IMG/VR virus record: IMGVR_UViG_3300017729_000001
Location: 26,430-90,429 of that record
Source of the DNA: a virus
Length of the DNA stretch: 64,000 bases
Direction: 5' to 3' (one strand)
The notes beneath the pieces were generated by a model that was given only the letters and a program-made list of their open reading frames with translations, was not told where the DNA came from and did not search any database. The translations under genes and the position numbers were made by a program. Positions 1 to 64,000 of this stretch are shown here, piece after piece. Positions within the stretch are counted from its first letter, which is position 1, and the number at the start of each line of letters is the position of its first letter.

Positions 1-78
1 TTATTCTTATTGAATTTCTCTTGATGATTCTTAATTATTTTTGAAGCATTCTTCACTGAGTTAGTGCCTCCCTTTTTT

Positions 79-255
79 CTACCTTTCTTTTTTGGCTCCA
101 TCTTCATTGAGTTTTACTTGGTTTAAAATATTTCCTATCCTAGTTGGTATAACAACTGATGTGTTACATGTATCGCAACATCTTCCATCGGTTACAGGTG
201 CTGGGTTGTGTCCATAGCCTAAAACCTCGTCACCACATATGCTACACTTTTCCAT
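79..255 (-). CDS. small Cys-rich (Zn-finger-like) protein, 58 aa, not in ORF track
   Basis: Manual translation MEKCSICGDEVLGYGHNPAPVTDGRCCDTCNTSVVIPTRIGNILNQVKLNEDGAKKER*; CxxC...CCxxC; ATG overlaps end of upstream HNH gene. Confidence 0.7.
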   Translation of the reverse strand: MEKCSICGDEVLGYGHNPAPVTDGRCCDTCNTSVVIPTRIGNILNQVKLNEDGAKKER

Positions 256-547
256 TTCTCCTTAAATTTCTATTTATTAACTCTGCTCTGCTAATACACT
301 CTAAGTTAGCAATGTTATCATTTTGAACATTTCCGTCAGAATGATATATCACCCAACCACTAGGAATAGCACCATGATGGTTAAGCCAAGTTGCTCTGGC
401 TCTGGAAATTCTCTTCCCATCGTGCTTTACGAACACTGCCCTTTCGGTGCCTTCGTACCATTGCTTGGAGTGAGAATTTGCTTCGTCTTTTTGTTGCTTT
501 TTTGTAAAAGCTGATTTGATAGCATCAATAAAAGGTAATTTAAACAT
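242..547 (-). CDS. HNH endonuclease-like protein
   Basis: WLNHHGAIPSGWVIYHSDGNVQNDNIANLECISRAE matches HNH_3 pattern (H.DG...N..I.NL). Confidence 0.75.
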   Translation of the reverse strand: MFKLPFIDAIKSAFTKKQQKDEANSHSKQWYEGTERAVFVKHDGKRISRARATWLNHHGAIPSGWVIYHSDGNVQNDNIANLECISRAELINRNLRRNGKV

Positions 548-550
548 TGT

Positions 551-958
551 TTATGATTTATAGGTTAAAATTTTGTCTGGCTTTCTAGCTATGTTCCATA
601 ACATTCTCATTTGAATCTTTGGTAATTTATTAGGTGTATTTGACCTTACGCAATCCGTCACTATATCGTCACCCTCAAATACTGCCATATGAATTCTAGT
701 TGATGTTGGTCTTGAAATTATCAATCCGACCTCGTTAATGAATGTAGGCATATCAACCATTTCTTTATTTTTGTCCCAAATCAAAATGTCGCCTACATTT
801 AGTGTGATGGTTGTTGAATAATCTCTCACTTTAAAATCTGTGCTACTCATCATATCCTCATACGATGTTAGTACAATTTCGCTTAGTCCTATTCGCCTCA
901 GAACATACGACTGACAGTTGTCAAATTTACTTAATGTTACTTGCCTTAATTTTCGCAT
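551..958 (-). CDS. hypothetical protein
   Basis: 135-aa ORF in tightly packed minus-strand run. Confidence 0.6.
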   Translation of the reverse strand: MRKLRQVTLSKFDNCQSYVLRRIGLSEIVLTSYEDMMSSTDFKVRDYSTTITLNVGDILIWDKNKEMVDMPTFINEVGLIISRPTSTRIHMAVFEGDDIVTDCVRSNTPNKLPKIQMRMLWNIARKPDKILTYKS

Positions 959-1271
959 TGTCTCTGTTTTCCTTTTCTTCTCTTTCCTTTTTTATTTCCT
1001 CATAGAACTCATCATGAGAAATGAACTCACCCTCTATAATAGGTGTTGGTGCCCAATGCGTTACATCATGGGTATCAAAATATTGACAACAACCGCATGT
1101 CGATGTTACTTCAGCAAAACTGCCTCCCTTGGGTGCCGAATCATCTGGCCACCACCTAGCTGTAAATACATAAGGCTTCAATCTTCTATCTACTGCCCTA
1201 TGTAAGACAACAACTATTTCATCTTCATTCGGCTTTTGTTCTCTTACACTTATCCAATTCAACTTATTCAT
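927..1271 (-). CDS. DUF551-like phage protein
   Basis: N-terminal WISVREQKP and C-terminal VTHWAP are typical of DUF551 proteins. Confidence 0.6.
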   Translation of the reverse strand: MNKLNWISVREQKPNEDEIVVVLHRAVDRRLKPYVFTARWWPDDSAPKGGSFAEVTSTCGCCQYFDTHDVTHWAPTPIIEGEFISHDEFYEEIKKEREEKENRDNAKIKASNIK

Positions 1272-1554
1272 AATTCATGTCTAATTCTTGTTTCAACATA
1301 TGGTCTGACTCAATATGGTACAGCACTTCAATCTCTCCACTGTGTAAAAGAACTTTGTAACCATCATATTCAAATACTTCAAGTTCAGTTCCTTTAGATG
1401 TCACTATTATTTCTGACGGCACCTTAACCTCTTTTATTGGTTGCTTATCCAGTTTTATCTTATCTAGGTCAAAGTGGTTAATGATATATATGTAACCAAA
1501 GAAACCAGCTGAGAATATTATTACACAATACAATATGTTCTTTATCAATCTCAT
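1264..1554 (-). CDS. hypothetical membrane-anchored protein
   Basis: N-terminal hydrophobic segment ILYCVIIFSAGFFGYIYII. Confidence 0.6.
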   Translation of the reverse strand: MRLIKNILYCVIIFSAGFFGYIYIINHFDLDKIKLDKQPIKEVKVPSEIIVTSKGTELEVFEYDGYKVLLHSGEIEVLYHIESDHMLKQELDMNYE

Positions 1555-1967
1555 TAGTTCACGTTTTTAATATTATCCCAAAATTCTTTCGGCAAACTTA
1601 CATTTCCAATGAATAAACATTCGCTGAACATCGGTGCTATTTCTGAATATTCAAAGCCAGCAATTCCGCATCCTATCGCAGTGACGATGTATTTTTTGTT
1701 TTGGTTCACTTTTACATGTTCGATGAATCTCTGTACGAACATTTTTATGTCCTCTAATTCCATTCTGCCGTCACTCGTAAAATCTACTGTTGGTATGGCA
1801 TAAGTTTGTCCTGATTCACCCTCTTCCATTCCCCAATCAGCACCGAATTTCTCATGAGCAATTTTAGCAGCACCACCTACATGTTCGCCTTGCATATTAC
1901 TTCCAAAAACGAAAATCTCATGACTTTTCAAATTGGTTATTTCTCCTATGGTTATTTTTCCTTTCAT
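1554..1967 (-). CDS. macrodomain-like phage protein (A1S_2505-like family)
   Basis: IFVFGSN..G.H.GGAA..A...FGA..G..EG..GQTYAIPT and TAIGCGIAG motifs. Confidence 0.7.
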   Translation of the reverse strand: MKGKITIGEITNLKSHEIFVFGSNMQGEHVGGAAKIAHEKFGADWGMEEGESGQTYAIPTVDFTSDGRMELEDIKMFVQRFIEHVKVNQNKKYIVTAIGCGIAGFEYSEIAPMFSECLFIGNVSLPKEFWDNIKNVN

Positions 1968-2077
1968 TACTTGTACATTAAAATCAATATCAATACTCCT
2001 ATCAGTATCGTATTGATGACGCTCAGAGTGAACGCCATCCTCGACAGTTTGCTATTTCTTCTATTTGACCACTCCAT
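1967..2077 (-). CDS. small membrane protein, 36 aa, not in ORF track
   Basis: MEWSNRRNSKLSRMAFTLSVINTILIGVLILILMYK*; TAATG coupling with downstream gene; one TM helix. Confidence 0.55.
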   Translation of the reverse strand: MEWSNRRNSKLSRMAFTLSVINTILIGVLILILMYK

Positions 2078-2204
2078 GTTCTTCTAAATATTCAGACCAG
2101 TCAATTTGGTCATCTGGATTATTCTCATTCCACTTTCGCCATTCTCTTCTGAGCCTTACCCATTCTGACGTTCCATCCGATATTAAACTTCCATTCATTT
2201 TCAT
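2061..2204 (-). CDS. small hypothetical protein, 47 aa, not in ORF track
   Basis: MKMNGSLISDGTSEWVRLRREWRKWNENNPDDQIDWSEYLEEHGVVK*; fills the gap between neighbours. Confidence 0.5.
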   Translation of the reverse strand: MKMNGSLISDGTSEWVRLRREWRKWNENNPDDQIDWSEYLEEHGVVK

Positions 2205-2206
2205 AA

Positions 2207-3037
2207 CTAACTTTGTATTTCATGAATTAAACCTCTTTTGAAAAAACCAAAGAACTCATCTTTGCCTCCTTTAGAAATCGTGCCTGAAAATATCAGGGTG
2301 GTTTCTTCTTTTAGTGCTTCCAATTCTGTATTCACTCCGACCTTGCCCCAACACTTCCATCCGTCAACATGCTTCAGTAAAAGTGCGGTGTACTCACCCC
2401 ATTCTGTTACTTTAGGCTTGGCACTAATTAAGGTCATCTCAACTTTCTTCAACCTACCCTCAACAACTGGCTTAGCATCCTTATTCTCTGCCTTTCGCTT
2501 TTCAGCCCACTCCTTTGCTTGGACATCTAGCTTAATGGCTAGAGCCACTTGCTTTTCGCTCAGACTTCCGTATTGTCTCAACTTGCTTTTTAAGTCCTTA
2601 CTGATATTATGTTCGCACTCTAATGCTTCTTCAAGACCAGCATTATCAGCATAAAACTTTTTCATCGCAAGTTCCTTGGCTAACTTTTTACGCTTGGCCA
2701 TCGACACTTCTTTCATTCGGTCAACTTTCTCGCTACTGAAGTTTGCTAAATCATTACCACATTCACTTCCTAGAACATGGATAGAGCCATTTTCGTGTTG
2801 AGCAACTACGATATATCTGATATGGGTGTTACAGGCATTACATTGCGTCTTATAATGTACCATCTCAATCATCTTCTGATAAACATCATCCTCAACTTTT
2901 ATCTCCAAGTCAACTTCTGCTTCCCAATCGCATATACTACCATCGAAATCTAGCACTGGTGTTCTGTATCCGTACCCAACGACAGCGAACTCACTCGCCA
3001 TCATTCGGTCATTTCCTATGTATTCAAAATTTTCCAT
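2207..3037 (-). CDS. hypothetical protein (Zn-binding N-terminal part, possible C-terminal OB-fold)
   Basis: CNACNTHIRY...VLGSECG; LRQYGSLSEKQ; beta-rich C-terminus ending FFKR. Confidence 0.6.
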   Translation of the reverse strand: MENFEYIGNDRMMASEFAVVGYGYRTPVLDFDGSICDWEAEVDLEIKVEDDVYQKMIEMVHYKTQCNACNTHIRYIVVAQHENGSIHVLGSECGNDLANFSSEKVDRMKEVSMAKRKKLAKELAMKKFYADNAGLEEALECEHNISKDLKSKLRQYGSLSEKQVALAIKLDVQAKEWAEKRKAENKDAKPVVEGRLKKVEMTLISAKPKVTEWGEYTALLLKHVDGWKCWGKVGVNTELEALKEETTLIFSGTISKGGKDEFFGFFKRGLIHEIQS

Positions 3038-3045
3038 CTTTAAAA

Positions 3046-3837
3046 TTATTTATTTGGGTTCATGATAGCATCAGTCAACTCTGGCTGAAACTCGTTACAT
3101 ATTTCTATCATTCTAACATCATCTATCATCTCAGGTGTGATAGGTGCTAACTGCTTTTTCCAAGACTTATTGAATGCCTCTCTTCCCATCGTCACCCCTC
3201 GCTTTTCAACTCGCTTTCCGACCTCGTATGTCGTTGTCCCATTTCCTGTGCTTACGCCACCAATATTATTATTGTAGTGGTCAGTCACGCAGTTAGAATC
3301 GAATGAACATCTGAATGTTAAATCGTGGTTCATTCTATATGTGACTGTCGTTCCCTCTAGTGCTTTGAAGTGTCGATAACCTCCAGCCGTTTCATAACAG
3401 TCCGCATCACCATCTTCGTAATCAGCAGTCAGTTTTCCTGTCCCAATGAATTGGTCATCGGCATGTTTAGTGTTTAGGAACATGACTCCATTTTGCTCAT
3501 AGGTTATTTTGTTAGTTGTTGATAGGTGCTTAACAAATCTGATACGTTCGCATATCTCAGCAACTTCCTTAACAGCATTAAACAAAAAGTTGACGTTGAT
3601 GTCTCCATCATCCTCATTTGGGTTGTAGCAGTTTCTGATAATGTTACTTACAGCACCCCAAACGTCACCATCATAAGAACTAAAAAATTGAAAATCTTCA
3701 TTCTTGTTTTTGATAGCCCCAGCAATGTAGCCTTTCACATTATCCACACTTGGATAAAATAATTGCTTGTGTAATTTACGACCACCTGTGCTACTGGTCT
3801 TGTTCGTTTCGTGATTGTATGTGATATTCTTTTCCAT
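3046..3837 (-). CDS. hypothetical protein
   Basis: 263-aa ORF with AT-rich leader. Confidence 0.65.
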   Translation of the reverse strand: MEKNITYNHETNKTSSTGGRKLHKQLFYPSVDNVKGYIAGAIKNKNEDFQFFSSYDGDVWGAVSNIIRNCYNPNEDDGDINVNFLFNAVKEVAEICERIRFVKHLSTTNKITYEQNGVMFLNTKHADDQFIGTGKLTADYEDGDADCYETAGGYRHFKALEGTTVTYRMNHDLTFRCSFDSNCVTDHYNNNIGGVSTGNGTTTYEVGKRVEKRGVTMGREAFNKSWKKQLAPITPEMIDDVRMIEICNEFQPELTDAIMNPNK

Positions 3838-3856
3838 CTTTAATAAATTTACAGTT

Positions 3857-3889
3857 TAAAAAAAGAGTGAGGGCATTACACCCCCACTC
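3857..3889 (-). terminator. intrinsic terminator
   Basis: Minus strand GAGTGGGGG-TGTAATG-CCCTCACTC followed by T7, right after stop of 3898..4182. Confidence 0.7.
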
Positions 3890-3897
3890 GCTCATTC

Positions 3898-4182
3898 TTA
3901 TGCCTCAGCGTCAACTACGTGATACACTTTCTTAATATCTCTCTTCAGCTGAACAACTTTGTGCTCTCGCTTATATAAGGTGATGAAATCTTTACAGTTC
4001 TGAATATCTCTAAATCGAATCGCATCCCCTTTATACTCGTCAGACTTCATATCACTAGGCTTGATGTTTCTCCATATTAGGTTGAAGAATACTTTGACCT
4101 GTGGATAGTAATAACTAGCCTTTTGACCGCATGAGTTAGTTCTTTCGTTTCTTACCTCTTTAATTCTAAATACATTTTTCAT
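3898..4182 (-). CDS. hypothetical protein
   Basis: 94-aa ORF between a promoter-like site and a terminator. Confidence 0.65.
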   Translation of the reverse strand: MKNVFRIKEVRNERTNSCGQKASYYYPQVKVFFNLIWRNIKPSDMKSDEYKGDAIRFRDIQNCKDFITLYKREHKVVQLKRDIKKVYHVVDAEA

Positions 4183-4224
4183 AATCGTGACTTTTAAATT
4201 TTTGTTATATAATTAATTCTGATA

Positions 4225-4255
4225 TAAAGATACTGTAAATTTACATAACGACAAT
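4225..4255 (-). promoter_or_regulatory. Bacteroidota-type sigma-A promoter (near consensus)
   Basis: Minus strand ATTG-N19-TATCTTTA versus consensus TTTG-N19-21-TAnnTTTG; downstream of a terminator. Confidence 0.5.
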
Positions 4256-4276
4256 GAGTTTTGTAAAGTTTTTTAC

Positions 4277-4304
4277 AAAAAAAGTGCCCTCACTTGGAGA
4301 GCAC
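4277..4304 (-). terminator. intrinsic terminator
   Basis: GTGCTCTC-CAAGT-GAGGGCAC then T7 on minus strand. Confidence 0.75.
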
Positions 4305-4348
4305 CCTTACAAATACTGGAAACTAAATTTAACAAAAAAATGGGCAAA

Positions 4349-4732
4349 TTACCATTTAACCTTATCTGCCCAATAAGCAGCACTCATTTTTCCTCTGGCT
4401 ATATTCTTACCATGTCTGGCTTTAAACGATGCCCTTTTCTTTTTCATTTTTTCACTTTCACCCTTTTTTGGGTCACCAGCAGTTGATGCGCCTTGCTCAC
4501 CGAATCTTATTGTTTTGACTTTATCACCCTCTTTTGCTACGACCACATGAGACTTTGTCGGATGACTTGGTGTTCTTTTTGGCTTATTAAACCCCTCTAC
4601 ACCTGCTCTTGTCAATCTTGGGTCTTTCTCTTTAGCTTTTTTTAACTCCATAGAGCCACCCTCAATTCCTTTAAATATATTATCAATTCTTTGTGCTTTA
4701 TCAGCATGTATTTGTTTTCTCCACTCTTCCAT
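4349..4732 (-). CDS. conserved basic phage protein, possible internal head protein
   Basis: KPKRTP.HP.KSHVV.AK.G...K.IRFG.QG...R.SFKARH...SAAYWA.KVKW module; N-terminal IFKG and LKKA sites. Confidence 0.7.
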   Translation of the reverse strand: MEEWRKQIHADKAQRIDNIFKGIEGGSMELKKAKEKDPRLTRAGVEGFNKPKRTPSHPTKSHVVVAKEGDKVKTIRFGEQGASTAGDPKKGESEKMKKKRASFKARHGKNIARGKMSAAYWADKVKW

Positions 4733-4892
4733 TTTTATCTCTTTTTAAATATTCTTGCCAAACTCTTTCTCTATCACTCTTACTCATTTGGCTGTATCCA
4801 TCATTTACGAATGAAGCAAATTGTATTGCCTCCCTTTTTATTTGAATCGTATGAAGCAACTCTAATGCGTAAACAACATCTTTTTCAGCCAT
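4701..4892 (-). CDS. hypothetical protein
   Basis: 63-aa ORF overlapping next gene start. Confidence 0.5.
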   Translation of the reverse strand: MAEKDVVYALELLHTIQIKREAIQFASFVNDGYSQMSKSDRERVWQEYLKRDKNGRVEKTNTC

Positions 4893-4909
4893 GATAATAT
4901 AATAGTTGA

Positions 4910-6025
4910 TTAATTGCGTTTTTTATTCGCATTTGCTGTGTCGGCATCTATATTTGACTTGGTATTTTTCATTGCCTGTTTCTTCGCCTTTAATTTAGCA
5001 ATCATTTTTTCCTTAGCACTCATAGCTTTCTCCACATCCTTTTCATTTTGCTCTTCTTCAACAACCACGGCATCCTGAACTTCCATATCACGCTGTACCT
5101 GATACTTCTTAATTTTTTCAAAATTGTAATTCATCTGACTTGGAAATGTCGTTTCACCATCATCGTCATTTTCATCAAAGTCACCTAACACATTGCTGAA
5201 CTTCGCATAAAATGATTGATTGAGTGAATAGATTAACTTGATAGGGTTGATGTTCATCCTAGCTGATACCCTACCCAAGATAATTTCTTTCAAGTTCAAT
5301 GTCCTGAAAACTTCATCCCTCAAGTGCGCTTGAATTGATGCTTCATAATTTACATCTACCTTACCATCAATGGTCAATCGGTCACCCTCTGCCTCTTTAC
5401 GAATCTGCTCCAGAGTTGTTAGCAATAGCTTATAATCTTCACGTGACTTACTGTCCTCATACTTTTCTTTTTGCTTACTGTACAGCCAGACCAGTTCTTC
5501 CAATCTACTTCTTTTTACACCAAGCCTGATATCTGAGTATGATGCCTTGAATTTTTCAATCCGTGTATCAATGTCGTTCGCATATTCTTTTCTGAAGTTG
5601 ATGATAGATTGCTTCTTCATCGGCAACCCCCAGTCCACGTTGACTACCTTGAGCACCTCATCCACTGTAAACATCCTCCCAAAATACTCTATCAATTCCT
5701 CACGCTTGTTATCTAGCATGCCTGAACCTTTCTTCTGCCGACCTTGCTTGTGCCCAAATGCTACCCTTTTTAAAGCAGTAGCCTTATTGTTTATTTTATA
5801 GTACAGGTCTTTTTTCTTCATTACACTTGACTGTTCTTCTACAGACAAATGCTCAATTTTCTTTTGTAAGACATGCGGAAATGACGCCAAGTTTATCTCC
5901 TTACCATCGGACAACTCAAGCATCTTCTTTGTTGTTAATATAGGGTGTTTAGATAGTTTCACCCATTTCTGATACGCCACTTTATCCTTTACTCCATCTG
6001 GTACAATTTCTGAGTTCTTTTCCAT
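4910..6025 (-). CDS. hypothetical helical protein, possible terminase small subunit
   Basis: HTH-like region followed by RSRLEEL...LLTTLEQIRKE; late-promoter-like box upstream; function is inference only. Confidence 0.4.
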   Translation of the reverse strand: MEKNSEIVPDGVKDKVAYQKWVKLSKHPILTTKKMLELSDGKEINLASFPHVLQKKIEHLSVEEQSSVMKKKDLYYKINNKATALKRVAFGHKQGRQKKGSGMLDNKREELIEYFGRMFTVDEVLKVVNVDWGLPMKKQSIINFRKEYANDIDTRIEKFKASYSDIRLGVKRSRLEELVWLYSKQKEKYEDSKSREDYKLLLTTLEQIRKEAEGDRLTIDGKVDVNYEASIQAHLRDEVFRTLNLKEIILGRVSARMNINPIKLIYSLNQSFYAKFSNVLGDFDENDDDGETTFPSQMNYNFEKIKKYQVQRDMEVQDAVVVEEEQNEKDVEKAMSAKEKMIAKLKAKKQAMKNTKSNIDADTANANKKRN

Positions 6026-6143
6026 ATTTTAAATTTTGTCTTTTTACATATACAAGTTCTCTTCATATAATACTTGTATGTTAGCATTTAGACTTGTAAA
6101 GTATATGGTTCAATGTATTTGTTTTAGCACACTTTTCTATATG

Positions 6144-6401
6144 CTACAACTTGTCGAATCTTATTTCAACAGAATACTGACTGCCTAGTTCTTTCAATCT
6201 CTCTCTTTCTATTCCTTCCAAAAAGCCTTCATTGATGATTAGACCTTCACCTGATGGATCACTTCTCATATCCTCTTCATCGTTGCTGAATACTTGAAAG
6301 AAATATCCTGGTTTGAATCCTGGTACTGTATCATATCCATAACTTACGTCAACATTGTCTCCTGTGTTTGGATTAATTCCTATGGTAGTTATTCTGCTCA
6401 T
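6144..6401 (-). CDS. hypothetical protein
   Basis: 85-aa ORF, overlap with upstream stop. Confidence 0.6.
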   Translation of the reverse strand: MSRITTIGINPNTGDNVDVSYGYDTVPGFKPGYFFQVFSNDEEDMRSDPSGEGLIINEGFLEGIERERLKELGSQYSVEIRFDKL

Positions 6402-6973
6402 TTCTTGCTATTTTCTAGTACGTCACTAACTTGTGTTATTGTCTTTCTTATACATGTCTCAGCCAGTTTCAGAATCGCTTCAACATCTTCTAGCTTAAAC
6501 CCTGCTATGTACTCTTTCATCACTCCTACCACTTCTATCGTCCATACATCATCCCTCTTCCAAGTTACCCTAGCAATATCATGTTTATCATTAAAAGGTA
6601 TCTTGTAAATATGCTTCTTATCATCCCAAACCCATCTTAGTTTAGGTGAGTCAAATACTACTAATGATTTGTAAAGTTCATCCTTCATTTCTTCATTCAC
6701 TGACTCTATATGAAACGTGACCTTATTTTTCAAATCAACTATTTGCTCTGGCGTTAAATTATATTCAAACCACCTCTTTAAAAACACCCTCTTGTCTCTC
6801 AAATTTACGAATAGTTCAGTTTCGTTTTTATCTTCTAGCCTTATGACTCTCATGTCAGCTAATGTTAAATGTTGACCTATCATTTCGGTTTTTAACACTG
6901 CTTCAGTTTGTACAGTGACCATCCTTTTAAACTCATCTGTTGCGTTCTCCACGCATTCTTTTATACTATCCAT
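6398..6973 (-). CDS. hypothetical protein
   Basis: 191-aa ORF. Confidence 0.65.
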   Translation of the reverse strand: MDSIKECVENATDEFKRMVTVQTEAVLKTEMIGQHLTLADMRVIRLEDKNETELFVNLRDKRVFLKRWFEYNLTPEQIVDLKNKVTFHIESVNEEMKDELYKSLVVFDSPKLRWVWDDKKHIYKIPFNDKHDIARVTWKRDDVWTIEVVGVMKEYIAGFKLEDVEAILKLAETCIRKTITQVSDVLENSKK

Positions 6974-6985
6974 ATCATTTATTTT

Positions 6986-7294
6986 TTAACTCTCAGGCTC
7001 AGCAAATATTGGAATAAACCATGAGGCAAAATTCTCCATAACCCATAAAGGTACTGCTGGTGTTATTCCTAGTTGAATAATTCCTGTCTCATCGTCATAG
7101 TTCTGTATTGACCAATACGAATCTGCTAGAAATATCTCCTCAATTTTTATTCTTGTTGTATCCTTATAGTTATTAACTATGCGTAAACTGAAAGGTGCTA
7201 CGCCAGAGAAATGATCATCCACTTCCTCTTGCCTACCTTCACCGAACATTGTAAATATTCCTTTTATTTTTACTCCCTCATCAACCATTTCCAT
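6986..7294 (-). CDS. hypothetical protein
   Basis: 102-aa ORF. Confidence 0.6.
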   Translation of the reverse strand: MEMVDEGVKIKGIFTMFGEGRQEEVDDHFSGVAPFSLRIVNNYKDTTRIKIEEIFLADSYWSIQNYDDETGIIQLGITPAVPLWVMENFASWFIPIFAEPES

Positions 7295-7306
7295 AATTTC
7301 TTTATT

Positions 7307-7768
7307 TTAGAACCACCACTCAGGGGCAGGTCTGTTACCCCAATCTGCTAAGTGACGTTTATCAATCATATAATAGTTGCGATAGGCTTCAATAGCATCG
7401 GATGATTTGAATTCATCTGGCATTGCCTGAGCGAATGGAGTCATTTCGCTATCCTTAAATACAGGCACATTTTGAAGACACCATAGGATGACATCCTTGG
7501 TCTTATGCTTTTTATGAAATCGGTGCTCGAACTCTCTACACAGTTGTAAGCCTAACTTACACAGCCACATGTAATTACTTTTAGATTGTCGAGCCCATAC
7601 ACCGCAAGGATGATTATGGTGCGTCTTTTTGTAAGGTGCTTCGCCACCTAGTTCCCAATGAGCAGTACAAAGTAATTGTGCTGACTCTAAAATCATTTTA
7701 ACCACGTGTTTATTATTGTGGTACTGAGCGCATTTCTTAATGTCGCTATCTAATACAAATATATTCAT
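7307..7768 (-). CDS. pyrimidine dimer DNA glycosylase / endonuclease V family protein
   Basis: MNIFVLD...CAQYH.NKHVVKMILESAQLLCTAH...YKKTH.NHPC..W...S..NY.WL...F.QAMPD...AYRNYY. Confidence 0.85.
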   Translation of the reverse strand: MNIFVLDSDIKKCAQYHNNKHVVKMILESAQLLCTAHWELGGEAPYKKTHHNHPCGVWARQSKSNYMWLCKLGLQLCREFEHRFHKKHKTKDVILWCLQNVPVFKDSEMTPFAQAMPDEFKSSDAIEAYRNYYMIDKRHLADWGNRPAPEWWF

Positions 7769-7772
7769 GATA

Positions 7773-7803
7773 CAAAATTAACTCGTTTACATTTCTTTAC
7801 AAA
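7773..7803 (-). promoter_or_regulatory. Bacteroidota-type sigma-A promoter, consensus match
   Basis: Minus strand TTTG-N19-TAATTTTG, ending 4 nt before the ATG of 7307..7768. Confidence 0.7.
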
Positions 7804-7812
7804 GTAACTTTG

Positions 7813-8094
7813 TTAATCTTTTTGCTTTGACTTATGACTCATGTAAATTTTACATAGGTCATTTATAATGCTTAACTTGGAACAAAGCTGGCCATCTCCT
7901 TTAATAGTGAGAGTGACTAAATTTACAGATTTTTCAGCAATTCTTTCCACCTCAAAATAATCATCACTGACTTGATTAAAATCGTATCCATACTTCAGGC
8001 TCATTTTTTCTTTAGCCTTATGAATGATTATTCCCTCATCGTCAGTTCTTACTTCATCGTGAAAAACTCCTATTTGAAAAATCTTGTCCGTCAT
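7813..8094 (-). CDS. hypothetical protein
   Basis: 93-aa ORF coupled (ATGA) to RNase H gene. Confidence 0.6.
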   Translation of the reverse strand: MTDKIFQIGVFHDEVRTDDEGIIIHKAKEKMSLKYGYDFNQVSDDYFEVERIAEKSVNLVTLTIKGDGQLCSKLSIINDLCKIYMSHKSKQKD

Positions 8095-8564
8095 ACTACA
8101 CCATTTAAAATTAAGTTATGTTTTCTTGCTTGTCCAGCTAAATAATCAGCACGTTCATTATGAACTACACCTGAATGTCCTTTCACTTTTACAAACTTTA
8201 CTCTCAACAACTTTGAGTGATACAAATATAACATTTCTTTCCAAAGGTCAGAATTTTTAACTTCATCCCAATCCATTTCCTGCCATCTTATGTACCATCT
8301 TTCAATAAAACAATTAACTACATAAGCACTATCTGAATAGACCTCTATTTTGATATTTGGGTGCGAATGAGTTACATAGTTCAACCCTTTAATAACTGCT
8401 AGCATCTCCATTCTATTTGAAGTGGTTTCTTTTTCAAAACCTAAGTCTTCAAATATCACTTTGTCATTCTTGATTAGAACAAACCCCCAACCTCCAAAAC
8501 CTTTAGTTGCATTGCTTGGATTATTGTTACAAGAACCATCTGTCCATATTTGGTATTTATCCAT
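8091..8564 (-). CDS. rnhA: ribonuclease HI
   Basis: WTDGSC...GGWG...TTSNRMEMLAVI...YSDSAYV...VKNSDLW...KVKGHSG...NERADYLA. Confidence 0.95.
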   Translation of the reverse strand: MDKYQIWTDGSCNNNPSNATKGFGGWGFVLIKNDKVIFEDLGFEKETTSNRMEMLAVIKGLNYVTHSHPNIKIEVYSDSAYVVNCFIERWYIRWQEMDWDEVKNSDLWKEMLYLYHSKLLRVKFVKVKGHSGVVHNERADYLAGQARKHNLILNGVV

Positions 8565-8575
8565 ATTAATTTTTT

Positions 8576-8600
8576 AAAAATGGGAGGTGCTTGCCTCCCA
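8576..8600 (-). terminator. intrinsic terminator-like hairpin
   Basis: TGGGAGG-CAAGCA-CCTCCCA then TTTTT on minus strand. Confidence 0.65.
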
Positions 8601-8634
8601 TTCTTGTGTTGAAGTTCATCGAAAAAATGACAAC

Positions 8635-8901
8635 TTATTTACCAAACACTTCAACAGTTTCATGTTCTGCTTTAAATACTCCACCATGCTCATGTAGTGG
8701 CTTTTGCAAAACAAGTAATTCTTTATATGTCCTGAGCACTCCTGAGCTATTCGGCACTGCCTCAATCAACTCCTTATTATTAACTTTGAGTGTGTAGTAA
8801 GTCATTTGTCCTAGCAATAATATCTCTGGTTTTATTTTCTTCTTTTTTAAAGCCTTTATTTGCTTTTCAATTTCCGCATCTATGTTCTTTGCGCTTTTCA
8901 T
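8635..8901 (-). CDS. hypothetical protein
   Basis: 88-aa ORF coupled to helicase stop. Confidence 0.55.
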   Translation of the reverse strand: MKSAKNIDAEIEKQIKALKKKKIKPEILLLGQMTYYTLKVNNKELIEAVPNSSGVLRTYKELLVLQKPLHEHGGVFKAEHETVEVFGK

Positions 8902-10394
8902 AATTCTTCAAATTTCAAAATTTCCTTCACTTCTTCAGTTGCTGTATCGTAATCATTCAAGTATATTAACTTTGACTTTGCCCTAGTTATAGCAACATAT
9001 CTTAAATTTTCTTCTTGTTTTAGTTCCCAATCTTGTACGGCAAATTTACTGGGTATCAATTCAGGACAAAGTATATGTACTGTCTCATTTTCTAACCCTT
9101 TTGATTTATGGATAGTTGATAAACAAACCCCCACATTGTCTCCATCCTTAAAAATAGCCTTGATTCTGTCTTTTAAGTCTTTTGTGTACGTCAATCCATT
9201 ACTTAGAATATTAATGATGTCAATCTTATTCTTTAGCATGTCAATCCTATCGGTGTTGTCTGGATTTTTTACTCCCAAATTTACCAATCTCCTACGTTCC
9301 CCATTCAAGTTTCCTTTTAGTTTTACTTTCATGGACTTGATATTGGCTGTAGCAGTCTTATTTACCATCGAAATCAGATTCAATCCTATATCTGCCCCTC
9401 TTACGAATGACTTCACATTATTCGCTAGTAAATACATATTCAATATTATCAATGGCTTAACATTTCTACACAATACCCAATCACCCTCTTTTATGTCTTC
9501 GATGAATCCTGTTCTAACTTCCCCATCATCATTTTCTGAGTATGCTTCAATCTGGTCGTTAATTAGTTGTGCTTCAAATACTATTCTTTTTCCACACCTA
9601 TAATTTACTGACAAAGGCAATTCTATGGTCTTAGAATGTAGGTGCTTTAAGTTCATATAACTATCTACGTCAGCACCAGCAAAACCATATATTGCTTGAT
9701 TTGGGTCACCAACTGCTATCATCCGACCTCTTCTGGTCTTAATTCTCTTGATAATCATCTGCTGAATCTTAGACAAATCTTGACTCTCATCTACAAAAAC
9801 TGAATCGAATTTACTAACTGATACATCATCTTTGATAACCCTATAAATCATATCAGTGAAATCAAAATTCCTAGTGTCATTATTCATACCTCTTAGAATC
9901 TTATCCAACCTTTTACAGTCCTCTTCATCTATTAGAAATGAATGCTTTTCAGCTAGTTCTATGACCTCATCAGTTTCCTCTATATAGTTTTGCCTCATGA
10001 GGTCAAGAATCTTAGAATATGTGAAAAAATAATAGTTCAATTTTTTCTCCTTGATTCCATCAGCCATACAAACTCTTTTTATAAAAGGCATTGACTTATT
10101 AGGCTTCAGGTCGCACTTATACTTATAATGAGTCATTAAAGCCTTCCAACAAAATGAATGCATGGTTGTTATATTGACTCCATCCCTTTTTACTCTACTT
10201 CTAAGTTCATCAACTATACCATTATTAAACGCCACAAAAATAGATGTATTGCTAAGTGGCAATCTATTAAGACACTCTATCAAAGTTGTAGTTTTACCTG
10301 AACCTGCCACCGCAGAAATAACTACGTTTGATGACCCATTTTCTACTTCTTGATATATGTCTTTTTGGTATTTTGAATAATTCAAATTATTCAT
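8898..10394 (-). CDS. UvrD/Rep-like SF1 helicase (start probably MNNLNYS at 10394)
   Basis: AVAGSGKTT, FVDESQD, VGDPNQAIYGFAGA, LSVNYRC, STIHKSKGLE, YVAITRAK. Confidence 0.92.
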   Translation of the reverse strand: MNNLNYSKYQKDIYQEVENGSSNVVISAVAGSGKTTTLIECLNRLPLSNTSIFVAFNNGIVDELRSRVKRDGVNITTMHSFCWKALMTHYKYKCDLKPNKSMPFIKRVCMADGIKEKKLNYYFFTYSKILDLMRQNYIEETDEVIELAEKHSFLIDEEDCKRLDKILRGMNNDTRNFDFTDMIYRVIKDDVSVSKFDSVFVDESQDLSKIQQMIIKRIKTRRGRMIAVGDPNQAIYGFAGADVDSYMNLKHLHSKTIELPLSVNYRCGKRIVFEAQLINDQIEAYSENDDGEVRTGFIEDIKEGDWVLCRNVKPLIILNMYLLANNVKSFVRGADIGLNLISMVNKTATANIKSMKVKLKGNLNGERRRLVNLGVKNPDNTDRIDMLKNKIDIINILSNGLTYTKDLKDRIKAIFKDGDNVGVCLSTIHKSKGLENETVHILCPELIPSKFAVQDWELKQEENLRYVAITRAKSKLIYLNDYDTATEEVKEILKFEEL

Positions 10395-10707
10395 AGTATC
10401 TCCAAGTATGGTTGTCCGAAAACTTGTACATTGAATCTTTCTCTTTGCTGTACTTAGCCTCAAATCTCGTCAAGAAATCGAATTTATTTGCGGTTGAAAA
10501 TACATCACCTAGAATGAACGCAGTTATATCAACCCCACTAAATGTTAAATATGGTAAAGCTGAAACTGAACCTCCCACTGGTGGCTCAAACATTGAAACT
10601 TTAAACCATACTGATTCTCCATTAACCATCACCTCAAGTATCTGTTGTGAGTTTTCCGTCAAACAATGAATTGCTTCCTTTTTTAATCTATATGTCCCCA
10701 TTATCAA
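10387..10707 (-). CDS. hypothetical protein
   Basis: 106-aa ORF between sigma-like gene and helicase. Confidence 0.55.
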   Translation of the reverse strand: MIMGTYRLKKEAIHCLTENSQQILEVMVNGESVWFKVSMFEPPVGGSVSALPYLTFSGVDITAFILGDVFSTANKFDFLTRFEAKYSKEKDSMYKFSDNHTWRYYE

Positions 10708-11311
10708 TTAATTTTTGTAGTTGCTCTTTTATTTTTCTGATACTGTTATAGTATTTACTAACAGTCGCACCCTCGTTATTAACTATGAAGTCATCTTTCT
10801 TTTCGTAAAGCATCTTGGACATTAAAACTTTTTTATCGAAAGAATCAAGTTTCAAATTATCTATTACCATATTGACGCTGTATATTTCTTCTCTAGTGAA
10901 ATGGTCGTTGCTACTTTTAAAAGACACTTTCCAATCTCTATGAGAATTATACTTCCTGACTTCCTTATCGAACATTCTGTAGAAATTCCTAGAAAGTGAC
11001 TTGTTGAAATAAAAATAAAAACAGTTCTTTTTATTTACATTAAAATTGTCTACACACTTCATCATTACTATGAATGCTTCACCATACATTTCGGCTTCAA
11101 GATGACACCTTTCAGTCACTGATGAATTCCTAGCCAGATTGGAATAATTTTTAACATTCTTGATTACAATTTTCTTCATCAACTTGTACAGATTCAACTT
11201 GGATTGGTCAGTCTTCATCCTATTGCCGCCACGCTTGATCAACAACACGTATTTTGATGCTAACTTCCTATTAAATTTTGGGTCATCCTTGTCGAATATG
11301 TCGAAATACAT
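10688..11311 (-). CDS. RNA polymerase sigma factor-like protein
   Basis: Region-2-like EAFIVMMKCVDNFNVNKKNCFYFYF and C-terminal HTH-like TVSKYYNSIRKIKEQL. Confidence 0.6.
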   Translation of the reverse strand: MYFDIFDKDDPKFNRKLASKYVLLIKRGGNRMKTDQSKLNLYKLMKKIVIKNVKNYSNLARNSSVTERCHLEAEMYGEAFIVMMKCVDNFNVNKKNCFYFYFNKSLSRNFYRMFDKEVRKYNSHRDWKVSFKSSNDHFTREEIYSVNMVIDNLKLDSFDKKVLMSKMLYEKKDDFIVNNEGATVSKYYNSIRKIKEQLQKLIDNGDI

Positions 11312-11650
11312 TTATTTGCCTTCTTTAAAATTTTTAATCAATGTCTTGTTCTTTTCGTATTTTTGCTCACTAATTTCTTTCTTGTAGTGTTCTTTAGACC
11401 TCTTTGCTAGTTGTTCATTTCTTTTAGCAACTCCTGACTTACCACTTCCTGTTCCTATCATTATGTTGGCGTTGCTGAAATCAACTTTTCTATTAATGTA
11501 CTCTAACACTTCTCCATTCTCTGGGTTGACCAATATCTTGCCCCATCTATCCTTATAAAAAGTACCATCTGCTCCAAACCCAGTTGTGTACTGAGTGAAG
11601 TAAAATTCTTTTCCTGTCTTTGGACATCTAAATTGTGGTTTGCTTGCCAT
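11312..11650 (-). CDS. hypothetical protein
   Basis: 112-aa ORF, CPKTG / NPENG pseudo-repeat. Confidence 0.6.
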   Translation of the reverse strand: MASKPQFRCPKTGKEFYFTQYTTGFGADGTFYKDRWGKILVNPENGEVLEYINRKVDFSNANIMIGTGSGKSGVAKRNEQLAKRSKEHYKKEISEQKYEKNKTLIKNFKEGK

Positions 11651-12201
11651 TATACGTTTATTTTAGCTTTGAGCAAATGCAATATATGTAGCGCATCTGC
11701 TTCGTTATCATCCTTGCCTTCATATCCCCATAGACTTCTGGCATACTCAATCATCATCTCTTTATTAGCATTCCCCTTACCTGTAGCAAATTTCTTAATC
11801 TCTGACGCTGAGAATTCAATGTACTCCACTTCGTTTTCAACGCAAGTCTTTTCGATTATTGCTATTAGTTTGGAAGAATGTATTATTGGGTTGATGTTTC
11901 TGCCTGATGGTAATTCATAGGCTATCACTTCAATGCTATTTTCACGGATGAATTTTAATAGCCTGGACTCAAAACGAATCCATTTCATTCCTTGACTCTC
12001 TTTACTCTTGATTTTTAAGTTCCATAGTTCCACGTTGACAACATCACTGTTAGATGTTTGAAAAGCAACCCCACATAAGGTTGCTTGGTCAAAAGCAGCA
12101 ATATTTATTAGTGGCTGTTTTTTAGACAGCTTCAGTTGTTTTGCTCTATGTACCTTATCATCAATCTTTTTTTGTTTCGCTTTACTTCTAGTCTTGGCCA
12201 T
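11650..12201 (-). CDS. ruvC: RuvC-like Holliday junction resolvase
   Basis: AAFDQ...GVA; IAYE; SEIKKFATGKGNANKE.M; DDNEADA. Confidence 0.85.
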   Translation of the reverse strand: MAKTRSKAKQKKIDDKVHRAKQLKLSKKQPLINIAAFDQATLCGVAFQTSNSDVVNVELWNLKIKSKESQGMKWIRFESRLLKFIRENSIEVIAYELPSGRNINPIIHSSKLIAIIEKTCVENEVEYIEFSASEIKKFATGKGNANKEMMIEYARSLWGYEGKDDNEADALHILHLLKAKINV

Positions 12202-14062
12202 TTAAAATCAGTTTACTCACCCCATTTACTTTTTCAATACAAACTTCATTTTCGGCACCAATTGGGTCATTTCGGTGAGTAACTACCATCGTGGTAACTC
12301 CTAGTGTTTCCAAAATATTTAGCACGTCTTTCTGTCCTGTCCTGTCCAGACCTTCAAAAACTTCATCTAGTCCTAAAAAGTTTAGTCCACCATTATTAGC
12401 AGACATATTCATTAGTTTTTGAAGACCTACGATACAAGCCAAATTGACTCTACCTTTTTCACCCCCACTGTACCTCTCAAAACTCCCTTGTTTGATACCA
12501 TCCCTGACGATTGATATAGTGATGTTTTCTCTCACGTCATTATTTTTCAAAACTTTGTAACCTTCAATTTTCACCGACAAATCTGTATTAAATTTCCTAA
12601 GATACGAATTTGTAATGTGTTCAATTGTCTTTATAGACTGATTAGTGAGGTATGTTAGAAAACCTTTTTTGGAGAAATGATATATCCAAAAGTTTGCTTC
12701 TTCACTAGCAATCAAATGTTTAGACAATTTATCATCCTCAGAATCTTTATCAGCTTTGTACTCTTTTAGTTTTGATTGGAGTGATTTTACTTTGGTATTA
12801 TTTTTCTTTTCTTTTTCAAGTTTTTTTAGTTCTTCTTTAAAACCTTCAATGTTATTTTGAGCCATCTTATCCTTTTTGGATAGCATTTCAATATCAGTTT
12901 TCATCTGACTTATCCCTCCATTCAACTTTCTTACTTTGCTTGACAGCAAATCATTTTCTTCTAGTTGAGCATTCAGATTTTTATTGTCGGCAAGATATTT
13001 TTTGTTTTTATCTATTATGCCCTCAATAAACTTTTCTGCTACCTTAACCATTTCAGGAATGGTTTTGATATCTATATCCTCACCCTGATTCCATTCATGG
13101 CTACATTTAGGGCAAGTTGTAGTTCCTTTTAAAATTCTCTCCAGATGGTCAATATTATCTTTAGCCTCATTTATTTGTTTTTTGTTCTCTCTGACTATTC
13201 TGTTATTCTTATTAATCTTGCTTTCAATCTCAGTACAGTCAACCAAACTACTTTTTAAAATATCTAGCTTGGATATTTTCTCTTTTAAATCTTCACTCCA
13301 AGTCAATCTACGTTCCTTGATTGTTTCTATTTTATCAAGTTGGTCATCGATGTTGTCGTTGAGATTATTCATCCTATCCTTAAATCTCTCTTCACTATTC
13401 GCTTTTTCATCGTCAATCTGACCTGTGGTTATTTCGATGTAGCTATCAATCTTGATTATAGACTTTTCCAACTCGCCAATTATAGCAACTTGTTTTTTAT
13501 TCTGAGCCTTTAGTGATTCAACTCGTTTTTCTATCACATCAGCATTAGTCAATCTGCTAATGATTTTCTTTTGCTCACTATCTCCAGCAGTAAGGAATGA
13601 ATAATTTGAATCTTGCCCTACTATAAAAAAGTGAAGCAAGTCATCCCTCGTCACTCCTATCAAATCGAATATCCTAGCATTACACTCGTTGACTGAAGTC
13701 ATTTCGGTGTTCAACTCGCCATTTTCCCACAACTCTATTTTTGCCGACTTAGTTCTGTGTATCCATCTCTTTACCACTAGACTTTTTACATCACAAACAG
13801 CATTCTCTAATTGTAGTTCAACATAGCAAACATCTCCAGAATCATTAACAAATTCTGTTCTATTTACGTCACGACAAGTTTTGCCAGTCAAGGCTAAAGT
13901 CACACCCTCAATTAAACCACTTTTACCACTCCCATTACTATCTGCTCCTGAATCAGTCATATTCCTACCGAACAGCATTGTACACTTATTCTTTAGAAAT
14001 CTATATTCAGTATCAACATGCGAAAATAGGTTTTCAATTTTTATAACTTTTGGTTGCCACAT
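12188..14062 (-). CDS. sbcC: SbcC/Rad50/gp46-like recombination ATPase
   Basis: NGSGKS Walker A, coiled coil with CPKC zinc hook, YSGGEK signature, LDEVF, H-loop VTHR. Confidence 0.92.
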   Translation of the reverse strand: MWQPKVIKIENLFSHVDTEYRFLKNKCTMLFGRNMTDSGADSNGSGKSGLIEGVTLALTGKTCRDVNRTEFVNDSGDVCYVELQLENAVCDVKSLVVKRWIHRTKSAKIELWENGELNTEMTSVNECNARIFDLIGVTRDDLLHFFIVGQDSNYSFLTAGDSEQKKIISRLTNADVIEKRVESLKAQNKKQVAIIGELEKSIIKIDSYIEITTGQIDDEKANSEERFKDRMNNLNDNIDDQLDKIETIKERRLTWSEDLKEKISKLDILKSSLVDCTEIESKINKNNRIVRENKKQINEAKDNIDHLERILKGTTTCPKCSHEWNQGEDIDIKTIPEMVKVAEKFIEGIIDKNKKYLADNKNLNAQLEENDLLSSKVRKLNGGISQMKTDIEMLSKKDKMAQNNIEGFKEELKKLEKEKKNNTKVKSLQSKLKEYKADKDSEDDKLSKHLIASEEANFWIYHFSKKGFLTYLTNQSIKTIEHITNSYLRKFNTDLSVKIEGYKVLKNNDVRENITISIVRDGIKQGSFERYSGGEKGRVNLACIVGLQKLMNMSANNGGLNFLGLDEVFEGLDRTGQKDVLNILETLGVTTMVVTHRNDPIGAENEVCIEKVNGVSKLILNGQD

Positions 14063-14064
14063 AT

Positions 14065-14412
14065 CTATTTATTTTTGAACTTATATCTTGGACTCAATGA
14101 GTATTCCTCAACTCTCTCTATAATTCTTAACTCTGTGACTTCAACTCCCTTTTCTGCTAAATATGATTCAGCATGCTTGATGGCTTTTACAGGTGACTTG
14201 AACATTTTTGGTATTTTCAATCCTGTAATACCTTCAGAAATTTGCCAGAATTTTAGTGATTTTTTATTTACTTTGTGTAAGATGAAATCAAATTCTTCAA
14301 AGCCTTTAATCTTGACTCTTTTTGCTCCACCTACTTTTTGGAATGAATCCTTTTTTCTTATGAAAAAATTATCTGATACTTTTTCATATTTACTCGACAG
14401 TCTTTTTATCAC
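14065..14412 (-). CDS. hypothetical protein
   Basis: 115-aa basic ORF between sbcD and sbcC. Confidence 0.6.
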   Translation of the reverse strand: MIKRLSSKYEKVSDNFFIRKKDSFQKVGGAKRVKIKGFEEFDFILHKVNKKSLKFWQISEGITGLKIPKMFKSPVKAIKHAESYLAEKGVEVTELRIIERVEEYSLSPRYKFKNK

Positions 14413-15448
14413 CTTTTAATATTTTTAGTCCAACACTCAGTTTCTTTTGAGGAATGGATTGAACTTTACAATATTTCAAAAAGTGTTTCATAATCGTTTT
14501 TGAATTGAACTGAGTAAAGTTTTCACCCTCTACATTCACTACTCCATCAAGGTCATCGGTTGACTCAAATTTACAATCTATGCCAACATCAGTGAATCTA
14601 CTTAAAGTAATCTTGTCCAAGTCAGTTTTATTGCCCTGAAATACAAATCTCACATAATCGTCAGAATCTGTATAGAACTCTAATTCATTTTCAATAGCAT
14701 CAGAATCACTAGCATCAATTACCACTTTTTTATATTGTGGAAAATTAGATTGCTTGTGTTCCAAACTTCCATCATCGTATATTATCGTGAATCCTTTATC
14801 AGTGATATTTTCTCCGAAATTACCTTGGTACGCTGACCCTGTGTAGTAGATGTTTTGTCCTACCTTGCTAGCATCGTGATAATGACCAACCAATACCTTA
14901 TCCCACCACTTTACTGAACTGGGTGCTACGCCCTCTGAAACCTCTGAACCATCGTTGTTTTTGACTCCGTTAAAAGCCTTGTGAGTGATTAAAATATTCT
15001 TTTCGCAACCTACTTTATCTTGTAAATCTTGTAGCTTCATTAATCTCTTCTCATAGGAATCTGTAAAGTAAGGAATCCAACCTATACAAATATCAGGAAA
15101 ATCATCAAGCACTGTTATATTCTCATCTTTATAGACAACGAAATTTTCAGAATCAAATAAGTCTAAATAACTATTTTCAGAATCTTGGTCTGTCTTATCA
15201 TGATTACCAGGAATCGCCAAGCAAGTGATATTTCTTTCTTCTAGTTCCTTCACAATAGAATCCATCGCAATTAAGGTTGCTAAGTTTTGCCCCACTCTAT
15301 TAGTAAAGACATCACCGCCATGGAATATATGATTAACTCCTAGTTGCTCAGCCATCTTCATAGCTTGGCTGAATATATCCTTAACTTTCTTCAGATTGTC
15401 TTTATGCTTGTGTGTATCTGTTAAAAATACTGCTATTGGTTTCTTCAT
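14390..15448 (-). CDS. sbcD: SbcD/Mre11/gp47-like metallophosphoesterase nuclease
   Basis: TDTH, GGDVF, PGNHD, ITH, VGHYH motifs. Confidence 0.92.
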   Translation of the reverse strand: MKKPIAVFLTDTHKHKDNLKKVKDIFSQAMKMAEQLGVNHIFHGGDVFTNRVGQNLATLIAMDSIVKELEERNITCLAIPGNHDKTDQDSENSYLDLFDSENFVVYKDENITVLDDFPDICIGWIPYFTDSYEKRLMKLQDLQDKVGCEKNILITHKAFNGVKNNDGSEVSEGVAPSSVKWWDKVLVGHYHDASKVGQNIYYTGSAYQGNFGENITDKGFTIIYDDGSLEHKQSNFPQYKKVVIDASDSDAIENELEFYTDSDDYVRFVFQGNKTDLDKITLSRFTDVGIDCKFESTDDLDGVVNVEGENFTQFNSKTIMKHFLKYCKVQSIPQKKLSVGLKILKGDKKTVE

Positions 15449-16515
15449 CCTCTCTCGTCAATTATTTGTTTATGCCTCGCTTTCATAATTAACTTTGTCA
15501 TAAGTGCTAACAATTTATCGCCATTCTCATATAACTCAAAAAGTGTTCTTTTACTTCTCCATTCCAACTTACCTTTGAAAGATAAAATTGTTTTGGTTTT
15601 TTGTTCTATTATTCCTTGCTCTATTCCAAAATCAATGTCCTCATCTGATAGAACTATTCCATGACCCAAAAGAATCATTATGTCAGTTTTTTTCCTAGAA
15701 CCAAAATCATTCTTAACAACTTTCACTCTACTTATTTGAGCCACTTCAACTTCATCTATTCTCTCATGACCTATCACAGCCATCTGTAATCTCAAGGTTG
15801 GAAAAAACTCAACCCACTTACCACCTCCTGAAGTTTTACCTCCCATTCCACTCATCTTATCATAAACGTGGTTCAGCATGATAAAGTGAATAGTTGTGTC
15901 GTACATTTCGGCAGTTATGAACTTGGCGAACATTTTTGCTTGTTTGGCAAACGCACCCATCTGGGCATGTTTTATTTCTCCTTGTTTACCTTTCTCCATA
16001 GCTTTCTCCATAGCTTTGGTATTAATCTCCATAGTGTCTAATTCAGCTTTAGCTAGTGTTGCTCCAAGTGAATCCCACATGAAATAGAAAGATGGTTCAC
16101 CCCATTCTTCTTCAGTGAATATTTCTTTAGTGTCGTTAATTATTTTCTTCACTTTCATGAACATATCCTCAACGAATCTTATTTTCAGTATCACAACTTT
16201 CTCTGGGTTGATGCCTAGCTTCAAGGCATACTCTTTATTATCTCTATTTTCAGATGATAGAATGACTGCTACTCCGTTCTCAGTACTATCTAAAAAGTAT
16301 TTCATCCCCAGCAAACCTAGAGTGGTTTTACCAGACCTAGATGGTCCAGCAATCTCTATCATTCCTGTTGGAAAACCTAGAACACCAAGGTTGTATTCTA
16401 ATTGTGGACTTCCAGTGAAAGCCCAACTTTTAATATCTTTGAAATTATCTTTGTCTGAGAATCTAATTACATCCTCATTATCGAATCTTTTGACTAACTT
16501 GTCTGCTATTCCCAT
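15445..16515 (-). CDS. recA: RecA/UvsX-like recombinase
   Basis: EIAGPSRSGKTT, FMWDSLG, MLNH, TSGGG, VKVVKN. Confidence 0.88.
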   Translation of the reverse strand: MGIADKLVKRFDNEDVIRFSDKDNFKDIKSWAFTGSPQLEYNLGVLGFPTGMIEIAGPSRSGKTTLGLLGMKYFLDSTENGVAVILSSENRDNKEYALKLGINPEKVVILKIRFVEDMFMKVKKIINDTKEIFTEEEWGEPSFYFMWDSLGATLAKAELDTMEINTKAMEKAMEKGKQGEIKHAQMGAFAKQAKMFAKFITAEMYDTTIHFIMLNHVYDKMSGMGGKTSGGGKWVEFFPTLRLQMAVIGHERIDEVEVAQISRVKVVKNDFGSRKKTDIMILLGHGIVLSDEDIDFGIEQGIIEQKTKTILSFKGKLEWRSKRTLFELYENGDKLLALMTKLIMKARHKQIIDERG

Positions 16516-16527
16516 ACTTGTATTTTT

Positions 16528-16561
16528 AAAAAAGGTGCCCAGAAATTAATCCAGACACCTT
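16528..16561 (-). terminator. intrinsic terminator-like hairpin
   Basis: AAGGTGTCTGG...CTGGGCACCTT followed by T tract after SSB gene. Confidence 0.55.
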
Positions 16562-16574
16562 ACTGTTATGCTTA

Positions 16575-17750
16575 TTATTTACCTTTCAATCTTGCTCTTA
16601 TATCATCCATAGACATAGAACCAGATGTCTCTTGCTCATCTTCTTCATCCTCATCTTCATCCTCATCAGAATCAGCGTTGCGAATCGCATCGGCAATATC
16701 TTCATCACTCATAGACTTCTTAACAACAATATCTAGTTCTTCAGACTTGATATGCTTTTTAAGTTCCATTCTACTCATACCTGAGAATTCATCCCCATCC
16801 TCTTCAGAATCTTCATCCTCATCTTCCTCTTCATCTTCTTCCTCTTCTTCAACAACTGGAGCAGGCTTTTTTGACTGCTTTTTCGGTGCTGGCTTTTCAT
16901 CCTCATCCTCGTCATCCTCATCCTCAATTGCGTCATATTGACCTTTAACAGTCTCAATCGTATCTAACCAAGAATCATCATCGAACGCATCAACCTCAAA
17001 TTTAGCATCAAAGAACTTTAAACCCTCCAAAGCAGTTTCAAATTGACTCAATCCGTAAACTCCGACATACATTTCAGTAAGTGGTTTTGCTTGGTCAAAT
17101 AAATCTAAATCTGAATCACTGATAGCAATAGCTTTTTTACCAACTTGGACATCGTAAAAGTCTTCACCTTTCTTTTTATTAGGCTTTGAGTTGTATCTAA
17201 TTAACAACGGCAATCCGTCATCTACATCAGTGAATGGGTCAACCTCAATCGGCTCATCGTCATCCTCTACAAAAGTTGCTTTATTAATCGCATCACGAAC
17301 AGTCTTTTTAAACGCTAGCAATCCGAATTCATTACCATCTTTCTGAATCTTTACGGCATAAGCTATAAAGTGATGTTGAGCATTCAATCCATCTTTCCAA
17401 TGAGTCAATGCTTCAAGTGTATCTTTATCAGTAACATTCTTCTTACAGTAGTTTACATATTCCTGAATAATATCTCGTTTGGTTCCTCCATGTGCCCTAG
17501 AATCTAGCACAGTTCTTCTAATTTCTTCACCATCTTCATCTTCAAGAGTCAACCAATATCTCTTTCTCATGATATAATAGTCAGCTCCATCGTGAGGTGG
17601 TAAAAGTCTAAATTTGTTCGTTGCTCCCTCTTTTATCTCTAAAAAATCAGAGCCACCTTGATTAACACCAACCAAGGCATCTTCTTGTTGGACTTTTTTC
17701 TTCAGTGCTTCCAACTTAACTGGTTTGTACTTGTTTCTTAAATTCGCCAT
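16575..17750 (-). CDS. single-stranded DNA-binding protein, gp32-like (start probably MANLRNK at 17750)
   Basis: KFRLLPP, DPFTD.DDG, very acidic C-terminal tail; between UvsY-like and RecA-like genes. Confidence 0.75.
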   Translation of the reverse strand: MANLRNKYKPVKLEALKKKVQQEDALVGVNQGGSDFLEIKEGATNKFRLLPPHDGADYYIMRKRYWLTLEDEDGEEIRRTVLDSRAHGGTKRDIIQEYVNYCKKNVTDKDTLEALTHWKDGLNAQHHFIAYAVKIQKDGNEFGLLAFKKTVRDAINKATFVEDDDEPIEVDPFTDVDDGLPLLIRYNSKPNKKKGEDFYDVQVGKKAIAISDSDLDLFDQAKPLTEMYVGVYGLSQFETALEGLKFFDAKFEVDAFDDDSWLDTIETVKGQYDAIEDEDDEDEDEKPAPKKQSKKPAPVVEEEEEDEEEDEDEDSEEDGDEFSGMSRMELKKHIKSEELDIVVKKSMSDEDIADAIRNADSDEDEDEDEEDEQETSGSMSMDDIRARLKGK

Positions 17751-17778
17751 TTTATTTCGATTTTTATTAGTAACTATG

Positions 17779-18321
17779 TTAATCAATTTCGCCCTTTATT
17801 GCGCCATCTTTTATTTTGAAATATACATTATTCAGTTGCTGTTGAATAATCTTGTCATCAATGTCTCCTGTTCTCAAAGTCATACTCAACTTATCTAGCT
17901 TGTTTGACTTATCTCGTGCTGACTGATATATTGAATACATGTACTCTTTTTCTTTTTGTACATTCAACATTCTTTTTTTCTTAATCTTCCATTTAGCATG
18001 ATTAAGCATAGCTGAGTCAACCTCGTCAATAGTTGGTCTTTTTACTTTGCCTTTTTCATCACTGAAAGTTAATTCTTCACGCAACTCCTTTTTTAATTTA
18101 GCTTCAGTGATGCTTAAATCTAGTTTTGATTGTTGAAACTCATTATCCATATCGGCACATAACAATCCTAGCTTATTAACGACCACTGGAAAGGTGACAA
18201 GTTCCGCAACTAAATTATTGTAGTCAATGGATAATAACTTATCTAAGTCCACATCGTCAAACTCTTCTGTTCTAAAAAAGACAACCTTGTCTCCAATAGT
18301 GAATTTCATTTCTTTACTCAT
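17779..18321 (-). CDS. UvsY-like recombination mediator
   Basis: LSIDYNNL..EL...P; coiled coil; RPTIDEVDSA; position next to SSB/RecA. Confidence 0.55.
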   Translation of the reverse strand: MSKEMKFTIGDKVVFFRTEEFDDVDLDKLLSIDYNNLVAELVTFPVVVNKLGLLCADMDNEFQQSKLDLSITEAKLKKELREELTFSDEKGKVKRPTIDEVDSAMLNHAKWKIKKKRMLNVQKEKEYMYSIYQSARDKSNKLDKLSMTLRTGDIDDKIIQQQLNNVYFKIKDGAIKGEID

Positions 18322-18346
18322 CTTCTTTTATTTTAGTCTTTTGACA

Positions 18347-18607
18347 TTACTCAATTTTTTCCTTTTTTGAAGAATCTTGATTCATATCAATCATTCGCTC
18401 CAAATAGTCTTTCGCCTTTAATAAGTCTGTCAGATTGTGACCTTTGGTTGAGTTGGGTCTTGTAAACCTGTCCAGGTATCTTTTAACATTTTCAGAACAC
18501 CATATGTCACCACGTTCTTTACTTATTCTGTAGTTGGTTGATATCTGGTCGAACTCTCTTGGTCCATACTTACTTCTGTTTGATTCATTTAATTCCTTAA
18601 CGTCCAT
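18347..18607 (-). CDS. DUF3310-like protein
   Basis: NVKRYLDR...KG....DLLKAKDYLERMI matches the N..KY..R...K....DL.KA..YL pattern. Confidence 0.7.
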   Translation of the reverse strand: MDVKELNESNRSKYGPREFDQISTNYRISKERGDIWCSENVKRYLDRFTRPNSTKGHNLTDLLKAKDYLERMIDMNQDSSKKEKIE

Positions 18608-19232
18608 ATTTTGTATAATTTAATGATGAAATATCTACAAGCACTTGTTCTTCAAACTTGCCTCTTTCTTTTAGAGCCTTAAAACACTTGCCTGATGCTT
18701 CTCTTATTTTCTCGACACAATAATCAAACTCCTTGTATAAATCTTTATTGCCCAATGTTATTTCTTTTTTTACATAGAATAACATAGATAACCAATCAGC
18801 CAATTTTACGATGGTTTTAACCACTGGGTCATTATCTCCTAGCAGATACGACTTCAGCATATTGTTAGTTGGACTAAACTCCTTGAATTTAGTGCTTACC
18901 ATATGGTGACAATAGTCATCAATCATTTCTTTTATCTTGTGTCCGTTGTACTTATTGTACTTCACATTATGGGTAATGTCGCCTGAGAACATTTCATCGA
19001 AATCGTGAAATATCGCATATGTAGTTACATCCAATTTTAGCTTTTCTTCACCCTCTGGAAACATCTCTTCAACAAGTATTCTGGAGAACCAAGACACTAT
19101 AAAGGAATGGTGAGCAACTGACTCGTTGTTTATCCTATTCAATCCATTCCACCTTACTAAATTATTCAACTGGTCGTAATCAGCGTCAGTGAATATGTCG
19201 TCAAAAATATTATTCATAATTTTAATTGTCAT
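18597..19232 (-). CDS. HD-domain 5'-deoxynucleotidase / dNTP phosphohydrolase (YfbR-like)
   Basis: RW...ESVAHHSF.V...AIFHDFDEMFSGDI...VK...IVKLADWLS. Confidence 0.88.
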   Translation of the reverse strand: MTIKIMNNIFDDIFTDADYDQLNNLVRWNGLNRINNESVAHHSFIVSWFSRILVEEMFPEGEEKLKLDVTTYAIFHDFDEMFSGDITHNVKYNKYNGHKIKEMIDDYCHHMVSTKFKEFSPTNNMLKSYLLGDNDPVVKTIVKLADWLSMLFYVKKEITLGNKDLYKEFDYCVEKIREASGKCFKALKERGKFEEQVLVDISSLNYTKYGR

Positions 19233-22200
19233 TTAATACTATTAACCTTGACTGCTTATTGAGCCATAGGTGATTATTTCCAGAGCCTTTTGCGTTTTTA
19301 TTTTTCTGATACTTATTGGATAAGGCAAATCCATTTATACAAAATAACAACTTCTTGGACAATAGTTCTTCAAAGTCATCACTCATACTTTCCCAAATTT
19401 CTCCGAACACTCCTAAAAATAAAAGCACGTTGTTATTCTCTACTGTTATCACAACTCTATAATTACCACTTGACTTTGTTCTGTTTACTTTTATTCCTTG
19501 AACCACTCCAGCCACTGTTAATGGTGTTCCATTTGTTTCTGGCTTCCAAGGTTTGCCCTCTCTAAAATCATTCAACTCAAAGTCTTTAGCAGTTGTGTAT
19601 GGATACTTTTTTAATTTGCTAGACTTCTTACGAATCATCGGCATAAAGTCCACATATCCAAAACCAGTCAACTCTCTCTGCTTAATGGCCCAGAACCAAT
19701 TATTGTTATCTTTGTCCTCAGATGGAAACCCTTCAATATACTTGTGACCAGCTAGTTCGCAATGTCTCAAAAGTATGTGCATTCTTTGCTTCACTTCTCC
19801 TATCTCACACCCATTTTCATCTCCTATCTCATCAAGTGCTCCAGCCATGATTAAATGTTGTACAACTCGCTTATTCACTTTTGACTTCGGCACTCTTTTA
19901 TAGAAATCTTCCAAGTCAAAAAACATACCATTCTTTTCCCTTTCTTCTAGTATGTTTTGAACAGCAATTTGCCCTACATTTTTAATTTTAGTAAGTGACC
20001 AATATATCGCATTACTATCAGAATCGGCAGTGAACTGAATATCCGACTTATTTATATCAGGTTGCTTTACTTTTATATCACCCCCAATTTTTTCAATCTC
20101 TGATAATCTATTAGGAATCTCAATTTTTTCATCGGCAAAGTTCAATGACGCTGTCCAAAACTCTAGTGGATATTTTACTTTTAAATATTGGCACCAATAT
20201 CCCATAAGTGAGTAAGCAGCAGAATGCGACCTGTTGAATCCATAGGCTGAAAATGCGTTTAGTTTGTCCCAAATATCATTAGCTTCATCAGTGGGGCATC
20301 CGTTTTCATTCGCACCCTTCAAAAACTTCTCTTTGGCACTTTGCATCTTCTTATGGTCGAACTTTTTTATGGCTGTCCTTAATTCATCTGCTTCAGCTAA
20401 TGTTAGTTTGCCTAACACGTTTACAGCTTGCATTATCTGTTCCTGATAGATATATAGTCCAAAGGTATTTTCAGTCACCTTATCCAACTTAAAATCATAA
20501 ATAGGTTCAAGTTTTCCGTGCTTAATATCTACGAACTTTTCATGTGCCCTACTATCCATTGGACCAGGTCTAAATAAAGCATTCATTGAAATCAAATCTT
20601 CAATACCATCTGGCCTCACTTTTTTAGAATAGTTTTTCAATCCTGACGTTCCAAACTGAAATACATCTTCGTTCCAACCTCGTTTGAAGAATCGCATGAC
20701 ATCCTTTTTATCAATAGGAATCTTATTCAAACTAACTTTCTTGCCCTTATTCTTTTCTATTTCTTTCAGAATGTACTTGAACTTATCTAGTTGTGCGATG
20801 CCCAAGATGTCCTCTTTTAAGAATCCAGCAGCATCAATGTATTTTCCCTCCCATTCTGATACTAACTGACCATCCATCATCTTAATAGGCATCCAATCAT
20901 GAATCTCCATCTTATTACCATCCCCATCGAATTTCGGCACGATTAAAACAGCTGATGGATGAATGGAACCAGACCTTGGTTGTCCAAGTGGTGCCTTTAT
21001 GGCTTCACAAATATCTATATTTTTCTGTACAAACTTCTTCAAGGAATCTTTACCAACGCAACTTTTAAATATATCAGACCACTCTGGGTTATGTGAGTCA
21101 GGAATTTCCCTTGTGGCAAAATTAACGTCATTAAAAGTCAACCCCTTTACTCTTCCAAAATCTTTTATAGCACTTTTAGTTTTTAGCCTTGTGTATGTTC
21201 CTATCGAACAAACATAATTCTTTCCATACTTTTCTTCAATATATCTCTTTACATCTTGTCTTCTCTTACCCTCAAAATCGACATCAATATCAGGCAAAGC
21301 ATCAGCCGACTTAGCACGCTCACCTGAAACCCTAGCTTTGTTAAGAAATCTCTCAAAAAGTAAATCATATTGAATAGGGTCAATTTCAATTATTCCTAGC
21401 AAATATGCTACTAATGAACCTCCAGCTGAACCCCTAGCTGGTCCAACTAGAATGTCTTGACTTTTAGCCCACTCAACAATATCCCAAAGAATCAAAAAGT
21501 AATCTATAAATCCAGCACCTTTGATTACATCATTTTCCTCATCCACCCTATCTAAATAAGCAGCACACTTTTCTGAGTCATCACCGAACTTCATTAAAAC
21601 CTTTTTTTGAAAGCCTTTCATGATTAAATCGTCATAAAGTTTTTCTGGGTCATCAACTTCAAATCTAGGCAACTTATGGTTACCTGTGTCAATCTGGTAG
21701 TTACAAGCATCAGCAATTACTCTAGTGTTTGCCAAACCTCTTATGACCAAATCAAATTTATCTGGACTTGAATTAAACATGGAAACAATTTTATCCACGA
21801 TATCATCAGCATCTTTAAAGTATTGGTCAACGCTATATGGAATGGCTTTTCTGTCTATCTTGTTCAAGTAATCTTTAGTTCCAAAATCTTGCTTCTCAAT
21901 ATAATAGGCATCACTTATCACGACAGGTTTGATTAACTTGCTGAAATTGTCAAAATAAGTCTTCAAATTATTCAAATTCATCAAATCTAATTTATCATCA
22001 TCGAACTCACTAAAATCAATCTGATAATATAAACCATTTCCGAAAAGTTTTTTGTACTTTTTTATGTATTTGATACCAGCTTTCTTGTCTCCACTTATCC
22101 TATTAAAATACCCTTGAGTTGGAAATACGCAAATAAGTCCTTCAGTTTTTTCAAGCAATATTTCTTCTGGAATGAATGAATCGAAATCTACATTTATCAG

Positions 22201-22839
22201 TTTAGATATGTTCAATAAGTTTCTCCAACCAACATAATTCTTGACATATAACTTTAAATCATAGGTGTTCTGGTATTCAGCTTTTTCATCATAGTCAATC
22301 GCAACCGAAATAGTTTGTCCATGTACACACTTGACTCCTTTCTTCTTAGCAGAAAGTTGTAATGGAAGTGTTCCAGCAAGTGTATTCTTTTCGCAAATTC
22401 CTACGACATCGTGATTAAAGAAAGAGCATTTATCAATCCACCTAGATGATTCACCTGAACCATTCAATAATTCATAGCCAGTGTGAACTCCTAGATTAAC
22501 GAACTTGAAATCAAATACGCTTTTATACTCTCCAATATTTATGAGGTCATTGAATACAGGCTCATATACGACATCTCCAGCCTCATCTCGCTTTTCTTCT
22601 AAAGGTGAATAATAGAATTTTGTCCCCCACTTAAAAACCACATGATTCAAATCATCTCTCTCATATAGTAATTCATCTTCATCATCACTAATTAGAAATT
22701 CAAAATCATCTCCAATTATCTTTCCATCAACTCCCTTTAAATATAACATCTTTCCAAAGCCTGGGACATCATAGATATTAGAGTAGTCAAGCTCATAATT
22801 TATGCCCCTAGACTTTAGCCATTCATTTAGTTCAATCAT
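19222..22839 (-). CDS. dnaE: DNA polymerase III alpha subunit (family C)
   Basis: PHP domain (LGVHTGYELLNG), GPARGSAGGSLVAY, LLFERFLN, PDIDVDF, IYQEQIM, YGFNRSHSAAY, PDINKS. Confidence 0.96.
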   Translation of the reverse strand: MIELNEWLKSRGINYELDYSNIYDVPGFGKMLYLKGVDGKIIGDDFEFLISDDEDELLYERDDLNHVVFKWGTKFYYSPLEEKRDEAGDVVYEPVFNDLINIGEYKSVFDFKFVNLGVHTGYELLNGSGESSRWIDKCSFFNHDVVGICEKNTLAGTLPLQLSAKKKGVKCVHGQTISVAIDYDEKAEYQNTYDLKLYVKNYVGWRNLLNISKLINVDFDSFIPEEILLEKTEGLICVFPTQGYFNRISGDKKAGIKYIKKYKKLFGNGLYYQIDFSEFDDDKLDLMNLNNLKTYFDNFSKLIKPVVISDAYYIEKQDFGTKDYLNKIDRKAIPYSVDQYFKDADDIVDKIVSMFNSSPDKFDLVIRGLANTRVIADACNYQIDTGNHKLPRFEVDDPEKLYDDLIMKGFQKKVLMKFGDDSEKCAAYLDRVDEENDVIKGAGFIDYFLILWDIVEWAKSQDILVGPARGSAGGSLVAYLLGIIEIDPIQYDLLFERFLNKARVSGERAKSADALPDIDVDFEGKRRQDVKRYIEEKYGKNYVCSIGTYTRLKTKSAIKDFGRVKGLTFNDVNFATREIPDSHNPEWSDIFKSCVGKDSLKKFVQKNIDICEAIKAPLGQPRSGSIHPSAVLIVPKFDGDGNKMEIHDWMPIKMMDGQLVSEWEGKYIDAAGFLKEDILGIAQLDKFKYILKEIEKNKGKKVSLNKIPIDKKDVMRFFKRGWNEDVFQFGTSGLKNYSKKVRPDGIEDLISMNALFRPGPMDSRAHEKFVDIKHGKLEPIYDFKLDKVTENTFGLYIYQEQIMQAVNVLGKLTLAEADELRTAIKKFDHKKMQSAKEKFLKGANENGCPTDEANDIWDKLNAFSAYGFNRSHSAAYSLMGYWCQYLKVKYPLEFWTASLNFADEKIEIPNRLSEIEKIGGDIKVKQPDINKSDIQFTADSDSNAIYWSLTKIKNVGQIAVQNILEEREKNGMFFDLEDFYKRVPKSKVNKRVVQHLIMAGALDEIGDENGCEIGEVKQRMHILLRHCELAGHKYIEGFPSEDKDNNNWFWAIKQRELTGFGYVDFMPMIRKKSSKLKKYPYTTAKDFELNDFREGKPWKPETNGTPLTVAGVVQGIKVNRTKSSGNYRVVITVENNNVLLFLGVFGEIWESMSDDFEELLSKKLLFCINGFALSNKYQKNKNAKGSGNNHLWLNKQSRLIVLNDN

Positions 22840-24098
22840 AATTCACCTAATGGATATACAAGTTCTTCTTTTAAATCATCGTTCTGGAACTTAGCCGCAA
22901 AGAAATTCACAGCCAATGCCGTAATATCTAACGATGGAAAGAACATTGTGAGGTCTCCAATCTCCTTTATTTTATTAAATCTGAATTCATCCTTGGTTAT
23001 GATACGTTTTTTATCATCATTCAACAACTCTTTATAATGAAGATACAAATCAAGCAAATCATAAATCAAAGCAAAATACTTAGAAAACTCATTCAGTGAA
23101 TCGAAATCTGCTTTGGCCATTCTTTTCCCTGACTTTAAAGTATTGATGATTAAATCTATATATCCATCAACCTCGTGTAATCTACCTTCCACGCTTTCCA
23201 TATTGAACTTCATATCTATATGAGCTGGGTTGTAGCTATCGTACACGTCAGGAATATTATCTCCATCAGAAGCAAATTGCGTATGCTCATACATATTCAT
23301 AGCAATTTCATTCTCCGTGTAGAAATGAAGACTTTGAGAGTTGTGAGTTTGTGTTCCTAGCTTTAAGCCTAAAATATTAGACATAATCTCAGTAATAAAA
23401 CTAAACTGAAACACATTAGTTGGTAACCCCCAATGTAAGTCATTACTCCTATTCGCTATGGTAGTATGAAACTTGCCATCCCTAACTTTAATCATTACAA
23501 GGTCATTACATGGTATATCCTTGCTTTTAGTGCCCAAGTCAAGTTCCGTATTCCATATTGACATTACAGCACGTCTATCATTTGGGTTTTCGCTTAGCAT
23601 CTTCAATACTGTTAAAACTTGGTCTTCACCCTCCATCATCTGTTGAATATGGTGTCCTATATGTTCTGGTGCTCTTGCTTCTTCCTCAAAATTTAATTTA
23701 CCTTGAACTCCATCAGATGGATGAACATATCCTAATCTTGAATCAACTCCATAATGGCGCAATCTAAAACCATATGGCGCATGAAAAACTTTACCATCAT
23801 CTGAAAACTCTGACATCCTAGAATTAAACTTTTTTAGAAAGTCAACATCACGCTCACCTCTAAATATCCAAAGTGCTTCAGCCAATAAAAAGAAAATGTT
23901 GATATCTCTATTACTTGTGCCTACACATCTAGCATATGGATTTTTTAAAGTGGTCTTGAAATTTAGAACTTCTTTAGTTGGACCATATCTACTATCCTCA
24001 CTTTGTCCGTTCTCAATGACGTACTTATTAATTGCTGGGTAAACTTTTGAAAAGATAGGTGCTTTGACACTATCATTTAAAATCTGATTTGAACTCAT
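22836..24098 (-). CDS. thymidylate synthase-family enzyme, likely dUMP hydroxymethyltransferase
   Basis: NIFFLLAEALW, APYGFR, RRAVMSIW, KDIPCN (catalytic Cys), NRSNDLHWGLPTN (Asn = dUMP-type specificity residue), HNSQSLHFY. Confidence 0.8.
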   Translation of the reverse strand: MSSNQILNDSVKAPIFSKVYPAINKYVIENGQSEDSRYGPTKEVLNFKTTLKNPYARCVGTSNRDINIFFLLAEALWIFRGERDVDFLKKFNSRMSEFSDDGKVFHAPYGFRLRHYGVDSRLGYVHPSDGVQGKLNFEEEARAPEHIGHHIQQMMEGEDQVLTVLKMLSENPNDRRAVMSIWNTELDLGTKSKDIPCNDLVMIKVRDGKFHTTIANRSNDLHWGLPTNVFQFSFITEIMSNILGLKLGTQTHNSQSLHFYTENEIAMNMYEHTQFASDGDNIPDVYDSYNPAHIDMKFNMESVEGRLHEVDGYIDLIINTLKSGKRMAKADFDSLNEFSKYFALIYDLLDLYLHYKELLNDDKKRIITKDEFRFNKIKEIGDLTMFFPSLDITALAVNFFAAKFQNDDLKEELVYPLGEL

Positions 24099-24125
24099 AA
24101 TTATTTCTTTTCTTAATTAACGATG

Positions 24126-24152
24126 AAAAAAAAGGCATCCACTTGGGATGCC
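24126..24152 (-). terminator. intrinsic terminator
   Basis: GGCATCC-CAAGT-GGATGCC then T8 on minus strand. Confidence 0.8.
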
Positions 24153-24178
24153 CTTTACTGCTATTAATAACCTCTCTT

Positions 24179-25075
24179 TTATTTTTTCGCAGATTTTGCT
24201 TTGGTTGCTTTCGCCTTATTCTCTTTCTTCAAGTCCTCTTCCATCTTGGCTCTGTTCTTGCCTAACTTTTCATCTTTCTTAGTCAGGTTGTGAATTACAT
24301 TATCAAAGGCTTTCTTGTTAGTCTTTAGTGATGAAGCTAGTTCACTTATGCTCATTCCGATTATAAGGATGTTACCAGACCATGATTTTTTAGTCTCAAT
24401 GTCCTCTCCAAATAATTCCTGAAGCACTTCTTCATCTTTTACTGAAGATAGGTAAACACGACCTACAACTTCACCCTCTTTATTCACCTTTGGAGAATCG
24501 AATGACAAGAATACTTTTTTGCTATTCTTACCAAGGTATTTTATAGACACACCTCCATTAGCAATAAAGTTATATTCAAAGTCAGCACCTAGAACTTTTT
24601 TGAGTTCATCGTATCTCGCAGCATCATCTTTATTCTCAAGTGGATTCAAACGCTTAGATGGTTTCTTAGTTCCTTTCGCTTTCTCTTTTTTCTCTGTAGC
24701 TTTCTTGGCTGTAGTTTCAGTTTTCTTCTGAACCTTATCATTTGCCTTTTCTTCTTTCTCAGCAGTATCTTCAAGGTCATCAACCTCGTCATCAACCTCG
24801 TCAGAGTCATCCTCTACTTCTTCAACTTCATCATCTACTTCTTCAACAGCAGCATCTAGTGCCTCATCTGTATCGTCATAGATAGCCTCAACCATATCGT
24901 ACAACTCTTCATAAGTTTCTTCATCGACATCGTCAATTTCCTGTTTGTTTAAGTAAGCAATCATTTTCTTTCTTGCTTCTTCAACTGTTTTTACTCCCTT
25001 AATACTTACTCCATCAAGGTCTTTAATTTGCGCTGTAGTCAGCTTTTCCGTTTTTACTTTTTTTACTGTTGCCAT
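24179..25075 (-). CDS. hypothetical protein with acidic tract and Lys/Ala-rich segments
   Basis: 298 aa; D/E run followed by KKATEKKEKAK; own promoter-like site and terminator. Confidence 0.7.
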   Translation of the reverse strand: MATVKKVKTEKLTTAQIKDLDGVSIKGVKTVEEARKKMIAYLNKQEIDDVDEETYEELYDMVEAIYDDTDEALDAAVEEVDDEVEEVEDDSDEVDDEVDDLEDTAEKEEKANDKVQKKTETTAKKATEKKEKAKGTKKPSKRLNPLENKDDAARYDELKKVLGADFEYNFIANGGVSIKYLGKNSKKVFLSFDSPKVNKEGEVVGRVYLSSVKDEEVLQELFGEDIETKKSWSGNILIIGMSISELASSLKTNKKAFDNVIHNLTKKDEKLGKNRAKMEEDLKKENKAKATKAKSAKK

Positions 25076-25135
25076 TTTTTAAAATTTAATTTACAATTTA
25101 ATTATTTTGTTTGTATAAAGATAAACTTTGTAAAT

Positions 25136-25720
25136 TTAGTCAGCGTGAGATAACACTTTGTAAATTTCAGTTTCTTCCAATAACTCTGGAACTCTGTCTT
25201 TAATCTTAGCCAAGTTTCTTTTGATACTATTCTTAGCACTTTTCTTGCTCTTATTTATCTTGTTGATTTTCGATATTGGAAAACCTTTTAGATATAGCAT
25301 AAAGAACTTTTTTTCATCCTCAGGAATATCCTGAAGGACATCGGTCATTCCGACCATGAGTTGTTTTTTCTTAAAGTCAACACTAACATTGAAATCTTCA
25401 GTACCATAGTCAAAATTAATATCAGACATGGATACTGTTTTTAGTTCCGCATTAATATCTCGTATGAAATCTTTCACCTTATTAATCATTACAGTCTTTA
25501 AATAAAACTTCAACGGCACAGGTTTCTCTCGCCCAGTCTTTTTATATTGCTTGTATTTTAATAGGTATGATTCTAGTGCCGTCCATAATCTGATTTTCAA
25601 ATCTTGTTCAACATCTTCTTGCGAATATGATATGTGTCCGACATTGAATACTTTTTTAGCATACTGAACTGCTAGGTATTCGTTTTTAGTGTACAATCTT
25701 AAAATCTGCTTTTTTTCCAT
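25136..25720 (-). CDS. RNA polymerase sigma factor-like protein (start probably MEKKQ at 25720)
   Basis: EDVEQDLKIRLWTAL...FYLKTVMINKVKDFIR (region 2-like); FMLYLKGFPISKI (region 4-like). Confidence 0.7.
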   Translation of the reverse strand: MEKKQILRLYTKNEYLAVQYAKKVFNVGHISYSQEDVEQDLKIRLWTALESYLLKYKQYKKTGREKPVPLKFYLKTVMINKVKDFIRDINAELKTVSMSDINFDYGTEDFNVSVDFKKKQLMVGMTDVLQDIPEDEKKFFMLYLKGFPISKINKINKSKKSAKNSIKRNLAKIKDRVPELLEETEIYKVLSHAD

Positions 25721-25745
25721 TTTTAAAGTATTTGAGGTTATTAAT

Positions 25746-25780
25746 AAAAAATGCCTCATAGATATTGGATATCTTGAGGC
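25746..25780 (-). terminator. terminator-like hairpin in leader of sigma-like gene
   Basis: GCCTCAAGATAT-CCA-ATATCTATGAGGC-ATTTTTT on minus strand. Confidence 0.65.
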
Positions 25781-25901
25781 TCACTGTTATTCCATTTTTA
25801 AATCTTTTTCCATTTTTAAACAATTTCGTTAAACGAAATTAGTTTAAATAAGTTTGTAATCAAAGCATTCCACTATGTATTTCAAATTATTTTTTAAAAA
25901 T

Positions 25902-26333
25902 CTACAATATTCTGGATATGTCATCTAGCTTGACTTGAACCATCTCGCCAGTCATTAGTTGTATCACAGCTTTCTTTTCGTCCATATCATACTTCTTTAG
26001 CTTACAGCCTTCACCCATGTATGAAAAATCTGCTTCCAACTTATAATAAAAATACCAATCACGCTTTCCTAATCTTTTTGGATTGCCGAACTCATTGAAA
26101 AAGTTAGTCCTGAAATCAGCTAACTTGTGTTCAGAATCGAAAATGGATATCAAATTGTTCTTCTGTGATATGTCCTTGATTTTTTGTTCTTTGAACTCCA
26201 TCACTTTTCTAAAATAATCTTTGTCTTTAGCAGATGGATATATCTTGCTTCTCAATTCAAAGTAAATGAACTCACTCTGTAATACATTAAAGTATTCTAA
26301 AATTGAGATGTCTCTGTCTTTCTCCCTATTCAT
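25902..26333 (-). CDS. hypothetical protein
   Basis: 143-aa ORF coupled to primase stop. Confidence 0.65.
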   Translation of the reverse strand: MNREKDRDISILEYFNVLQSEFIYFELRSKIYPSAKDKDYFRKVMEFKEQKIKDISQKNNLISIFDSEHKLADFRTNFFNEFGNPKRLGKRDWYFYYKLEADFSYMGEGCKLKKYDMDEKKAVIQLMTGEMVQVKLDDISRIL

Positions 26334-27292
26334 TTCAATAACTTTACAACCTTTTTGTTAAACTCCATAGGTGTTTTAAGCCTATCGAATATTTCAAAAA
26401 CTTCTTTTTTATCTGAGTCATTGATGTCTTTATTAAAAGTGAACCCTACTTTGACGTTGAAAAACTCATTCAACAAGATGCTATATTTTTTCATTTCTTT
26501 AATAGCATCATAATCATATATCAAAACAACATTCTCAACACCCTTTGACTGTAACTTTAATACCTGAAATTTACTTATTTTCTTACCAAATGTTGCTACA
26601 CATTTAATTTCTTCATCTGAATCTAGTCCTAAATAGTTATCAACACTAATCTTATCAAACAAACCTTCAACTATTATTACAGTTTTTGTTTGGTTAGTTA
26701 TTTCTTCATATCCGAATAGTAAATGACTGAAGTTCACGTTCCTAGCATTATTGTATCTCAGTTTTTTACTTCCCTTTGGAATGCTTTTAGTGTACCTTGA
26801 TAAATAGCCTTTACACTCTCCATCCTCTTCAATTAGAAATATAACATAATTTTTTAATGATGGAACTAAATTTGTGTAACCAATCTTAAACTTATCAAAA
26901 TTACCTTTGGTCATCTTTCTCTTTTTCAAGTATTTGTCCGAATTTACACGCTTGAATCCTATCGGTGGTTTGAACTTTTCGACTTCTAATGACGTAATTT
27001 CATTTTCATTTTCATTTTCAAGTTCAGACAATAATGTTACACGACCACGCTCAACACTTTTGAACTCACCAATTTTAAACAGCTGACCTAGATGGCTCAG
27101 TAATTTTATTATGTTACCCTCTTCACCGCACTTCTTACAATCCCACTGCTGTGAACTCCTATTTATATAAAAGTGTCTATCTTTAAAGCAATATGGACAA
27201 CTAGCAATATAATGATTATGTGGGCCAATTATCGGCTTTTCAAGAATGGACTTTAATTCTATGTCGTCAATTTTACTATTCTTCATCTTCAT
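26330..27292 (-). CDS. dnaG: DNA primase (start probably MKMKNSK near 27292)
   Basis: CPYC...CKKC zinc finger, TOPRIM IIVEGLFD and YDYD. Confidence 0.9.
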   Translation of the reverse strand: MKMKNSKIDDIELKSILEKPIIGPHNHYIASCPYCFKDRHFYINRSSQQWDCKKCGEEGNIIKLLSHLGQLFKIGEFKSVERGRVTLLSELENENENEITSLEVEKFKPPIGFKRVNSDKYLKKRKMTKGNFDKFKIGYTNLVPSLKNYVIFLIEEDGECKGYLSRYTKSIPKGSKKLRYNNARNVNFSHLLFGYEEITNQTKTVIIVEGLFDKISVDNYLGLDSDEEIKCVATFGKKISKFQVLKLQSKGVENVVLIYDYDAIKEMKKYSILLNEFFNVKVGFTFNKDINDSDKKEVFEIFDRLKTPMEFNKKVVKLLK

Positions 27293-28643
27293 CCTGATAG
27301 TCCAGAACCAACTTGATAGTTTTCTGGCGGTCATAAAATCTTGCTCTTCCAAAGTTGGTCACTATGCTTATAGTTCTTCCACCTCTATATTCTCTCATCT
27401 TATCCTCATATATTCTTAGTAATGGAGCAGGCTCACCTCTCTCATCCTTGTTATTCTCTTCATCGAATGTCTGATTGAAAGTAAAGTGATAATCAAATGG
27501 TCTGATTTTTCCTTTATCTTCAGACAAGAACTCTCTGGTCATAACAAAATTTGGGTCTTTCTTTAACTCACTTGGCAAATTAGATGCTTGTGTAGCAGTA
27601 CAAGTCACCACGTCTTGCTCCATGGCAAGTTCTTTCATAAATCTACCTATTTTCTGTTGCCTAAATCTCTCTGAAGATGGGCCATATTGATTACCATCGC
27701 CAACTTCAAGTAGTTCTAAATAATCAATCACTACCAAATCGAAATCGCCATACAGCTTTTTCATATCAATAACGCTATTCCGAATATCATATATGGTAGC
27801 ATTTCCGAACTTCTCAAAAGCCTCAACATATATCTCTCCACGAACTTTATTCAATACGCTTTTTAATTTTTTCAACCTACTTCTTTCAATAGTGGCATTT
27901 TTAACATCGTGATATAATGCTCCTGTCCAAGATGAATCTAGCCTATCCATTACTTGTCGTTTAGTTCCCTCAATCTGAAACAACGCCACTCTTCCACCTC
28001 TCCTTGCCGTTTGAACCGCATAGTGAATAAGTGCTTGAGACTTACCACGACCTGACTCAGCAGTGAATAATACACACTCACCTGTCTCTGGTCCACCTTT
28101 AGTGTGATTATCTAATTCGTCAATCATGAATGGAACTTTGTGTCTTCCTCTATCCTCCAAAGTTCTGATTGTATTCCTTTCTTCAAAGTCACCGAAAACC
28201 TTAGTGAATATTTTGTCTTTGATACTAAAATTAGCTAGTGACTCAGCACCCTTTATAAAAATATCATATGCTTCTTTTTGCTCACCTCTATTATAACGCT
28301 CACCAGCATCCTCAAATAACTCGACAAACTTACTTTCTTTTATGAAATCTTGAAACGCTTTTACCACTTGCTCTTTATCAGATGAACTATTCTTAACATC
28401 TGAGATGAACTCTCGCACTTTTTGTTCTTTACGACACTCAACCTGAATTAGTCCAAGACTTGGTATTTTCTCATTCAGCGTGTGTAGTTGTACGCATTTC
28501 TTCCAAAACTTCTTTTCGTGTTCTAAAACTAAAAATGAATATTTTAAATGTTCCCTTAAAAGTTCAAATACAGTTTCATCCTCAAAAGCGCAATGAAATA
28601 ACTCCAACGTGAACTCACTTGATAATTTATCTTTTTCCTCCAT
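27276..28643 (-). CDS. dnaB: DnaB-like replicative helicase
   Basis: AESGRGKS Walker A, FQIE, VVIDYLEL, TATQ, KMR. Confidence 0.9.
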   Translation of the reverse strand: MEEKDKLSSEFTLELFHCAFEDETVFELLREHLKYSFLVLEHEKKFWKKCVQLHTLNEKIPSLGLIQVECRKEQKVREFISDVKNSSSDKEQVVKAFQDFIKESKFVELFEDAGERYNRGEQKEAYDIFIKGAESLANFSIKDKIFTKVFGDFEERNTIRTLEDRGRHKVPFMIDELDNHTKGGPETGECVLFTAESGRGKSQALIHYAVQTARRGGRVALFQIEGTKRQVMDRLDSSWTGALYHDVKNATIERSRLKKLKSVLNKVRGEIYVEAFEKFGNATIYDIRNSVIDMKKLYGDFDLVVIDYLELLEVGDGNQYGPSSERFRQQKIGRFMKELAMEQDVVTCTATQASNLPSELKKDPNFVMTREFLSEDKGKIRPFDYHFTFNQTFDEENNKDERGEPAPLLRIYEDKMREYRGGRTISIVTNFGRARFYDRQKTIKLVLDYQDEDEE

Positions 28644-29241
28644 AACCTCTTAACCTATAAACGCTGGGCAACTGTTCTTTTAACTGTATTTCGCACTTTT
28701 TCTTATACTTACAAGTTACACATTTCATAGACTTGTGATTGTACATCGTGGTATTTAAAGTACAGTTGATAAACCCCTTTGCGCTATTATAAAACATAGC
28801 TTTTTCAAACTCTTCAATTTCATTGACTTTCTTCATAGAATTACTCCACCCCTCATTTCTAACCCCATCAACTTGGAAATTAATCTTTCTTTTTAAATTC
28901 TTACGAACAAGATGGCTCGTTGCTTTCTTATATTTTTCTGACCTACTTGTCCACCTCTTCCAAGCCTTATTTCCAATTATCCATTCCAGCTGAATACTCG
29001 TGCCTTTTCCGTACTTACCATCATGCTCGAACCAGTAATTGAACTGAAATTCCATATATGACCTTAGATAGTCTTCACCTAGAATAGTTGAGTTGTTGAA
29101 TTCCTTCACTTTTGAAATAAAACCTTTAGTCATAGTCAATCTAGTTTCAGTCATGTTCATCCTGAATGCTTCATTACCTGTGATTGCTTTATAGTGATAT
29201 TTGAACTTATCAACTATCAGTCTGACTTCTTTATTTCTCAT
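28627..29241 (-). CDS. hypothetical replication-module protein with C-terminal Cys cluster
   Basis: C...S.KCVTCKYKKKC; between SF2 helicase and DnaB. Confidence 0.6.
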   Translation of the reverse strand: MRNKEVRLIVDKFKYHYKAITGNEAFRMNMTETRLTMTKGFISKVKEFNNSTILGEDYLRSYMEFQFNYWFEHDGKYGKGTSIQLEWIIGNKAWKRWTSRSEKYKKATSHLVRKNLKRKINFQVDGVRNEGWSNSMKKVNEIEEFEKAMFYNSAKGFINCTLNTTMYNHKSMKCVTCKYKKKCEIQLKEQLPSVYRLRGYGGKR

Positions 29242-30724
29242 CGAACCATGATTTTATAGTATCTTGGATATCAGACATGTCTTCATCTTCATAGCATTCA
29301 ATTCTTTCATCTCCTACTGTTTCTGAATACACCTCTAGTCTATTAAAACTATGGCCAGAAAAGTATTCTGGCTCAACATCCATAATATCAATAATCACGG
29401 CTTTGTCTTTATTTTCAACTGCTCCTAGAACTCTTCCAGCCTTTTGTATTACATTACTGCCTTCCAATCCTCCATCGGCCATTATTAGAACTTCAACTTC
29501 AGGCAACGTGATACCCTTTTTAAATATATTGCTGGCCAATAATACTTTCCCACGACCTCTCAAAAATCTCTCTTTTGCTTCATTTCTAGTTTTGGTGTCA
29601 TCATCTCCAGAAATAAATTGCTTGTGACTTAGTTCTGAAATAAGGTATCCATGTTGCTTTGAATTAAATAGTACAAGTGTTTTCCACTTATTACTTTTAC
29701 ACATATTTATTAGGTCAAGCAATATTCTGTTTCTATCCTTATTTTCATGAATCAATTTTTTAAGATATTTTTGGTATTTTTCAGTTCCAACTAAATCTCT
29801 GTACTTGTGTACTCTGCTTGAATCATGTTGGTGGCTGATTAATATTACTTTATCAAGTGCTAAGTATCCTTCATCTTGAAGTCTGGTTTTATCTACGTCA
29901 TAAGCAATTCCTCCAAAATGACCTTTCATTTTTAAATTAGCCACAACACTTCCTTTTTGTTTAAAAGGTGTAGCTGATAACCCTAACAGAAATTCCACGT
30001 TGGAACACTTTTTTATTAGTTTCATTCTGTTGTCTCCCAAATACTCTTGAACTTCATCGACTATCAAAAAGGTCAAACTTTTAAAATACTTTTCCAAAGT
30101 CTTTGCTTCAGGCTTTTTTCTATTAAATATTGAAGTCACTGTCTGAATCATAGCAATCGACACTTGCTTAATATTAACTCCAAAAGAATTTATTGTACCA
30201 ATATCACTTTCTGGTACATTTAGGTATTTTGATAACTCTTCAACTGTTTGGTCAAACAAATCTGTCGTATCGACAAAAAAGCATATAGATGAATCTTCCA
30301 CTTGGTCAATAACGTGCCGAATGATTTCACCAGACACAAAAGTTTTTCCTCCACGTGTAGGAATTACCATCAATCCGAAATTCTTTTTGAAAAACGCATC
30401 CACTCCTTCAGCTTGATGTGGGCGCAAACGTGAATCCAACGAATAGTTGTCAATTATGAATCTTCTAAAATCTTGCTCAACAACCTCGTATGATATTCCC
30501 ATATCTGATAAGTGGAAAACTACTTCATCAAGTATTCCAATATCAATTTTGTTATCTTTAGTGTATAGCTTAAAATATCCATCCCAAAAGCCTTTCTTGT
30601 ATTTATCAGAATATTGGGCACCATCTATCCAAATTCTTAGTTTGTCTTTTATTGCTTTTACTTCTTTTGGAATTTGCGAATAAAACTGATATTGTTTTGA
30701 ATTCACCCTTGTTATTAAAATCAT
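29231..30724 (-). CDS. SF2 (UvsW-like) DNA helicase
   Basis: LRPHQ, PTRGGKT, IVDEVQ, GLSATP, GITLP, QKAGRVL. Confidence 0.9.
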   Translation of the reverse strand: MILITRVNSKQYQFYSQIPKEVKAIKDKLRIWIDGAQYSDKYKKGFWDGYFKLYTKDNKIDIGILDEVVFHLSDMGISYEVVEQDFRRFIIDNYSLDSRLRPHQAEGVDAFFKKNFGLMVIPTRGGKTFVSGEIIRHVIDQVEDSSICFFVDTTDLFDQTVEELSKYLNVPESDIGTINSFGVNIKQVSIAMIQTVTSIFNRKKPEAKTLEKYFKSLTFLIVDEVQEYLGDNRMKLIKKCSNVEFLLGLSATPFKQKGSVVANLKMKGHFGGIAYDVDKTRLQDEGYLALDKVILISHQHDSSRVHKYRDLVGTEKYQKYLKKLIHENKDRNRILLDLINMCKSNKWKTLVLFNSKQHGYLISELSHKQFISGDDDTKTRNEAKERFLRGRGKVLLASNIFKKGITLPEVEVLIMADGGLEGSNVIQKAGRVLGAVENKDKAVIIDIMDVEPEYFSGHSFNRLEVYSETVGDERIECYEDEDMSDIQDTIKSWFDEK

Positions 30725-31035
30725 AAATGTACATCTTTAAAAATATTCAGAAACATAAGTCTCAAAATCACAACCCCCTTTCCCCCTTAATGAAAAAGGT
30801 CAATAATATATTCATCACATGAAGCTGATAGTGCTCACAAACCCCCTGAGAAAAGAACTCCTATCATTTAACTCAACTAACGTAACTCTGAAGTCAGTCA
30901 GCAGTTAGTTTATACTTGGTTATTTTATATTTTTAATGTAACCAATTAATCTTGGTTTTTACGATTGTACTTTTTTAGGTTTGGACTTCCTATTAAAATT
31001 AATCTATATCACAAGGACAAAGCAAAAAAGTGGAT

Positions 31036-31067
31036 AAAAAAAGGATGCCCTAGCATTTAGGGCATCC
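31036..31067 (-). terminator. intrinsic terminator ending structural operon
   Basis: GGATGCCCTA-AATGC-TAGGGCATCC then T7 on minus strand. Confidence 0.85.
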
Positions 31068-31092
31068 AATCGAAAGTAAAACACAAACGGCA

Positions 31093-31950
31093 TCAACTGT
31101 AGGAAAAAATCACTTCAAGGCACTCTTCAATATCATCCAAGTCCTCAAGTCTATTTTCATTAAATTCTTCTCCAAAAGCATTATCATACTTTTCTTCTAT
31201 TAAAAAGCAATCAACCTTTTTATCTTTTTTTACTTTTCTAGTTATCCAAAGTCCAATAGCCTCATTTGGCTGAAGTTCTTCAATAAGCAATATTCCATTA
31301 TCCTTAAAACCTGAAAAACTAACAGCGTCAGCAGTTACATCTCCTGGTGTTAAAATTTCTATTGGAGCATTTGTTTCAATCAATTCTTTTCTTCTAAAAT
31401 ATACCGAATCTTCAGAATGGTACTCAACTTTATATTCAGAGTGGTCTTCAAATGTTTCTACTATTCCAAAAACCACATCCATGATTTCCACTCCGTCAAG
31501 AACTATATTCATACCAAGTATATTCAAAACGTCACCTATGCTTCCAGCTGAGGTTATTTTTAAAACAGCATCCTCTCTACGACAAGTTGGGTCAAAGAAT
31601 TCAGCGTGGAATGGATATTCATATCTGTTCCCTAGCCTTTCGATGTACTCATTATCTTTAGGTTCAACTGCTGCCCATTCAAAGTCAGTTTGGTTGTCAT
31701 CTTCTCCAATCGTATTGTTATAAATTTGTTGAAGAATAACATTTTTAACTACTTGGTCACTGTTGTTCCTTAGAAATAACCCAAGAGTGGATTCAATTTT
31801 CTTTTCCTTTTCATAACAAGCAACGTCATCAAATAACGCATTAAGTCTTCCATTTGGTACTGGCGTAATTGATACAAACCCTCCTGTGGAGGCAGTTACA
31901 TCTCTTTGTTCCGAATTTGGATGCTTAGCACCTGATAAAAGTAGTTCCAT
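31093..31950 (-). CDS. putative tail/baseplate-associated structural protein
   Basis: Last gene of tail module; S.GGFVS.TPVPN..LN.LF.D...GLWI.R. Confidence 0.55.
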   Translation of the reverse strand: MELLLSGAKHPNSEQRDVTASTGGFVSITPVPNGRLNALFDDVACYEKEKKIESTLGLFLRNNSDQVVKNVILQQIYNNTIGEDDNQTDFEWAAVEPKDNEYIERLGNRYEYPFHAEFFDPTCRREDAVLKITSAGSIGDVLNILGMNIVLDGVEIMDVVFGIVETFEDHSEYKVEYHSEDSVYFRRKELIETNAPIEILTPGDVTADAVSFSGFKDNGILLIEELQPNEAIGLWITRKVKKDKKVDCFLIEEKYDNAFGEEFNENRLEDLDDIEECLEVIFSYS

Positions 31951-31951
31951 A

Positions 31952-32431
31952 TTACAATTCTTTTGTAGCCACTACGATAATCAAATTCACTTTGCTGTTT
32001 AACGGCACTTGAATATTATTTATCCTAATGTCTTGTGTTAGGTTTTTTAAGTTACCTAAACTGAAATCACAAGTTGAAGCAAGAACTACGTCAGATTCAT
32101 CTAAAACTACGTCAAATCTCACAGGCAATCTGTAAGGCTTTGTTTTAGTTGTTTCATAGCATATAACGTGTAGGCTTGATATTTCTTCACTACCTCTCAC
32201 TATGTCTTGCTGTATGTTTACGTCAAAACTATTCCCATGCTTTAATTCCCATGAGTACTTATTTGCGTTTGTTATCTTGAAGTCTTTTGTAACCTCTCCG
32301 TGGTGGTTACTTTCCATATCACTAGAATCTCCATCATATGTCCATTCTACTTTTCCCCCATTATGAGATTCAAAATATTGACCTGATGGGTCATCTTGAA
32401 ATGATATTGTATTTTGTATTTTTATAATCAT
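31952..32431 (-). CDS. putative structural protein
   Basis: 159-aa beta-rich ORF downstream of tail fibre. Confidence 0.5.
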   Translation of the reverse strand: MIIKIQNTISFQDDPSGQYFESHNGGKVEWTYDGDSSDMESNHHGEVTKDFKITNANKYSWELKHGNSFDVNIQQDIVRGSEEISSLHVICYETTKTKPYRLPVRFDVVLDESDVVLASTCDFSLGNLKNLTQDIRINNIQVPLNSKVNLIIVVATKEL

Positions 32432-32433
32432 TT

Positions 32434-34908
32434 CTAAACAAATTTTTGTATATATATAAATTGCAAGTAAGGTGGCACAATATCCACAGGTGATGGCGAA
32501 CCTGTTCCCCCACCCGCATCTGTAGTTCCAGAAAAGTTGTGTTGGTGCCTACTTGTAGTTGAGTTATCAGGATGAGCATAAAATCTTGCGTCATCATCCT
32601 CCCCTTTATCGAATCCACCCCCACCAGCACCATTACCAGCCCACACAGCATGGCTATGTGCTCCGTCATTATTTGTTGTTCCAGAAAAGGTATGCGTATG
32701 GTTAGGTAAAGCACTTACTGGAATACTTACAGTATTTGAACCTCCAGAAGCACCTATCAACCCAGCTGAGTTAGTTCCTCTTGGAAATTGTCCTGCCATA
32801 TTCAATGTTCCATTATTACCATTTAAAATTCTCCATCCATGATATCCGTGCTTTATTCCGTCACCTGACGTATTAAATACATTCTGTGAAACTCCTGGTC
32901 CAACTAATCTTACTGTGTGCATAGGACAAGTTTCAGTGTCCCATCTTACTATCCAACTTCCCAAGTCACTAAAAGTACACGTGATGAATAGTCCATATCG
33001 GTGTTGTTGACCTGGGTCTGACGATGTATTATTTCTAGCATAATAAACGTCATTTTCATTTAACTCCGCAAGTAAATCAAAATTGGTTGGGTCAATATAG
33101 TTCTCAACAATCCTTAATCTAAAAGTTGACAAATCAACCCATTGGTCAATATGTAAGGTGAAGCTGTTTCCCTCTCTGAATGGAAGGCCATCGTCATCCT
33201 CTGTTCTTAAATGTATGAACATATCGGCAGTTAAAGTTAGTCCACCTTGATAATGTTGATATTGCTTATCAACTCCGACTTGTAATTCAACTACTGGCAC
33301 TGAATTATCTAGTGCTGTCGTATTGACTCCAAATAAATCTCCTGTGTCAACTGCTTCTTGAAAGTTTTGAAACGAATCAGGTGCCTCGCAAACTTTTATG
33401 AATCCTAAACTAGCATCCCCAGCGTATGGAACTTGCGTTCTATCAATAGGCAACTTTAAATTACCAAAGGCATCGTATGACTCTTCATCATAATGTCCAA
33501 TAGGGTCATCTGGAAAAACTTGCCAATCTGTATAGTCTTTAAATGTCTTATACCTATACATCAAGTTGTATTTATAACAACCATCCATGGTAGGCAGTTC
33601 CATTCTGACTAATGGCGTATTTATCGAATAGTCAAATGTTCTTTCTATATTGGGCCAAGGAAACACTTCAGTTGTATCGGTGTCATTATCTTGGTCACCA
33701 ACATCTATATTCGCCCCATCTCTTTGTGCTCTAATTTCTATTGACTCATATGGTGGAGCAATGAATAGCTGGTCAGCCATTCCGTAATCATCTGGGTCAA
33801 GTACATCTAGCGTCAGTACAATTTGAGTTCCAGTTTTTGTACTATCTATAATTGTTCTCCAACTTCCATCTTTAGAATATAATCGCCAGTCAGTGAAATC
33901 TCCTGAGTTGAAAAAGGATGTATCTTTAAAAGTACCTCCATTTCCAATCAATACTGATATCTTTTTTAAACTTGGGTCAATCGTATATGAAGCAAATCTC
34001 ATCCCCCAAGCAACCATCACTAAATTATTTGCTCTTGGTGAATTAGGTTGTTCCCACTGAACTCCTTCAACTCCTATTAAGTTATTGTTGAAATTTCTAT
34101 TTACATCATGTACGTGCCATTCTCCCCAAGGTTTCCACCAATCAAGTCTTTTGTCTTCAATTATGATAGTAGTTCCATTACTTTTTACCCTAGACAAGTA
34201 AAATTCCTCTCCAGCAATAAAAGCTGGTGGTGTGTTTAAGATAGTTTCTGTGACTAATTCATATTCAAAATAATCGTATTGAAATATTTGCTCATCAGCA
34301 GTAGGTACAGGATAACCAGGTGTGAAAGTTCCGACAATTGAATAAGTCATATCACTCTCAGCAATAAAATCACCTTGAATTATACAACTGTTGTCGCTAA
34401 TGATATCAACTACCTCGTAATCATCAGCATTACCATTCACACTATTTGTGAACCTTATCTTGGATGGAAAATTCGGCTGACCTCTAAGGACATTCAAAAA
34501 TTCTGTTCCAACTCCAGTCACGTTTCCAAAAGTATCTACGGACACAGTTCCAATCTCAGTAGTTTTATATTTGTGCTTTACTTTTATCCAATACCATAAA
34601 GAATCAGGTGAAATAGGAACATCAACTATTGCGTCATTCACTACAAACCGACCTAGTTGGTCAATAATCATACCTGTGTTTATGATAACTTTATCATAAC
34701 AACTCACTCCAAATTTAGATACATAAAAAGCATCTTGTGTTAAAATAGTGCCTAATTCAGGCAAGTCTAAATCTTTAACAATTCCATACTCTTTGCTGTT
34801 CGCAAGAACGTGTCTTCTGTATCCCCATTCATCTAAGAATTGGTCATTCCTTTTTTGTTCTGCAACTTCCAGAAATAAATTTGAGTTTACTTTTAAATAA
34901 CCACTCAT
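32434..34908 (-). CDS. tail fibre protein with C-terminal collar and HxH motifs
   Basis: GW...NG.NGT.N..G.FPRG, GASGG...V......LP.HTH, HSH, HQH, VPPY...YIQK. Confidence 0.8.
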   Translation of the reverse strand: MSGYLKVNSNLFLEVAEQKRNDQFLDEWGYRRHVLANSKEYGIVKDLDLPELGTILTQDAFYVSKFGVSCYDKVIINTGMIIDQLGRFVVNDAIVDVPISPDSLWYWIKVKHKYKTTEIGTVSVDTFGNVTGVGTEFLNVLRGQPNFPSKIRFTNSVNGNADDYEVVDIISDNSCIIQGDFIAESDMTYSIVGTFTPGYPVPTADEQIFQYDYFEYELVTETILNTPPAFIAGEEFYLSRVKSNGTTIIIEDKRLDWWKPWGEWHVHDVNRNFNNNLIGVEGVQWEQPNSPRANNLVMVAWGMRFASYTIDPSLKKISVLIGNGGTFKDTSFFNSGDFTDWRLYSKDGSWRTIIDSTKTGTQIVLTLDVLDPDDYGMADQLFIAPPYESIEIRAQRDGANIDVGDQDNDTDTTEVFPWPNIERTFDYSINTPLVRMELPTMDGCYKYNLMYRYKTFKDYTDWQVFPDDPIGHYDEESYDAFGNLKLPIDRTQVPYAGDASLGFIKVCEAPDSFQNFQEAVDTGDLFGVNTTALDNSVPVVELQVGVDKQYQHYQGGLTLTADMFIHLRTEDDDGLPFREGNSFTLHIDQWVDLSTFRLRIVENYIDPTNFDLLAELNENDVYYARNNTSSDPGQQHRYGLFITCTFSDLGSWIVRWDTETCPMHTVRLVGPGVSQNVFNTSGDGIKHGYHGWRILNGNNGTLNMAGQFPRGTNSAGLIGASGGSNTVSIPVSALPNHTHTFSGTTNNDGAHSHAVWAGNGAGGGGFDKGEDDDARFYAHPDNSTTSRHQHNFSGTTDAGGGTGSPSPVDIVPPYLQFIYIQKFV

Positions 34909-34932
34909 GTTTTACAATTTTCTTTTATCTTG

Positions 34933-36630
34933 TTAAAGTAATAACTGTTTATCATCTACTTTACGTGTAAGGTTGATTGGAATCAACTTCTGCTCGTATG
35001 GAAGTAAATTATCTTGAATCCTATTCCTCACCTGATCATCTGTAAATTTGTCACTATTGTTTCGATGCCAGTTCATTACTATTGAATCACCTTGAATAAA
35101 TTGAGGATTTTTAACACCTGGCTTATGTCCCAATATCGTTTTTCCTTTTATTAATGGCCTCATTTTAAAATCATGTATATGATAATCGCCAGAACCTGAT
35201 ATCTGTATAAATGGCTTTACCATATCGACATCTTCATTAGCATTGAAGTACAAATTTCTTCCAATTACATTACTTCTTGAATACTTACCTGTGAATGTAG
35301 ATGATCCAGCAGCATATATAATGCCTCGCACACTATACCATTGGTCTTCAATCTTGGTAACATCAGTGAAACTATCTACAAAGAAATAATTTGCAGTCAC
35401 ACCAACTTGAATATCGTTAAATGATAAAGGCTTGTATGAACCATTTCGATTGTACCCATGTACACCAAAATAAACGAACGCATTTGCTCCAGGCTTTCTT
35501 TTTATATTGAAAGTTATTTCATAATCCAACTCCTTGTCGACAATTATTAAATCTTCCCAATTAACTAAGGGTGGTGGTGTCCATAAATCATATCCAAAAC
35601 CTACACTAGCTGGCAATCCAATTCCTGATAACTTAGCAACATTAAGTCCTGAGTCATTGACTATACTAACACTTCCACTATTCTGTATATCATATAAAGT
35701 CAAATCTACAAAGTCAGCTGTATTTTCTTCAGTTTTATTTATTTGTTCTGATTTGTAGTTCCCATTATAGAATGGTGATGATTTTCCTAAACACCATCCG
35801 TGATTTTCTTTTTCAACAACGTCAAGCAAAAACTCATCATATCTATTTCGATTAATAAGCCTCAACCATTCACCATCTATTTTAGTAACTGACCCATCCA
35901 TTAATTCAGTTCCTAGTTTTTGATATGTCAGTTTAGTTCCCCTTTTACGAATCTCATCATAAAAGTTGTTAGCCAAAAACTGCATTTCTGAAAACAGTAT
36001 TTCTTCTGACTCAAAGAATAAACCACGTTGCGTCAGGTGCTCGCCCAAATACTTTCTTTTATATAGTATCGAATCGAATTCATTAGTGAAGGCACTTACA
36101 TAAGCTAAAAAGCAACATACTGCCGACCAAAACGAAACAAAGTCAGTATCGTCAATGCCTGGTCCACGCTCAATAAATTCAGGTAAAATTCCTGATTGGT
36201 ATATCTTTCTTAGCAGATTATTACAAATTTGAGCAGTCAACATATCATTAACAGCCAAATCTTCAAATAAACTTTCTAAGGTTGTGATTCCACTATAAAT
36301 TTGAATTATGATATTACCTTGTAGTTCAAGTCCTCCAAACTCTAAAATTCCTGTGGTATCCGTTCCAACTCTTTCATATCTAAATTCAAGAAATAAAAGG
36401 GTGGTCACTGTTCCAGTGATTGCGGCAAGGTTGGCATTCGTTAATGGCTCCCAAGTTGAATAATTCGTTCCATCTAGTGAATATCTGAATGTCTTACTGA
36501 AGTATCTAGTTGGTGTTTCACCTACCAAGGTGTCAGTGTAGCTTGAAACATTTACAGTTCCAGCTAGTGCTCCTTGAGAATAAATGAATAACACATCTCC
36601 AATTTCTGATAGAGTATTTCCAATTATCAT
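34933..36630 (-). CDS. baseplate wedge / tail protein
   Basis: Downstream of baseplate J; YDEIRKRGT resembles tail-I-type segment. Confidence 0.6.
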   Translation of the reverse strand: MIIGNTLSEIGDVLFIYSQGALAGTVNVSSYTDTLVGETPTRYFSKTFRYSLDGTNYSTWEPLTNANLAAITGTVTTLLFLEFRYERVGTDTTGILEFGGLELQGNIIIQIYSGITTLESLFEDLAVNDMLTAQICNNLLRKIYQSGILPEFIERGPGIDDTDFVSFWSAVCCFLAYVSAFTNEFDSILYKRKYLGEHLTQRGLFFESEEILFSEMQFLANNFYDEIRKRGTKLTYQKLGTELMDGSVTKIDGEWLRLINRNRYDEFLLDVVEKENHGWCLGKSSPFYNGNYKSEQINKTEENTADFVDLTLYDIQNSGSVSIVNDSGLNVAKLSGIGLPASVGFGYDLWTPPPLVNWEDLIIVDKELDYEITFNIKRKPGANAFVYFGVHGYNRNGSYKPLSFNDIQVGVTANYFFVDSFTDVTKIEDQWYSVRGIIYAAGSSTFTGKYSRSNVIGRNLYFNANEDVDMVKPFIQISGSGDYHIHDFKMRPLIKGKTILGHKPGVKNPQFIQGDSIVMNWHRNNSDKFTDDQVRNRIQDNLLPYEQKLIPINLTRKVDDKQLLL

Positions 36631-36980
36631 GATTCAAAATTAAATATCAGTTCAGCCATAGCATTTATTTCGTAATTGTCTGACTCGCTTTTTATATCAC
36701 TCAGATATATAGTTCCATCAACATCAACTTCATAAATCGGCTTTATTTCCTGATTGATTAATAACTCGCATTCAATGCCCTCGACAGAATTTTTTACTTT
36801 TCTCTCTTCCATTATTTCAATGGCACTTGTTCTTGGGTCTTTTAAAGGAACAGGCTCAAGTCCTATATTTACTGATTGGTCGTCATAACTGATGTCAATT
36901 TTTAAATCTCCATTAGTTTGACCCAAACTTGTAAATCCATTGACCGCACTATTCCCTCTTGTGTTTAAATCTCTTTCCAT
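36627..36980 (-). CDS. hypothetical baseplate-region protein
   Basis: 117-aa ORF in baseplate cluster. Confidence 0.55.
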   Translation of the reverse strand: MERDLNTRGNSAVNGFTSLGQTNGDLKIDISYDDQSVNIGLEPVPLKDPRTSAIEIMEERKVKNSVEGIECELLINQEIKPIYEVDVDGTIYLSDIKSESDNYEINAMAELIFNFES

Positions 36981-36981
36981 A

Positions 36982-38178
36982 TTATAATGATTTTAATACA
37001 GTTGCTTGATAAGCAAAATCTCCATCGCTTGGATAATAAAATGGGTTCAAAGTACCAGATACATTTTCTAGCATTACACCTTGTACATTCATCATAATGA
37101 ACCCTCTGAATCTAGGCAACTGACCTCTAGGTATATTGAATTGCGTATTTGGATAAAAGTAATTATCAATGACACGCTTAACCCCTCTGACTGCTTTAAT
37201 AGCATTCACTAAGTCAATCCATTGAATGATTCCACCCTCTTCCCAGAATCTGTGGTCAATCAATTTACTTAAATTTTTTTGTGCTTCTTTTCTAATCGTA
37301 TCAGTAGAAAAGGATGGCTCAAGGTCAACACGACAACTAATATCAATTGGGTAGTAAACTACATTCACAAATTTGATTCCATAGTTTTGAAGTCCATTAG
37401 GCTTGAACTCATTCATATTCAAAAATTGCTCTGCCTTTAATCTGAAATCTGTAAGTTGAGCTGGACTGAAATCAGCACCATTAACGCTACCAACTCCAAT
37501 ATTAAGTTCTCCTTGATTATCAAGTCCGTGATTATAAACTCTAAGCACATTTGGATTAAACTTCCTCAATACTTGCTCTAAATACTGTATTGTCCCACGT
37601 GCTAACACATTTATTTCTTCCTTTATTCTTTCCCTAAACATATCGTCATCCTCAGCTTGTCTGCCACCTGTTGCTCCGTATTCATTAATACAATAAGCAT
37701 GACCAGTTGGTGCTGGAGTGACGCTTGTGATACTTAATGGGTCAACATTAGTTTCTTCTCCAAATGCTAAACTTTCTACTTTCACATATGTAAACCCCTC
37801 TACTGGTATGGTGGTTAGAACTTGAGTTGCGAAATCTTGTCCTTGTCCTTTAAAGACATGTGTTCCTGGTATATAAGTTGTTCCAGGTGTTCCTACCACT
37901 CTAACAAAAGTTGAGCTAGCAATCGCACCGAATCTTCCAGCCACCCCTCGTAATTCAGCAATGGTATCTAAATATGAGCCATAGGCTGAATCTGGAAATA
38001 GGTGTGATTCTATTACAGATACATCTTTTAATATCTTTTGAGACAGTTTTGCTGCTCCAAAAGCAATTCCATTTAAAACTGAACCCTCAGACACTTTAGT
38101 GACTTGGTCAGTTTGGTTGAGCAATGTTTCTACAAATATTTGCTTTAATTCTTCTACAGGTGTTATTTTTGTAATCAT
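36982..38178 (-). CDS. baseplate J-like protein
   Basis: SEGSVL, A.G.YLD.IA..RGV..R, G..TNV, ATGG...EDDD.FRERI. Confidence 0.9.
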   Translation of the reverse strand: MITKITPVEELKQIFVETLLNQTDQVTKVSEGSVLNGIAFGAAKLSQKILKDVSVIESHLFPDSAYGSYLDTIAELRGVAGRFGAIASSTFVRVVGTPGTTYIPGTHVFKGQGQDFATQVLTTIPVEGFTYVKVESLAFGEETNVDPLSITSVTPAPTGHAYCINEYGATGGRQAEDDDMFRERIKEEINVLARGTIQYLEQVLRKFNPNVLRVYNHGLDNQGELNIGVGSVNGADFSPAQLTDFRLKAEQFLNMNEFKPNGLQNYGIKFVNVVYYPIDISCRVDLEPSFSTDTIRKEAQKNLSKLIDHRFWEEGGIIQWIDLVNAIKAVRGVKRVIDNYFYPNTQFNIPRGQLPRFRGFIMMNVQGVMLENVSGTLNPFYYPSDGDFAYQATVLKSL

Positions 38179-39107
38179 ATCGTTACGCTATTTACAATGA
38201 CTTCATCTCGTTTAGTTCCAACTTCAAATTTTATGAATATGTCGCCTTCAATGTAGTCTATTTTTAAAACTTTAAAATCTTTGAATAAGTCATCTGACTT
38301 AAAATTACTTTCCAACTCTTTTTTTATAAGTGGAAAATTCATTTGAGATATATTCACCCCTTTCCAAAATTGAGCATTAAGCCCCATACTTGGAAATTCA
38401 GGAATATCTCTTTTTGCTACTTTTGAAAGTATATCCACTGTTTGATATGCTGTATCTTTGTACCCTAGAACTTGAAGGTCATCATCTTCAAATTTCATTA
38501 GGGTTGGAATATCTTTGCCATAAACTCTATCACCAATTGTGTAGTCTATCATAGATGTTACCAAACTAGCTTGAAATCCATTATCAAGTAACTCCAGCTC
38601 AGTTCCTCCAGATATGTCCCAATCCACTTCTCTAAGGTCATTCATTTTTGCTATGCTTGTCCAACCACTATTATTAAATGTATCATTTTTCCCCAAAACA
38701 TCTCTTGCTACATCTTCTAGTGTTTGTTGGCTAGATGTAGTGTAGTTAAAAACATAGCCTGCAGATATTTTCCCTTTTATATATGATGACCTTAAATACT
38801 TAGGAATATTCTGAGAATACTTCAAGTGAGTTTTAATGTCTTCAGCAATATCTAGTAAAGCCCAATAATCACAAGTTGACATCGTTCTTTTGTAATCTCT
38901 AAATATTCCAGTCAATACTAAACTCTTTTCATAAAGAGCATTCAAATTATTGATACGTTGTTTATCTATATACTTGGTGGTGCCTAAATAAAATGAAACT
39001 ATTTGAGGCATTTCAAATCTAAAAAAGTCAGACACTTCAGTGGCAAACTCATTAAAATCAAAATTTGTTAAGTCCTTAAAATTATCAAGTGTTTTATCTC
39101 CTATCAT
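38175..39107 (-). CDS. baseplate protein (LysM-like middle, gp25-like C-terminus)
   Basis: QTLEDVARDVLG...W..IA..NDL; YGKDI...F.DDDL...IPEFP..G. Confidence 0.6.
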   Translation of the reverse strand: MIGDKTLDNFKDLTNFDFNEFATEVSDFFRFEMPQIVSFYLGTTKYIDKQRINNLNALYEKSLVLTGIFRDYKRTMSTCDYWALLDIAEDIKTHLKYSQNIPKYLRSSYIKGKISAGYVFNYTTSSQQTLEDVARDVLGKNDTFNNSGWTSIAKMNDLREVDWDISGGTELELLDNGFQASLVTSMIDYTIGDRVYGKDIPTLMKFEDDDLQVLGYKDTAYQTVDILSKVAKRDIPEFPSMGLNAQFWKGVNISQMNFPLIKKELESNFKSDDLFKDFKVLKIDYIEGDIFIKFEVGTKRDEVIVNSVTI

Positions 39108-39850
39108 TATCCTCCAATTATTCCGTTCTTACGTGTTACGCCACCAACAGTCAAATTACTAAATGTTTGGTTCAGACTTTTTTGTACAGCAGCCATTGCT
39201 ACTAAATTGCCAATTTTACTCTTTCCACTGTACGTGTCAGGCACTGGCGCAATAGCCTTCATTTCAATATTCCAATTCCACATAGCATTATTTTCCATAC
39301 TCATGTTCTTACTAAATGACATTACTTCCACCCAATATGATTCATTAGCTTGAAGGTTGTAAAAGTACAATCGCATTGGAAAACCAGCTTCACAAAAATC
39401 TGTGCTTCTAGCAACTATTTTTTCAAGTAATTTTAACGCTCCAAAACCTGTTTTTACATTAGCATCAAAAGTATCTTTTTTGTAAAAGTTTTGTCTGTCT
39501 TTTTTCTTCACTTTAGTCTGCGTTGGATTATTGTCTCTGCTGACTAGCAACCTAAATTTTCTTCCAAAAGTTCCACTAATGCTTATTGTCTTGCCTACAT
39601 AAGATGGACTGAAAGTTTCTACATATCCTGATTCAGTCTTTTTAATACTTACGTGAGCATTTCTAGCAACTTGTATTGATGTTGGACTGACTGGAAAATT
39701 AAATATCTGTTCGATGTCGCCACTATAATCTACTAATTGAAATATACAGGCATAGTATTCAAAATCATTTGGAGCCAAAGCATGTAATGCTGCTCTCCCA
39801 GCATTTGCTAAAATTCCTTGCGCTTTACTTCTTATTAGTTCCTTTGACAT
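39107..39850 (-). CDS. tail tube initiator / baseplate protein
   Basis: FPV.P.SI...ISISGTFG...LYFYN...W.W.IEMK pattern; position. Confidence 0.55.
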   Translation of the reverse strand: MSKELIRSKAQGILANAGRAALHALAPNDFEYYACIFQLVDYSGDIEQIFNFPVSPTSIQVARNAHVSIKKTESGYVETFSPSYVGKTISISGTFGRKFRLLVSRDNNPTQTKVKKKDRQNFYKKDTFDANVKTGFGALKLLEKIVARSTDFCEAGFPMRLYFYNLQANESYWVEVMSFSKNMSMENNAMWNWNIEMKAIAPVPDTYSGKSKIGNLVAMAAVQKSLNQTFSNLTVGGVTRKNGIIGG

Positions 39851-39851
39851 A

Positions 39852-40310
39852 TTAATTCCATGTTATAGTTACACCACTTGTATTGTTAATAGCTGTTCCA
39901 GTCTTAAACCATATGTGAATAGTGCTTGATAAAAGTTCTGCGATTGTGGCAGAATCTGCTCCAGCAAAGCCAGCAGCAAGTATCGGTGCTATCACAGGTG
40001 GCGTTGGAGGTGGTACTCCTGTGAACGTTGGAGCCATTCCTACAGCTAGTGCTGTGGCATATGCTACCAAGGCATTCACAAAGGCTTGAACTCCTAATGT
40101 TGGGACAGTTAGCAATTGACCTTTTGCTGCTAATTTAGCTGTACTTGAACTTACAGAAACAGGTAAAACCAATTTGGCATACTTATCTATTGCCTCACTC
40201 CATCTCTCTGCGGCATCTGGTACAGTGGGTGGGAATTCAACAAACCCTGAATACTGAGTATCTATTATTTCTTGAATTCCTATTTTTAGTACACTTTTAA
40301 CTAACGGCAT
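39852..40310 (-). CDS. putative baseplate/spike-associated protein
   Basis: Ala/Pro-rich 152 aa directly after spike gene. Confidence 0.5.
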   Translation of the reverse strand: MPLVKSVLKIGIQEIIDTQYSGFVEFPPTVPDAAERWSEAIDKYAKLVLPVSVSSSTAKLAAKGQLLTVPTLGVQAFVNALVAYATALAVGMAPTFTGVPPPTPPVIAPILAAGFAGADSATIAELLSSTIHIWFKTGTAINNTSGVTITWN

Positions 40311-40311
40311 A

Positions 40312-41295
40312 TCAATCTGTATTTGTTAGTTCAGATAAAATGGTATCCAGCTGACTCTTTATTTGAATAAATGTAGCTGAGTTAATTGGCGTACCACTTG
40401 GTCCAAATGCTGTTGGAACAGTCAGTTGAGTTATTCCGTCAATAATTTCTTCAATTTTTCCTACTAAGGTTTCACCCTTAACCATTGGCTCAGCACTATC
40501 TTCTTCTCCAAAAACTATTTTGCTTGAATCTTCGGCTTTTATCTGAATCCTATTCTCATTGATGTAAACTTTATTTCCCCATTCATCTTCATAAATGAAT
40601 CTTTCAGTTTCTTCTTCTTCATTTGAATTCATTTTTATCCTAGCCTTTGAAACTCCATCTATTCCATTGACTCCTAATTCAAATGTTTTGTCGCTCATTT
40701 GGACAACCTTATTACTCGCCCTCATAAGATAATCACCATCACTCTCTACGATAAATTGACCGTCAGATTGAGTTCCCGCAATCCTGAAATGTATCCTTGG
40801 TATCTTTTCTTGATTTTTCCCTAGAACTGTTATAGTCAATATTCCATTCTCTGGATTCATGTCTATATCAACCATGTCTCCAAGATTGCTCACTCTGGTA
40901 GTTCTTTTTTGGTTTTCGCTTAATGGATGAAAATCATCTTCGTGTTTTAAAGTTGCGATGATTATTGGCTCATTATGTTTAGGCAAATTAATCCAAACTA
41001 TGGGACTTCCTAACTTTCCCACTACAGATGGTATTTTTATTCTCTGTAATACCTCTCTGTCTATTAGACAGTTGTGAAAGTGAGGGTGGTCCATACCTCC
41101 AGAAATTGAAACCCTACCTGTTCTGTAAACATCTTCTATATAATCATTGGGGTCAACACCAGCTGGAATTATTATGTGTCCTACACCACAAGCTAAATTT
41201 CCTGTTGGAATTCCTTTTGTTCCAATTATTTCGTTTGGGTCAGGTGATGTATCAAAATCATTACCTCTTATCCATTGTTTTTTCCAATCAAACAT
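40312..41295 (-). CDS. baseplate central spike (gpV/gp5-like)
   Basis: C-terminal AEPMVKGE.L...VPTAFGPSGTPIN...F; position after hub. Confidence 0.65.
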   Translation of the reverse strand: MFDWKKQWIRGNDFDTSPDPNEIIGTKGIPTGNLACGVGHIIIPAGVDPNDYIEDVYRTGRVSISGGMDHPHFHNCLIDREVLQRIKIPSVVGKLGSPIVWINLPKHNEPIIIATLKHEDDFHPLSENQKRTTRVSNLGDMVDIDMNPENGILTITVLGKNQEKIPRIHFRIAGTQSDGQFIVESDGDYLMRASNKVVQMSDKTFELGVNGIDGVSKARIKMNSNEEEETERFIYEDEWGNKVYINENRIQIKAEDSSKIVFGEEDSAEPMVKGETLVGKIEEIIDGITQLTVPTAFGPSGTPINSATFIQIKSQLDTILSELTNTD

Positions 41296-43343
41296 TATTC
41301 GTCCATTTTATATCTACAGAAACTGAATTGTTTCCTTTTTAGAAAGAATTTAAACACTGGGTCATTTACTTTCCAATTCACTCCTTTTACTGGTTCTTCA
41401 ACTTCTTTATCTCTCAACCATTCATCCATTATAAAAAAGGCAATTCGTTGTTTCGCTTTTCTTTTAAATTCTCTTTTGGTAGTGTCTCCAAATGCTTTCT
41501 TTTCTTCTTTTGAATATGACTTAACCTTTTTAGGCACTAGTGATATTTTATTCTCCAAAGCACTTTTGCTTTCCGATGGGTGTTTCTCCATATAAGCATC
41601 CACTATGGCATTCTTTAAGGTCTTTGCTCTATTCTTAGGCAAAGTTGAGTTATTACCACCCTTATCAGAATCTATATATCCAACACATCTAAATGTAGGA
41701 CACTCTGGATACTTTTCAATCATTGCTACTGCGTATTCAATATTTGCTTTATTTTCAGCAACTAATTCTTTTCTCAATTCTGGAAATTCTTTAATTTGAG
41801 TTTCCATTTTCTTATCCACTGTATCAGTAGCTGGTGGCCACTTTTCGTTCAAATCAATTAAATAATTTCTATTGTTGTCAAAGTACACCTCAGTTTGGTC
41901 ACCCTTTATCTTTTCCTTTTCGATTTTTATTTTTGGTGGTGGGTCATCAAAAAGAATTAAATTCCAATAATTATTTTCTTCAGTAGTTTTTGGAGCCTGA
42001 CTGTGAGCCTTTTCTACTCCTCTTGAAACTTGTATAGTTGTGACCCACTCAGCACTTCCATCGATGTATGTGAATCTGTGTTGTACTCCGTCAACGTAAA
42101 ATTCTTCATTAGTTGGCCAATAATGAATCTTATAACCCCTCTTCACAGGTCGCATCCCTTTTATTGTTATTGTTCCCTCTCTAGTAAATGGAAGATACAT
42201 ATTTGACTCAACCATATATCTTAAATCTTCCAGAGCCTTATCAAACATCTTCTTTCCACTACTTTGTTTCAAGAATGTAAGATAATTACTGACTTGTGAA
42301 TTAGGTTTTGAACCAAACACTTGAGCATACTCTTCAAAGAAAACTGCAGTCACATGAGCAAATATTTGACTTTCATCCGAAATAAATGAACCCTTTGGTA
42401 TTATTTGATACCAACTATAAATTGGACCATTGTACCATTTAAGGTCATCAGCTATTACATCAGTTGAAGAAATTGTACCTTGGTCCATGAGTAATGACCA
42501 CCCATTATAATCAAATGGTGCTCTTCTGGCATTAAAATAAAATTGGTCTCCAATAGTATCTCCCCAAAACTGCATCCATGGGTCTTGTGCAACTTTCTTT
42601 ATATAGTTTATCAAACTTCCTTGACTATTGGCAATAGAACTATCTGCTACTGTTTGAGCAAGTGACCATCTGTCTGCCCTCATTTTTATTATTTGCCAAA
42701 TTCCTTGAGCTGGTATCTTTTCTACATTTTTTATTGTTGGTGTAGGTTTCTTCAACACCTTGTCAGATTCAGTGTCTGTATAAATTGTAGTGTCTATTCC
42801 TAAATCTGTACTCCAATCATACGCAACAACTAAATTCTTAGGAATGGTGACTTCAGAATCGTCAGCAAGCACATATCCATTTTCATCTATCTTTCCAGCC
42901 TTTGCTAGTTTCCTTAGTTCTGTGAATCCAAGTCCAAATGAATAATCAAAGTGATGTTGTTCATTTCCTACTTTAAAATTACCACCCCATCTTAAACCAA
43001 ATTGCTTTCCTATCGCAGCAACCTTTTTTAACATTGACTTATTCCTAGTGAAACTTTTACCATTCCAAACATAGGTGTCCATTGCTAAGCCTAGCTCATG
43101 AGAACTATATCCAGGTGGTGACGCATATATTTTACTACGTCCAGCCAAGTAATCATTTCTTAATTCTGATTGGTGACTTCTTGAACGATAGCCTGAGTAA
43201 AATTTTAACTCCAACCCCTGGTTTCTACATGCTGTTTCCCAAGACAAAAAAAGTTGTCTCACTTTAGGATGTAACCCTTCACGTTGTCTTCCGTTGACAA
43301 AGCCACCCTTTATAAATTTTAAATTGTTATCTAGTGTGCTCAT
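41295..43343 (-). CDS. baseplate hub C-terminal part with N-terminal M15 peptidase and C-terminal OmpA-like domain
   Basis: SGYRS...Q...PPGYSSHELGLAMD...WGGNF (M15); GTITIKG...KRG...FYVDGVQH.F......TTIQVSRG (hub); VYFD...GYIDSD.G.NN..L...RA..L (OmpA-C-like). Confidence 0.75.
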   Translation of the reverse strand: MSTLDNNLKFIKGGFVNGRQREGLHPKVRQLFLSWETACRNQGLELKFYSGYRSRSHQSELRNDYLAGRSKIYASPPGYSSHELGLAMDTYVWNGKSFTRNKSMLKKVAAIGKQFGLRWGGNFKVGNEQHHFDYSFGLGFTELRKLAKAGKIDENGYVLADDSEVTIPKNLVVAYDWSTDLGIDTTIYTDTESDKVLKKPTPTIKNVEKIPAQGIWQIIKMRADRWSLAQTVADSSIANSQGSLINYIKKVAQDPWMQFWGDTIGDQFYFNARRAPFDYNGWSLLMDQGTISSTDVIADDLKWYNGPIYSWYQIIPKGSFISDESQIFAHVTAVFFEEYAQVFGSKPNSQVSNYLTFLKQSSGKKMFDKALEDLRYMVESNMYLPFTREGTITIKGMRPVKRGYKIHYWPTNEEFYVDGVQHRFTYIDGSAEWVTTIQVSRGVEKAHSQAPKTTEENNYWNLILFDDPPPKIKIEKEKIKGDQTEVYFDNNRNYLIDLNEKWPPATDTVDKKMETQIKEFPELRKELVAENKANIEYAVAMIEKYPECPTFRCVGYIDSDKGGNNSTLPKNRAKTLKNAIVDAYMEKHPSESKSALENKISLVPKKVKSYSKEEKKAFGDTTKREFKRKAKQRIAFFIMDEWLRDKEVEEPVKGVNWKVNDPVFKFFLKRKQFSFCRYKMDE

Positions 43344-45007
43344 TATTCGCCCTCTTCTTCATTATCTGAACCTACTCCATCCTTGTTATGAATTGGTTCG
43401 TCTATTTCTACTTGAAATTGCGTTCTTCTGTCTCCATATGAATCGAAAACCTTAGATGGCATAACCTCTATGTTACACAATCTACTCATTAACAAGTTCA
43501 TTACATATCCTACATTTCTAGCATCTGTATTATACAATGTTTCAATTAATCCACTTGTTATTAATCGGTTGACTCCAAGACTTCCTAATGCTTCAACTTT
43601 ATTTAAAGTATTGACTTCATCACCTTGCCTTGGTATATCTACATTGTTGAATGCCGACTCATCATTGTCTGGATTGGAGTAACTTTTTTGAAAAAAGTAT
43701 GTCCCATCTTCAACCAACAGTTTCATACAATCTCTACCTGATACTTGTATAGTCACATCAGATGATTCAGCATTAAAACTTATTGTGTTCGTGTCAACCA
43801 TTCCAATCATTAAATTAGGTTTCCACTGTAGTTCTTCAACTGAGTGAAAAAAGTCATCTATGGCTGGTCTTGGTTGCCAAGAACCTTCATCAAATATATC
43901 CCTTCTTTCATCCATCCCTATAAAAATGACATCATTTTCCGCAACTAGATTTTTAAAAAAGAACTCAGACCTTTTTCCAAGAAAAGTTATTTGGTCATTA
44001 GCAGTACTATATTCATCATGCAAACTTACACTTCCATCGTATTGATTTGCTTGTGCTCTTTTTCCATACGTTTTATCTTGATTCTCATTTTGTTGTGCAT
44101 TAACTTCTTCAGCCCACTTTATTCTTTCTGTTTCATTCAAATCTCTAGTGGTCTGTGTTTTAAAAGCATAATTTTTTATTTTCTTTTCAAAGTAAGCATG
44201 ATAATGAGCATTACTTACAAACCAACTTCCTGAACCTGTTCCATATCCATCTTCACCTATCTCGCATGCTATATCTCCAATCACAGGTGCCAAGGTCAAA
44301 TTAAATTGCCCCCCAGCTTCAGTTTGATTGAGACTCATCTGTTGTATAAATGGAGTCAAATCGAATACTGATGTTGGATTGAATCCTTTGTCACCCATTA
44401 AAGACTTACACCAAATCCAAACTACAAGTTTTGGTGCTTCCTTTTGGGTCATATTATATTGGTCATTGTCTCCACCTGTTGAACCTTGCTTCACCCATCG
44501 TTCCGCAGTTTTGCGTTGTAAACTTCCGTCAGTATCTGTATAAGTGCCAAGAATATCCCAGAAACTGAATTCACTTCTGCTTCCTAATGTAGCTGAAAAC
44601 GCAAAGTTCTCGTCAGGAATGTTATCTGGTTCTTTCTGGTTCTTTAGTCTGAAATTATTTACTCTGTCGATTGGAGCAACTACATTGGTTTGATTCACCA
44701 ATATATCTCGTTGCAGGTTTGACGACTCAACGTGAACTATCAAAGGCCAAGGACATGGATAAACTTGGTTTATATCATCAGCATCCTTATCACCTGGCTC
44801 ACCATCCTTATCTATGAAGCCTGCCCTGAATTTTGTCTTATCATCATAAGCCTCAAATATAAGTTGTCGATTGCTTATGCCCTCATCATTCTCTACATCT
44901 AGCCATTCATTGACATCTTGGTTTATCTTGAAGAACTCTAAGACTTGACCAATGTTAGATGTCCATCCAGTTTCTCCATTATATGTTAGTTGTATAAATT
45001 TACTCAT
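43343..45007 (-). CDS. baseplate hub N-terminal part
   Basis: DLTPFI...GGQFNLTL...ENDVIFI...MIGMVD...IQVSGRDCMKLL; follows tape measure. Confidence 0.65.
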   Translation of the reverse strand: MSKFIQLTYNGETGWTSNIGQVLEFFKINQDVNEWLDVENDEGISNRQLIFEAYDDKTKFRAGFIDKDGEPGDKDADDINQVYPCPWPLIVHVESSNLQRDILVNQTNVVAPIDRVNNFRLKNQKEPDNIPDENFAFSATLGSRSEFSFWDILGTYTDTDGSLQRKTAERWVKQGSTGGDNDQYNMTQKEAPKLVVWIWCKSLMGDKGFNPTSVFDLTPFIQQMSLNQTEAGGQFNLTLAPVIGDIACEIGEDGYGTGSGSWFVSNAHYHAYFEKKIKNYAFKTQTTRDLNETERIKWAEEVNAQQNENQDKTYGKRAQANQYDGSVSLHDEYSTANDQITFLGKRSEFFFKNLVAENDVIFIGMDERRDIFDEGSWQPRPAIDDFFHSVEELQWKPNLMIGMVDTNTISFNAESSDVTIQVSGRDCMKLLVEDGTYFFQKSYSNPDNDESAFNNVDIPRQGDEVNTLNKVEALGSLGVNRLITSGLIETLYNTDARNVGYVMNLLMSRLCNIEVMPSKVFDSYGDRRTQFQVEIDEPIHNKDGVGSDNEEEGE

Positions 45008-46926
45008 CAGTTACCATTTTTTCTAACTCCTTTCGTCACAGGTGCGACAGGCATCGCACCGAAATCATTAGTTACATCAACCTTTACTGTATTTCCTGTG
45101 AAGAAATTTTCCATTGTCGTTCCTATTCCTGAAACTACTGCTTGTAAACCTGCCACTCCTTCACTAACTCCACCCATCATTACATCTGATTCAGCAGCAG
45201 CAAATGATTTGTTCAAACTTCCTTTCCTTGACTTATTAATTCCTTTGGCTCCAGACATCAACGCTGAAAAATCTCCTTGTCCTGACATAGCCTTTTCATA
45301 TATTTCCATATCAGCTTCAGATTGAGGATTGAAGAATGAATAAAGTAAATCATCTTGAGCCATTTGATTACCACCTGTGTAATCTCCAGCCATCTTCATA
45401 AATGAATTTATGTAATCTGGGTCATCTGAATTGAACCTTACGAATCTACGCAACTCAGCTGGATTATATGCTAACTCAGGATGAGCACGTTTTGCTGCCT
45501 CATACTTCATTAATTGCATATTGTCTCCACCTCCTTCACCTAGACCTTGAATTGTCTGTGATAAGAAATCTCCAGCCTTATCTCCCTTTTGAGAAAGTCC
45601 AATTGATTCAAATGCTGCCATCATTCTTAATGAAGCATCCACGTCAACTAAATCACGTTTGCTTCTTTGAATATTCATTAAGGTTTGAGTGGTTTGCATT
45701 TTCTCACCTAGTGTAGCCAAGTCACCCTCTTTCAGTGAACTTTCGTTTATAGATGTTAGGACATTTAACATGTCCAATGCTATATCGGTTGCCTCATTTG
45801 AATTGCCAGCCTTGGTGAATCTTTCAAATTGGTCGAATCCACTTACATCAGCACCATATGCTCTTTTGAATTCTAAATCTTCTTTTGTTCTATCTAATAT
45901 GTTTGGTCCAGCAATTCCTGTGCTCCTAGCTTTTGTTGCTGCTGCCTTTAGGAATTCATCTGGCCCCATACCAAGTGATGTTCCCATTCCTGTTCCACTA
46001 GTGGCTTGGTCAATCAAACTGAATCCTTGAACTGAACCTTGGTAACCTGAACCCCTCATGGCTCCAATTTCAGAACCAGCTTCAAATGTTTTACTAGACT
46101 GACTAAGTGCCGCATAAGCAATCGCAATAAGTCCAGCAGCAGCAGCTGCTTTTTTTCCACTTCCACCTGCCATTTGAACCGCAGTTGAGCCTGACTGTGC
46201 CATCGCACCCCCTAAATTACCGCCAGCCAATGCTCCACCTACTCCTAACGCACCAGCACCAGCAGCACCTAGTGGACCACCAGATGGACTCTTTCCATCG
46301 TTGACGTTATCCATCTCACGCATCCTAGCTTTATTTGCTTCTATTTTTGCGTTGATGTCGGCAACCTCATCTTCAGAACCAGCTGTAAGTTTTTGTTTCT
46401 GAAGGTCTTTATTTTCGGACACTAATGCGCCATACATTCCCCCTTTACCACCTTCTTCAAATTCCTTTTTATCTCTTTGGGCTTTCTCTCTCGTCAATTT
46501 ACGCTTATCAACCATCTCACGGACAATCAAACGTAAATGTCTGTTCATTTCCTTTTCAGCAGCAAGTATTTCTTTTTTCTCTGCTGCTCCCAAATCTTGT
46601 TGAGAGCCTGAAAACATTTCTTTTTGCTTATCAAACTGTTGCTGATTAATCTCTCCACTAGCAAATTTCTTTTCTTGTTCTCTGAAATCAGAAATATTTG
46701 CTTGTCTTGCTTCATTATACTCAGACCTGATTTGACTAGTTTGTTGTCCTAGTGCGCCTTGTGCTTCACGCTCAACAGTTCGTTTTTGGGCAGTTGGTGT
46801 CTTTTCTGAAAGGTTGTTTAACTCAGATACATCTCTTCCAAGTGCTTTTACTTTTTCACGCAGTCCATCTAATTGGCCACCCAATCCGTCATCCCTACCT
46901 CGTATATTAACATTAACATCAGCCAT
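45007..46926 (-). CDS. tape measure protein
   Basis: V.IRG.D N-terminus, helical, Gly/Ala-rich segment; follows tube and chaperone genes. Confidence 0.75.
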   Translation of the reverse strand: MADVNVNIRGRDDGLGGQLDGLREKVKALGRDVSELNNLSEKTPTAQKRTVEREAQGALGQQTSQIRSEYNEARQANISDFREQEKKFASGEINQQQFDKQKEMFSGSQQDLGAAEKKEILAAEKEMNRHLRLIVREMVDKRKLTREKAQRDKKEFEEGGKGGMYGALVSENKDLQKQKLTAGSEDEVADINAKIEANKARMREMDNVNDGKSPSGGPLGAAGAGALGVGGALAGGNLGGAMAQSGSTAVQMAGGSGKKAAAAAGLIAIAYAALSQSSKTFEAGSEIGAMRGSGYQGSVQGFSLIDQATSGTGMGTSLGMGPDEFLKAAATKARSTGIAGPNILDRTKEDLEFKRAYGADVSGFDQFERFTKAGNSNEATDIALDMLNVLTSINESSLKEGDLATLGEKMQTTQTLMNIQRSKRDLVDVDASLRMMAAFESIGLSQKGDKAGDFLSQTIQGLGEGGGDNMQLMKYEAAKRAHPELAYNPAELRRFVRFNSDDPDYINSFMKMAGDYTGGNQMAQDDLLYSFFNPQSEADMEIYEKAMSGQGDFSALMSGAKGINKSRKGSLNKSFAAAESDVMMGGVSEGVAGLQAVVSGIGTTMENFFTGNTVKVDVTNDFGAMPVAPVTKGVRKNGN

Positions 46927-47281
46927 TTGAATCTTTTTTTGGTTCTTCCTTTACTGTATTATATCTGCTAAGGTCAATGCTGTCGAAATCAACATCAATC
47001 TCTTTTTGCGATAATTTATTTTTTGAACCTGAAACGTCAGTTACATCTCTGTCTTTTTCAGCTGGGTCTTCATCTTCATCATCTGAATACCACTTCTTCA
47101 TTGCCTCAGCTTCATACCATTCGTAATACATTTGAATGAAATTAGCTTGACGATGTTCTTCGCTACCAAAAGAAATATTGTATTTCTTGCGCCACCAAAA
47201 GTCTATGGGCCACTTTTGATTCCAATTAAATATGAAATTGTGAACCTCTCTTTTGAGCTTATTTTTCTTCCTTTTCGCCAT
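46919..47281 (-). CDS. tail assembly chaperone 2 (start probably MAKRKK at 47281)
   Basis: WN..WPID.WWRKKY.I.FGS.EHR; directly before tape measure. Confidence 0.6.
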   Translation of the reverse strand: MAKRKKNKLKREVHNFIFNWNQKWPIDFWWRKKYNISFGSEEHRQANFIQMYYEWYEAEAMKKWYSDDEDEDPAEKDRDVTDVSGSKNKLSQKEIDVDFDSIDLSRYNTVKEEPKKDSNG

Positions 47282-47639
47282 CCTCTTCAATTTCTGATAA
47301 ATCGAAATTATAAAGGTCATCAACGATAGGCTTGTACCATTTCAGGAAATTATTTTTGAAGTCATTTATGACTTGCTTTGCCACGAATGGGTCTAACTCT
47401 CTCCAATTCTTAACCTTTAGGTCATGCTTTAATTCTGGGACTAGCACACTTAAATACGCTATGGCGTCAGCTAGGTCTAACGCATACATTTGCGTTCTTA
47501 AACCACCTAATGCCATGTCCACGTATCTTCCACCTGTGAAGGCTATCTTGAATGATTCGATGTCTTGGAGTTGTCCTACATTTGGAAACTGTACATCGTA
47601 CTCATTTCCACAAATTTCTACAATTGTTCTTTTTACCAT
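47259..47639 (-). CDS. tail assembly chaperone
   Basis: Y.V.FPNVGQ..DIE..K; between tube and tape measure. Confidence 0.65.
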   Translation of the reverse strand: MVKRTIVEICGNEYDVQFPNVGQLQDIESFKIAFTGGRYVDMALGGLRTQMYALDLADAIAYLSVLVPELKHDLKVKNWRELDPFVAKQVINDFKNNFLKWYKPIVDDLYNFDLSEIEEDGEKEEK

Positions 47640-47662
47640 TTTAAATTCAATTTACTATTTAT

Positions 47663-47696
47663 AAAAAGAATGGTGAACTTTTTAGCCCACCATTCT
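47663..47696 (-). terminator. intrinsic terminator
   Basis: AGAATGGTGGGCT...AGTTCACCATTCT then TTTT on minus strand. Confidence 0.65.
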
Positions 47697-47724
47697 CATC
47701 TTTTACTATTATGAAAAATCAGAC

Positions 47725-48096
47725 TTATATAATCTCATCAATACCGCAACCAGCAGCAACTCTTCCAATTTGGAACTTAAATTCTCTAACCTCAATGCCG
47801 TCACTAAACTCTACATTTGGAAACGAACAAAGAAGACAGATTGTAACTGCTCCAACTGGATAGTTCTTTGAATCATCTCTTTCAACGAATACATTTGCTT
47901 GGTTATTAATTAATGAGTCCACTGCTAAAAGTCCGTGGTCAGTTTCTGGTATCAAAGCATACTTCGATTGAATCACGTTGTTTACGTGTAATAGTGCTTT
48001 AATATTTGTACAAACTGTTAAGTCTGTTGCTACTCCACCTTCAATCACCTGGACTGAAAGTTTCTTGTCTTCTCCTTGTTTGAATGTTGTTGCCAT
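47725..48096 (-). CDS. putative virion decoration protein (BppU N-terminal/Ig-like)
   Basis: FKQGEDK.L.V......G...DLT; beta-rich 123 aa after tube gene. Confidence 0.5.
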   Translation of the reverse strand: MATTFKQGEDKKLSVQVIEGGVATDLTVCTNIKALLHVNNVIQSKYALIPETDHGLLAVDSLINNQANVFVERDDSKNYPVGAVTICLLCSFPNVEFSDGIEVREFKFQIGRVAAGCGIDEII

Positions 48097-48135
48097 TTTT
48101 TCTCTTATTAAATATTATTTAAACCTTAACCATTT

Positions 48136-48621
48136 TTAAACTGGGAATAATACAGGTGTGATATATTCAAAATCAACATCACGTCCAGATATTTGTCCTT
48201 CAGAAATATCAAAACCCTCCTTAGTTGAGAATGCCCCTTTGATTGAAGCAAACACTTCCAAAAGTGGATAAATTATTCCTGTCGCTGGGTCTTGGTAATC
48301 TTTTACTTTCTTCATGATGTCAATATTGATTCCATCCTCTTGTAGAATCACAGTATCTACAAATTCTTGTAGAGTATTAACATTTCTCAACAACGCTGTC
48401 TTAATCAATTCATCTTGATTGTTAAACGTGATTGAGTAGAATCCAGCATTCAAAGTTCCACTCCATTCTAATGCTGGAAGCTCACTTGGTGCTAGTTCTC
48501 CAATTCCTTGAACACGTCCACGTCTTATATTTTCCGTGACTCTTATGTTCTTCATTTTACCTACTGCGATACCATTTACTTTGATAATCGCTAGAGGTGC
48601 TGTCATTACTTTTTCTGCCAT
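48136..48621 (-). CDS. tail tube protein
   Basis: IKVNG.AVG....R..E......VQGIG...P.E; directly after sheath. Confidence 0.85.
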   Translation of the reverse strand: MAEKVMTAPLAIIKVNGIAVGKMKNIRVTENIRRGRVQGIGELAPSELPALEWSGTLNAGFYSITFNNQDELIKTALLRNVNTLQEFVDTVILQEDGINIDIMKKVKDYQDPATGIIYPLLEVFASIKGAFSTKEGFDISEGQISGRDVDFEYITPVLFPV

Positions 48622-48642
48622 TTTCCTTTACTTTTAATATTG

Positions 48643-50601
48643 TTAAGCACTTAAATTAGCGTCAAGCATAAACCCTGTAACAAATATCTTGTTTATTGGT
48701 CCATTAGGAACATATCCATACTTGACGTCATAATAGTCTTGAATCAGTCTCACAGTTACGTTCTTGAAATTAATAATCAAGTTGTCCGTTGAATCTGTTG
48801 CTGTCCTAGAAATCAAATAACTTTCAACAAATGACTTTACGTCAGCTGGTGTAATAGTTCCGATGTTGTTGCCAATAAATAAAGGTCTCATGTTTAAAAT
48901 AAGTTCTTTATTAAGTTGAGCAGCAATTCGCATAACAGAAATTTCAAATGAAGTTCCATCTGGATTAATCAATTGTGTATTTCGTTGTAGTGAGTTGATT
49001 CCTTGATTCACTACGTTTCCAATTCCAGGAACAAAACGATTATGAAGAACTCCACCCTGAAGTGCTTTCTCTCTTTCTTTTTGTCCTAATGGATGAATAA
49101 AGTCTGTCCAAATTAAATTCTTAAAAGTAATCGGTGTCTGAGGTTCAAGTCCACCTAAACGACCAACAACGTTGGCAGCATGGTATATCGCATCTAACTT
49201 CTCAAGTCCTACTCCGTTTCCAATTATAGGTCTTTTAACTCCACTATGTACCACTGTAACATCAGATGAGTCATAATACTTAGCAACATCAATCGAACTA
49301 TCAGGTGAACCTTCAAATTTGGTAATGTCTTTTCCTCCACCTACAATCATAAACTTGTCCATTTCAGCATCATTCTGAATATGGTTCCAAATTTTAGTAT
49401 TTTGAGTTCCAGCAGCATCAGCACCCCATCTATCGGCTAAAAAGAATGTATTATCTAATTCCTTTATTGCTTCTAGTGTAGCATCTAAATCATCAGCAGC
49501 ATAATCTGTCGCCCCATTCTGAGCAAGGTTTGGGCTTGAGTAGTTTGTTAAATCTACAGAATCTACAGCACCAGTACCATTAATTTGCCATGAGTCAGAA
49601 TCTAGTTCAAACCTCGCTGAAAAAGCAAAGTCAGTTTTACACCACTGAATCAATTCGTCAATATTGTCAAATTCTAACGATGTAGCAATCAAGTTTGGAG
49701 CAGATTGACTAGTGGTCAATCCTGATATTTCGTTTCCAGCCATCGAAAGTCCTCTATATGTACCCTCGTAAAATTCAATCATGAATTTCGTTGGATCATT
49801 TTCTCCTTGTAGCATTCTTGCGCCATATCCTGTAGCTAGTTGAACTCCATCAACACCTCCTGAAAAACCAGTGATAGTTGAAGTCACAGTTCCAGTCAAA
49901 GCTGTAGTCAATACAAATGAGTTACCACCTGAACCTACACCTGGCGTTGATACAACAATTACTTCTCCACCTTGTTCGTATGCCGTGAATCCTGAACCAG
50001 CAGAATTTATATCAGCAATAATTGCTGCTCTTAAATCAGCAGCTGAGGCTGTCGTTGTCGTAAACACACCTGATAATATACTTGTACCACCTACTAATAC
50101 ATCAACAGTATCTCCAATTGTAATCGGTGCTAAGAAATCAATCTTACCCTTTGCTACTGTTTCGTCAAGTAAACCATTAGAGCCTGCGCCCTCATTTTTG
50201 GTTAGTATCTTTACATAACCTCCATTACCACCTCCACCTAAATAGGTGAACTCAATCTCAGCTGGTGTAGTTTCACAAGCACGTACAATATGTACAGTCT
50301 CTGGTCCACTAGCACCTGAGGCTGGTGTAAATATATACTGAGCTAAATCGTATAACAACCCTCCACGTACAAATTCTTGGAAATCGTTGACATCTTGGAA
50401 CGAATAAACCGAACCAAGCCCATCAGCAAGTTGTCCTTTAATACCTGAGCCACCGCCATAGCCTTCACCTGACCCTGTGTCAATTATACATACATTCCCA
50501 AATGAGAAAGTGCTTGGCTGAGCTGGAATTCCACTCTTGACTTGAGCATAAACCCCTGGCTCAATTATCTTTTTTCCGCCAAAATTTACTATTGTTGCCA
50601 T
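48643..50601 (-). CDS. contractile tail sheath protein
   Basis: N-terminal I..PGVY, C-terminal QGINSL...EISV.RI...P.GPINKI. Confidence 0.9.
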   Translation of the reverse strand: MATIVNFGGKKIIEPGVYAQVKSGIPAQPSTFSFGNVCIIDTGSGEGYGGGSGIKGQLADGLGSVYSFQDVNDFQEFVRGGLLYDLAQYIFTPASGASGPETVHIVRACETTPAEIEFTYLGGGGNGGYVKILTKNEGAGSNGLLDETVAKGKIDFLAPITIGDTVDVLVGGTSILSGVFTTTTASAADLRAAIIADINSAGSGFTAYEQGGEVIVVSTPGVGSGGNSFVLTTALTGTVTSTITGFSGGVDGVQLATGYGARMLQGENDPTKFMIEFYEGTYRGLSMAGNEISGLTTSQSAPNLIATSLEFDNIDELIQWCKTDFAFSARFELDSDSWQINGTGAVDSVDLTNYSSPNLAQNGATDYAADDLDATLEAIKELDNTFFLADRWGADAAGTQNTKIWNHIQNDAEMDKFMIVGGGKDITKFEGSPDSSIDVAKYYDSSDVTVVHSGVKRPIIGNGVGLEKLDAIYHAANVVGRLGGLEPQTPITFKNLIWTDFIHPLGQKEREKALQGGVLHNRFVPGIGNVVNQGINSLQRNTQLINPDGTSFEISVMRIAAQLNKELILNMRPLFIGNNIGTITPADVKSFVESYLISRTATDSTDNLIINFKNVTVRLIQDYYDVKYGYVPNGPINKIFVTGFMLDANLSA

Positions 50602-50614
50602 TCAATTAAATTTT

Positions 50615-50854
50615 TTAATTTTCACTTTTATTTTCTTTCTTGCTACCTTTTGTAGTCTTTTTGGCAGTTCGCTGTGCCTTAACATCTCTGATTTTCTTAT
50701 TCTTGATGTATTGCTCCTTATTAAAAGAGTATTCCCCTTTCAACTTTGCGTACCACTGGTCTTCAGACAATTCAATATCACCATATACTTTGATAGCAAT
50801 TTTGATATCTTTTCCTTTAAAACCATACTTTTTTGCGAACTCTGTTACTAACAT
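50615..50854 (-). CDS. hypothetical protein
   Basis: 79-aa basic ORF before sheath, as in Herelleviridae-like layouts. Confidence 0.6.
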   Translation of the reverse strand: MLVTEFAKKYGFKGKDIKIAIKVYGDIELSEDQWYAKLKGEYSFNKEQYIKNKKIRDVKAQRTAKKTTKGSKKENKSEN

Positions 50855-51558
50855 GATAAATCGTTGTCTATGTTTGATAAACTAATACCTGTTATATTGA
50901 AATCTTTTATCATTCGCTTTCTCAAAATGTCTGGCACGTGTACTTCGTATTTGAAGTTCAGTCCAAGTGACCTATGAAAGATATGAGGTGGTACCAAGTC
51001 ATTTTGAAGTTGAATATCTTGCCCTGATATCTTTGGAAGTCTCAGTCCAGACAATTCAATATGTGTATATAGACTTATGAACGATGCTTTCAAAAAGTTG
51101 TATATTAACAGCACTTCCATTGTACTTTCTGACGTAATGATAAGGTTGTATGTGGCATCGAACATTTCCGTGAATATTGCTTGCATCCTGTCTCCATTAG
51201 AATTTTCTTGGTAGCCAATATAGTTTTCATCTGCTCCTATTCCTAATGGTTGACCAGTTTCGTTTGGCAACATTATATGAATACAAGCAACGTCAGACAC
51301 AGTCATGTTGTATCCAAGATTAACTTGAATTTTATTTTTATTCACAAAAAGTTCTTTGGCTTGTTCCAAATAGTTGAAAGTTTCCCAATTAACATTTTCG
51401 CCACATTCATTTCTGCCAAAGTAATGATACAATATAGTATCTTGTAATTGATTGTTGTTAAAATCTGACCGCACTATATCCAATATGGAATTTATAGTAT
51501 TGTACAGAACAATCTCTGGCATTAATATTGCTGGTGAGTCTATTGTTTTAACATCCAT
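50848..51558 (-). CDS. tail terminator / neck protein
   Basis: Position and I.I.LP.E......G pattern. Confidence 0.55.
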   Translation of the reverse strand: MDVKTIDSPAILMPEIVLYNTINSILDIVRSDFNNNQLQDTILYHYFGRNECGENVNWETFNYLEQAKELFVNKNKIQVNLGYNMTVSDVACIHIMLPNETGQPLGIGADENYIGYQENSNGDRMQAIFTEMFDATYNLIITSESTMEVLLIYNFLKASFISLYTHIELSGLRLPKISGQDIQLQNDLVPPHIFHRSLGLNFKYEVHVPDILRKRMIKDFNITGISLSNIDNDLSC

Positions 51559-51560
51559 AA

Positions 51561-52358
51561 TTAATATCCTAAATTTTCTAAAACTTCGTCAACTTTGTTC
51601 TCCACTATCGTATTCACATCTGTTCTTCCCATTGCTCCACCTAATAAATTGTAAGCCTTTATTCCTGAATGAATCCAAGAATTTGGGTCACTAGCTTCAC
51701 CAACTCTTCTGAAAGTCATATAAGTATTCTGAGTTGTCTTTCCGTATGCTCCTACTTTTTTAACCATACCTTCAAACATTCCTGACTTGTGTTTGTATTC
51801 TGGTATGTCAATATTCTTGCTAGGAATTTGAATTGCTGCCCTGGATTGAGGAATGTCATATGGAGAGGGTGTCTCAGCACTCTTTAAGCCTTCATTTGCT
51901 GGCTTTGACTTCATAATCTTATGAATAGACTTCGGCATGATATTACTGAAAGCACTATTCTCACCTACAATTCCAGGTGTTCCAATTCTAAAAGGAATCG
52001 TCAAATACCATCTGAAATCAGTTTCGCCAGTTTCGCTGTTATACACAGGCGCATATTTTACTTTGCTTGACTTCTTAAAATGCTCTTTCATATCGTATGG
52101 AGCAGCACCTTTTTCAATCATCTGGTTCAAAGCACCTTTTAGTACAATCTGTCTAGCAAATCTTGATGTAGTTACAATATCCAACCCTTCAATGTAATCA
52201 GTTCTAGTTGACTTCAGCTTATCTGATGCCTCCTTTTTCCAACTCTCATAAATTGACTGAGTTACCTCGTTTACACATTGCTCCACTATTGTATCAGCAG
52301 TGTTTGTAGGCAAGTTTAACTCGTCAATAAGGTCATCTATGTTTAACTGTATATTCAT
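51561..52358 (-). CDS. neck / head-tail joining protein
   Basis: IE.G..P.DMK..F..S.K.K, YLTIPFR, YMTFRRV...S.PNSWIH.G. Confidence 0.7.
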   Translation of the reverse strand: MNIQLNIDDLIDELNLPTNTADTIVEQCVNEVTQSIYESWKKEASDKLKSTRTDYIEGLDIVTTSRFARQIVLKGALNQMIEKGAAPYDMKEHFKKSSKVKYAPVYNSETGETDFRWYLTIPFRIGTPGIVGENSAFSNIMPKSIHKIMKSKPANEGLKSAETPSPYDIPQSRAAIQIPSKNIDIPEYKHKSGMFEGMVKKVGAYGKTTQNTYMTFRRVGEASDPNSWIHSGIKAYNLLGGAMGRTDVNTIVENKVDEVLENLGY

Positions 52359-53176
52359 TCTTCTGTCGAATTTTCTATCAATCTACCCTCTGCTTCATAT
52401 TTTAGGTTATCAAAAATGTAATGAGCTTTTCTAGCAATTCCACCTATGGGCATGTTTGTTAAATCTTCATAACTGTAATCACAGTCTTTCTCTCTAACTT
52501 TCATGATATCACGATTCATGTCAATAACGTGATACGTCAAACAATGTCTGTATCTTATTGATATTGACAAGTCTTCCATGCTGTTATAATTATCAGTCAG
52601 CATAATCTTGAAGCCATCCAAGATATAGTCATCAACCTCTTTTAAAGGGTGGAGTGGCTCTTTATCTGACTTATAAAGATATATGGACTCAATCTCCAAT
52701 GGTTCGTATATGGTAAAAGCCACTTGTCTACCACGTATGGCTCTAGTCCGCATAACCTCGTTAAAATACCCCTCAACCTCTCTTAAAATTATCCTATCCA
52801 TAAAGGCAATCTTGTCTGTTGCCCTAGCTGTCACTTTAGCCATTCCTGTTGTAGTCTGACTCCAATTTTCATATTTGATGTTAGCATTCAGTTGTTGAAT
52901 TGCTATTCTTGTTTCCATTCTATTTACGAAAACCCATCCTGAACCTAGACAATTATTACAAGACACTAATGGTTGACCAGTTCCTTTTACTGTACATGGA
53001 CATCTTAATGCTCTATCAATCCAAACCTCATAACCTTTATCAAATACAAGGCTATCAAATCTCCAAGGTTGAAACCTAACTTGGTGCTCAACAGTTTCAG
53101 GTGGAGTGACTTTAACCACTGGTTTATTCCTTCCATCTGACTTGATAATTGTAGCTTTTTTGTTATGTTTCTTCAT
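52355..53176 (-). CDS. head completion / neck protein
   Basis: RALRCPC......P...C..C.G.GW; ISIRY. Confidence 0.65.
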   Translation of the reverse strand: MKKHNKKATIIKSDGRNKPVVKVTPPETVEHQVRFQPWRFDSLVFDKGYEVWIDRALRCPCTVKGTGQPLVSCNNCLGSGWVFVNRMETRIAIQQLNANIKYENWSQTTTGMAKVTARATDKIAFMDRIILREVEGYFNEVMRTRAIRGRQVAFTIYEPLEIESIYLYKSDKEPLHPLKEVDDYILDGFKIMLTDNYNSMEDLSISIRYRHCLTYHVIDMNRDIMKVREKDCDYSYEDLTNMPIGGIARKAHYIFDNLKYEAEGRLIENSTEE

Positions 53177-53964
53177 AGTACATTAAATCTCATTCCATAA
53201 TACTCTGCTTTCAAGTTTTCTAGCTGTGCGCCAAGTTCGTCAGCGTATTGCTTAACACGACCTTGAAATGCTCCGTTTCCTCCACCTTTAGTGGTTGAAT
53301 AAGATTGACTGATTCCATCTATGGATATATTTTGGTTACCTATACCAGCACCATATATTAAATCTCCTGTGATTGCTAAAATTTGTATTGCTGCTGCTTT
53401 AGCAACGGCATCTACTAATTCAGGTGGGCACTTGTCCCAACCTGTACAATATTTGATTCGCCAATAATTAGGAATAAAATCAGTTCCAAAGAATCCCAAG
53501 TGAGGTGTAATTCCTGAGAATACAAAAGCATGTTGAGTCATTTGAGCACCACCTTTCGTATTTGGAATCAAATATAGGTTTCTAAATTTCGTTTGGTCAT
53601 TACCTCTCTTTACGCTTAACCAAGATTCAGGATAATCAACTTGCTTGATATTGTTTATATGACCTTGAAGAGCCATTGGCTCTTTTATAGGAAATACAGT
53701 TTTGATATAACCCCATCTGAAAAACTCGTTTCTAATGAAGTCACTTGTTTCCCAAATTATCTGCTTTTTAAGTTTTATGGAAAGATAGTGTTCAAGTTCC
53801 TTTTGAGCAACTTCGATTTTTTGCTTAATCGTATCCATGCTCAATGTCGTTCCATCAGGATAACATAAAGGTATTCCAGTCAAGTACAGGTCTATTAACG
53901 ATGAAGGACTGATAACCAGTCCTTCATTTCTACTGTACTTAACTTTAAAAGTCATAGTACTCAT
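53173..53964 (-). CDS. head-tail adaptor protein
   Basis: I.Y.TG....P..L..AV.K.AA...G....SISIDGISQS. Confidence 0.7.
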   Translation of the reverse strand: MSTMTFKVKYSRNEGLVISPSSLIDLYLTGIPLCYPDGTTLSMDTIKQKIEVAQKELEHYLSIKLKKQIIWETSDFIRNEFFRWGYIKTVFPIKEPMALQGHINNIKQVDYPESWLSVKRGNDQTKFRNLYLIPNTKGGAQMTQHAFVFSGITPHLGFFGTDFIPNYWRIKYCTGWDKCPPELVDAVAKAAAIQILAITGDLIYGAGIGNQNISIDGISQSYSTTKGGGNGAFQGRVKQYADELGAQLENLKAEYYGMRFNVL

Positions 53965-53992
53965 ATTTTTAACTTTTGCTGGTTTATTTTAT

Positions 53993-54439
53993 TCAAGCAT
54001 TTTTTCTGAGAAAGTTAATCATGAGTTTTTTAGACTTCTGAAACTTCTTATATTCTGACTCTTCAAAACCACTATCCTTAGCAATCTCTTTTAGTTCAGT
54101 CAAAGTCATTTCATCTAGTCCATCTGACTCTTTTTCAACTTCTTCTGCCTTTGGTTCTTCTTTCTTTGGTTCTTCCTTTTTAGGCTTCACCTTTTTTGTT
54201 TCTTTCTTTGGCTTTTCTGCTACTTTCTCTTCATGAATTTCTTCAGTAACAGTCGTTCCATTTCCTTCAACTAAAAGGTATGAGTCAGTTTGTCTTAGAA
54301 GCACAGTGGCTACCATATCTTCAACTTCCATAATTCCTTCAGCTGTAATGACAGTTTCTCCTACGGATGGCAAAACAACAGTCTTGTCCCACAAGCCTTT
54401 GTCCGTCACTTGTAATTTAACTTTTCCAGATTTTTGCAT
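53993..54439 (-). CDS. hypothetical protein with C-terminal Rho-N/HeH-like motif (start probably MQKSG at 54439)
   Basis: LDEMTLTELKEIAK...K..KK.MI..L; track start lies inside the capsid-gene terminator. Confidence 0.6.
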   Translation of the reverse strand: MQKSGKVKLQVTDKGLWDKTVVLPSVGETVITAEGIMEVEDMVATVLLRQTDSYLLVEGNGTTVTEEIHEEKVAEKPKKETKKVKPKKEEPKKEEPKAEEVEKESDGLDEMTLTELKEIAKDSGFEESEYKKFQKSKKLMINFLRKNA

Positions 54440-54458
54440 TTGTACATTTTTAATTATT

Positions 54459-54496
54459 AAAAAAGGGTGAGCAAGATTAATATCCACTCACCCTTT
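54459..54496 (-). terminator. intrinsic terminator after major capsid gene
   Basis: AAAGGGTGAG...CTCACCCTTT then T tract on minus strand. Confidence 0.75.
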
Positions 54497-54524
54497 ATAA
54501 CTTTGTTATGAAAAACTTCTTCGC

Positions 54525-56018
54525 TTATAGCGCACCGATGTTAATGAATCTAACCATTTTCTTTGGAGCATATAAGAAAGGTGTTCCGTACATTAAAATC
54601 ATGAATCTGTACGCTGGAGAAAGAACAGCCAAGTCCATTTTCATTAATGGAGCAAGTTGAGCAAATTCTACAACTTCATTATCCATTTGGAATAGGACAG
54701 CTTGGTCTGTATTAGGCATCCATCTGTTTCTATCTCTTACGATACCAGCAGCACCTCCGTCATAACCAGCAGTCTTTTCAGCTACTGAGATATCATATAA
54801 AGGATACAACTTACTAGCAGCAAATGAAGGCGCACCAGCCTGACTTCTATAAACTCTATATGAGGTAGCAACTTCAGCACCACCGCCATCTGTAAAGTCT
54901 AATTCAACCGCACCACCAGCGACAGCCGCAACAGCAGCACCGCCAATTTGAACAGCAGCACTTTCTCCATTTCGGTTGATAGCAGTTACAGCATATATAT
55001 AGTTACCCGCATCTGAAGCATTCCATCTTGAACTTGCGTCAGTTGCTACACCAGCAATAGTATTTGATACTACAGCATTCGGAGCATTCGGTGAAGAAGC
55101 ACCTGTTGTAGAAGAAATCGTTGGTAACTTCTTAGCAAAGATGTCCCAGTTCAATCCAATTCTTCCAAATTGAGAATCGAATGATTGAACTCTTTGACCC
55201 ATAATACCAGCAGCAGTCATATCACTGTTAGGCTGGATAAACTTATTACCATAGAATCCTTTAACGAAATCACTCATCACCTTTGGTGGAGCAAATAATT
55301 GGTTACCCAATCCAAAGTTCTCTACAATTCCGTTTGAAGCAGTTTCGATAGCATCTTCATTCAAGGCTTGACCTCTTAAATCAACTACGACTTCTGAATC
55401 CATATAAGAATCAAGATTCAACCAGTTATCATTTCTTTGGTGTTGAGCATAGAAACCATTGAACTCTTGAGGTGTTAAAGCCTCATCACCGAAATAAAGT
55501 GACTGATTCAATTTTCTAAGAATCCACATCGTTCCGTTCTTAATTTCTCTTTCAACGATGTTCCCAACCATATTGTTAACTAAGGTCATTGGGTGTGTTA
55601 CTGATTTCACAACTCCCATGAACTTAACTAACTGAGCACGTCTTACATATAGAGAATCTTCTTCATTCGGCAATTCGCCTTCATTATAGAATCCACCTCT
55701 ATTAGTACCATACGATGCTAATTGATTATATTCTTCAACTGTGTTGTAAGCAGACTTTTTTGGAACAGTCTTCCAAAGAGCAATATCATTCTCTTTAAAA
55801 GTAAGATGTTTCAATGTCTTGTCAAGACTTTCAACTTTTAATGGAGCACCAGATGCTGTAGATAGGTCAGTTGTTTCACGACCAGAAATACTACCAGCTT
55901 CGAGTGCTTTGTTCAATTGGTTCAACTCTTCCATGTTTGAACCTCCGAAAACTGCACCCTGGCCATTACCATTAGCAGCAGCGTTTGCATAATCGGCTAA
56001 ATTTAAACCTAAACTCAT
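54525..56018 (-). CDS. major capsid protein (Herelleviridae-like)
   Basis: KAL.AG, GAPLKVESLD..LK.LT, A.NTVEEY.Q, EG.LP...DS.Y.R, LAPLMKMDLA. Confidence 0.92.
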   Translation of the reverse strand: MSLGLNLADYANAAANGNGQGAVFGGSNMEELNQLNKALEAGSISGRETTDLSTASGAPLKVESLDKTLKHLTFKENDIALWKTVPKKSAYNTVEEYNQLASYGTNRGGFYNEGELPNEEDSLYVRRAQLVKFMGVVKSVTHPMTLVNNMVGNIVEREIKNGTMWILRKLNQSLYFGDEALTPQEFNGFYAQHQRNDNWLNLDSYMDSEVVVDLRGQALNEDAIETASNGIVENFGLGNQLFAPPKVMSDFVKGFYGNKFIQPNSDMTAAGIMGQRVQSFDSQFGRIGLNWDIFAKKLPTISSTTGASSPNAPNAVVSNTIAGVATDASSRWNASDAGNYIYAVTAINRNGESAAVQIGGAAVAAVAGGAVELDFTDGGGAEVATSYRVYRSQAGAPSFAASKLYPLYDISVAEKTAGYDGGAAGIVRDRNRWMPNTDQAVLFQMDNEVVEFAQLAPLMKMDLAVLSPAYRFMILMYGTPFLYAPKKMVRFINIGAL

Positions 56019-56060
56019 ACTCCTTTATTTTTAATTTTGTTAAACATTAGTTTGTAATCT

Positions 56061-56071
56061 TTAATACCTGT
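56061..56071 (-). promoter_or_regulatory. putative late promoter box ACAGGTATTAA
   Basis: Intergenic, upstream of capsid gene; identical copy at 61981..61991. Confidence 0.55.
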
Positions 56072-57676
56072 TTATTGAACAATGTTTACGTTATGTTCTG
56101 ATTTTAGTCTAGCAATAACATTTTCATCTAGTTTGCCACCAGCTTCAAAGCTAGTTACTGCCTTTCCAAATTCTTCGTCATATCCTCCTTTATTAAAACA
56201 AGCACTGTCTAGTATATTGATAATTGCTCGCTTATGCTCTGTCGTATTTAACACGGCAGAACCACTACCAGCTTTCTCAATGATGTCTCCACCACCGAAC
56301 TTTTTATCAGTATAACCTTTAGTGATTGATTTTCTTCCAGTTGATTGACCAGATAAGTTTTCAACCATATCAAGTGCCTTTTGCAAATCTGCTCTAGTGG
56401 CACGTAATTCTTTATTTGTCCTGAACAACTTTCCTTTAATAAGGTCTGTGTTATCCATTGACGCTTTCACTAACTGAGCAAGTGCTCTAACATTAGCAAC
56501 ATTTTCTTCTTTGAATTCAGAAATAGCTTTAATGAGTTCAGGTGAACCACCTTTCTTCATATCTTTCTCCATGTCGGCTTCATCGTCAGCACAGTACTTA
56601 CCTTTCTCAGTTTCCTCATCCTCATCCTCATCTTCTGCGCTTGGGTTTCCCTCTCCATCTCCGCCATAGACTTCTTTATCAATCGCAGCAGCTACATCGT
56701 CAGCAGCTTTCTGAACTGTCTCGTCATCCATTTTTTCTTCATCTTCGCCCTCATCTTCATCTTTCATAAGTGCGAGGTCACCATCTGGTTTGTCAAATGA
56801 TTTTTTTGCCTTTTCAAACAATGGAGACTCACTTGGATCAATTCCCAAATGACTCATTGCTTTTTCAAGGTCTTTGTCAGTTATTTCTTTTCCTTTAGCC
56901 ATAGCCATTTCTATTTTATTTAACAGATTGTTGATTTGTTCTGCCTTTTCAATACTAATACCTGGTAGTGATTTAAAAATAGTATCATACCTTTTTTCTT
57001 CAGACATTTTTGCTACTTTCACGCCATCTACGCTTTCAGGCATAGTTGCCCGACCAGAACTTGTGTCGAGTGTTTTCTTTACATCAATTTCATCTTCTTC
57101 ATCCTTTTTTACGCAATTTGGAACTTTCTTGCCACCCTTATCTTTTGTTCCAATCATTTCGTAACCATCCCAACATGGGTCATTACCTTTTATAATATCG
57201 GCAAATGTTTGCGCATTTTTAGGCATGTGTGTAATAGCCAGACCAGTAATTTTCGCTTGTTTGACTATTTTTGGATTTTGTATATCTCTTTCAATTACTG
57301 AACCTTCAATACTGTAACCTAATCTACGTGTTTTTGAATCTTTTTGTAATACCTCAGCCAACTCATATACCTCTCTTGCTAAATCGCTAGTTGGATACAA
57401 ATCTGTTTCTACATAAAACCCATCTTTTCTTACTTCTGCTTTTTTCGGCTCACCTATAATGGTAGCTGGACTGTTCTTAGCTTGATGGTGCCAATTTACT
57501 ACACCTGACTTTTTAAAATCTGATATATCAAATCCACTTGGGTCAAGAAATTCGCCATCGGCATCTTTATCCATAGTTGAAGCAATGCCACCTAATCGCA
57601 TAACTTCTTTACCATCTTTATCTTTAGCCTTTGAAATTTCAACAGGACACCAAAACTTAAATCTTTGTTCTGCCAT
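56072..57676 (-). CDS. prohead protease fused to scaffold-like region
   Basis: GIAST..KD.DGE, NWHH, IIG.P, LGYSIEG, LAIT..P.N..T; then acidic/coiled C-terminal half. Confidence 0.88.
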   Translation of the reverse strand: MAEQRFKFWCPVEISKAKDKDGKEVMRLGGIASTMDKDADGEFLDPSGFDISDFKKSGVVNWHHQAKNSPATIIGEPKKAEVRKDGFYVETDLYPTSDLAREVYELAEVLQKDSKTRRLGYSIEGSVIERDIQNPKIVKQAKITGLAITHMPKNAQTFADIIKGNDPCWDGYEMIGTKDKGGKKVPNCVKKDEEDEIDVKKTLDTSSGRATMPESVDGVKVAKMSEEKRYDTIFKSLPGISIEKAEQINNLLNKIEMAMAKGKEITDKDLEKAMSHLGIDPSESPLFEKAKKSFDKPDGDLALMKDEDEGEDEEKMDDETVQKAADDVAAAIDKEVYGGDGEGNPSAEDEDEDEETEKGKYCADDEADMEKDMKKGGSPELIKAISEFKEENVANVRALAQLVKASMDNTDLIKGKLFRTNKELRATRADLQKALDMVENLSGQSTGRKSITKGYTDKKFGGGDIIEKAGSGSAVLNTTEHKRAIINILDSACFNKGGYDEEFGKAVTSFEAGGKLDENVIARLKSEHNVNIVQ

Positions 57677-57696
57677 TTTTACTTTCTTTTTTTACA

Positions 57697-57707
57697 TTAA
57701 TAACTGT
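57697..57707 (-). promoter_or_regulatory. putative late promoter box ACAGTTATTAA
   Basis: Intergenic, about 20 nt upstream of protease ATG. Confidence 0.5.
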
Positions 57708-57712
57708 TTGGC

Positions 57713-58123
57713 TCAAATCTCCAAAACTCCTATATCCATACAATTAGAAAACAAGAATGAATATAACAAGTCTTGTTTTGTTTTTGGATTTTTACTTTTA
57801 AAGTCTGCCTTGGACATTGCCTTTAAATCTAAAAAGTCACAAAAGGCATCGTGTATGAAAACTATTTTTTCAGCTTTAACAACAACTGACTTGATTGCGT
57901 CTGAGCAGTCTTTAAATAAATGCGTTTCCATAGTCTTGTCTAAAAAGACTTTTTGGTCATTAGGGTCAACTAATGGAAACTTGCCTTTGAATGGCAATAA
58001 GTCACATGGCTTCTTTTTATATAGAACTGAACTCACTTTCCCAATTCTATTGGTTGTGAACTTATTTCTGTGTAGTTGGTCGCTTTCTAACCCACCATCT
58101 TTCTCTTTTATAAAGTATTCCAT
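57713..58123 (-). CDS. hypothetical protein
   Basis: 136-aa ORF in head-gene region. Confidence 0.55.
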   Translation of the reverse strand: MEYFIKEKDGGLESDQLHRNKFTTNRIGKVSSVLYKKKPCDLLPFKGKFPLVDPNDQKVFLDKTMETHLFKDCSDAIKSVVVKAEKIVFIHDAFCDFLDLKAMSKADFKSKNPKTKQDLLYSFLFSNCMDIGVLEI

Positions 58124-58124
58124 A

Positions 58125-60446
58125 TTACTTAAATTTTCTCACTTTACATTTTCCTCTATTCAAAATAACCGCAAAGTCAGTTTTACCACCCCAACCATTT
58201 TTCTGTACAATAGCATCATACCCTTTTATCGCAGCATAAAACCCTCTGTACTCACCATTTGGTCTTTTCGCTATCTCTAGCATGACTTCATCTAGTGTCG
58301 AACTTCCTACACCTCTCAAGTTATTTACCTCATCAGCAACTGCTTTTAATTTTTGTTGAGCATCTTTTGCTTCTTGCTTTACTTTGTCTATTAGGTCTGA
58401 GTTTTTAGTCCTTTTTGCTATCTCCTTATTTATTTTGCCATAATGTTCTTTTACAACAAAATCTCTTAATCTTGAGTAATGATAATTATATGGCTTGCTG
58501 TATTCATTCTTTTGCTTCAAACTTCGTCCAGCAACTGTTTCGCTCATTATAAATTTATCTCCAGACAATGGTAGTTCAATGCTAATAGCATTTCCATTAT
58601 CATGCTCTTCCACGACAGCACCTAATTGACCAACCAGCGTTTCATAGTATCTTTTTACTTTTCCAAAGCTATGAACTTCTGGGTCAGCATATACAATATC
58701 TGCTCTTGAATTCAATGCGTTTAAAACCTTATCATTCCAACCCATTTCTTCTTTGGTATCGTCAGCAATAGTCTTTTCGATATTGTCTGCTTTATCTTGT
58801 AGAGCATCTACTTCAACTCTCAATTCATCATACTCTTTTTTCTTCTCCTTAAACTCTTCACCAAAGAACTCATCGTTCATCATGGTATCTAGTTCGTGAG
58901 CGTCAATCACCTTGGCATCTTTATCCAAACAAATATCTATAATCGCATCAGAGTCATAACCAGCGTAATCATAAGCAATTTGATAATCTTCATTAGGTGG
59001 TGGTGGATTTGATTTTTTCTTATTTACGGCAGCATAAATTCCTGCTCCATACATTCCATATCTACCATAGAAACAATCTTGATTGTCTGTGAAGTCCTTT
59101 TTAACTGATTGAGCATTTAGTCCGCCATATCCAGTCACACCTCTTTGTAGCAATTTTGAATCTTTTTCAGCAACTAATTTATCAAACTTGGCACTATTAA
59201 TAACCTCTGGTGTAGCATCAAAACCTCTCATCTTACATAATTCAGATAAGAACTTCCAACCCACTTTAGAATCTTGGTTTGTTATATGTCCACCAGCTTT
59301 TTTAAGTGCCTTTTTGATATCCGCATCTTCAAACTCTCTATATGGGTCAAGTTTTGAATAATCAGTATCATCCATTCTTGCCCTTAAATCAAAAAACCTC
59401 TTAGCCATCTTCAACTTTAGGTCTTTATCTTTTATATGACCCAAAACTGCTTTCTCTTTAGAAAGAACATCTTTTAATTGAGTATTGATTTCAACTTGAG
59501 TAATCTTACCTGTGATTTGAAGATTATGAGAAATCATTGATTCCAGTTCATTAACTTCGTCTCCAAAGTCATCCCCCTTATCACGACCTTGCGCTGAGAA
59601 TCTTAAAGAGCCACCATTATCCACTCTATAAACCATCCCATCATCCTTGTTGACTAAGATATTATCATTCTTATAAGCATCCCAATTAGCCAGAAGACAA
59701 TCGGCAACAAACCCTTTCATTATCTCTTTCTTCAGGTTGTCATCTAGCACGCTATTTGCGTCCACTGTGTTATCCATATACTCAGACAAAATAGTGTCGT
59801 CATTATATAGTTGCATCTTAGGAACAGTAACACCTAACTCATCGTAAATTTGAGTAGCAGTATATTCATCTTGAACGTGCTCTGGTGAGGCACCTTTTTT
59901 CATGACAAACTTTTTACCTGTGTCTGGGTCTTCAACTAATAAAGCACCTGTTGAACCCCCTAGTGTCTTACCAACCTTTTTTAGCTTAGTCAAGTCAGTA
60001 GGAAAATCATCATAGTTCTTTGGTGTCTTTACTTTCTTAGGTTGCTTTGTCGCTCTACGCCAATCAAGTTTTCCACTCTTAGTCTTTTTGACGACATACA
60101 TGATTCCACTCTTAACTTTCGTGTCACCTTCAACCAGAGCCTTAAATAGTTCTTGATTTGGTTCTTCTCCACTTAGGAAATCATTAAATGTCTTCGCTTT
60201 TATTAAACCGAATTTTTCAGGTGGTGTCCAATTTGTCTTTTCTCTTACAGAAATAGATGCTTTGATTAAAATCTCGTCAGGTATCAACCCCTTTGAATTT
60301 GAATCAACTATCGTATTGAATGCTTGAATTATTCCACCCTTGTAAAATTCGCTGTTATCGTTTCCACACTCATGGCAAACGAACATGTCGTGACCACCAT
60401 CTTCAGATGGCCACGACCAGTTACAATTTCTACAAGAAATCTCCAT
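58125..60446 (-). CDS. multidomain protein: Zn ribbon + PI3/4-kinase/HipA-like domain + ADP-ribosyltransferase-like domain
   Basis: CRNC..W...CHECG; LGGSTGA...FVMK...E..A..IY..LG...D.LLANWD...DNIL...RVDNGG; QRG...GMYGAGIY...AY.YA...GYDAI...VILNR. Confidence 0.7.
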   Translation of the reverse strand: MEISCRNCNWSWPSEDGGHDMFVCHECGNDNSEFYKGGIIQAFNTIVDSNSKGLIPDEILIKASISVREKTNWTPPEKFGLIKAKTFNDFLSGEEPNQELFKALVEGDTKVKSGIMYVVKKTKSGKLDWRRATKQPKKVKTPKNYDDFPTDLTKLKKVGKTLGGSTGALLVEDPDTGKKFVMKKGASPEHVQDEYTATQIYDELGVTVPKMQLYNDDTILSEYMDNTVDANSVLDDNLKKEIMKGFVADCLLANWDAYKNDNILVNKDDGMVYRVDNGGSLRFSAQGRDKGDDFGDEVNELESMISHNLQITGKITQVEINTQLKDVLSKEKAVLGHIKDKDLKLKMAKRFFDLRARMDDTDYSKLDPYREFEDADIKKALKKAGGHITNQDSKVGWKFLSELCKMRGFDATPEVINSAKFDKLVAEKDSKLLQRGVTGYGGLNAQSVKKDFTDNQDCFYGRYGMYGAGIYAAVNKKKSNPPPPNEDYQIAYDYAGYDSDAIIDICLDKDAKVIDAHELDTMMNDEFFGEEFKEKKKEYDELRVEVDALQDKADNIEKTIADDTKEEMGWNDKVLNALNSRADIVYADPEVHSFGKVKRYYETLVGQLGAVVEEHDNGNAISIELPLSGDKFIMSETVAGRSLKQKNEYSKPYNYHYSRLRDFVVKEHYGKINKEIAKRTKNSDLIDKVKQEAKDAQQKLKAVADEVNNLRGVGSSTLDEVMLEIAKRPNGEYRGFYAAIKGYDAIVQKNGWGGKTDFAVILNRGKCKVRKFK

Positions 60447-60454
60447 AATTTGTT

Positions 60455-61951
60455 TTAATTTAGACCTAGTTGAGTCAACGCTTTTTGAAGGTCATTACCT
60501 TTCTCTTCAGAAAGTGTGATACCTTTTTTCAAGAATCTGCCAACTTCCTCTTTCCAGTCTTGTTCTTCACCGAATATTAAGGAAGCAGTTGTTGGGTCAG
60601 ACTCAATCATTGCATTTGAGTTGTCCACTGCTCTTTTCTTAACTAATGCTTCCATGAAAGTTCTTGAACTAAACTTATCTGGGTCCATCGCATCAATATT
60701 GTCTTTAATCATGTCAAACACTTCCTCACGTTCTTGAATATCATCGGCTTTATTTTCTAGCCTTTCAACACCTGTGAAATTCGTTTTGTGTTTTAGAATT
60801 TCCATCATCTCCAACTTTTCTCTTTTCGTGAAATTCAAGTCCTTTTTAATTGCTCTCGTGTAGATAGCATTCAAGTGCTCATTTTTCGTTAAGTCATGTT
60901 GTCCCATATTCGTCAGAAATAATATTTTTCCTGTGAACTCAAATGGGTCAACATTAGTTGATTTGTTTGAAGATTTTTTACCCAAAATTCTTTTACCTGA
61001 TGACGCAGTAGCTTTTTTCATAATACCCATAGTATCTGATTGCTTCAGTACATTATCAGAATCGTCAAACACGATTGTTTTTCCATTATGCTCTTTAAGT
61101 AAGGAAACAAGTTGAGTGTCTGATTTTACTTCTGGTGCTTCTACATAATCGTAATCATCATCTCCAGGCTCATCAGTTTCTCCGTTGAAAGCCTTATTGC
61201 CCATATGCTCAGCTACCAAGTGCATATTATAAGACTTACCTACACCTGCTCCACCTGACGCTATCATTAATGGAGAGTCAGTTGCGAAGAACTGCGCATA
61301 AGTCCTATTCAAACTATGAATTTCTTTTTGTGGCTCAATGTATCCATCTTCCGCAGTTTTCTGAGAATGTATAAACGCATCTGCTTCAATACGCTGTCTT
61401 TTAGTTTTTAGACCTCCAAATTGCTTTTTGATGAAGTCTGGGTTTCGCCAGTCCTCTTCCATGCCTGGTTCATCATCACCTCCTACTATATCATCAACGC
61501 TATCTCCATCAGTAGCAGTAGCAGTTTTCTTTGAGCTGTTCTTTTTAGAACTTCCGTCACCTCCAAATGCCTCTTTCATTGCTTTGAACTTTCCTGTGTT
61601 CAAATTAATTTTAGATACATCTTCACCTCTCGCTACAAGTTCATTGTATGACTCTTGTCTTAAAGTTGGATCATTATTATGTCCTCTGGCATATTTCTCT
61701 AGGTCAGCAACATCTTTTTTCTTCAGCGTTGCTCTTAGCTTTTGAACTTTATTTTGAGTTTGTTGAGCACCCCCTTGTCCAGAACTGCCTTTTGGTGGAT
61801 TTTTTCTCCAATCGTATTTTCCTGATGATAGCCTTGTCCAATATCTGGTCACTCCATCTTTTCCGATTTTAGTATCACCCTCTTGACGTGCTGCTGCTTT
61901 GGTCAAGTTTTGGTTGACTAATTCTCCAATGATATCTGATGTTTTTTTCAT
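60455..61951 (-). CDS. AAA-type P-loop ATPase with long low-complexity N-terminal extension
   Basis: GGAGVGKS Walker A, IVFDDSD Walker B, FEFTGKILFLTN sensor-1, AIYTR. Confidence 0.8.
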   Translation of the reverse strand: MKKTSDIIGELVNQNLTKAAARQEGDTKIGKDGVTRYWTRLSSGKYDWRKNPPKGSSGQGGAQQTQNKVQKLRATLKKKDVADLEKYARGHNNDPTLRQESYNELVARGEDVSKINLNTGKFKAMKEAFGGDGSSKKNSSKKTATATDGDSVDDIVGGDDEPGMEEDWRNPDFIKKQFGGLKTKRQRIEADAFIHSQKTAEDGYIEPQKEIHSLNRTYAQFFATDSPLMIASGGAGVGKSYNMHLVAEHMGNKAFNGETDEPGDDDYDYVEAPEVKSDTQLVSLLKEHNGKTIVFDDSDNVLKQSDTMGIMKKATASSGKRILGKKSSNKSTNVDPFEFTGKILFLTNMGQHDLTKNEHLNAIYTRAIKKDLNFTKREKLEMMEILKHKTNFTGVERLENKADDIQEREEVFDMIKDNIDAMDPDKFSSRTFMEALVKKRAVDNSNAMIESDPTTASLIFGEEQDWKEEVGRFLKKGITLSEEKGNDLQKALTQLGLN

Positions 61952-61980
61952 AAGTGAAATAATGTTTTTCTTTACCTCAC

Positions 61981-61991
61981 TTAATACCTGT
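61981..61991 (-). promoter_or_regulatory. putative late promoter box ACAGGTATTAA
   Basis: Intergenic, about 30 nt upstream of ATPase ATG; identical to box before capsid gene. Confidence 0.55.
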
Positions 61992-62007
61992 CTATGCCAT
62001 CATTTCA

Positions 62008-63432
62008 TTATGACCAATCAATAGGAACATCACATCCAAAGAATTCAGTCATGATTTTTTCACTTTGCTTAATAACTACTTCTGAATTTTCACCGCAAGA
62101 TAACCTCTTTAACTTTTTGGTACTCATAGAATTATCAATGACTCTTTTCATATTTATCACTGGGTCAAATAATATCTGAGCCAACTTAAAGTTATGCTGA
62201 ATGTCCTCTAAGTATTTTTCACTTTTCATTTTTAAGGCTTCATTTAAGTAACCAGCAAACTGCTTTGGAGTAACATCCCATGGTACATATATTGCTCGCA
62301 GTTCTTCATGAATGATATCTTCAATTTCGCATTTTGGTTCCACCAATCCTCTAGTATCTCTCAACACAGGATATGAACCATTAATGATAGCTTCAATAGT
62401 GAAACCATTTAAGTGCGTATTTGAATATTGAGCATAGTGCTTACTGAATGAAGGGTCAACGCTGAACTTAGCATTTTTCTGAACCATATACACATCTTCA
62501 TTAGACATGAAACCCATATGCTCCATTCCGTGTTTTTTAGCACGTTCCCATAAACTCATTCCTATTTCATCAGGGTCACAATCTGGGTCAGTTTTTAATG
62601 ACGCTGTGTATTTAGGCTTGAACTTGCTTTCATCAGTAGTGGTCATATAATATAGCTCTATTCCACTACCACCTATCCACATGCTAGAGCCTTTATTCAG
62701 ATGTGGCGTCAATGATAATAAATCTTCCATCTTTTTCATAGACTTAAACACATGAGCCGCAAAAAAGTCAACTGGTCGTTCAGACATTGTAGTCAAGTGT
62801 AGATTGTCTGGAATGTACCTAGATGCGAAATTTAATTGTCTTGGTATATCGAAATTATCACAACAGTTGTACGCTGATAAATGTACGCAATCTAGTAAAG
62901 TAATTTTTTCACTTAGGTATCTTATCCAACTATTTCTGATATCAAAATAGCCATCGTGAACTGCCATTACTTGCTTAGTTCTTTCTGGTAAGTCAAAAAA
63001 CTTCGGCCAAAAGTTTAACCCCTTTGCTTCTTTAGTCTTGGTTGGCGTAAAACTCCAGAACACTAAATCTACATCTTCCAAAGCCTTATGCCATAACTCT
63101 AATGCGTTGTCAGCAAATATTGGTATTCTATTAGTATATGGAGGCAGTAACCAACCATAGTAGGAATTTCTCCAATAACCAGTTATTTCAGATTTTGTAT
63201 AACCCCCAGCCTGTGACCTATAATCTTGCTTGTCTTGCCAAACACCATCTTCAAGGTCTTTAATCTTTTTGTTGTAAGAATTAATTGGAATGGTTTTGTT
63301 ATAAGTAAGGAATATGATATCAACATCGTGACCCATTTCCTTAAACGCTTGAACTCTGCTTTCTACGTTCTTAACAATACCGCCATACTTAGCAATGTCA
63401 AACGTACAAATTCTAATCTTTAATTTTTTCAT
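62008..63432 (-). CDS. GT-B fold glycosyltransferase
   Basis: KIRIC......GGI...........MGHDVDII N-terminus; VHD; K....L; C-terminal VDPS......NGFTIEAI..G..PV. Confidence 0.75.
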   Translation of the reverse strand: MKKLKIRICTFDIAKYGGIVKNVESRVQAFKEMGHDVDIIFLTYNKTIPINSYNKKIKDLEDGVWQDKQDYRSQAGGYTKSEITGYWRNSYYGWLLPPYTNRIPIFADNALELWHKALEDVDLVFWSFTPTKTKEAKGLNFWPKFFDLPERTKQVMAVHDGYFDIRNSWIRYLSEKITLLDCVHLSAYNCCDNFDIPRQLNFASRYIPDNLHLTTMSERPVDFFAAHVFKSMKKMEDLLSLTPHLNKGSSMWIGGSGIELYYMTTTDESKFKPKYTASLKTDPDCDPDEIGMSLWERAKKHGMEHMGFMSNEDVYMVQKNAKFSVDPSFSKHYAQYSNTHLNGFTIEAIINGSYPVLRDTRGLVEPKCEIEDIIHEELRAIYVPWDVTPKQFAGYLNEALKMKSEKYLEDIQHNFKLAQILFDPVINMKRVIDNSMSTKKLKRLSCGENSEVVIKQSEKIMTEFFGCDVPIDWS

Positions 63433-64000
63433 AATACTCTTCTGGTAATGCTTTATCTATATAACGCTGTTCAAAGAACAAAAATGAGCTTTGAGTTTTG
63501 TAGTATTTCTTAAACAACTCTATTTTCCCCTCATGATTTTCATCACTGAGTTCTTTTAACTGAAATAAAGTGTCAACAACACCTACTAAATACGCTTGGT
63601 TTCTCCTTTTATAACTATGAGGAAAATCACGATAAAAAACATCTGCCAAATTATGAGTAATTACTCTGACCAACCAGTGAAACGGATGTCCAACACCCAT
63701 ACACGTTACAATCTCATATCCAATCTTTTTGTAGTTAGTCACAACTGTTTCTAATTCCTGAGACACCATCGCAAGATTGTCAGCACCCATTTTATTCTCG
63801 CAAAATTTCATAGCAGACATATCGTCCATTACTTTATTATCAGCATAATACTCCTTATGGAATCCTGTCGAATCGGATGGAGTTTGAAGTCTGACTAATT
63901 GCGCACCGAAATGGTTACATATTTCTTGGTCTTCAAGTAATCTCTTTGGATTATTTTCTACAGTTAGAATAACCTTTTTTTCATACTCTGAGTCATACAA
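63413..64000 (-). CDS. PIG-L/LmbE-like deacetylase family protein (5' end probably outside window)
   Basis: VILTV...R..ED......GA...L; CMGVGHPFHWLVR (cf. P.G.GHPDH..VR); FYRDFPH; K.....YY.TQ; PEE. Confidence 0.65.
   Translation of the reverse strand: MYDSEYEKKVILTVENNPKRLLEDQEICNHFGAQLVRLQTPSDSTGFHKEYYADNKVMDDMSAMKFCENKMGADNLAMVSQELETVVTNYKKIGYEIVTCMGVGHPFHWLVRVITHNLADVFYRDFPHSYKRRNQAYLVGVVDTLFQLKELSDENHEGKIELFKKYYKTQSSFLFFEQRYIDKALPEEYYEKIKD

Follow-up and report, generated by a model that had tools for sequence, protein, structure and literature searches.

We describe here a block of four genes that probably represents an established phage strategy, found in a lineage of uncultured viruses that is both new and widespread. 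The block lies in the window, i.e., the whole stretch of 64,000 nucleotides that was analyzed, and this window is part of the complete 90.4-kb genome of an uncultured phage, whose host probably belongs to the Bacteroidota. Judged from its genes, the DNA of this phage probably carries a substitute for thymine; we consider it likely that hmdUTP takes the place of dTTP, that the hmU is processed further once it is in DNA, and that the four genes form the nucleotide-substitution core of this pathway. By replacing or hypermodifying thymine, phages shield their DNA from nucleases, restriction enzymes among them, and such pathways have been a source of new DNA-chemistry enzymes; the block places a pathway of this kind in a large uncultured lineage.

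The block consists of four consecutive open reading frames on the minus strand, preceded by a hairpin:

24130..24156, minus strand: terminator-like hairpin of 11 pairs followed by a T run, between an upstream gene (298 aa) and the TS homologue, from a consensus scan
22836..24098, minus strand: TS-superfamily enzyme (420 aa), predicted dUMP hydroxymethylase making 5-hmdUMP, from PF00303, phrog_5131, phage matches, motifs and a tree
19222..22839, minus strand: DnaE-type family C DNA polymerase (1205 aa), from Pfam domains and phrog_405
18597..19232, minus strand: HD-domain deoxynucleotide phosphohydrolase (211 aa) of the YfbR/OxsA/DatZ type, from PF12917, phrog_7076, PDB and Foldseek
18347..18607, minus strand: small protein (86 aa) of a DUF3310 family, from PF11753 matches among close homologues

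The initial annotation had described four consecutively overlapping genes, and the list of reading frames and the junction sequences confirm this, with overlaps of 4, 11 and 11 nt; at the first junction, the start of DnaE overlaps the stop of the TS homologue (ATGA). The hairpin likely represents the 5' boundary of the block, although the consensus scan returned five sites where 3.2 are expected, which makes it weak evidence on its own. A collection of proteins contained 736 relatives of the TS homologue (E<1e-5), and 143 stretches of viral contigs encode such a relative, 80 of which were kept. Wherever a related viral locus offers 1.5 kb of room or more, the DnaE start lies 0-140 nt past the TS homologue (77/77), and where the room is 6.5 kb or more, DnaE is succeeded by the HD gene in all loci but one (57/58), the sole exception being locus L079. 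Because this order is so consistently kept, the gene arrangement is not a product of chance.

The TS homologue matches PF00303 (E 1.3e-25; 90.5 bits against a curated cut-off of 24.3) and phrog_5131 (1.7e-69), and its best phage matches, with 31-37% identity, are SPO1 gp29 and the proteins of SP8, SP-10, CP-51 and PaMx11. Its translation contains both KDIPCN and RSNDLHWGLPTN, the two motifs that had been pointed out in the initial annotation. An alignment (A2) was made of the protein with SPO1 gp29, PaMx11 gp51 and the enzymes of YungSlug and Nachito, in which E. coli ThyA and T4 gp42 were included for comparison. In this alignment, NPxxR, FSDDG, KDxPCN, NRSNDLHWG and SLHxY are common to the TS homologue and the SPO1-type enzymes and are not found in E. 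coli ThyA; all hallmarks of an SPO1-type dUMP hydroxymethylase (KDxPCN, NRSNDxxWG, FSDDG, SLHxY and a C-terminal extension) are present, and NRSNDLHWG is identical in SPO1 gp29. The C-terminal extension, likewise long in SPO1 gp29, comprises about 130 aa that are unrelated to ThyA and stand where the ThyA C-terminus would be. Overall, the TS homologue is only 28% identical to SPO1 gp29 in the alignment, and an extra insert of about 35 residues sets the two proteins apart. The features of a canonical ThyA are not found in alignment A2: the E. coli segment IWDEW, which is presumably the folate cap, is replaced by FSDDG, and the C-terminal residues of ThyA, which we take to be its closing residues, are missing.

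A phylogeny with ThyA, the SPO1 enzyme and T4 gp42, as suggested by the initial annotation, was run as a quick maximum-likelihood tree of 28 rows with only three outgroup rows and a long-branch warning; it separates the clade of the TS homologue, together with the SPO1-like and PaMx11 enzymes, from E. coli ThyA, MA9V-3 thyA2 and T4 gp42 (SH-aLRT 99). Matches, motifs and tree thus all agree with the previous view of the protein as an atypical TS of the SPO1 type with Asn at the specificity position. On the strength of motifs and tree, we rejected an assignment as ThyA in favor of a homologue of the SPO1/M6-type dUMP hydroxymethylases, with hydroxymethyl-dUMP rather than dTMP as its most likely product.

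The product of the second gene is a complete DnaE. It carries PHP, DNA_pol3_alpha (1.5e-65), finger and HHH_6 domains in order, all four above the Pfam cut-offs, matches phrog_405 (1.9e-224), and contains PDIDVDF and KEDILG, which we take to be the catalytic Asp motifs of DnaE. None of the nine known phages with hmU-pathway genes that we examined has a family C polymerase, in line with the earlier statement that known hmU phages use polymerases of other families. In SPO1, a polymerase gene also lies near the hydroxymethylase gene, but this polymerase is not of the DnaE type (no PF07733).

The third gene product is a YfbR-like protein as judged by PF12917 (E 3.5e-18; 66.4 bits against a cut-off of 25.9); it also matches phrog_7076 (1.6e-22), a family labelled 'dATP triphosphohydrolase', and by sequence retrieves OxsA (3.2e-9), Lin2634 and YfbR from the PDB. 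The H...HD...D metal ligands of the PF12917 family (H42, H76, D77, D146) are all invariant, as are E80 and D85, in 34 sequences. When an AF2 model (pLDDT 93.7) was used in Foldseek, OxsA and YfbR with bound TMP were recovered (probability 1.00 for YfbR and OxsA), with DatZ at rank 15 (6zpa, TM 0.61/0.73). The likening of the HD protein to DatZ-type phosphohydrolases had therefore been well chosen in that the PDB sequence search and Foldseek place it in the same YfbR/OxsA/DatZ structural group. DatZ of cyanophage S-2L is an HD dATPase that excludes adenine, and the phrog_7076 label and the proposed logic of removing a canonical nucleotide are points of likeness; however, the two proteins are only 12% identical, and the proposed target in the present phage is thymidine nucleotides, not dATP. 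PurZ (PF00709) is absent from the genome at E<=1, with the control detected in 14 of 14 genomes, which rules out that the protein acts on dATP in a Z-genome, as DatZ does.

We propose that the HD protein may clear thymidine nucleotides, because of its family, its conserved position, and the analogy with phage dTMPase/dTTPase activities and with DatZ. Alternatively, the hydroxymethylase assignment may hold while the function of the HD enzyme is unrelated to thymidine; the enzyme would then be a broad dNMP/dNTP phosphohydrolase that recycles the breakdown products of host DNA, or an anti-defence factor that destroys nucleotides or nucleotide signals. YfbR acts on several dNMPs and has been solved with TMP and with dAMP, and OxsA strips phosphates stepwise off a triphosphate, as the titles of these structures state; the dATP label of the phrog family points in the same direction, and so do SPO1-like phages, which also replace T, yet without such an HD gene. 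Since a YfbR-like HD gene is absent from SPO1, YungSlug, Nachito and Vibrio phage D528 (four of the five further hmU-pathway phages examined), it is not universal to hmU pathways, and among the matches listed in a literature search, no YfbR-type HD gene was assigned to the clearing of thymidine nucleotides in hmU phages. What speaks against a function unrelated to thymidine is the fixed place of the gene directly after the polymerase (57/58 loci), the exclusion of the Z-genome dATP role, and the fact that HD genes adjoin TS homologues or polymerases in unrelated phages with hmU-derived bases: in PaMx11, the HD gene gp52 comes after the TS homologue gp51, in AN14/M6 the order is TS, phosphohydrolase and Pol A, and in YerA41 the HD gene directly precedes the polymerase. 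A profile comparison links the HD family only weakly to PaMx11 gp52 (E 0.0018; probability 15%). On balance, we regard a role unrelated to thymidine as unlikely and retain the clearing of thymidine nucleotides as our proposal.

Two further genes of this genome, both outside the window, bear on the pathway. A dUTPase gene (PF00692, 1.2e-21) is located just beyond its edge, and a stand-alone aGPT-Pplase clade-1 gene (PF18723; E 1.2e-50, 173 bits) is found at genome positions 13500-14540; the genome hence combines a PF18723 clade-1 gene with a dUMP hydroxymethylase homologue, as hypermodification systems do. Genes of this type are known from the thymidine-hypermodifying phages M6, PaMx11, ViI and SP-10, with PaMx11 gp50 as a member of the same family. 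All 25 related records contain PF18723, and so does one of two further records, the exception being a 60%-complete fragment. E311 and C315 of the protein are invariant across aGPT-Pplase clades 1, 2 and 3, and its best fold match is PaMx11 gp46/PUGT (probability 0.97). Because the genome has this gene, an extra feature in comparison with SPO1, plain SPO1-style hmU DNA is less likely than processing after replication; of the thymine replacement originally envisaged, the type of hydroxymethylase stands, while its plain SPO1-style form has become less likely.

The present phage also differs from M6/AN14 and PaMx11, the phages with thymidine-hypermodification clusters treated by Lee et al. (PMC8989533). 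These phages resemble it in that a TS homologue, a YfbR-like HD gene directly behind it and then the polymerase are linked, and in having a clade-1 gene in the genome. However, their polymerase belongs to family A, and their clade-1 gene is accompanied by a P-loop 5-hmdU DNA kinase, by a transferase of clade 2/3 and by tailoring enzymes, whereas DnaE is situated here between the TS and HD genes, and kinase and transferase are not detectable. For the 5-hmdU DNA kinase (5-HMUDK), there was no PF18748 match in the genome at E<=10, with a profile so insensitive that the validated PaMx11 gp49 scores only 18 bits, and tblastn and phmmer searches of the genome with the kinases of G023 (a relative), PaMx11 and AN14 gave noise only. 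For the amino-acid:DNA transferase (AADT, clade-2 aGPT-Pplase), the genome contains neither a PF18724 match at E<=10 nor a homologue of the AADT-like protein of G023 or of PaMx11 gp46. Homologues of 5-HMUDK occur in only two of 26 relatives and those of AADT in only one; in G023, the clade-1 gene is accompanied by P-loop kinases as well as by an AADT-like gene. Neither a dCMP deaminase nor a thymidylate kinase or dNMP kinase was detected in the genome.

These data also bear on the notion that the block merely serves ordinary nucleotide supply, with a divergent true thymidylate synthase, a housekeeping salvage 5'-deoxynucleotidase, a trivial clustering with the replicase, and normal thymine DNA. 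The TS homologue belongs to the PF00303 superfamily, with an invariant catalytic Cys (C197) and invariant dUMP-phosphate residues R217 and S218; it has retained the catalytic Cys, Arg, Asn, His and Tyr (C197, N228, H258 and Y260 are invariant across 21 clade members), and source records label its relatives 'thymidylate synthase'. Its closest solved structures by sequence are the MilA CMP hydroxymethylase and ordinary thymidylate synthases, which score about level (E near 1e-16), and the PDB sequence search offered no solved dUMP hydroxymethylase as an anchor. However, the exchange of IWDEW for FSDDG, the missing ThyA C-terminus, the grouping with the SPO1 and PaMx11 enzymes in the tree, the gene set of G023, and the retention in all 25 related records of a clade-1 gene that has no known role without hmU make ordinary supply very improbable. 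A dCMP hydroxymethylase and hydroxymethylcytosine DNA as in T4 are hardly credible, since, despite the common superfamily, the RSND motif shared with T4 gp42 and a putative glycosyltransferase in the genome, the column of the base-specificity residue N177 of ThyA holds Asn in the TS homologue and in all 21 clade members but Asp in T4 gp42, which is only 18% identical and on the opposite side of the tree, and the companion PF18723 gene is of an hmU-specific type. The glycosyltransferase is given for context only:

62008..63432, minus strand: putative GT-B glycosyltransferase (474 aa), from a weak Glyco_transf_5 match (E 0.012, residues 12-61)

It has no sequence match in the PDB, and its gene is present in 17 of 26 related records.

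The fourth gene had been assigned to DUF3310, a claim that is borne out at the level of the family. By hmmscan, the 86-aa protein has no Pfam match, and a six-frame search with PF11753 gave a hit below threshold (E 0.0177; 12.1 bits with a cut-off of 24 bits). In contrast, of 31 close homologues, 19 are recognized by PF11753 at E<=1 (lowest E 1.3e-8), and a precomputed match exists for two of 59 homologues; going by these profile matches, the name DUF3310 applies to the family, not to the query sequence alone. T7 gp1.7 carries the same domain at its C-terminus (E 3e-25), but the 86-aa protein has less than half its length, the similarity in a direct comparison is not significant, and a kinase role is putative. 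T7 gp1.7 phosphorylates dTMP and dGMP, as stated in the available part of PMC11897194.

In the pathway that we envision, the TS homologue would, by its homology and active-site motifs, convert dUMP and methylene-tetrahydrofolate into 5-hydroxymethyl-dUMP, not dTMP, with the dUMP provided by the phage dUTPase. The HD enzyme, as a relative of the YfbR-type 5'-deoxynucleotidases, would remove the competing dTMP and perhaps dTTP. Host kinases would convert hmdUMP into hmdUTP, possibly, and this is speculative, with help from the DUF3310 protein, and the phage DnaE, translated from the same message, would then insert hmdU opposite A. After replication, the clade-1 protein, which keeps the Glu/Cys pair that is catalytic in clade-2 transferases, would act on hmU in DNA. 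dUMP hydroxymethylase, dTTPase/dTMPase and post-replicative steps are described in the available parts of PMC8989533 and PMC13458397.

In a bolder version, which we consider quite doubtful, the lineage would convert hmU-DNA into DNA with a new base by a route that is kinase-independent. The clade-1 aGPT-Pplase would activate hmU without phosphorylation by 5-HMUDK, and the activated base would be passed to some nucleophile or reductant, or else to a sugar-transfer step in two thirds of the lineage. The lone DUF3310 protein would serve in the phosphorylation of hmdUMP, either as a minimal non-P-loop kinase in its own right or as a subunit of a kinase, and the HD enzyme would represent the type of gene long sought for a phage dTMPase. 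If this is true, a family C replicase would stand at the center of an operon that is self-sufficient for thymine replacement.

The block raises the questions of hmdUTP use by a DnaE-type replicase, of the conserved YfbR-type HD gene as a thymidine-nucleotide-clearing enzyme, and of the role of a clade-1 aGPT-Pplase without an accompanying DNA kinase or transferase. The clade-1 counterpart M6 gp55 was dispensable in reconstitution and is left with an undefined role in the available part of Lee et al. 2021 (PMC8989533). Among cultured phages, Chryseobacterium phage MA9V-3 and the Cellulophaga phages phiST and phi13:1 have the DnaE proteins closest to the present one (37% identity). Unlike the present phage, these viruses have queD/queE/folE (7-deazaguanine type), an ordinary-looking thyA2 and no TS-DnaE-HD block, but they are likewise DnaE phages with DNA-modification genes, and MA9V-3 also has helicase, primase and baseplate genes in common with the phage studied here.

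The viral record (90,429 bp; G+C content 0.356), of which the window covers bases 26430-90429, repeats its first 107 bases at its end and is assigned to the complete records that have direct terminal repeats; all of its long open reading frames (ORFs) are carried by the minus strand, and a search for near-identical DNA in the phage collection returned none. The initial annotation had described four consecutively overlapping genes, and the ORF listing bears this out: the minus-strand ORFs at window positions 18347-24098 overlap by 4, 11 and 11 nt (TS/DnaE, DnaE/HD and HD/86-aa, in this order). These genes, and two further ones that lie outside the window and are given in coordinates of the whole record ("genome"), are the following:

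window 22836-24098, minus strand: thymidylate synthase (TS) homologue, 420 aa
window 19222-22839, minus strand: DnaE, 1205 aa
window 18597-19232, minus strand: HD protein, 211 aa
window 18347-18607, minus strand: 86-aa protein
genome 25396-25842, outside the window: dUTPase (PF00692, 1.2e-21)
genome 13500-14540, outside the window: clade-1 protein, 346 aa (PF18723, 1.2e-50)

A terminator-like hairpin at window 24156-24130, one of 5 such sites where shuffled sequences would give 3.2, hints at a separation of the block from the gene upstream.

The TS homologue matches PF00303 (E 1.3e-25) and phrog_5131, and in a comparison with 50,697 phage records it scored best against the SPO1 gp29 group, which is annotated as dUMP hydroxymethylase, the corresponding proteins of SP8, SP-10 and CP-51, and the TS homologues of the Pseudomonas phages PaMx11 and Ab18, all with 31-37% identity across 59-72% of the query. 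When it was aligned with SPO1 gp29, the enzymes of two SP-10-like phages, PaMx11 gp51, E. coli ThyA and T4 gp42 (alignment A2), the motifs NPxxR and SLHxY proved to be common to the first five proteins and missing from ThyA; at the places where ThyA has IWDEW and APCH, these phage enzymes carry FSDDG and KDxPCN, respectively, and in all of them the ThyA C-terminus gives way to an extension of about 130 residues. The segment NRSNDLHWG is identical in SPO1 gp29 and is not found in E. coli ThyA. In the column of ThyA Asn177, the TS homologue possesses Asn, whereas the dCMP hydroxymethylase T4 gp42 has Asp, and the residues of the TS homologue in these columns are invariant across 21 members of its clade. 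The atypical enzyme that had been proposed on the basis of KDIPCN and of Asn at the dUMP/dCMP specificity position is confirmed, and on the same Asn we reject a dCMP hydroxymethylase leading to hydroxymethylcytosine.

A quick maximum-likelihood tree (28 rows, a small outgroup, and a long-branch warning from the tool) has a split with an SH-aLRT value of 99: on one side are the clade and the enzymes of PaMx11 and the SPO1-like phages, on the other E. coli ThyA, MA9V-3 thyA2 and T4 gp42. This places the TS homologue with the SPO1-like enzymes, as the initial reading had it. Compared with E. coli ThyA, the thyA2 protein of Chryseobacterium phage MA9V-3 has inserts of about 45 and about 35 residues. 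Among solved structures, the CMP hydroxymethylase MilA (1.4e-16) is nearest in sequence, followed by ordinary thymidylate synthases (from 2.4e-16); no dUMP hydroxymethylase that could serve as an anchor is among these nearest structures. Judged from its sequence, the predicted hydroxymethylase step of the TS homologue is well supported.

The block is the property of a large viral group. At E<1e-5, 736 proteins are homologous to the TS enzyme; the top 120 of these all share at least 44% identity with it, and some reside on contigs that reach about 120 kb in length. Across 80 related viral loci the gene order is helicase, primase, sigma-like gene, 298-aa gene, TS, DnaE, HD, 180-aa gene, SSB-like gene and RecA-like gene. 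DnaE starts 0-140 nt past the TS gene in all 77 loci with room for it, and in 57 of the 58 loci with sufficient space the HD gene comes next after DnaE. In L060, L066, L039, L044 and about 15 other loci the best DnaE match lies 1.7-2.6 kb past the TS gene, the first match nonetheless falling within 140 nt of it; it seems that DnaE is either interrupted by an insert in these loci or split as in Cellulophaga phages.

The DnaE protein comprises PHP, pol III alpha, finger and HhH domains and lacks any built-in exonuclease beyond the PHP domain. Its proofreader is likely a DEDDh exonuclease resembling pol III epsilon (genome 23084-23710, minus strand; PF00929, 2e-19), which is encoded outside the window, some 2.7 kb ahead of it. 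DnaE shares 37% identity with that of MA9V-3 and also resembles the DnaE proteins of Tenacibaculum and Bacteroides phages and the split version found in Cellulophaga phages; from these relatives and the low G+C content, we would guess at a host among the Bacteroidota. The initial annotation had set the family C polymerase against the family A or B polymerases of the hydroxymethyluracil (hmU) phages known to it, and the contrast holds as far as it was checked, since PF07733 is absent from all nine phages with hmU-pathway genes that were examined (PaMx11, SPO1, YungSlug, YerA41, AN14/M6, Koji, Vibrio phage D528, Nodularia phage 2AV2 and Nachito). A literature search combining DnaE and hydroxymethyluracil phages yielded no study of such a phage among the matches listed. 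Modified-DNA phages with DnaE are not new as such, because the nearest cultured DnaE phages, MA9V-3 and phi13:1, carry queE, folE and queD genes of the 7-deazaguanine type; the modification module is what differs, as the TS-DnaE-HD block is absent from these cultured relatives. Different DNA-modification modules seem to have been taken up by one shared replication backbone.

The HD protein matches the YfbR-like family PF12917 (3.5e-18) and phrog_7076, and its closest solved proteins by sequence are OxsA (3.2e-9), Lin2634 and YfbR. An AlphaFold model built from a 34-sequence alignment (mean pLDDT 93.7) retrieved OxsA, YfbR (TMP- or dAMP-bound) and Lin2634 at the top of a Foldseek search, with DatZ at rank 15 (TM 0.61/0.73). 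Because H42, H76, D77, E80, D85 and D146 are invariant in the 34 sequences, the protein is probably an active enzyme. The label of phrog_7076, dATP triphosphohydrolase, raises the possibility of a Z-genome, which we reject since the genome encodes no PurZ. We infer instead that the enzyme clears thymidine nucleotides, given its family, its fixed position, and the recurrence of HD genes in the thymine-modifying phages PaMx11, M6/AN14 and YerA41, where they adjoin TS homologues or polymerases; SPO1-like phages lack such a gene. A clearing role fits the classical dTMPase and dTTPase activities described for hmU phages (PMC8989533, PMC13458397).

The DUF3310 assignment of the last gene stands for the family and fails for the query alone: the 86-aa protein itself remains below the Pfam threshold, but PF11753 detects 19 of 31 proteins closely homologous to it (best 1.3e-8). 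T7 gp1.7 carries the same domain at its C-terminus (E 3e-25), and two reports state that gp1.7 phosphorylates dTMP and dGMP (PMC11897194, PMC9339283). Direct BLAST and hhalign comparisons of the 86-aa protein with gp1.7 were not significant, and it is speculative to regard the DUF3310 protein as a kinase. The position next to the HD gene is taken by the 86-aa family in 36 of 63 loci and by an unrelated protein of about 100 aa in the other 27 (at L050:15437-15739, for example). This second protein has the conserved pattern KNxDYxGxSF...W.K..R...E....D.L.D..GY; an hhalign comparison did not link it to the DUF3310-like family, and it had no sequence match in the PDB. It may resemble small all-alpha MazG-like nucleotide pyrophosphatases.

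Taken together, the block would most likely allow hmdUTP to take the place of dTTP at the replication fork, and the clade-1 gene argues for a processing of hmU after replication. PF18723, currently named '5-hmdU DNA kinase, helical domain', is annotated as aGPT-Pplase clade 1 in several phage records, includes PaMx11 gp50, and occurs in ViI-like, M6-like, SP-10-like and other phages; it was found in 25 of 25 related records searched and in one of two further ones. Glu311 and Cys315 of the clade-1 protein align with the invariant Glu/Cys pair of clade-2/3 proteins, whose mutation abolishes transferase activity according to Lee et al. (PMC8989533). The model of the clade-1 protein (pLDDT 84) matches the fold of PaMx11 gp46/PUGT best, though weakly (E 0.07, probability 0.97); HhH glycosylases come next.

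In known systems the clade-1 gene adjoins a P-loop 5-hmdU DNA kinase, with a clade-2 transferase nearby, but neither partner is detectable here. Profile searches with PF18748 and PF18724 were negative in this genome and in 25 relatives, PF18748 being an insensitive profile that gives PaMx11 gp49 only 18 bits and misses the P-loop kinases of one relative (G023). Searches with real kinase and transferase sequences were again negative in this genome and found kinase homologues in only 2 and transferase homologues in only 1 of 26 relatives. A 314-aa P-loop protein encoded outside the window (genome 16104-17048, minus strand) was set aside as a candidate kinase because its Walker motifs (A, GEGGLGKS; B, IIFDDCDE) are of the AAA+ type and its only Pfam matches are weak AAA ones. 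A dCMP deaminase and a thymidylate kinase were sought in the genome and are absent. In G023, which has the same TS-DnaE-HD block, such genes stand in a row (L098:422-3681): the first encodes a 326-aa AADT-like (amino-acid:DNA transferase) relative of PaMx11 gp46 (E 6e-5), two others encode P-loop kinases, one of 224 aa that is a relative of PaMx11 gp49 (E 8e-5) and one of 207 aa, and a clade-1 gene completes the row. The cluster looks canonical, and a third kinase paralogue is located near it.

The strategy of thymine replacement is already known; the lineage is new and widespread, and its unusual traits are the family C replicase within the module, the conserved HD gene, and the clade-1 protein without its usual partners.

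A 403-aa protein (window 16575-17786) is encoded beside the RecA-like gene, is conserved in relatives, and matches neither Pfam nor PHROG; it has a long acidic, Asp/Glu-rich C-terminal tail and is probably a single-strand DNA-binding protein. Two ORFs overlap in the region of window 62008-64000, which continues past the end of the contig into genome 1-173: one, of 474 aa, encodes a putative GT-B glycosyltransferase, and the other, of 217 aa, extends across the terminal repeat. PDB sequence matches were sought for both and none was found; a weak Glyco_transf_5 match is the sole Pfam hint for the putative glycosyltransferase, which is absent from the nine most distant of 26 relatives and present in the other 17. 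The 217-aa ORF, a putative deacetylase, begins with a QPHSDD motif that we take to be reminiscent of PIG-L/LmbE deacetylases.

Follow-up and report, generated by a model that had tools for sequence, protein, structure and literature searches.

Given that the genome of this uncultured marine phage encodes an enzyme resembling a dUMP hydroxymethylase and also carries overlapping genes for a GT-B glycosyltransferase (GT) and a PIG-L-like protein, the question arises as to what this pair acts on. To our knowledge, thymine and cytosine have two known disguises, namely glycosylated hydroxymethyl-pyrimidines, as in T-even phages and base J, and amine-bearing thymidines, as in ViI, M6 and phiW-14. An earlier note on this DNA had proposed a pathway from hmdU through HexNAc-hmU to hexosamine-hmU (hmU, hydroxymethyluracil). 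The locus was analysed computationally within its window, a stretch of 64,000 nucleotides (positions 26,430 to 90,429 of IMG/VR record IMGVR_UViG_3300017729_000001). We lean towards the view that the pair acts late, after replication, in a pathway that replaces and hypermodifies thymidine, and would place an amino sugar on hmU DNA, with the sugar and the product being inferred without chemistry. The proposed pathway remains the reading best supported by computation, its chemistry not being shown, and the evidence for it consists of the residues of a thymidylate synthase (TS) homologue, a fusion of the GT family to an HMUDK_hel domain, the replacement of the GT by a TAGT in sister phages, and the intact motifs of the PIG-L-like partner. 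The positions of the genes are collected in the table.

Table. Genes of the proposed pathway; positions without a prefix are those of the window.
Feature	Position	Strand	Basis or remark
GT-B glycosyltransferase, 474 aa	62008..63432	(-)	ORF list, AF2 model and structure match; proposed hmU-DNA HexNAc transferase
PIG-L/LmbE-fold gene, 3' 195 codons	63413..64000	(-)	ORF open at window end; proposed de-N-acetylase
PIG-L/LmbE-fold gene, initial 22 codons	G000:C1:108-173		Beyond circular junction
Thymidylate-synthase homologue, dUMP-hydroxymethylase signature	22836..24098	(-)	Proposed 5-hmdUMP source
DNA polymerase, 1205 aa	19222..22839	(-)	phrog_405 E 1.9e-224; overlaps TS-like gene
HD-domain YfbR-like nucleotidase / dNTP hydrolase	18597..19232	(-)	phrog_7076 E 1.6e-22; Pfam YfbR-like E 3.5e-18
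HMUDK_hel stand-alone protein, 346 aa	G000:C1:13500-14540 (outside window)		Between terminase and portal; PF18723 E 1.2e-50

The record is 90,429 nt long, its final 107 nt repeat the initial 107 nt, and the window ends where the record ends. Joined over this circular junction, the PIG-L-like reading frame is 217 aa long and starts with a strand and an HSDD motif, which resolves the caveat that the N-terminal HxDD had lain outside the window. The overlap of the PIG-L-like and GT-B genes, which amounts to 20 nt, was confirmed by the ORF list, and their fold assignments are supported by models of high confidence and by the structure searches. Among the GT-bearing IMG/VR loci retrieved (n = 74), the PIG-L gene lies directly upstream of the GT gene in all 70 that have upstream sequence.

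The dUMP-hydroxymethylase-like gene to which the earlier note had pointed is real, as judged from the Pfam family Thymidylat_synt (E 1.3e-25) and from its residue signature. It also matches phrog_5131 (E 1.7e-69), and its best matches in cultured phages are SPO1-like, SP8 and PaMx11, all hmU phages. The catalytic Cys is present, with the Pro-Cys pair aligning to TS, an Asp stands three residues ahead of it at the position of E. coli L143 (mapped by counting back from the Cys, HMMER having placed a gap there), and the Asp and Asn corresponding to E. coli D169 and N177 are retained, the Asn indicating dUMP and not dCMP. Of 21 relatives, 20 show these motifs and the remaining one is cut by a contig end. 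A residue set of this kind identifies an enzyme that hydroxymethylates and is specific for dUMP, as opposed to one that makes 5-hydroxycytosine (PMC13326640). By this signature the homologue is inferred to be a dUMP hydroxymethylase, and 5-hmdUMP as its putative product is likewise inferred. The polymerase is presumed to incorporate hmdUTP, a role that is inferred. The YfbR-like HD gene follows the polymerase gene, and PaMx11 gp52, which belongs to the same Pfam family, lies next to the PaMx11 hydroxymethylase; the HD nucleotidase is proposed to deplete thymidine nucleotides, its substrate being inferred. Co-occurrence, suggested beforehand as a check, was met in that the TS-like gene is present in 31/31 clade genomes that are at least 89% complete (separate counts are 21/21 and 12/15), but the support is weak and not independent because all of these genomes belong to one phage clade.

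The HMUDK_hel domain, formerly named 'aGPT-Pplase clade 1', is a hallmark of thymidine-hypermodifying phages. The match of the stand-alone protein covers profile positions 3-279 of 281, and PaMx11 gp50 is a homologue of the protein. Among cultured phages, 354 records contain homologues, mostly those of Salmonella, Pseudomonas, Vibrio and Klebsiella phages, with Bacillus phage SP-10 included. Further members of the known pathways were sought in the same genome. No match was found to PF18724 (amino acid:DNA transferase), for which the PaMx11 positive control worked, or to PF18748 (P-loop 5-hmdU DNA kinase), for which there was no positive control; the Tet_JBP search also gave no match, again without a positive control, so that absence is not shown. 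When 11 PaMx11 cluster proteins were searched against the genome with phmmer, only gp50 and gp51 matched, and gp46 and gp49 gave nothing.

A direct link between this domain and the GT family is provided by P0344 and P0219, which belong to the GT family (profile E 6.6e-58, pairwise E 2e-37) and carry a C-terminal HMUDK_hel domain (E 9.7e-86). The window GT is 26% identical to the GT half of the P0344 fusion across residues 1-458, and on a 5-kb contig (L199) a TS-like gene comes directly after the fusion gene. The fusion is found in only one of the 150 GT-family representatives listed and likewise in the cluster mate P0344. No loci were found in IMG/VR for P0195 and P0202, two distant members of the family; only P0344 gave a locus, and the case for the fusion hangs on a single cluster. 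Judged from sequence alone, this natural fusion points to a tie between the GT family and hmU DNA.

The AF2 model of the GT (pLDDT 94.1) has the two-Rossmann GT-B fold, with 997 of 998 aligned chains reaching a Z of at least 2, and the best 50 structural matches listed are all glycosyltransferase-type enzymes (Z 19-25). The best match in the PDB is T4 alpha-glucosyltransferase (AGT; Z 25.4, rmsd 3.5-3.7, 338-349 residues aligned), which also ranks first in Foldseek and VIA. The teichoic-acid GlcNAc transferase TarM (Z 24.9) ties with it within 1 Z, so the fold alone cannot name the acceptor. Among non-orthologous viral fold matches, the best are named 'DNA alpha-GT', with SP-15 GTs also ranking high. 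At the sequence level, the only Pfam match of the window GT is Glyco_transf_5 (E 0.012), under the cut-off, and the family member P0344 scores 30.5 bits with PF00534 (Glycos_transf_1), for which the cut-off is 26.4. No AGT family (PF11440 for T4 AGT) appeared in the Pfam scan of the GT at E <= 1, and a PDB profile search with the GT gave nothing useful. The resemblance of the GT to AGT is thus one of structure alone. The donor sugar was identified by no test. No cultured relative carrying the pair was found, as megablast of 60000-64000 against cultured phages gave no match, nor did tblastn with the GT, its distant family member P0206, the sister-clade TAGT or P0072, a full-length homologue of the PIG-L-like protein.

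The acceptor is also addressed by a sister subclade, in which a TAGT (PF20691; 49.8 bits, cut-off 27.5) fills the GT slot between the PIG-L-like gene and a P-loop gene in 13 of 14 loci. The TAGT model is matched over the cut-off in 5/5 sister genomes and nowhere in the genome studied here, the GT included. The TS-like gene is kept in all ten sister genomes that are at least 90% complete, and HMUDK_hel is kept in the subclade as well. Since TAGT is the base-J-type DNA glycosyltransferase family, its presence in place of the GT points to hmU DNA as the acceptor.

The metal and base motifs of the sister PIG-L-like proteins are intact in 0/14, and in the sister genome L189 the partner of a GT-B is a PIG-L-like protein of degenerate motifs. 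This weakens the idea, considered at first, that loss of the GT-B is strictly followed by decay of the deacetylase; the contrast of 70/70 intact against 0/14 follows one clade boundary and L189 is an exception to it, which leaves at most one event and one exception.

The PIG-L-like partner was modelled as P0072, which is 93% identical to the window protein (pLDDT 95.5). The best eight Foldseek matches are Dbv21/Orf2* deacetylases (E 8.8e-7 to 1.5e-4), followed by BshB, MshB and diacetylchitobiose deacetylase, all of the LmbE fold, and a profile search also found Dbv21 (E 8.7e-4). Of 47 homologues, 20 have a Pfam PIG-L (PF02585) match at E <= 0.01, the best being 6e-6, with no match for the window fragment and P0072 by themselves. 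Residues H11, D13, D14, H127, P128 and H130 are invariant among these 47, and HxDD and HPxH are present in all 70 PIG-L genes that adjoin a GT-B (64 counted by a script pattern, six by eye from printed matches). In this family HxDD supplies metal ligands and the general base, and the final His of the second motif, usually HxDH, is a metal ligand. The earlier reading of this motif as HPFH was borne out; both His are invariant, and Phe stands in place of the usual Asp. Motif retention beside a GT-B fits HexNAc transfer followed by de-N-acetylation, the activity being inferred without an enzyme assay. A radical-SAM/SPASM gene, whose sole PDB sequence matches are BtrN of aminoglycoside biosynthesis, adjoins the PIG-L-like gene in 20 GT-B-clade loci and in 14/14 sister loci, and its presumed function would fit amino-sugar tailoring.

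The pair could instead place a neutral sugar on DNA, with glucose or another hexose on hmU in the manner of base J and the PIG-L fold serving a structural role, DNA binding or another hydrolysis. T4 AGT, the nearest fold with a solved structure, takes UDP-glucose according to PDB titles, the LmbE fold includes the hydratase GalB, which is among our matches, and the degenerate sister motifs imply that a PIG-L fold can persist without a canonical active site. We nevertheless regard this as unlikely, as the strictness of HxDD and HPxH in the GT-B-coupled genes and in all 47 aligned homologues speaks for catalysis, and the two overlapping genes were neighbours in every case, like known pairs of GlcNAc transferase and deacetylase.

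The surroundings of the pair have to be considered with regard to a second alternative. On one side lie a gene for a protein of about 300 aa and the portal gene, and on the other the genes for the prohead protease and the major head protein; the order of this head-morphogenesis block is conserved across the clade, including the ~300-aa protein that separates portal gene and pair. This neighbour had no match in Pfam and PHROGs; the label gp7/MuF-like is given to it tentatively, from a motif and without support from any search. At the same hot-spot, relatives have DNA methylase and pyrophosphatase genes, and two fragments (L159 and L160) are without the pair altogether. PDB profile searches with a 498-aa P-loop protein and a 773-aa protein gave nothing useful. 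In some mycobacteriophages, glycosyltransferases beside structural genes are thought to glycosylate virion proteins, and the GT and deacetylase might likewise put an amino sugar on the capsid or other head proteins. The embedding of the pair among head genes, the tie of TarM-like GlcNAc transferases with AGT and an inference of capsid glycosylation from two phage GTs (PMC11256854) can be cited for this. The earlier caveat that the pair lies about 38 kb from the synthase and next to head genes is real, but it carries less weight because the HMUDK_hel gene is likewise in the packaging module, so that position among head genes is no argument against a DNA role, and because such group transfers, according to PMC13326640, occur late, leading up to packaging. 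Glycosylation of virion proteins would also leave unexplained the HMUDK_hel fusion beside a TS-like gene, the TAGT replacement in sister phages and the methylase and pyrophosphatase genes at the hot-spot of relatives, and we hold it to be quite unlikely.

It is very improbable that the pair makes a GlcN conjugate, such as a thiol-cofactor-like compound or an envelope precursor, that alters host physiology or the cell surface: GT4/LmbE pairs such as MshA/MshB and BshA/BshB do make small-molecule GlcN conjugates, and BshA (Z 22.6) and MshA (Z 20.5) are among the structural matches of the GT, but the fusion and the TAGT context point to DNA and no further thiol-pathway gene was seen among the approximately 50 of 109 called proteins that were scanned, a partial absence.

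Under the preferred reading of an amino sugar on hmU DNA, and going by family signatures, the TS homologue would produce 5-hydroxymethyl-dUMP, the HD nucleotidase would lower thymidine nucleotides and the phage polymerase would yield hmU-containing DNA. The GT-B may then take an N-acetylhexosamine from a nucleotide sugar, with host UDP-GlcNAc as the probable donor, and attach it to hmU at the 5-hydroxymethyl group, as suggested by its fold, the fusion and the positional replacement, and the stand-alone HMUDK_hel protein may assist it. The PIG-L/LmbE enzyme, which is translationally coupled, would next strip the N-acetyl group, a step inferred from the analogous pairs MshA/MshB, BshA/BshB and teicoplanin GT/Orf2*; the base is then predicted to bear a hexosamine whose free amine can be protonated. 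Protection against host nucleases and partial charge neutralisation of the packaged DNA are likely benefits, if hypermodified phage DNAs are a guide. No published description of amino-sugar-hmU DNA was found in the papers searched.

It can be speculated further that HMUDK_hel is a general hmU-DNA recognition module with interchangeable partners (a P-loop kinase in the ViI/M6-type, a GT-B or TAGT here), that the clade builds a cationic glucosaminyl-hmU, and that in relatives the BtrN-like radical-SAM enzyme tailors the base to an aminoglycoside-like adduct. This remains possible and no more than tentative; if true, DNA bases would gain a new class, and the PIG-L enzymes their first member with a nucleic acid as substrate.

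Ten kilobases of the window were found in part or whole in 20 sequencing runs of 19 studies, nearly all labelled seawater; the runs compared were all contigs. Contigs of three RNA-library runs touch 63006-63577, where DNA carry-over is not excluded, and positions 62149-62850 have no RNA-library cover, which proves nothing. Relatives occur in three MAG bins (Sulfuricurvum, Bacteroidales and Ginsengibacter), and this is binning, not proof of host. The phage clade is widespread, in marine and in gut settings. Given that it is common, DNA of this kind could affect restriction, CRISPR targeting, library bias and nanopore base-calling in marine viromes. If the preferred reading is true, an hmU that bears an amino sugar would combine the glycosylated and the amine-bearing base strategies, the known nucleobases would grow by one, LmbE/PIG-L enzymes would have a further class of substrate, and the HMUDK_hel protein would gain a role in genomes without the kinase. 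The enzymes could also become hmU-labelling tools.

Several known systems resemble the proposed pathway in part. SP-15, YerA41 and Carin-5 have thymine-derived bases with hexose or HexNAc, and the Carin-5 cluster contains glycosyltransferases and a gene annotated as polysaccharide deacetylase; unlike here, the sugar is on a phosphorylated hydroxypentyl linker, the deacetylase differs in its annotation, and the pathways are unsolved (PMC12686479). The kinase and amino-acid:DNA-transferase route of ViI, M6, PaMx11, SP10 and phiW-14 (PMC8989533) shares the dUMP hydroxymethylase, the HD nucleotidase, HMUDK_hel and, as predicted here, an amine-bearing end product, whereas in our searches no P-loop hmU kinase or amino-acid:DNA transferase was found and the hydroxyl would be glycosylated, not phosphorylated and substituted. 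With base J (glucosyl-hmU) and TAGT/JGT, the pathway would have in common hmU in DNA as the acceptor, and sister phages have a TAGT in the GT slot; the genome itself is without a TAGT or Tet/JBP match, its hmU would come from a TS homologue, and its enzyme has the GT-B fold. TAGT has a GT-A fold. The phage DNA glycosyltransferases that a preprint contrasts with GT-B ones are also of the GT-A fold (10.1101/2023.12.21.572611). T4 AGT and the T-even glucosyl-hydroxymethylcytosine share the GT-B fold and the logic by which a TS homologue makes a hydroxymethyl-pyrimidine before replication that is glycosylated on DNA, but there is no sequence-family match, the predicted base is hmU and not hmC, and the coupled deacetylase would imply an N-acetyl-amino sugar in place of glucose. 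The two-step arrangement itself, in which a GT-B GlcNAc transferase acts first and an LmbE-fold zinc de-N-acetylase second, is that of MshA/MshB, BshA/BshB, PIG-A/PIG-L and teicoplanin GT/Orf2*; the acceptors of these pairs are small molecules, lipids or glycopeptides, whereas here the second motif is HPFH and the acceptor is proposed to be a DNA base.

The earlier note had described overlapping genes for a GT-B glycosyltransferase (GT) and a PIG-L-like protein, and this observation was confirmed by open reading frames (ORFs), predicted structures and fold searches alike. All window ORFs of 150 aa or more lie on the minus strand, apart from a few plus-strand ORFs of up to 231 aa that overlap longer minus-strand ones. 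The window forms the final 64 kb of a 90,429-nt record whose two ends share an exact repeat, and the window's last gene therefore runs on at the record start; IMG/VR classifies the record as having direct terminal repeats and being 100% complete. Translated across this junction by script, the PIG-L-like ORF comprises 217 aa, and the 22 codons beyond the junction encode a beta-strand followed by HSDD, which resolves the caveat that the N-terminal HxDD motif lay outside the window.

Coordinates of the pair, its neighbours and further features of the record (G000:C1, full virus record in its own coordinates) and of loci in relatives (L numbers)
Feature	Coordinates	Strand	Remarks
Thymidylate synthase (TS) homologue	window 22836-24098	-	proposed dUMP hydroxymethylase
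773-aa protein	window 58125-60446	-	Cys-rich N-terminal stretch, kinase-like middle (weak HipA_C, E 0.11), conserved Gly/Tyr-rich block
498-aa P-loop protein	window 60455-61951	-	phrog_1250 (function unknown); directly downstream of GT
GT ORF	window 62008-63432	-	474 aa
PIG-L-like ORF	window 63413-64000	-	open at window end; 20-nt overlap with GT ORF
Exact terminal repeat	G000:C1:1-107 and 90323-90429 (window 63894-64000)		107 nt
Endolysin-like protein	G000:C1:2033-2650	-	phrog_33083; cell-wall hydrolase candidate
Glucosaminidase-domain protein	G000:C1:14527-15054	-	Pfam E 1.2e-17; cell-wall hydrolase candidate
314-aa protein	G000:C1:16104-17048		weak tblastn similarity to P-loop region of the 498-aa protein
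Radical-SAM/SPASM gene, example	L030:8389-9357		beside PIG-L-like gene
Hot-spot variants upstream of PIG-L	L051:5152-7115, L062, L034:9297-10004, L012, L008:7890-8954		

Neither protein has a significant Pfam or PHROG match on its own, and metagenome homologues of both, 71 of the GT and 135 of its PIG-L-like partner, often on contigs of equal length, were used alongside predicted structures. The AlphaFold model of the GT, built with a homologue alignment, has a pLDDT of 94.1, and in the comparison with T4 enzymes that had been proposed earlier (Foldseek and VIA-align) its top solved matches are entries of the T4 DNA alpha-glucosyltransferase (Z 25.4-24.8 over 338-349 residues), with TarM (Z 24.9) tied within 1 Z and HepE, PimA, BshA and MshA slightly below. 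Among predicted viral structures the best matches after one orthologue are two proteins named DNA alpha-GT, and two GTs of Bacillus phage SP-15 fall within the top 17. Judged by its model, the protein is a GT-B enzyme. For the second protein the model is that of P0072, a full-length homologue sharing 93% identity with it (pLDDT 95.5), and this model has the LmbE/PIG-L fold anticipated from sequence; the glycopeptide deacetylases Dbv21 and Orf2* are the top fold matches, with BshB, MshB and chitobiose deacetylases next. Sequence-profile searching links the family to Dbv21 (E 8.7e-4), Pfam PIG-L is matched by 20 of 47 homologues, and H11, D13, D14, H127, P128 and H130 are invariant across all 47.

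In transcription order, the region comprises genes for the terminase, an HMUDK_hel protein, a 949-aa protein and the portal, several unknown genes with an endolysin-like gene, a protein of ~300 aa, the PIG-L-like protein, the GT, the 498-aa P-loop protein, the 773-aa protein, a 136-aa protein, the prohead protease and the major head protein. The ~300-aa protein, which has no family match, is tentatively labelled gp7/MuF-like from a motif. Of 74 GT-holding IMG/VR loci fetched, four start inside the GT; in the 70 with upstream sequence the PIG-L gene always lies immediately upstream of the GT, and all 70 PIG-L genes keep HxDD and HPxH. The 773-aa gene, whose product has no PDB profile match, is kept beside the pair in most relatives; four loci hold the pair without the P-loop and 773-aa genes, so that the pair is independent of both. 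In two short contig fragments of the clade (L159, L160) the P-loop gene directly follows the gp7-like gene, with neither PIG-L nor GT. One 199,131-nt IMG/VR record (G028) holds two copies each of the PIG-L-like, TS-like and HMUDK_hel genes and is probably two related genomes joined.

Several observations tie the GT to hydroxymethyl-uracil (hmU) DNA. One product of the genome is a stand-alone HMUDK_hel protein, a hallmark of thymidine-hypermodifying phages (346 aa, PF18723, E 1.2e-50), which is homologous to gp50 inside the thymidine-hypermodification cluster of phage PaMx11. Cultured-phage records with a homologue number 354; most are of Salmonella, Pseudomonas, Vibrio and Klebsiella phages, Bacillus phages such as SP-10 are also represented, and one homologue is annotated 'aGPT-pyrophosphorylase clade 1'. 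No amino-acid:DNA transferase (PF18724) was found in the genome by model search, with PaMx11 as positive control, or by phmmer, nor was a P-loop hmU kinase (PF18748) by phmmer and a model search lacking such a control. Profile searching among 1.84 billion representatives returned 232 GT-family members. In one of their clusters (P0219/P0344, ~830 aa) a GT-B half that aligns with residues 1-458 of the window GT at 26% identity (E 2e-37) is joined to an HMUDK_hel domain (E 9.7e-86); among the 150 representatives listed, the fusion is limited to this cluster. A 5-kb metagenome contig (L199) carries, in order, genes for a HAD/APH-like kinase, a cytidylyltransferase, the fusion and, directly after it, a TS-like protein again with Asp three residues before Cys, an arrangement suggesting that another lineage supplies its own nucleotide sugar for DNA glycosylation.

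The strongest single argument, to our mind, comes from a sister subclade, recovered by searching with the major head protein, whose complete genomes are ~100 kb long. Its slot between the PIG-L-like and P-loop genes is filled in 13 of 14 fetched loci by TAGT (PF20691; 49.8 bits, cut-off 27.5), the TET-associated, base-J-type DNA glycosyltransferase family, and in the remaining locus by a GT-B; two TAGT genes were found in every one of the five sister genomes tested. To our knowledge TAGT is known only from DNA-base glycosylation, and its presence in the same slot therefore argues that the locus glycosylates DNA. All ten sister genomes at least 90% complete keep the TS-like, PIG-L-like and HMUDK_hel genes, and nine of them lack the window-type GT.

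On the thymine side, the best cultured-phage matches of the TS homologue are SPO1-like, SP8 and PaMx11 phages. PaMx11 is a known thymidine hypermodifier, and there the YfbR-like Pfam family adjoins the hydroxymethylase; in our genome the TS homologue overlaps the DNA polymerase gene and a YfbR-like HD gene is next. In E. coli numbering, N177 is diagnostic of dUMP and an Asp at this position of dCMP; hydroxymethylation is indicated by an acidic residue at L143, and 5-hydroxycytosine synthases by D169N (PMC13326640). In the TS homologue an Asp stands three residues ahead of the catalytic Cys, D169 and N177 of canonical TS are matched by Asp and Asn, and 20 of 21 relatives share the diagnostic motifs. 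The suggested dUMP-hydroxymethylase-like enzyme thus matches its family signature, from which its activity is inferred.

Given these findings, the TS homologue would convert dUMP to hmdUMP, as its signature implies, the HD enzyme may deplete thymidine nucleotides and the phage polymerase would incorporate the hmU nucleotide. The GT-B would then transfer HexNAc late to hmU in DNA, possibly with the HMUDK_hel protein as the fusion hints, and the PIG-L enzyme, by its motifs and by analogy, would de-N-acetylate it. We regard this full pathway as reasonably probable, and glycosylation of hmU DNA by the GT as slightly more so. The earlier interpretation of a deacetylated hexosamine-hmU thus gains in silico support from HMUDK_hel presence, the GT fusion and the TAGT replacement, with no chemical data available. 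Sugar identity is inferred solely from the pairing of the GT with a PIG-L enzyme, placing transfer before deacetylation rests on analogy, and all co-occurrence counts derive from one phage clade. None of the 14 sister PIG-L-like proteins (L185-L198) has intact motifs (first Asp to Gly, last His to Asn, first His sometimes Gln), so the fold can persist without the canonical site; the sister locus with a GT-B carries the same degenerate partner, and the coupling of GT-B with an active deacetylase therefore has an exception.

The region from the gp7-like gene through PIG-L to the GT is a hot-spot in relatives. A radical-SAM/SPASM gene, absent from the window's own genome by genome search, lies beside the PIG-L-like gene in 20 loci of the GT-B clade and in all 14 sister loci; the only PDB sequence matches of its product are to BtrN (butirosin, aminoglycoside biosynthesis), and in relatives a BtrN-like enzyme may tailor the sugar further. 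Depending on the relative, other hot-spot genes encode an 'InPase' pyrophosphatase, accompanied by an unknown protein of 460 or 313 aa, an N6/N4 DNA methylase or an FkbM methyltransferase; genes for GIY-YIG homing endonucleases are present in 12 loci.

The 10 kb around the pair were found, in part or whole, in 20 sequencing runs from 19 studies, nearly all of them with a seawater label, and a single contig from another study's run spans 57888-64000 with 4 differences; the nearest cultured terminase, at 35% identity, is from Bacteroides phages. In the literature searched, which excluded supplements and subscription journals, we found neither a DNA pathway with a PIG-L deacetylase nor hmU carrying a hexosamine. 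The amino-sugar hmU reading is testable by standard nucleoside mass spectrometry. A preprint places GT-B matches often near TS homologues (10.1101/2023.12.21.572611), and the modifications described in the literature consulted are glycosyl-hmC, glycosyl-5-hydroxycytosine, amino-acid-derived thymidines and SP-15-type thymidines with a sugar-phosphate linker (10.1101/2023.12.21.572611, PMC13326640, PMC8989533, PMC12686479, PMC11472151).
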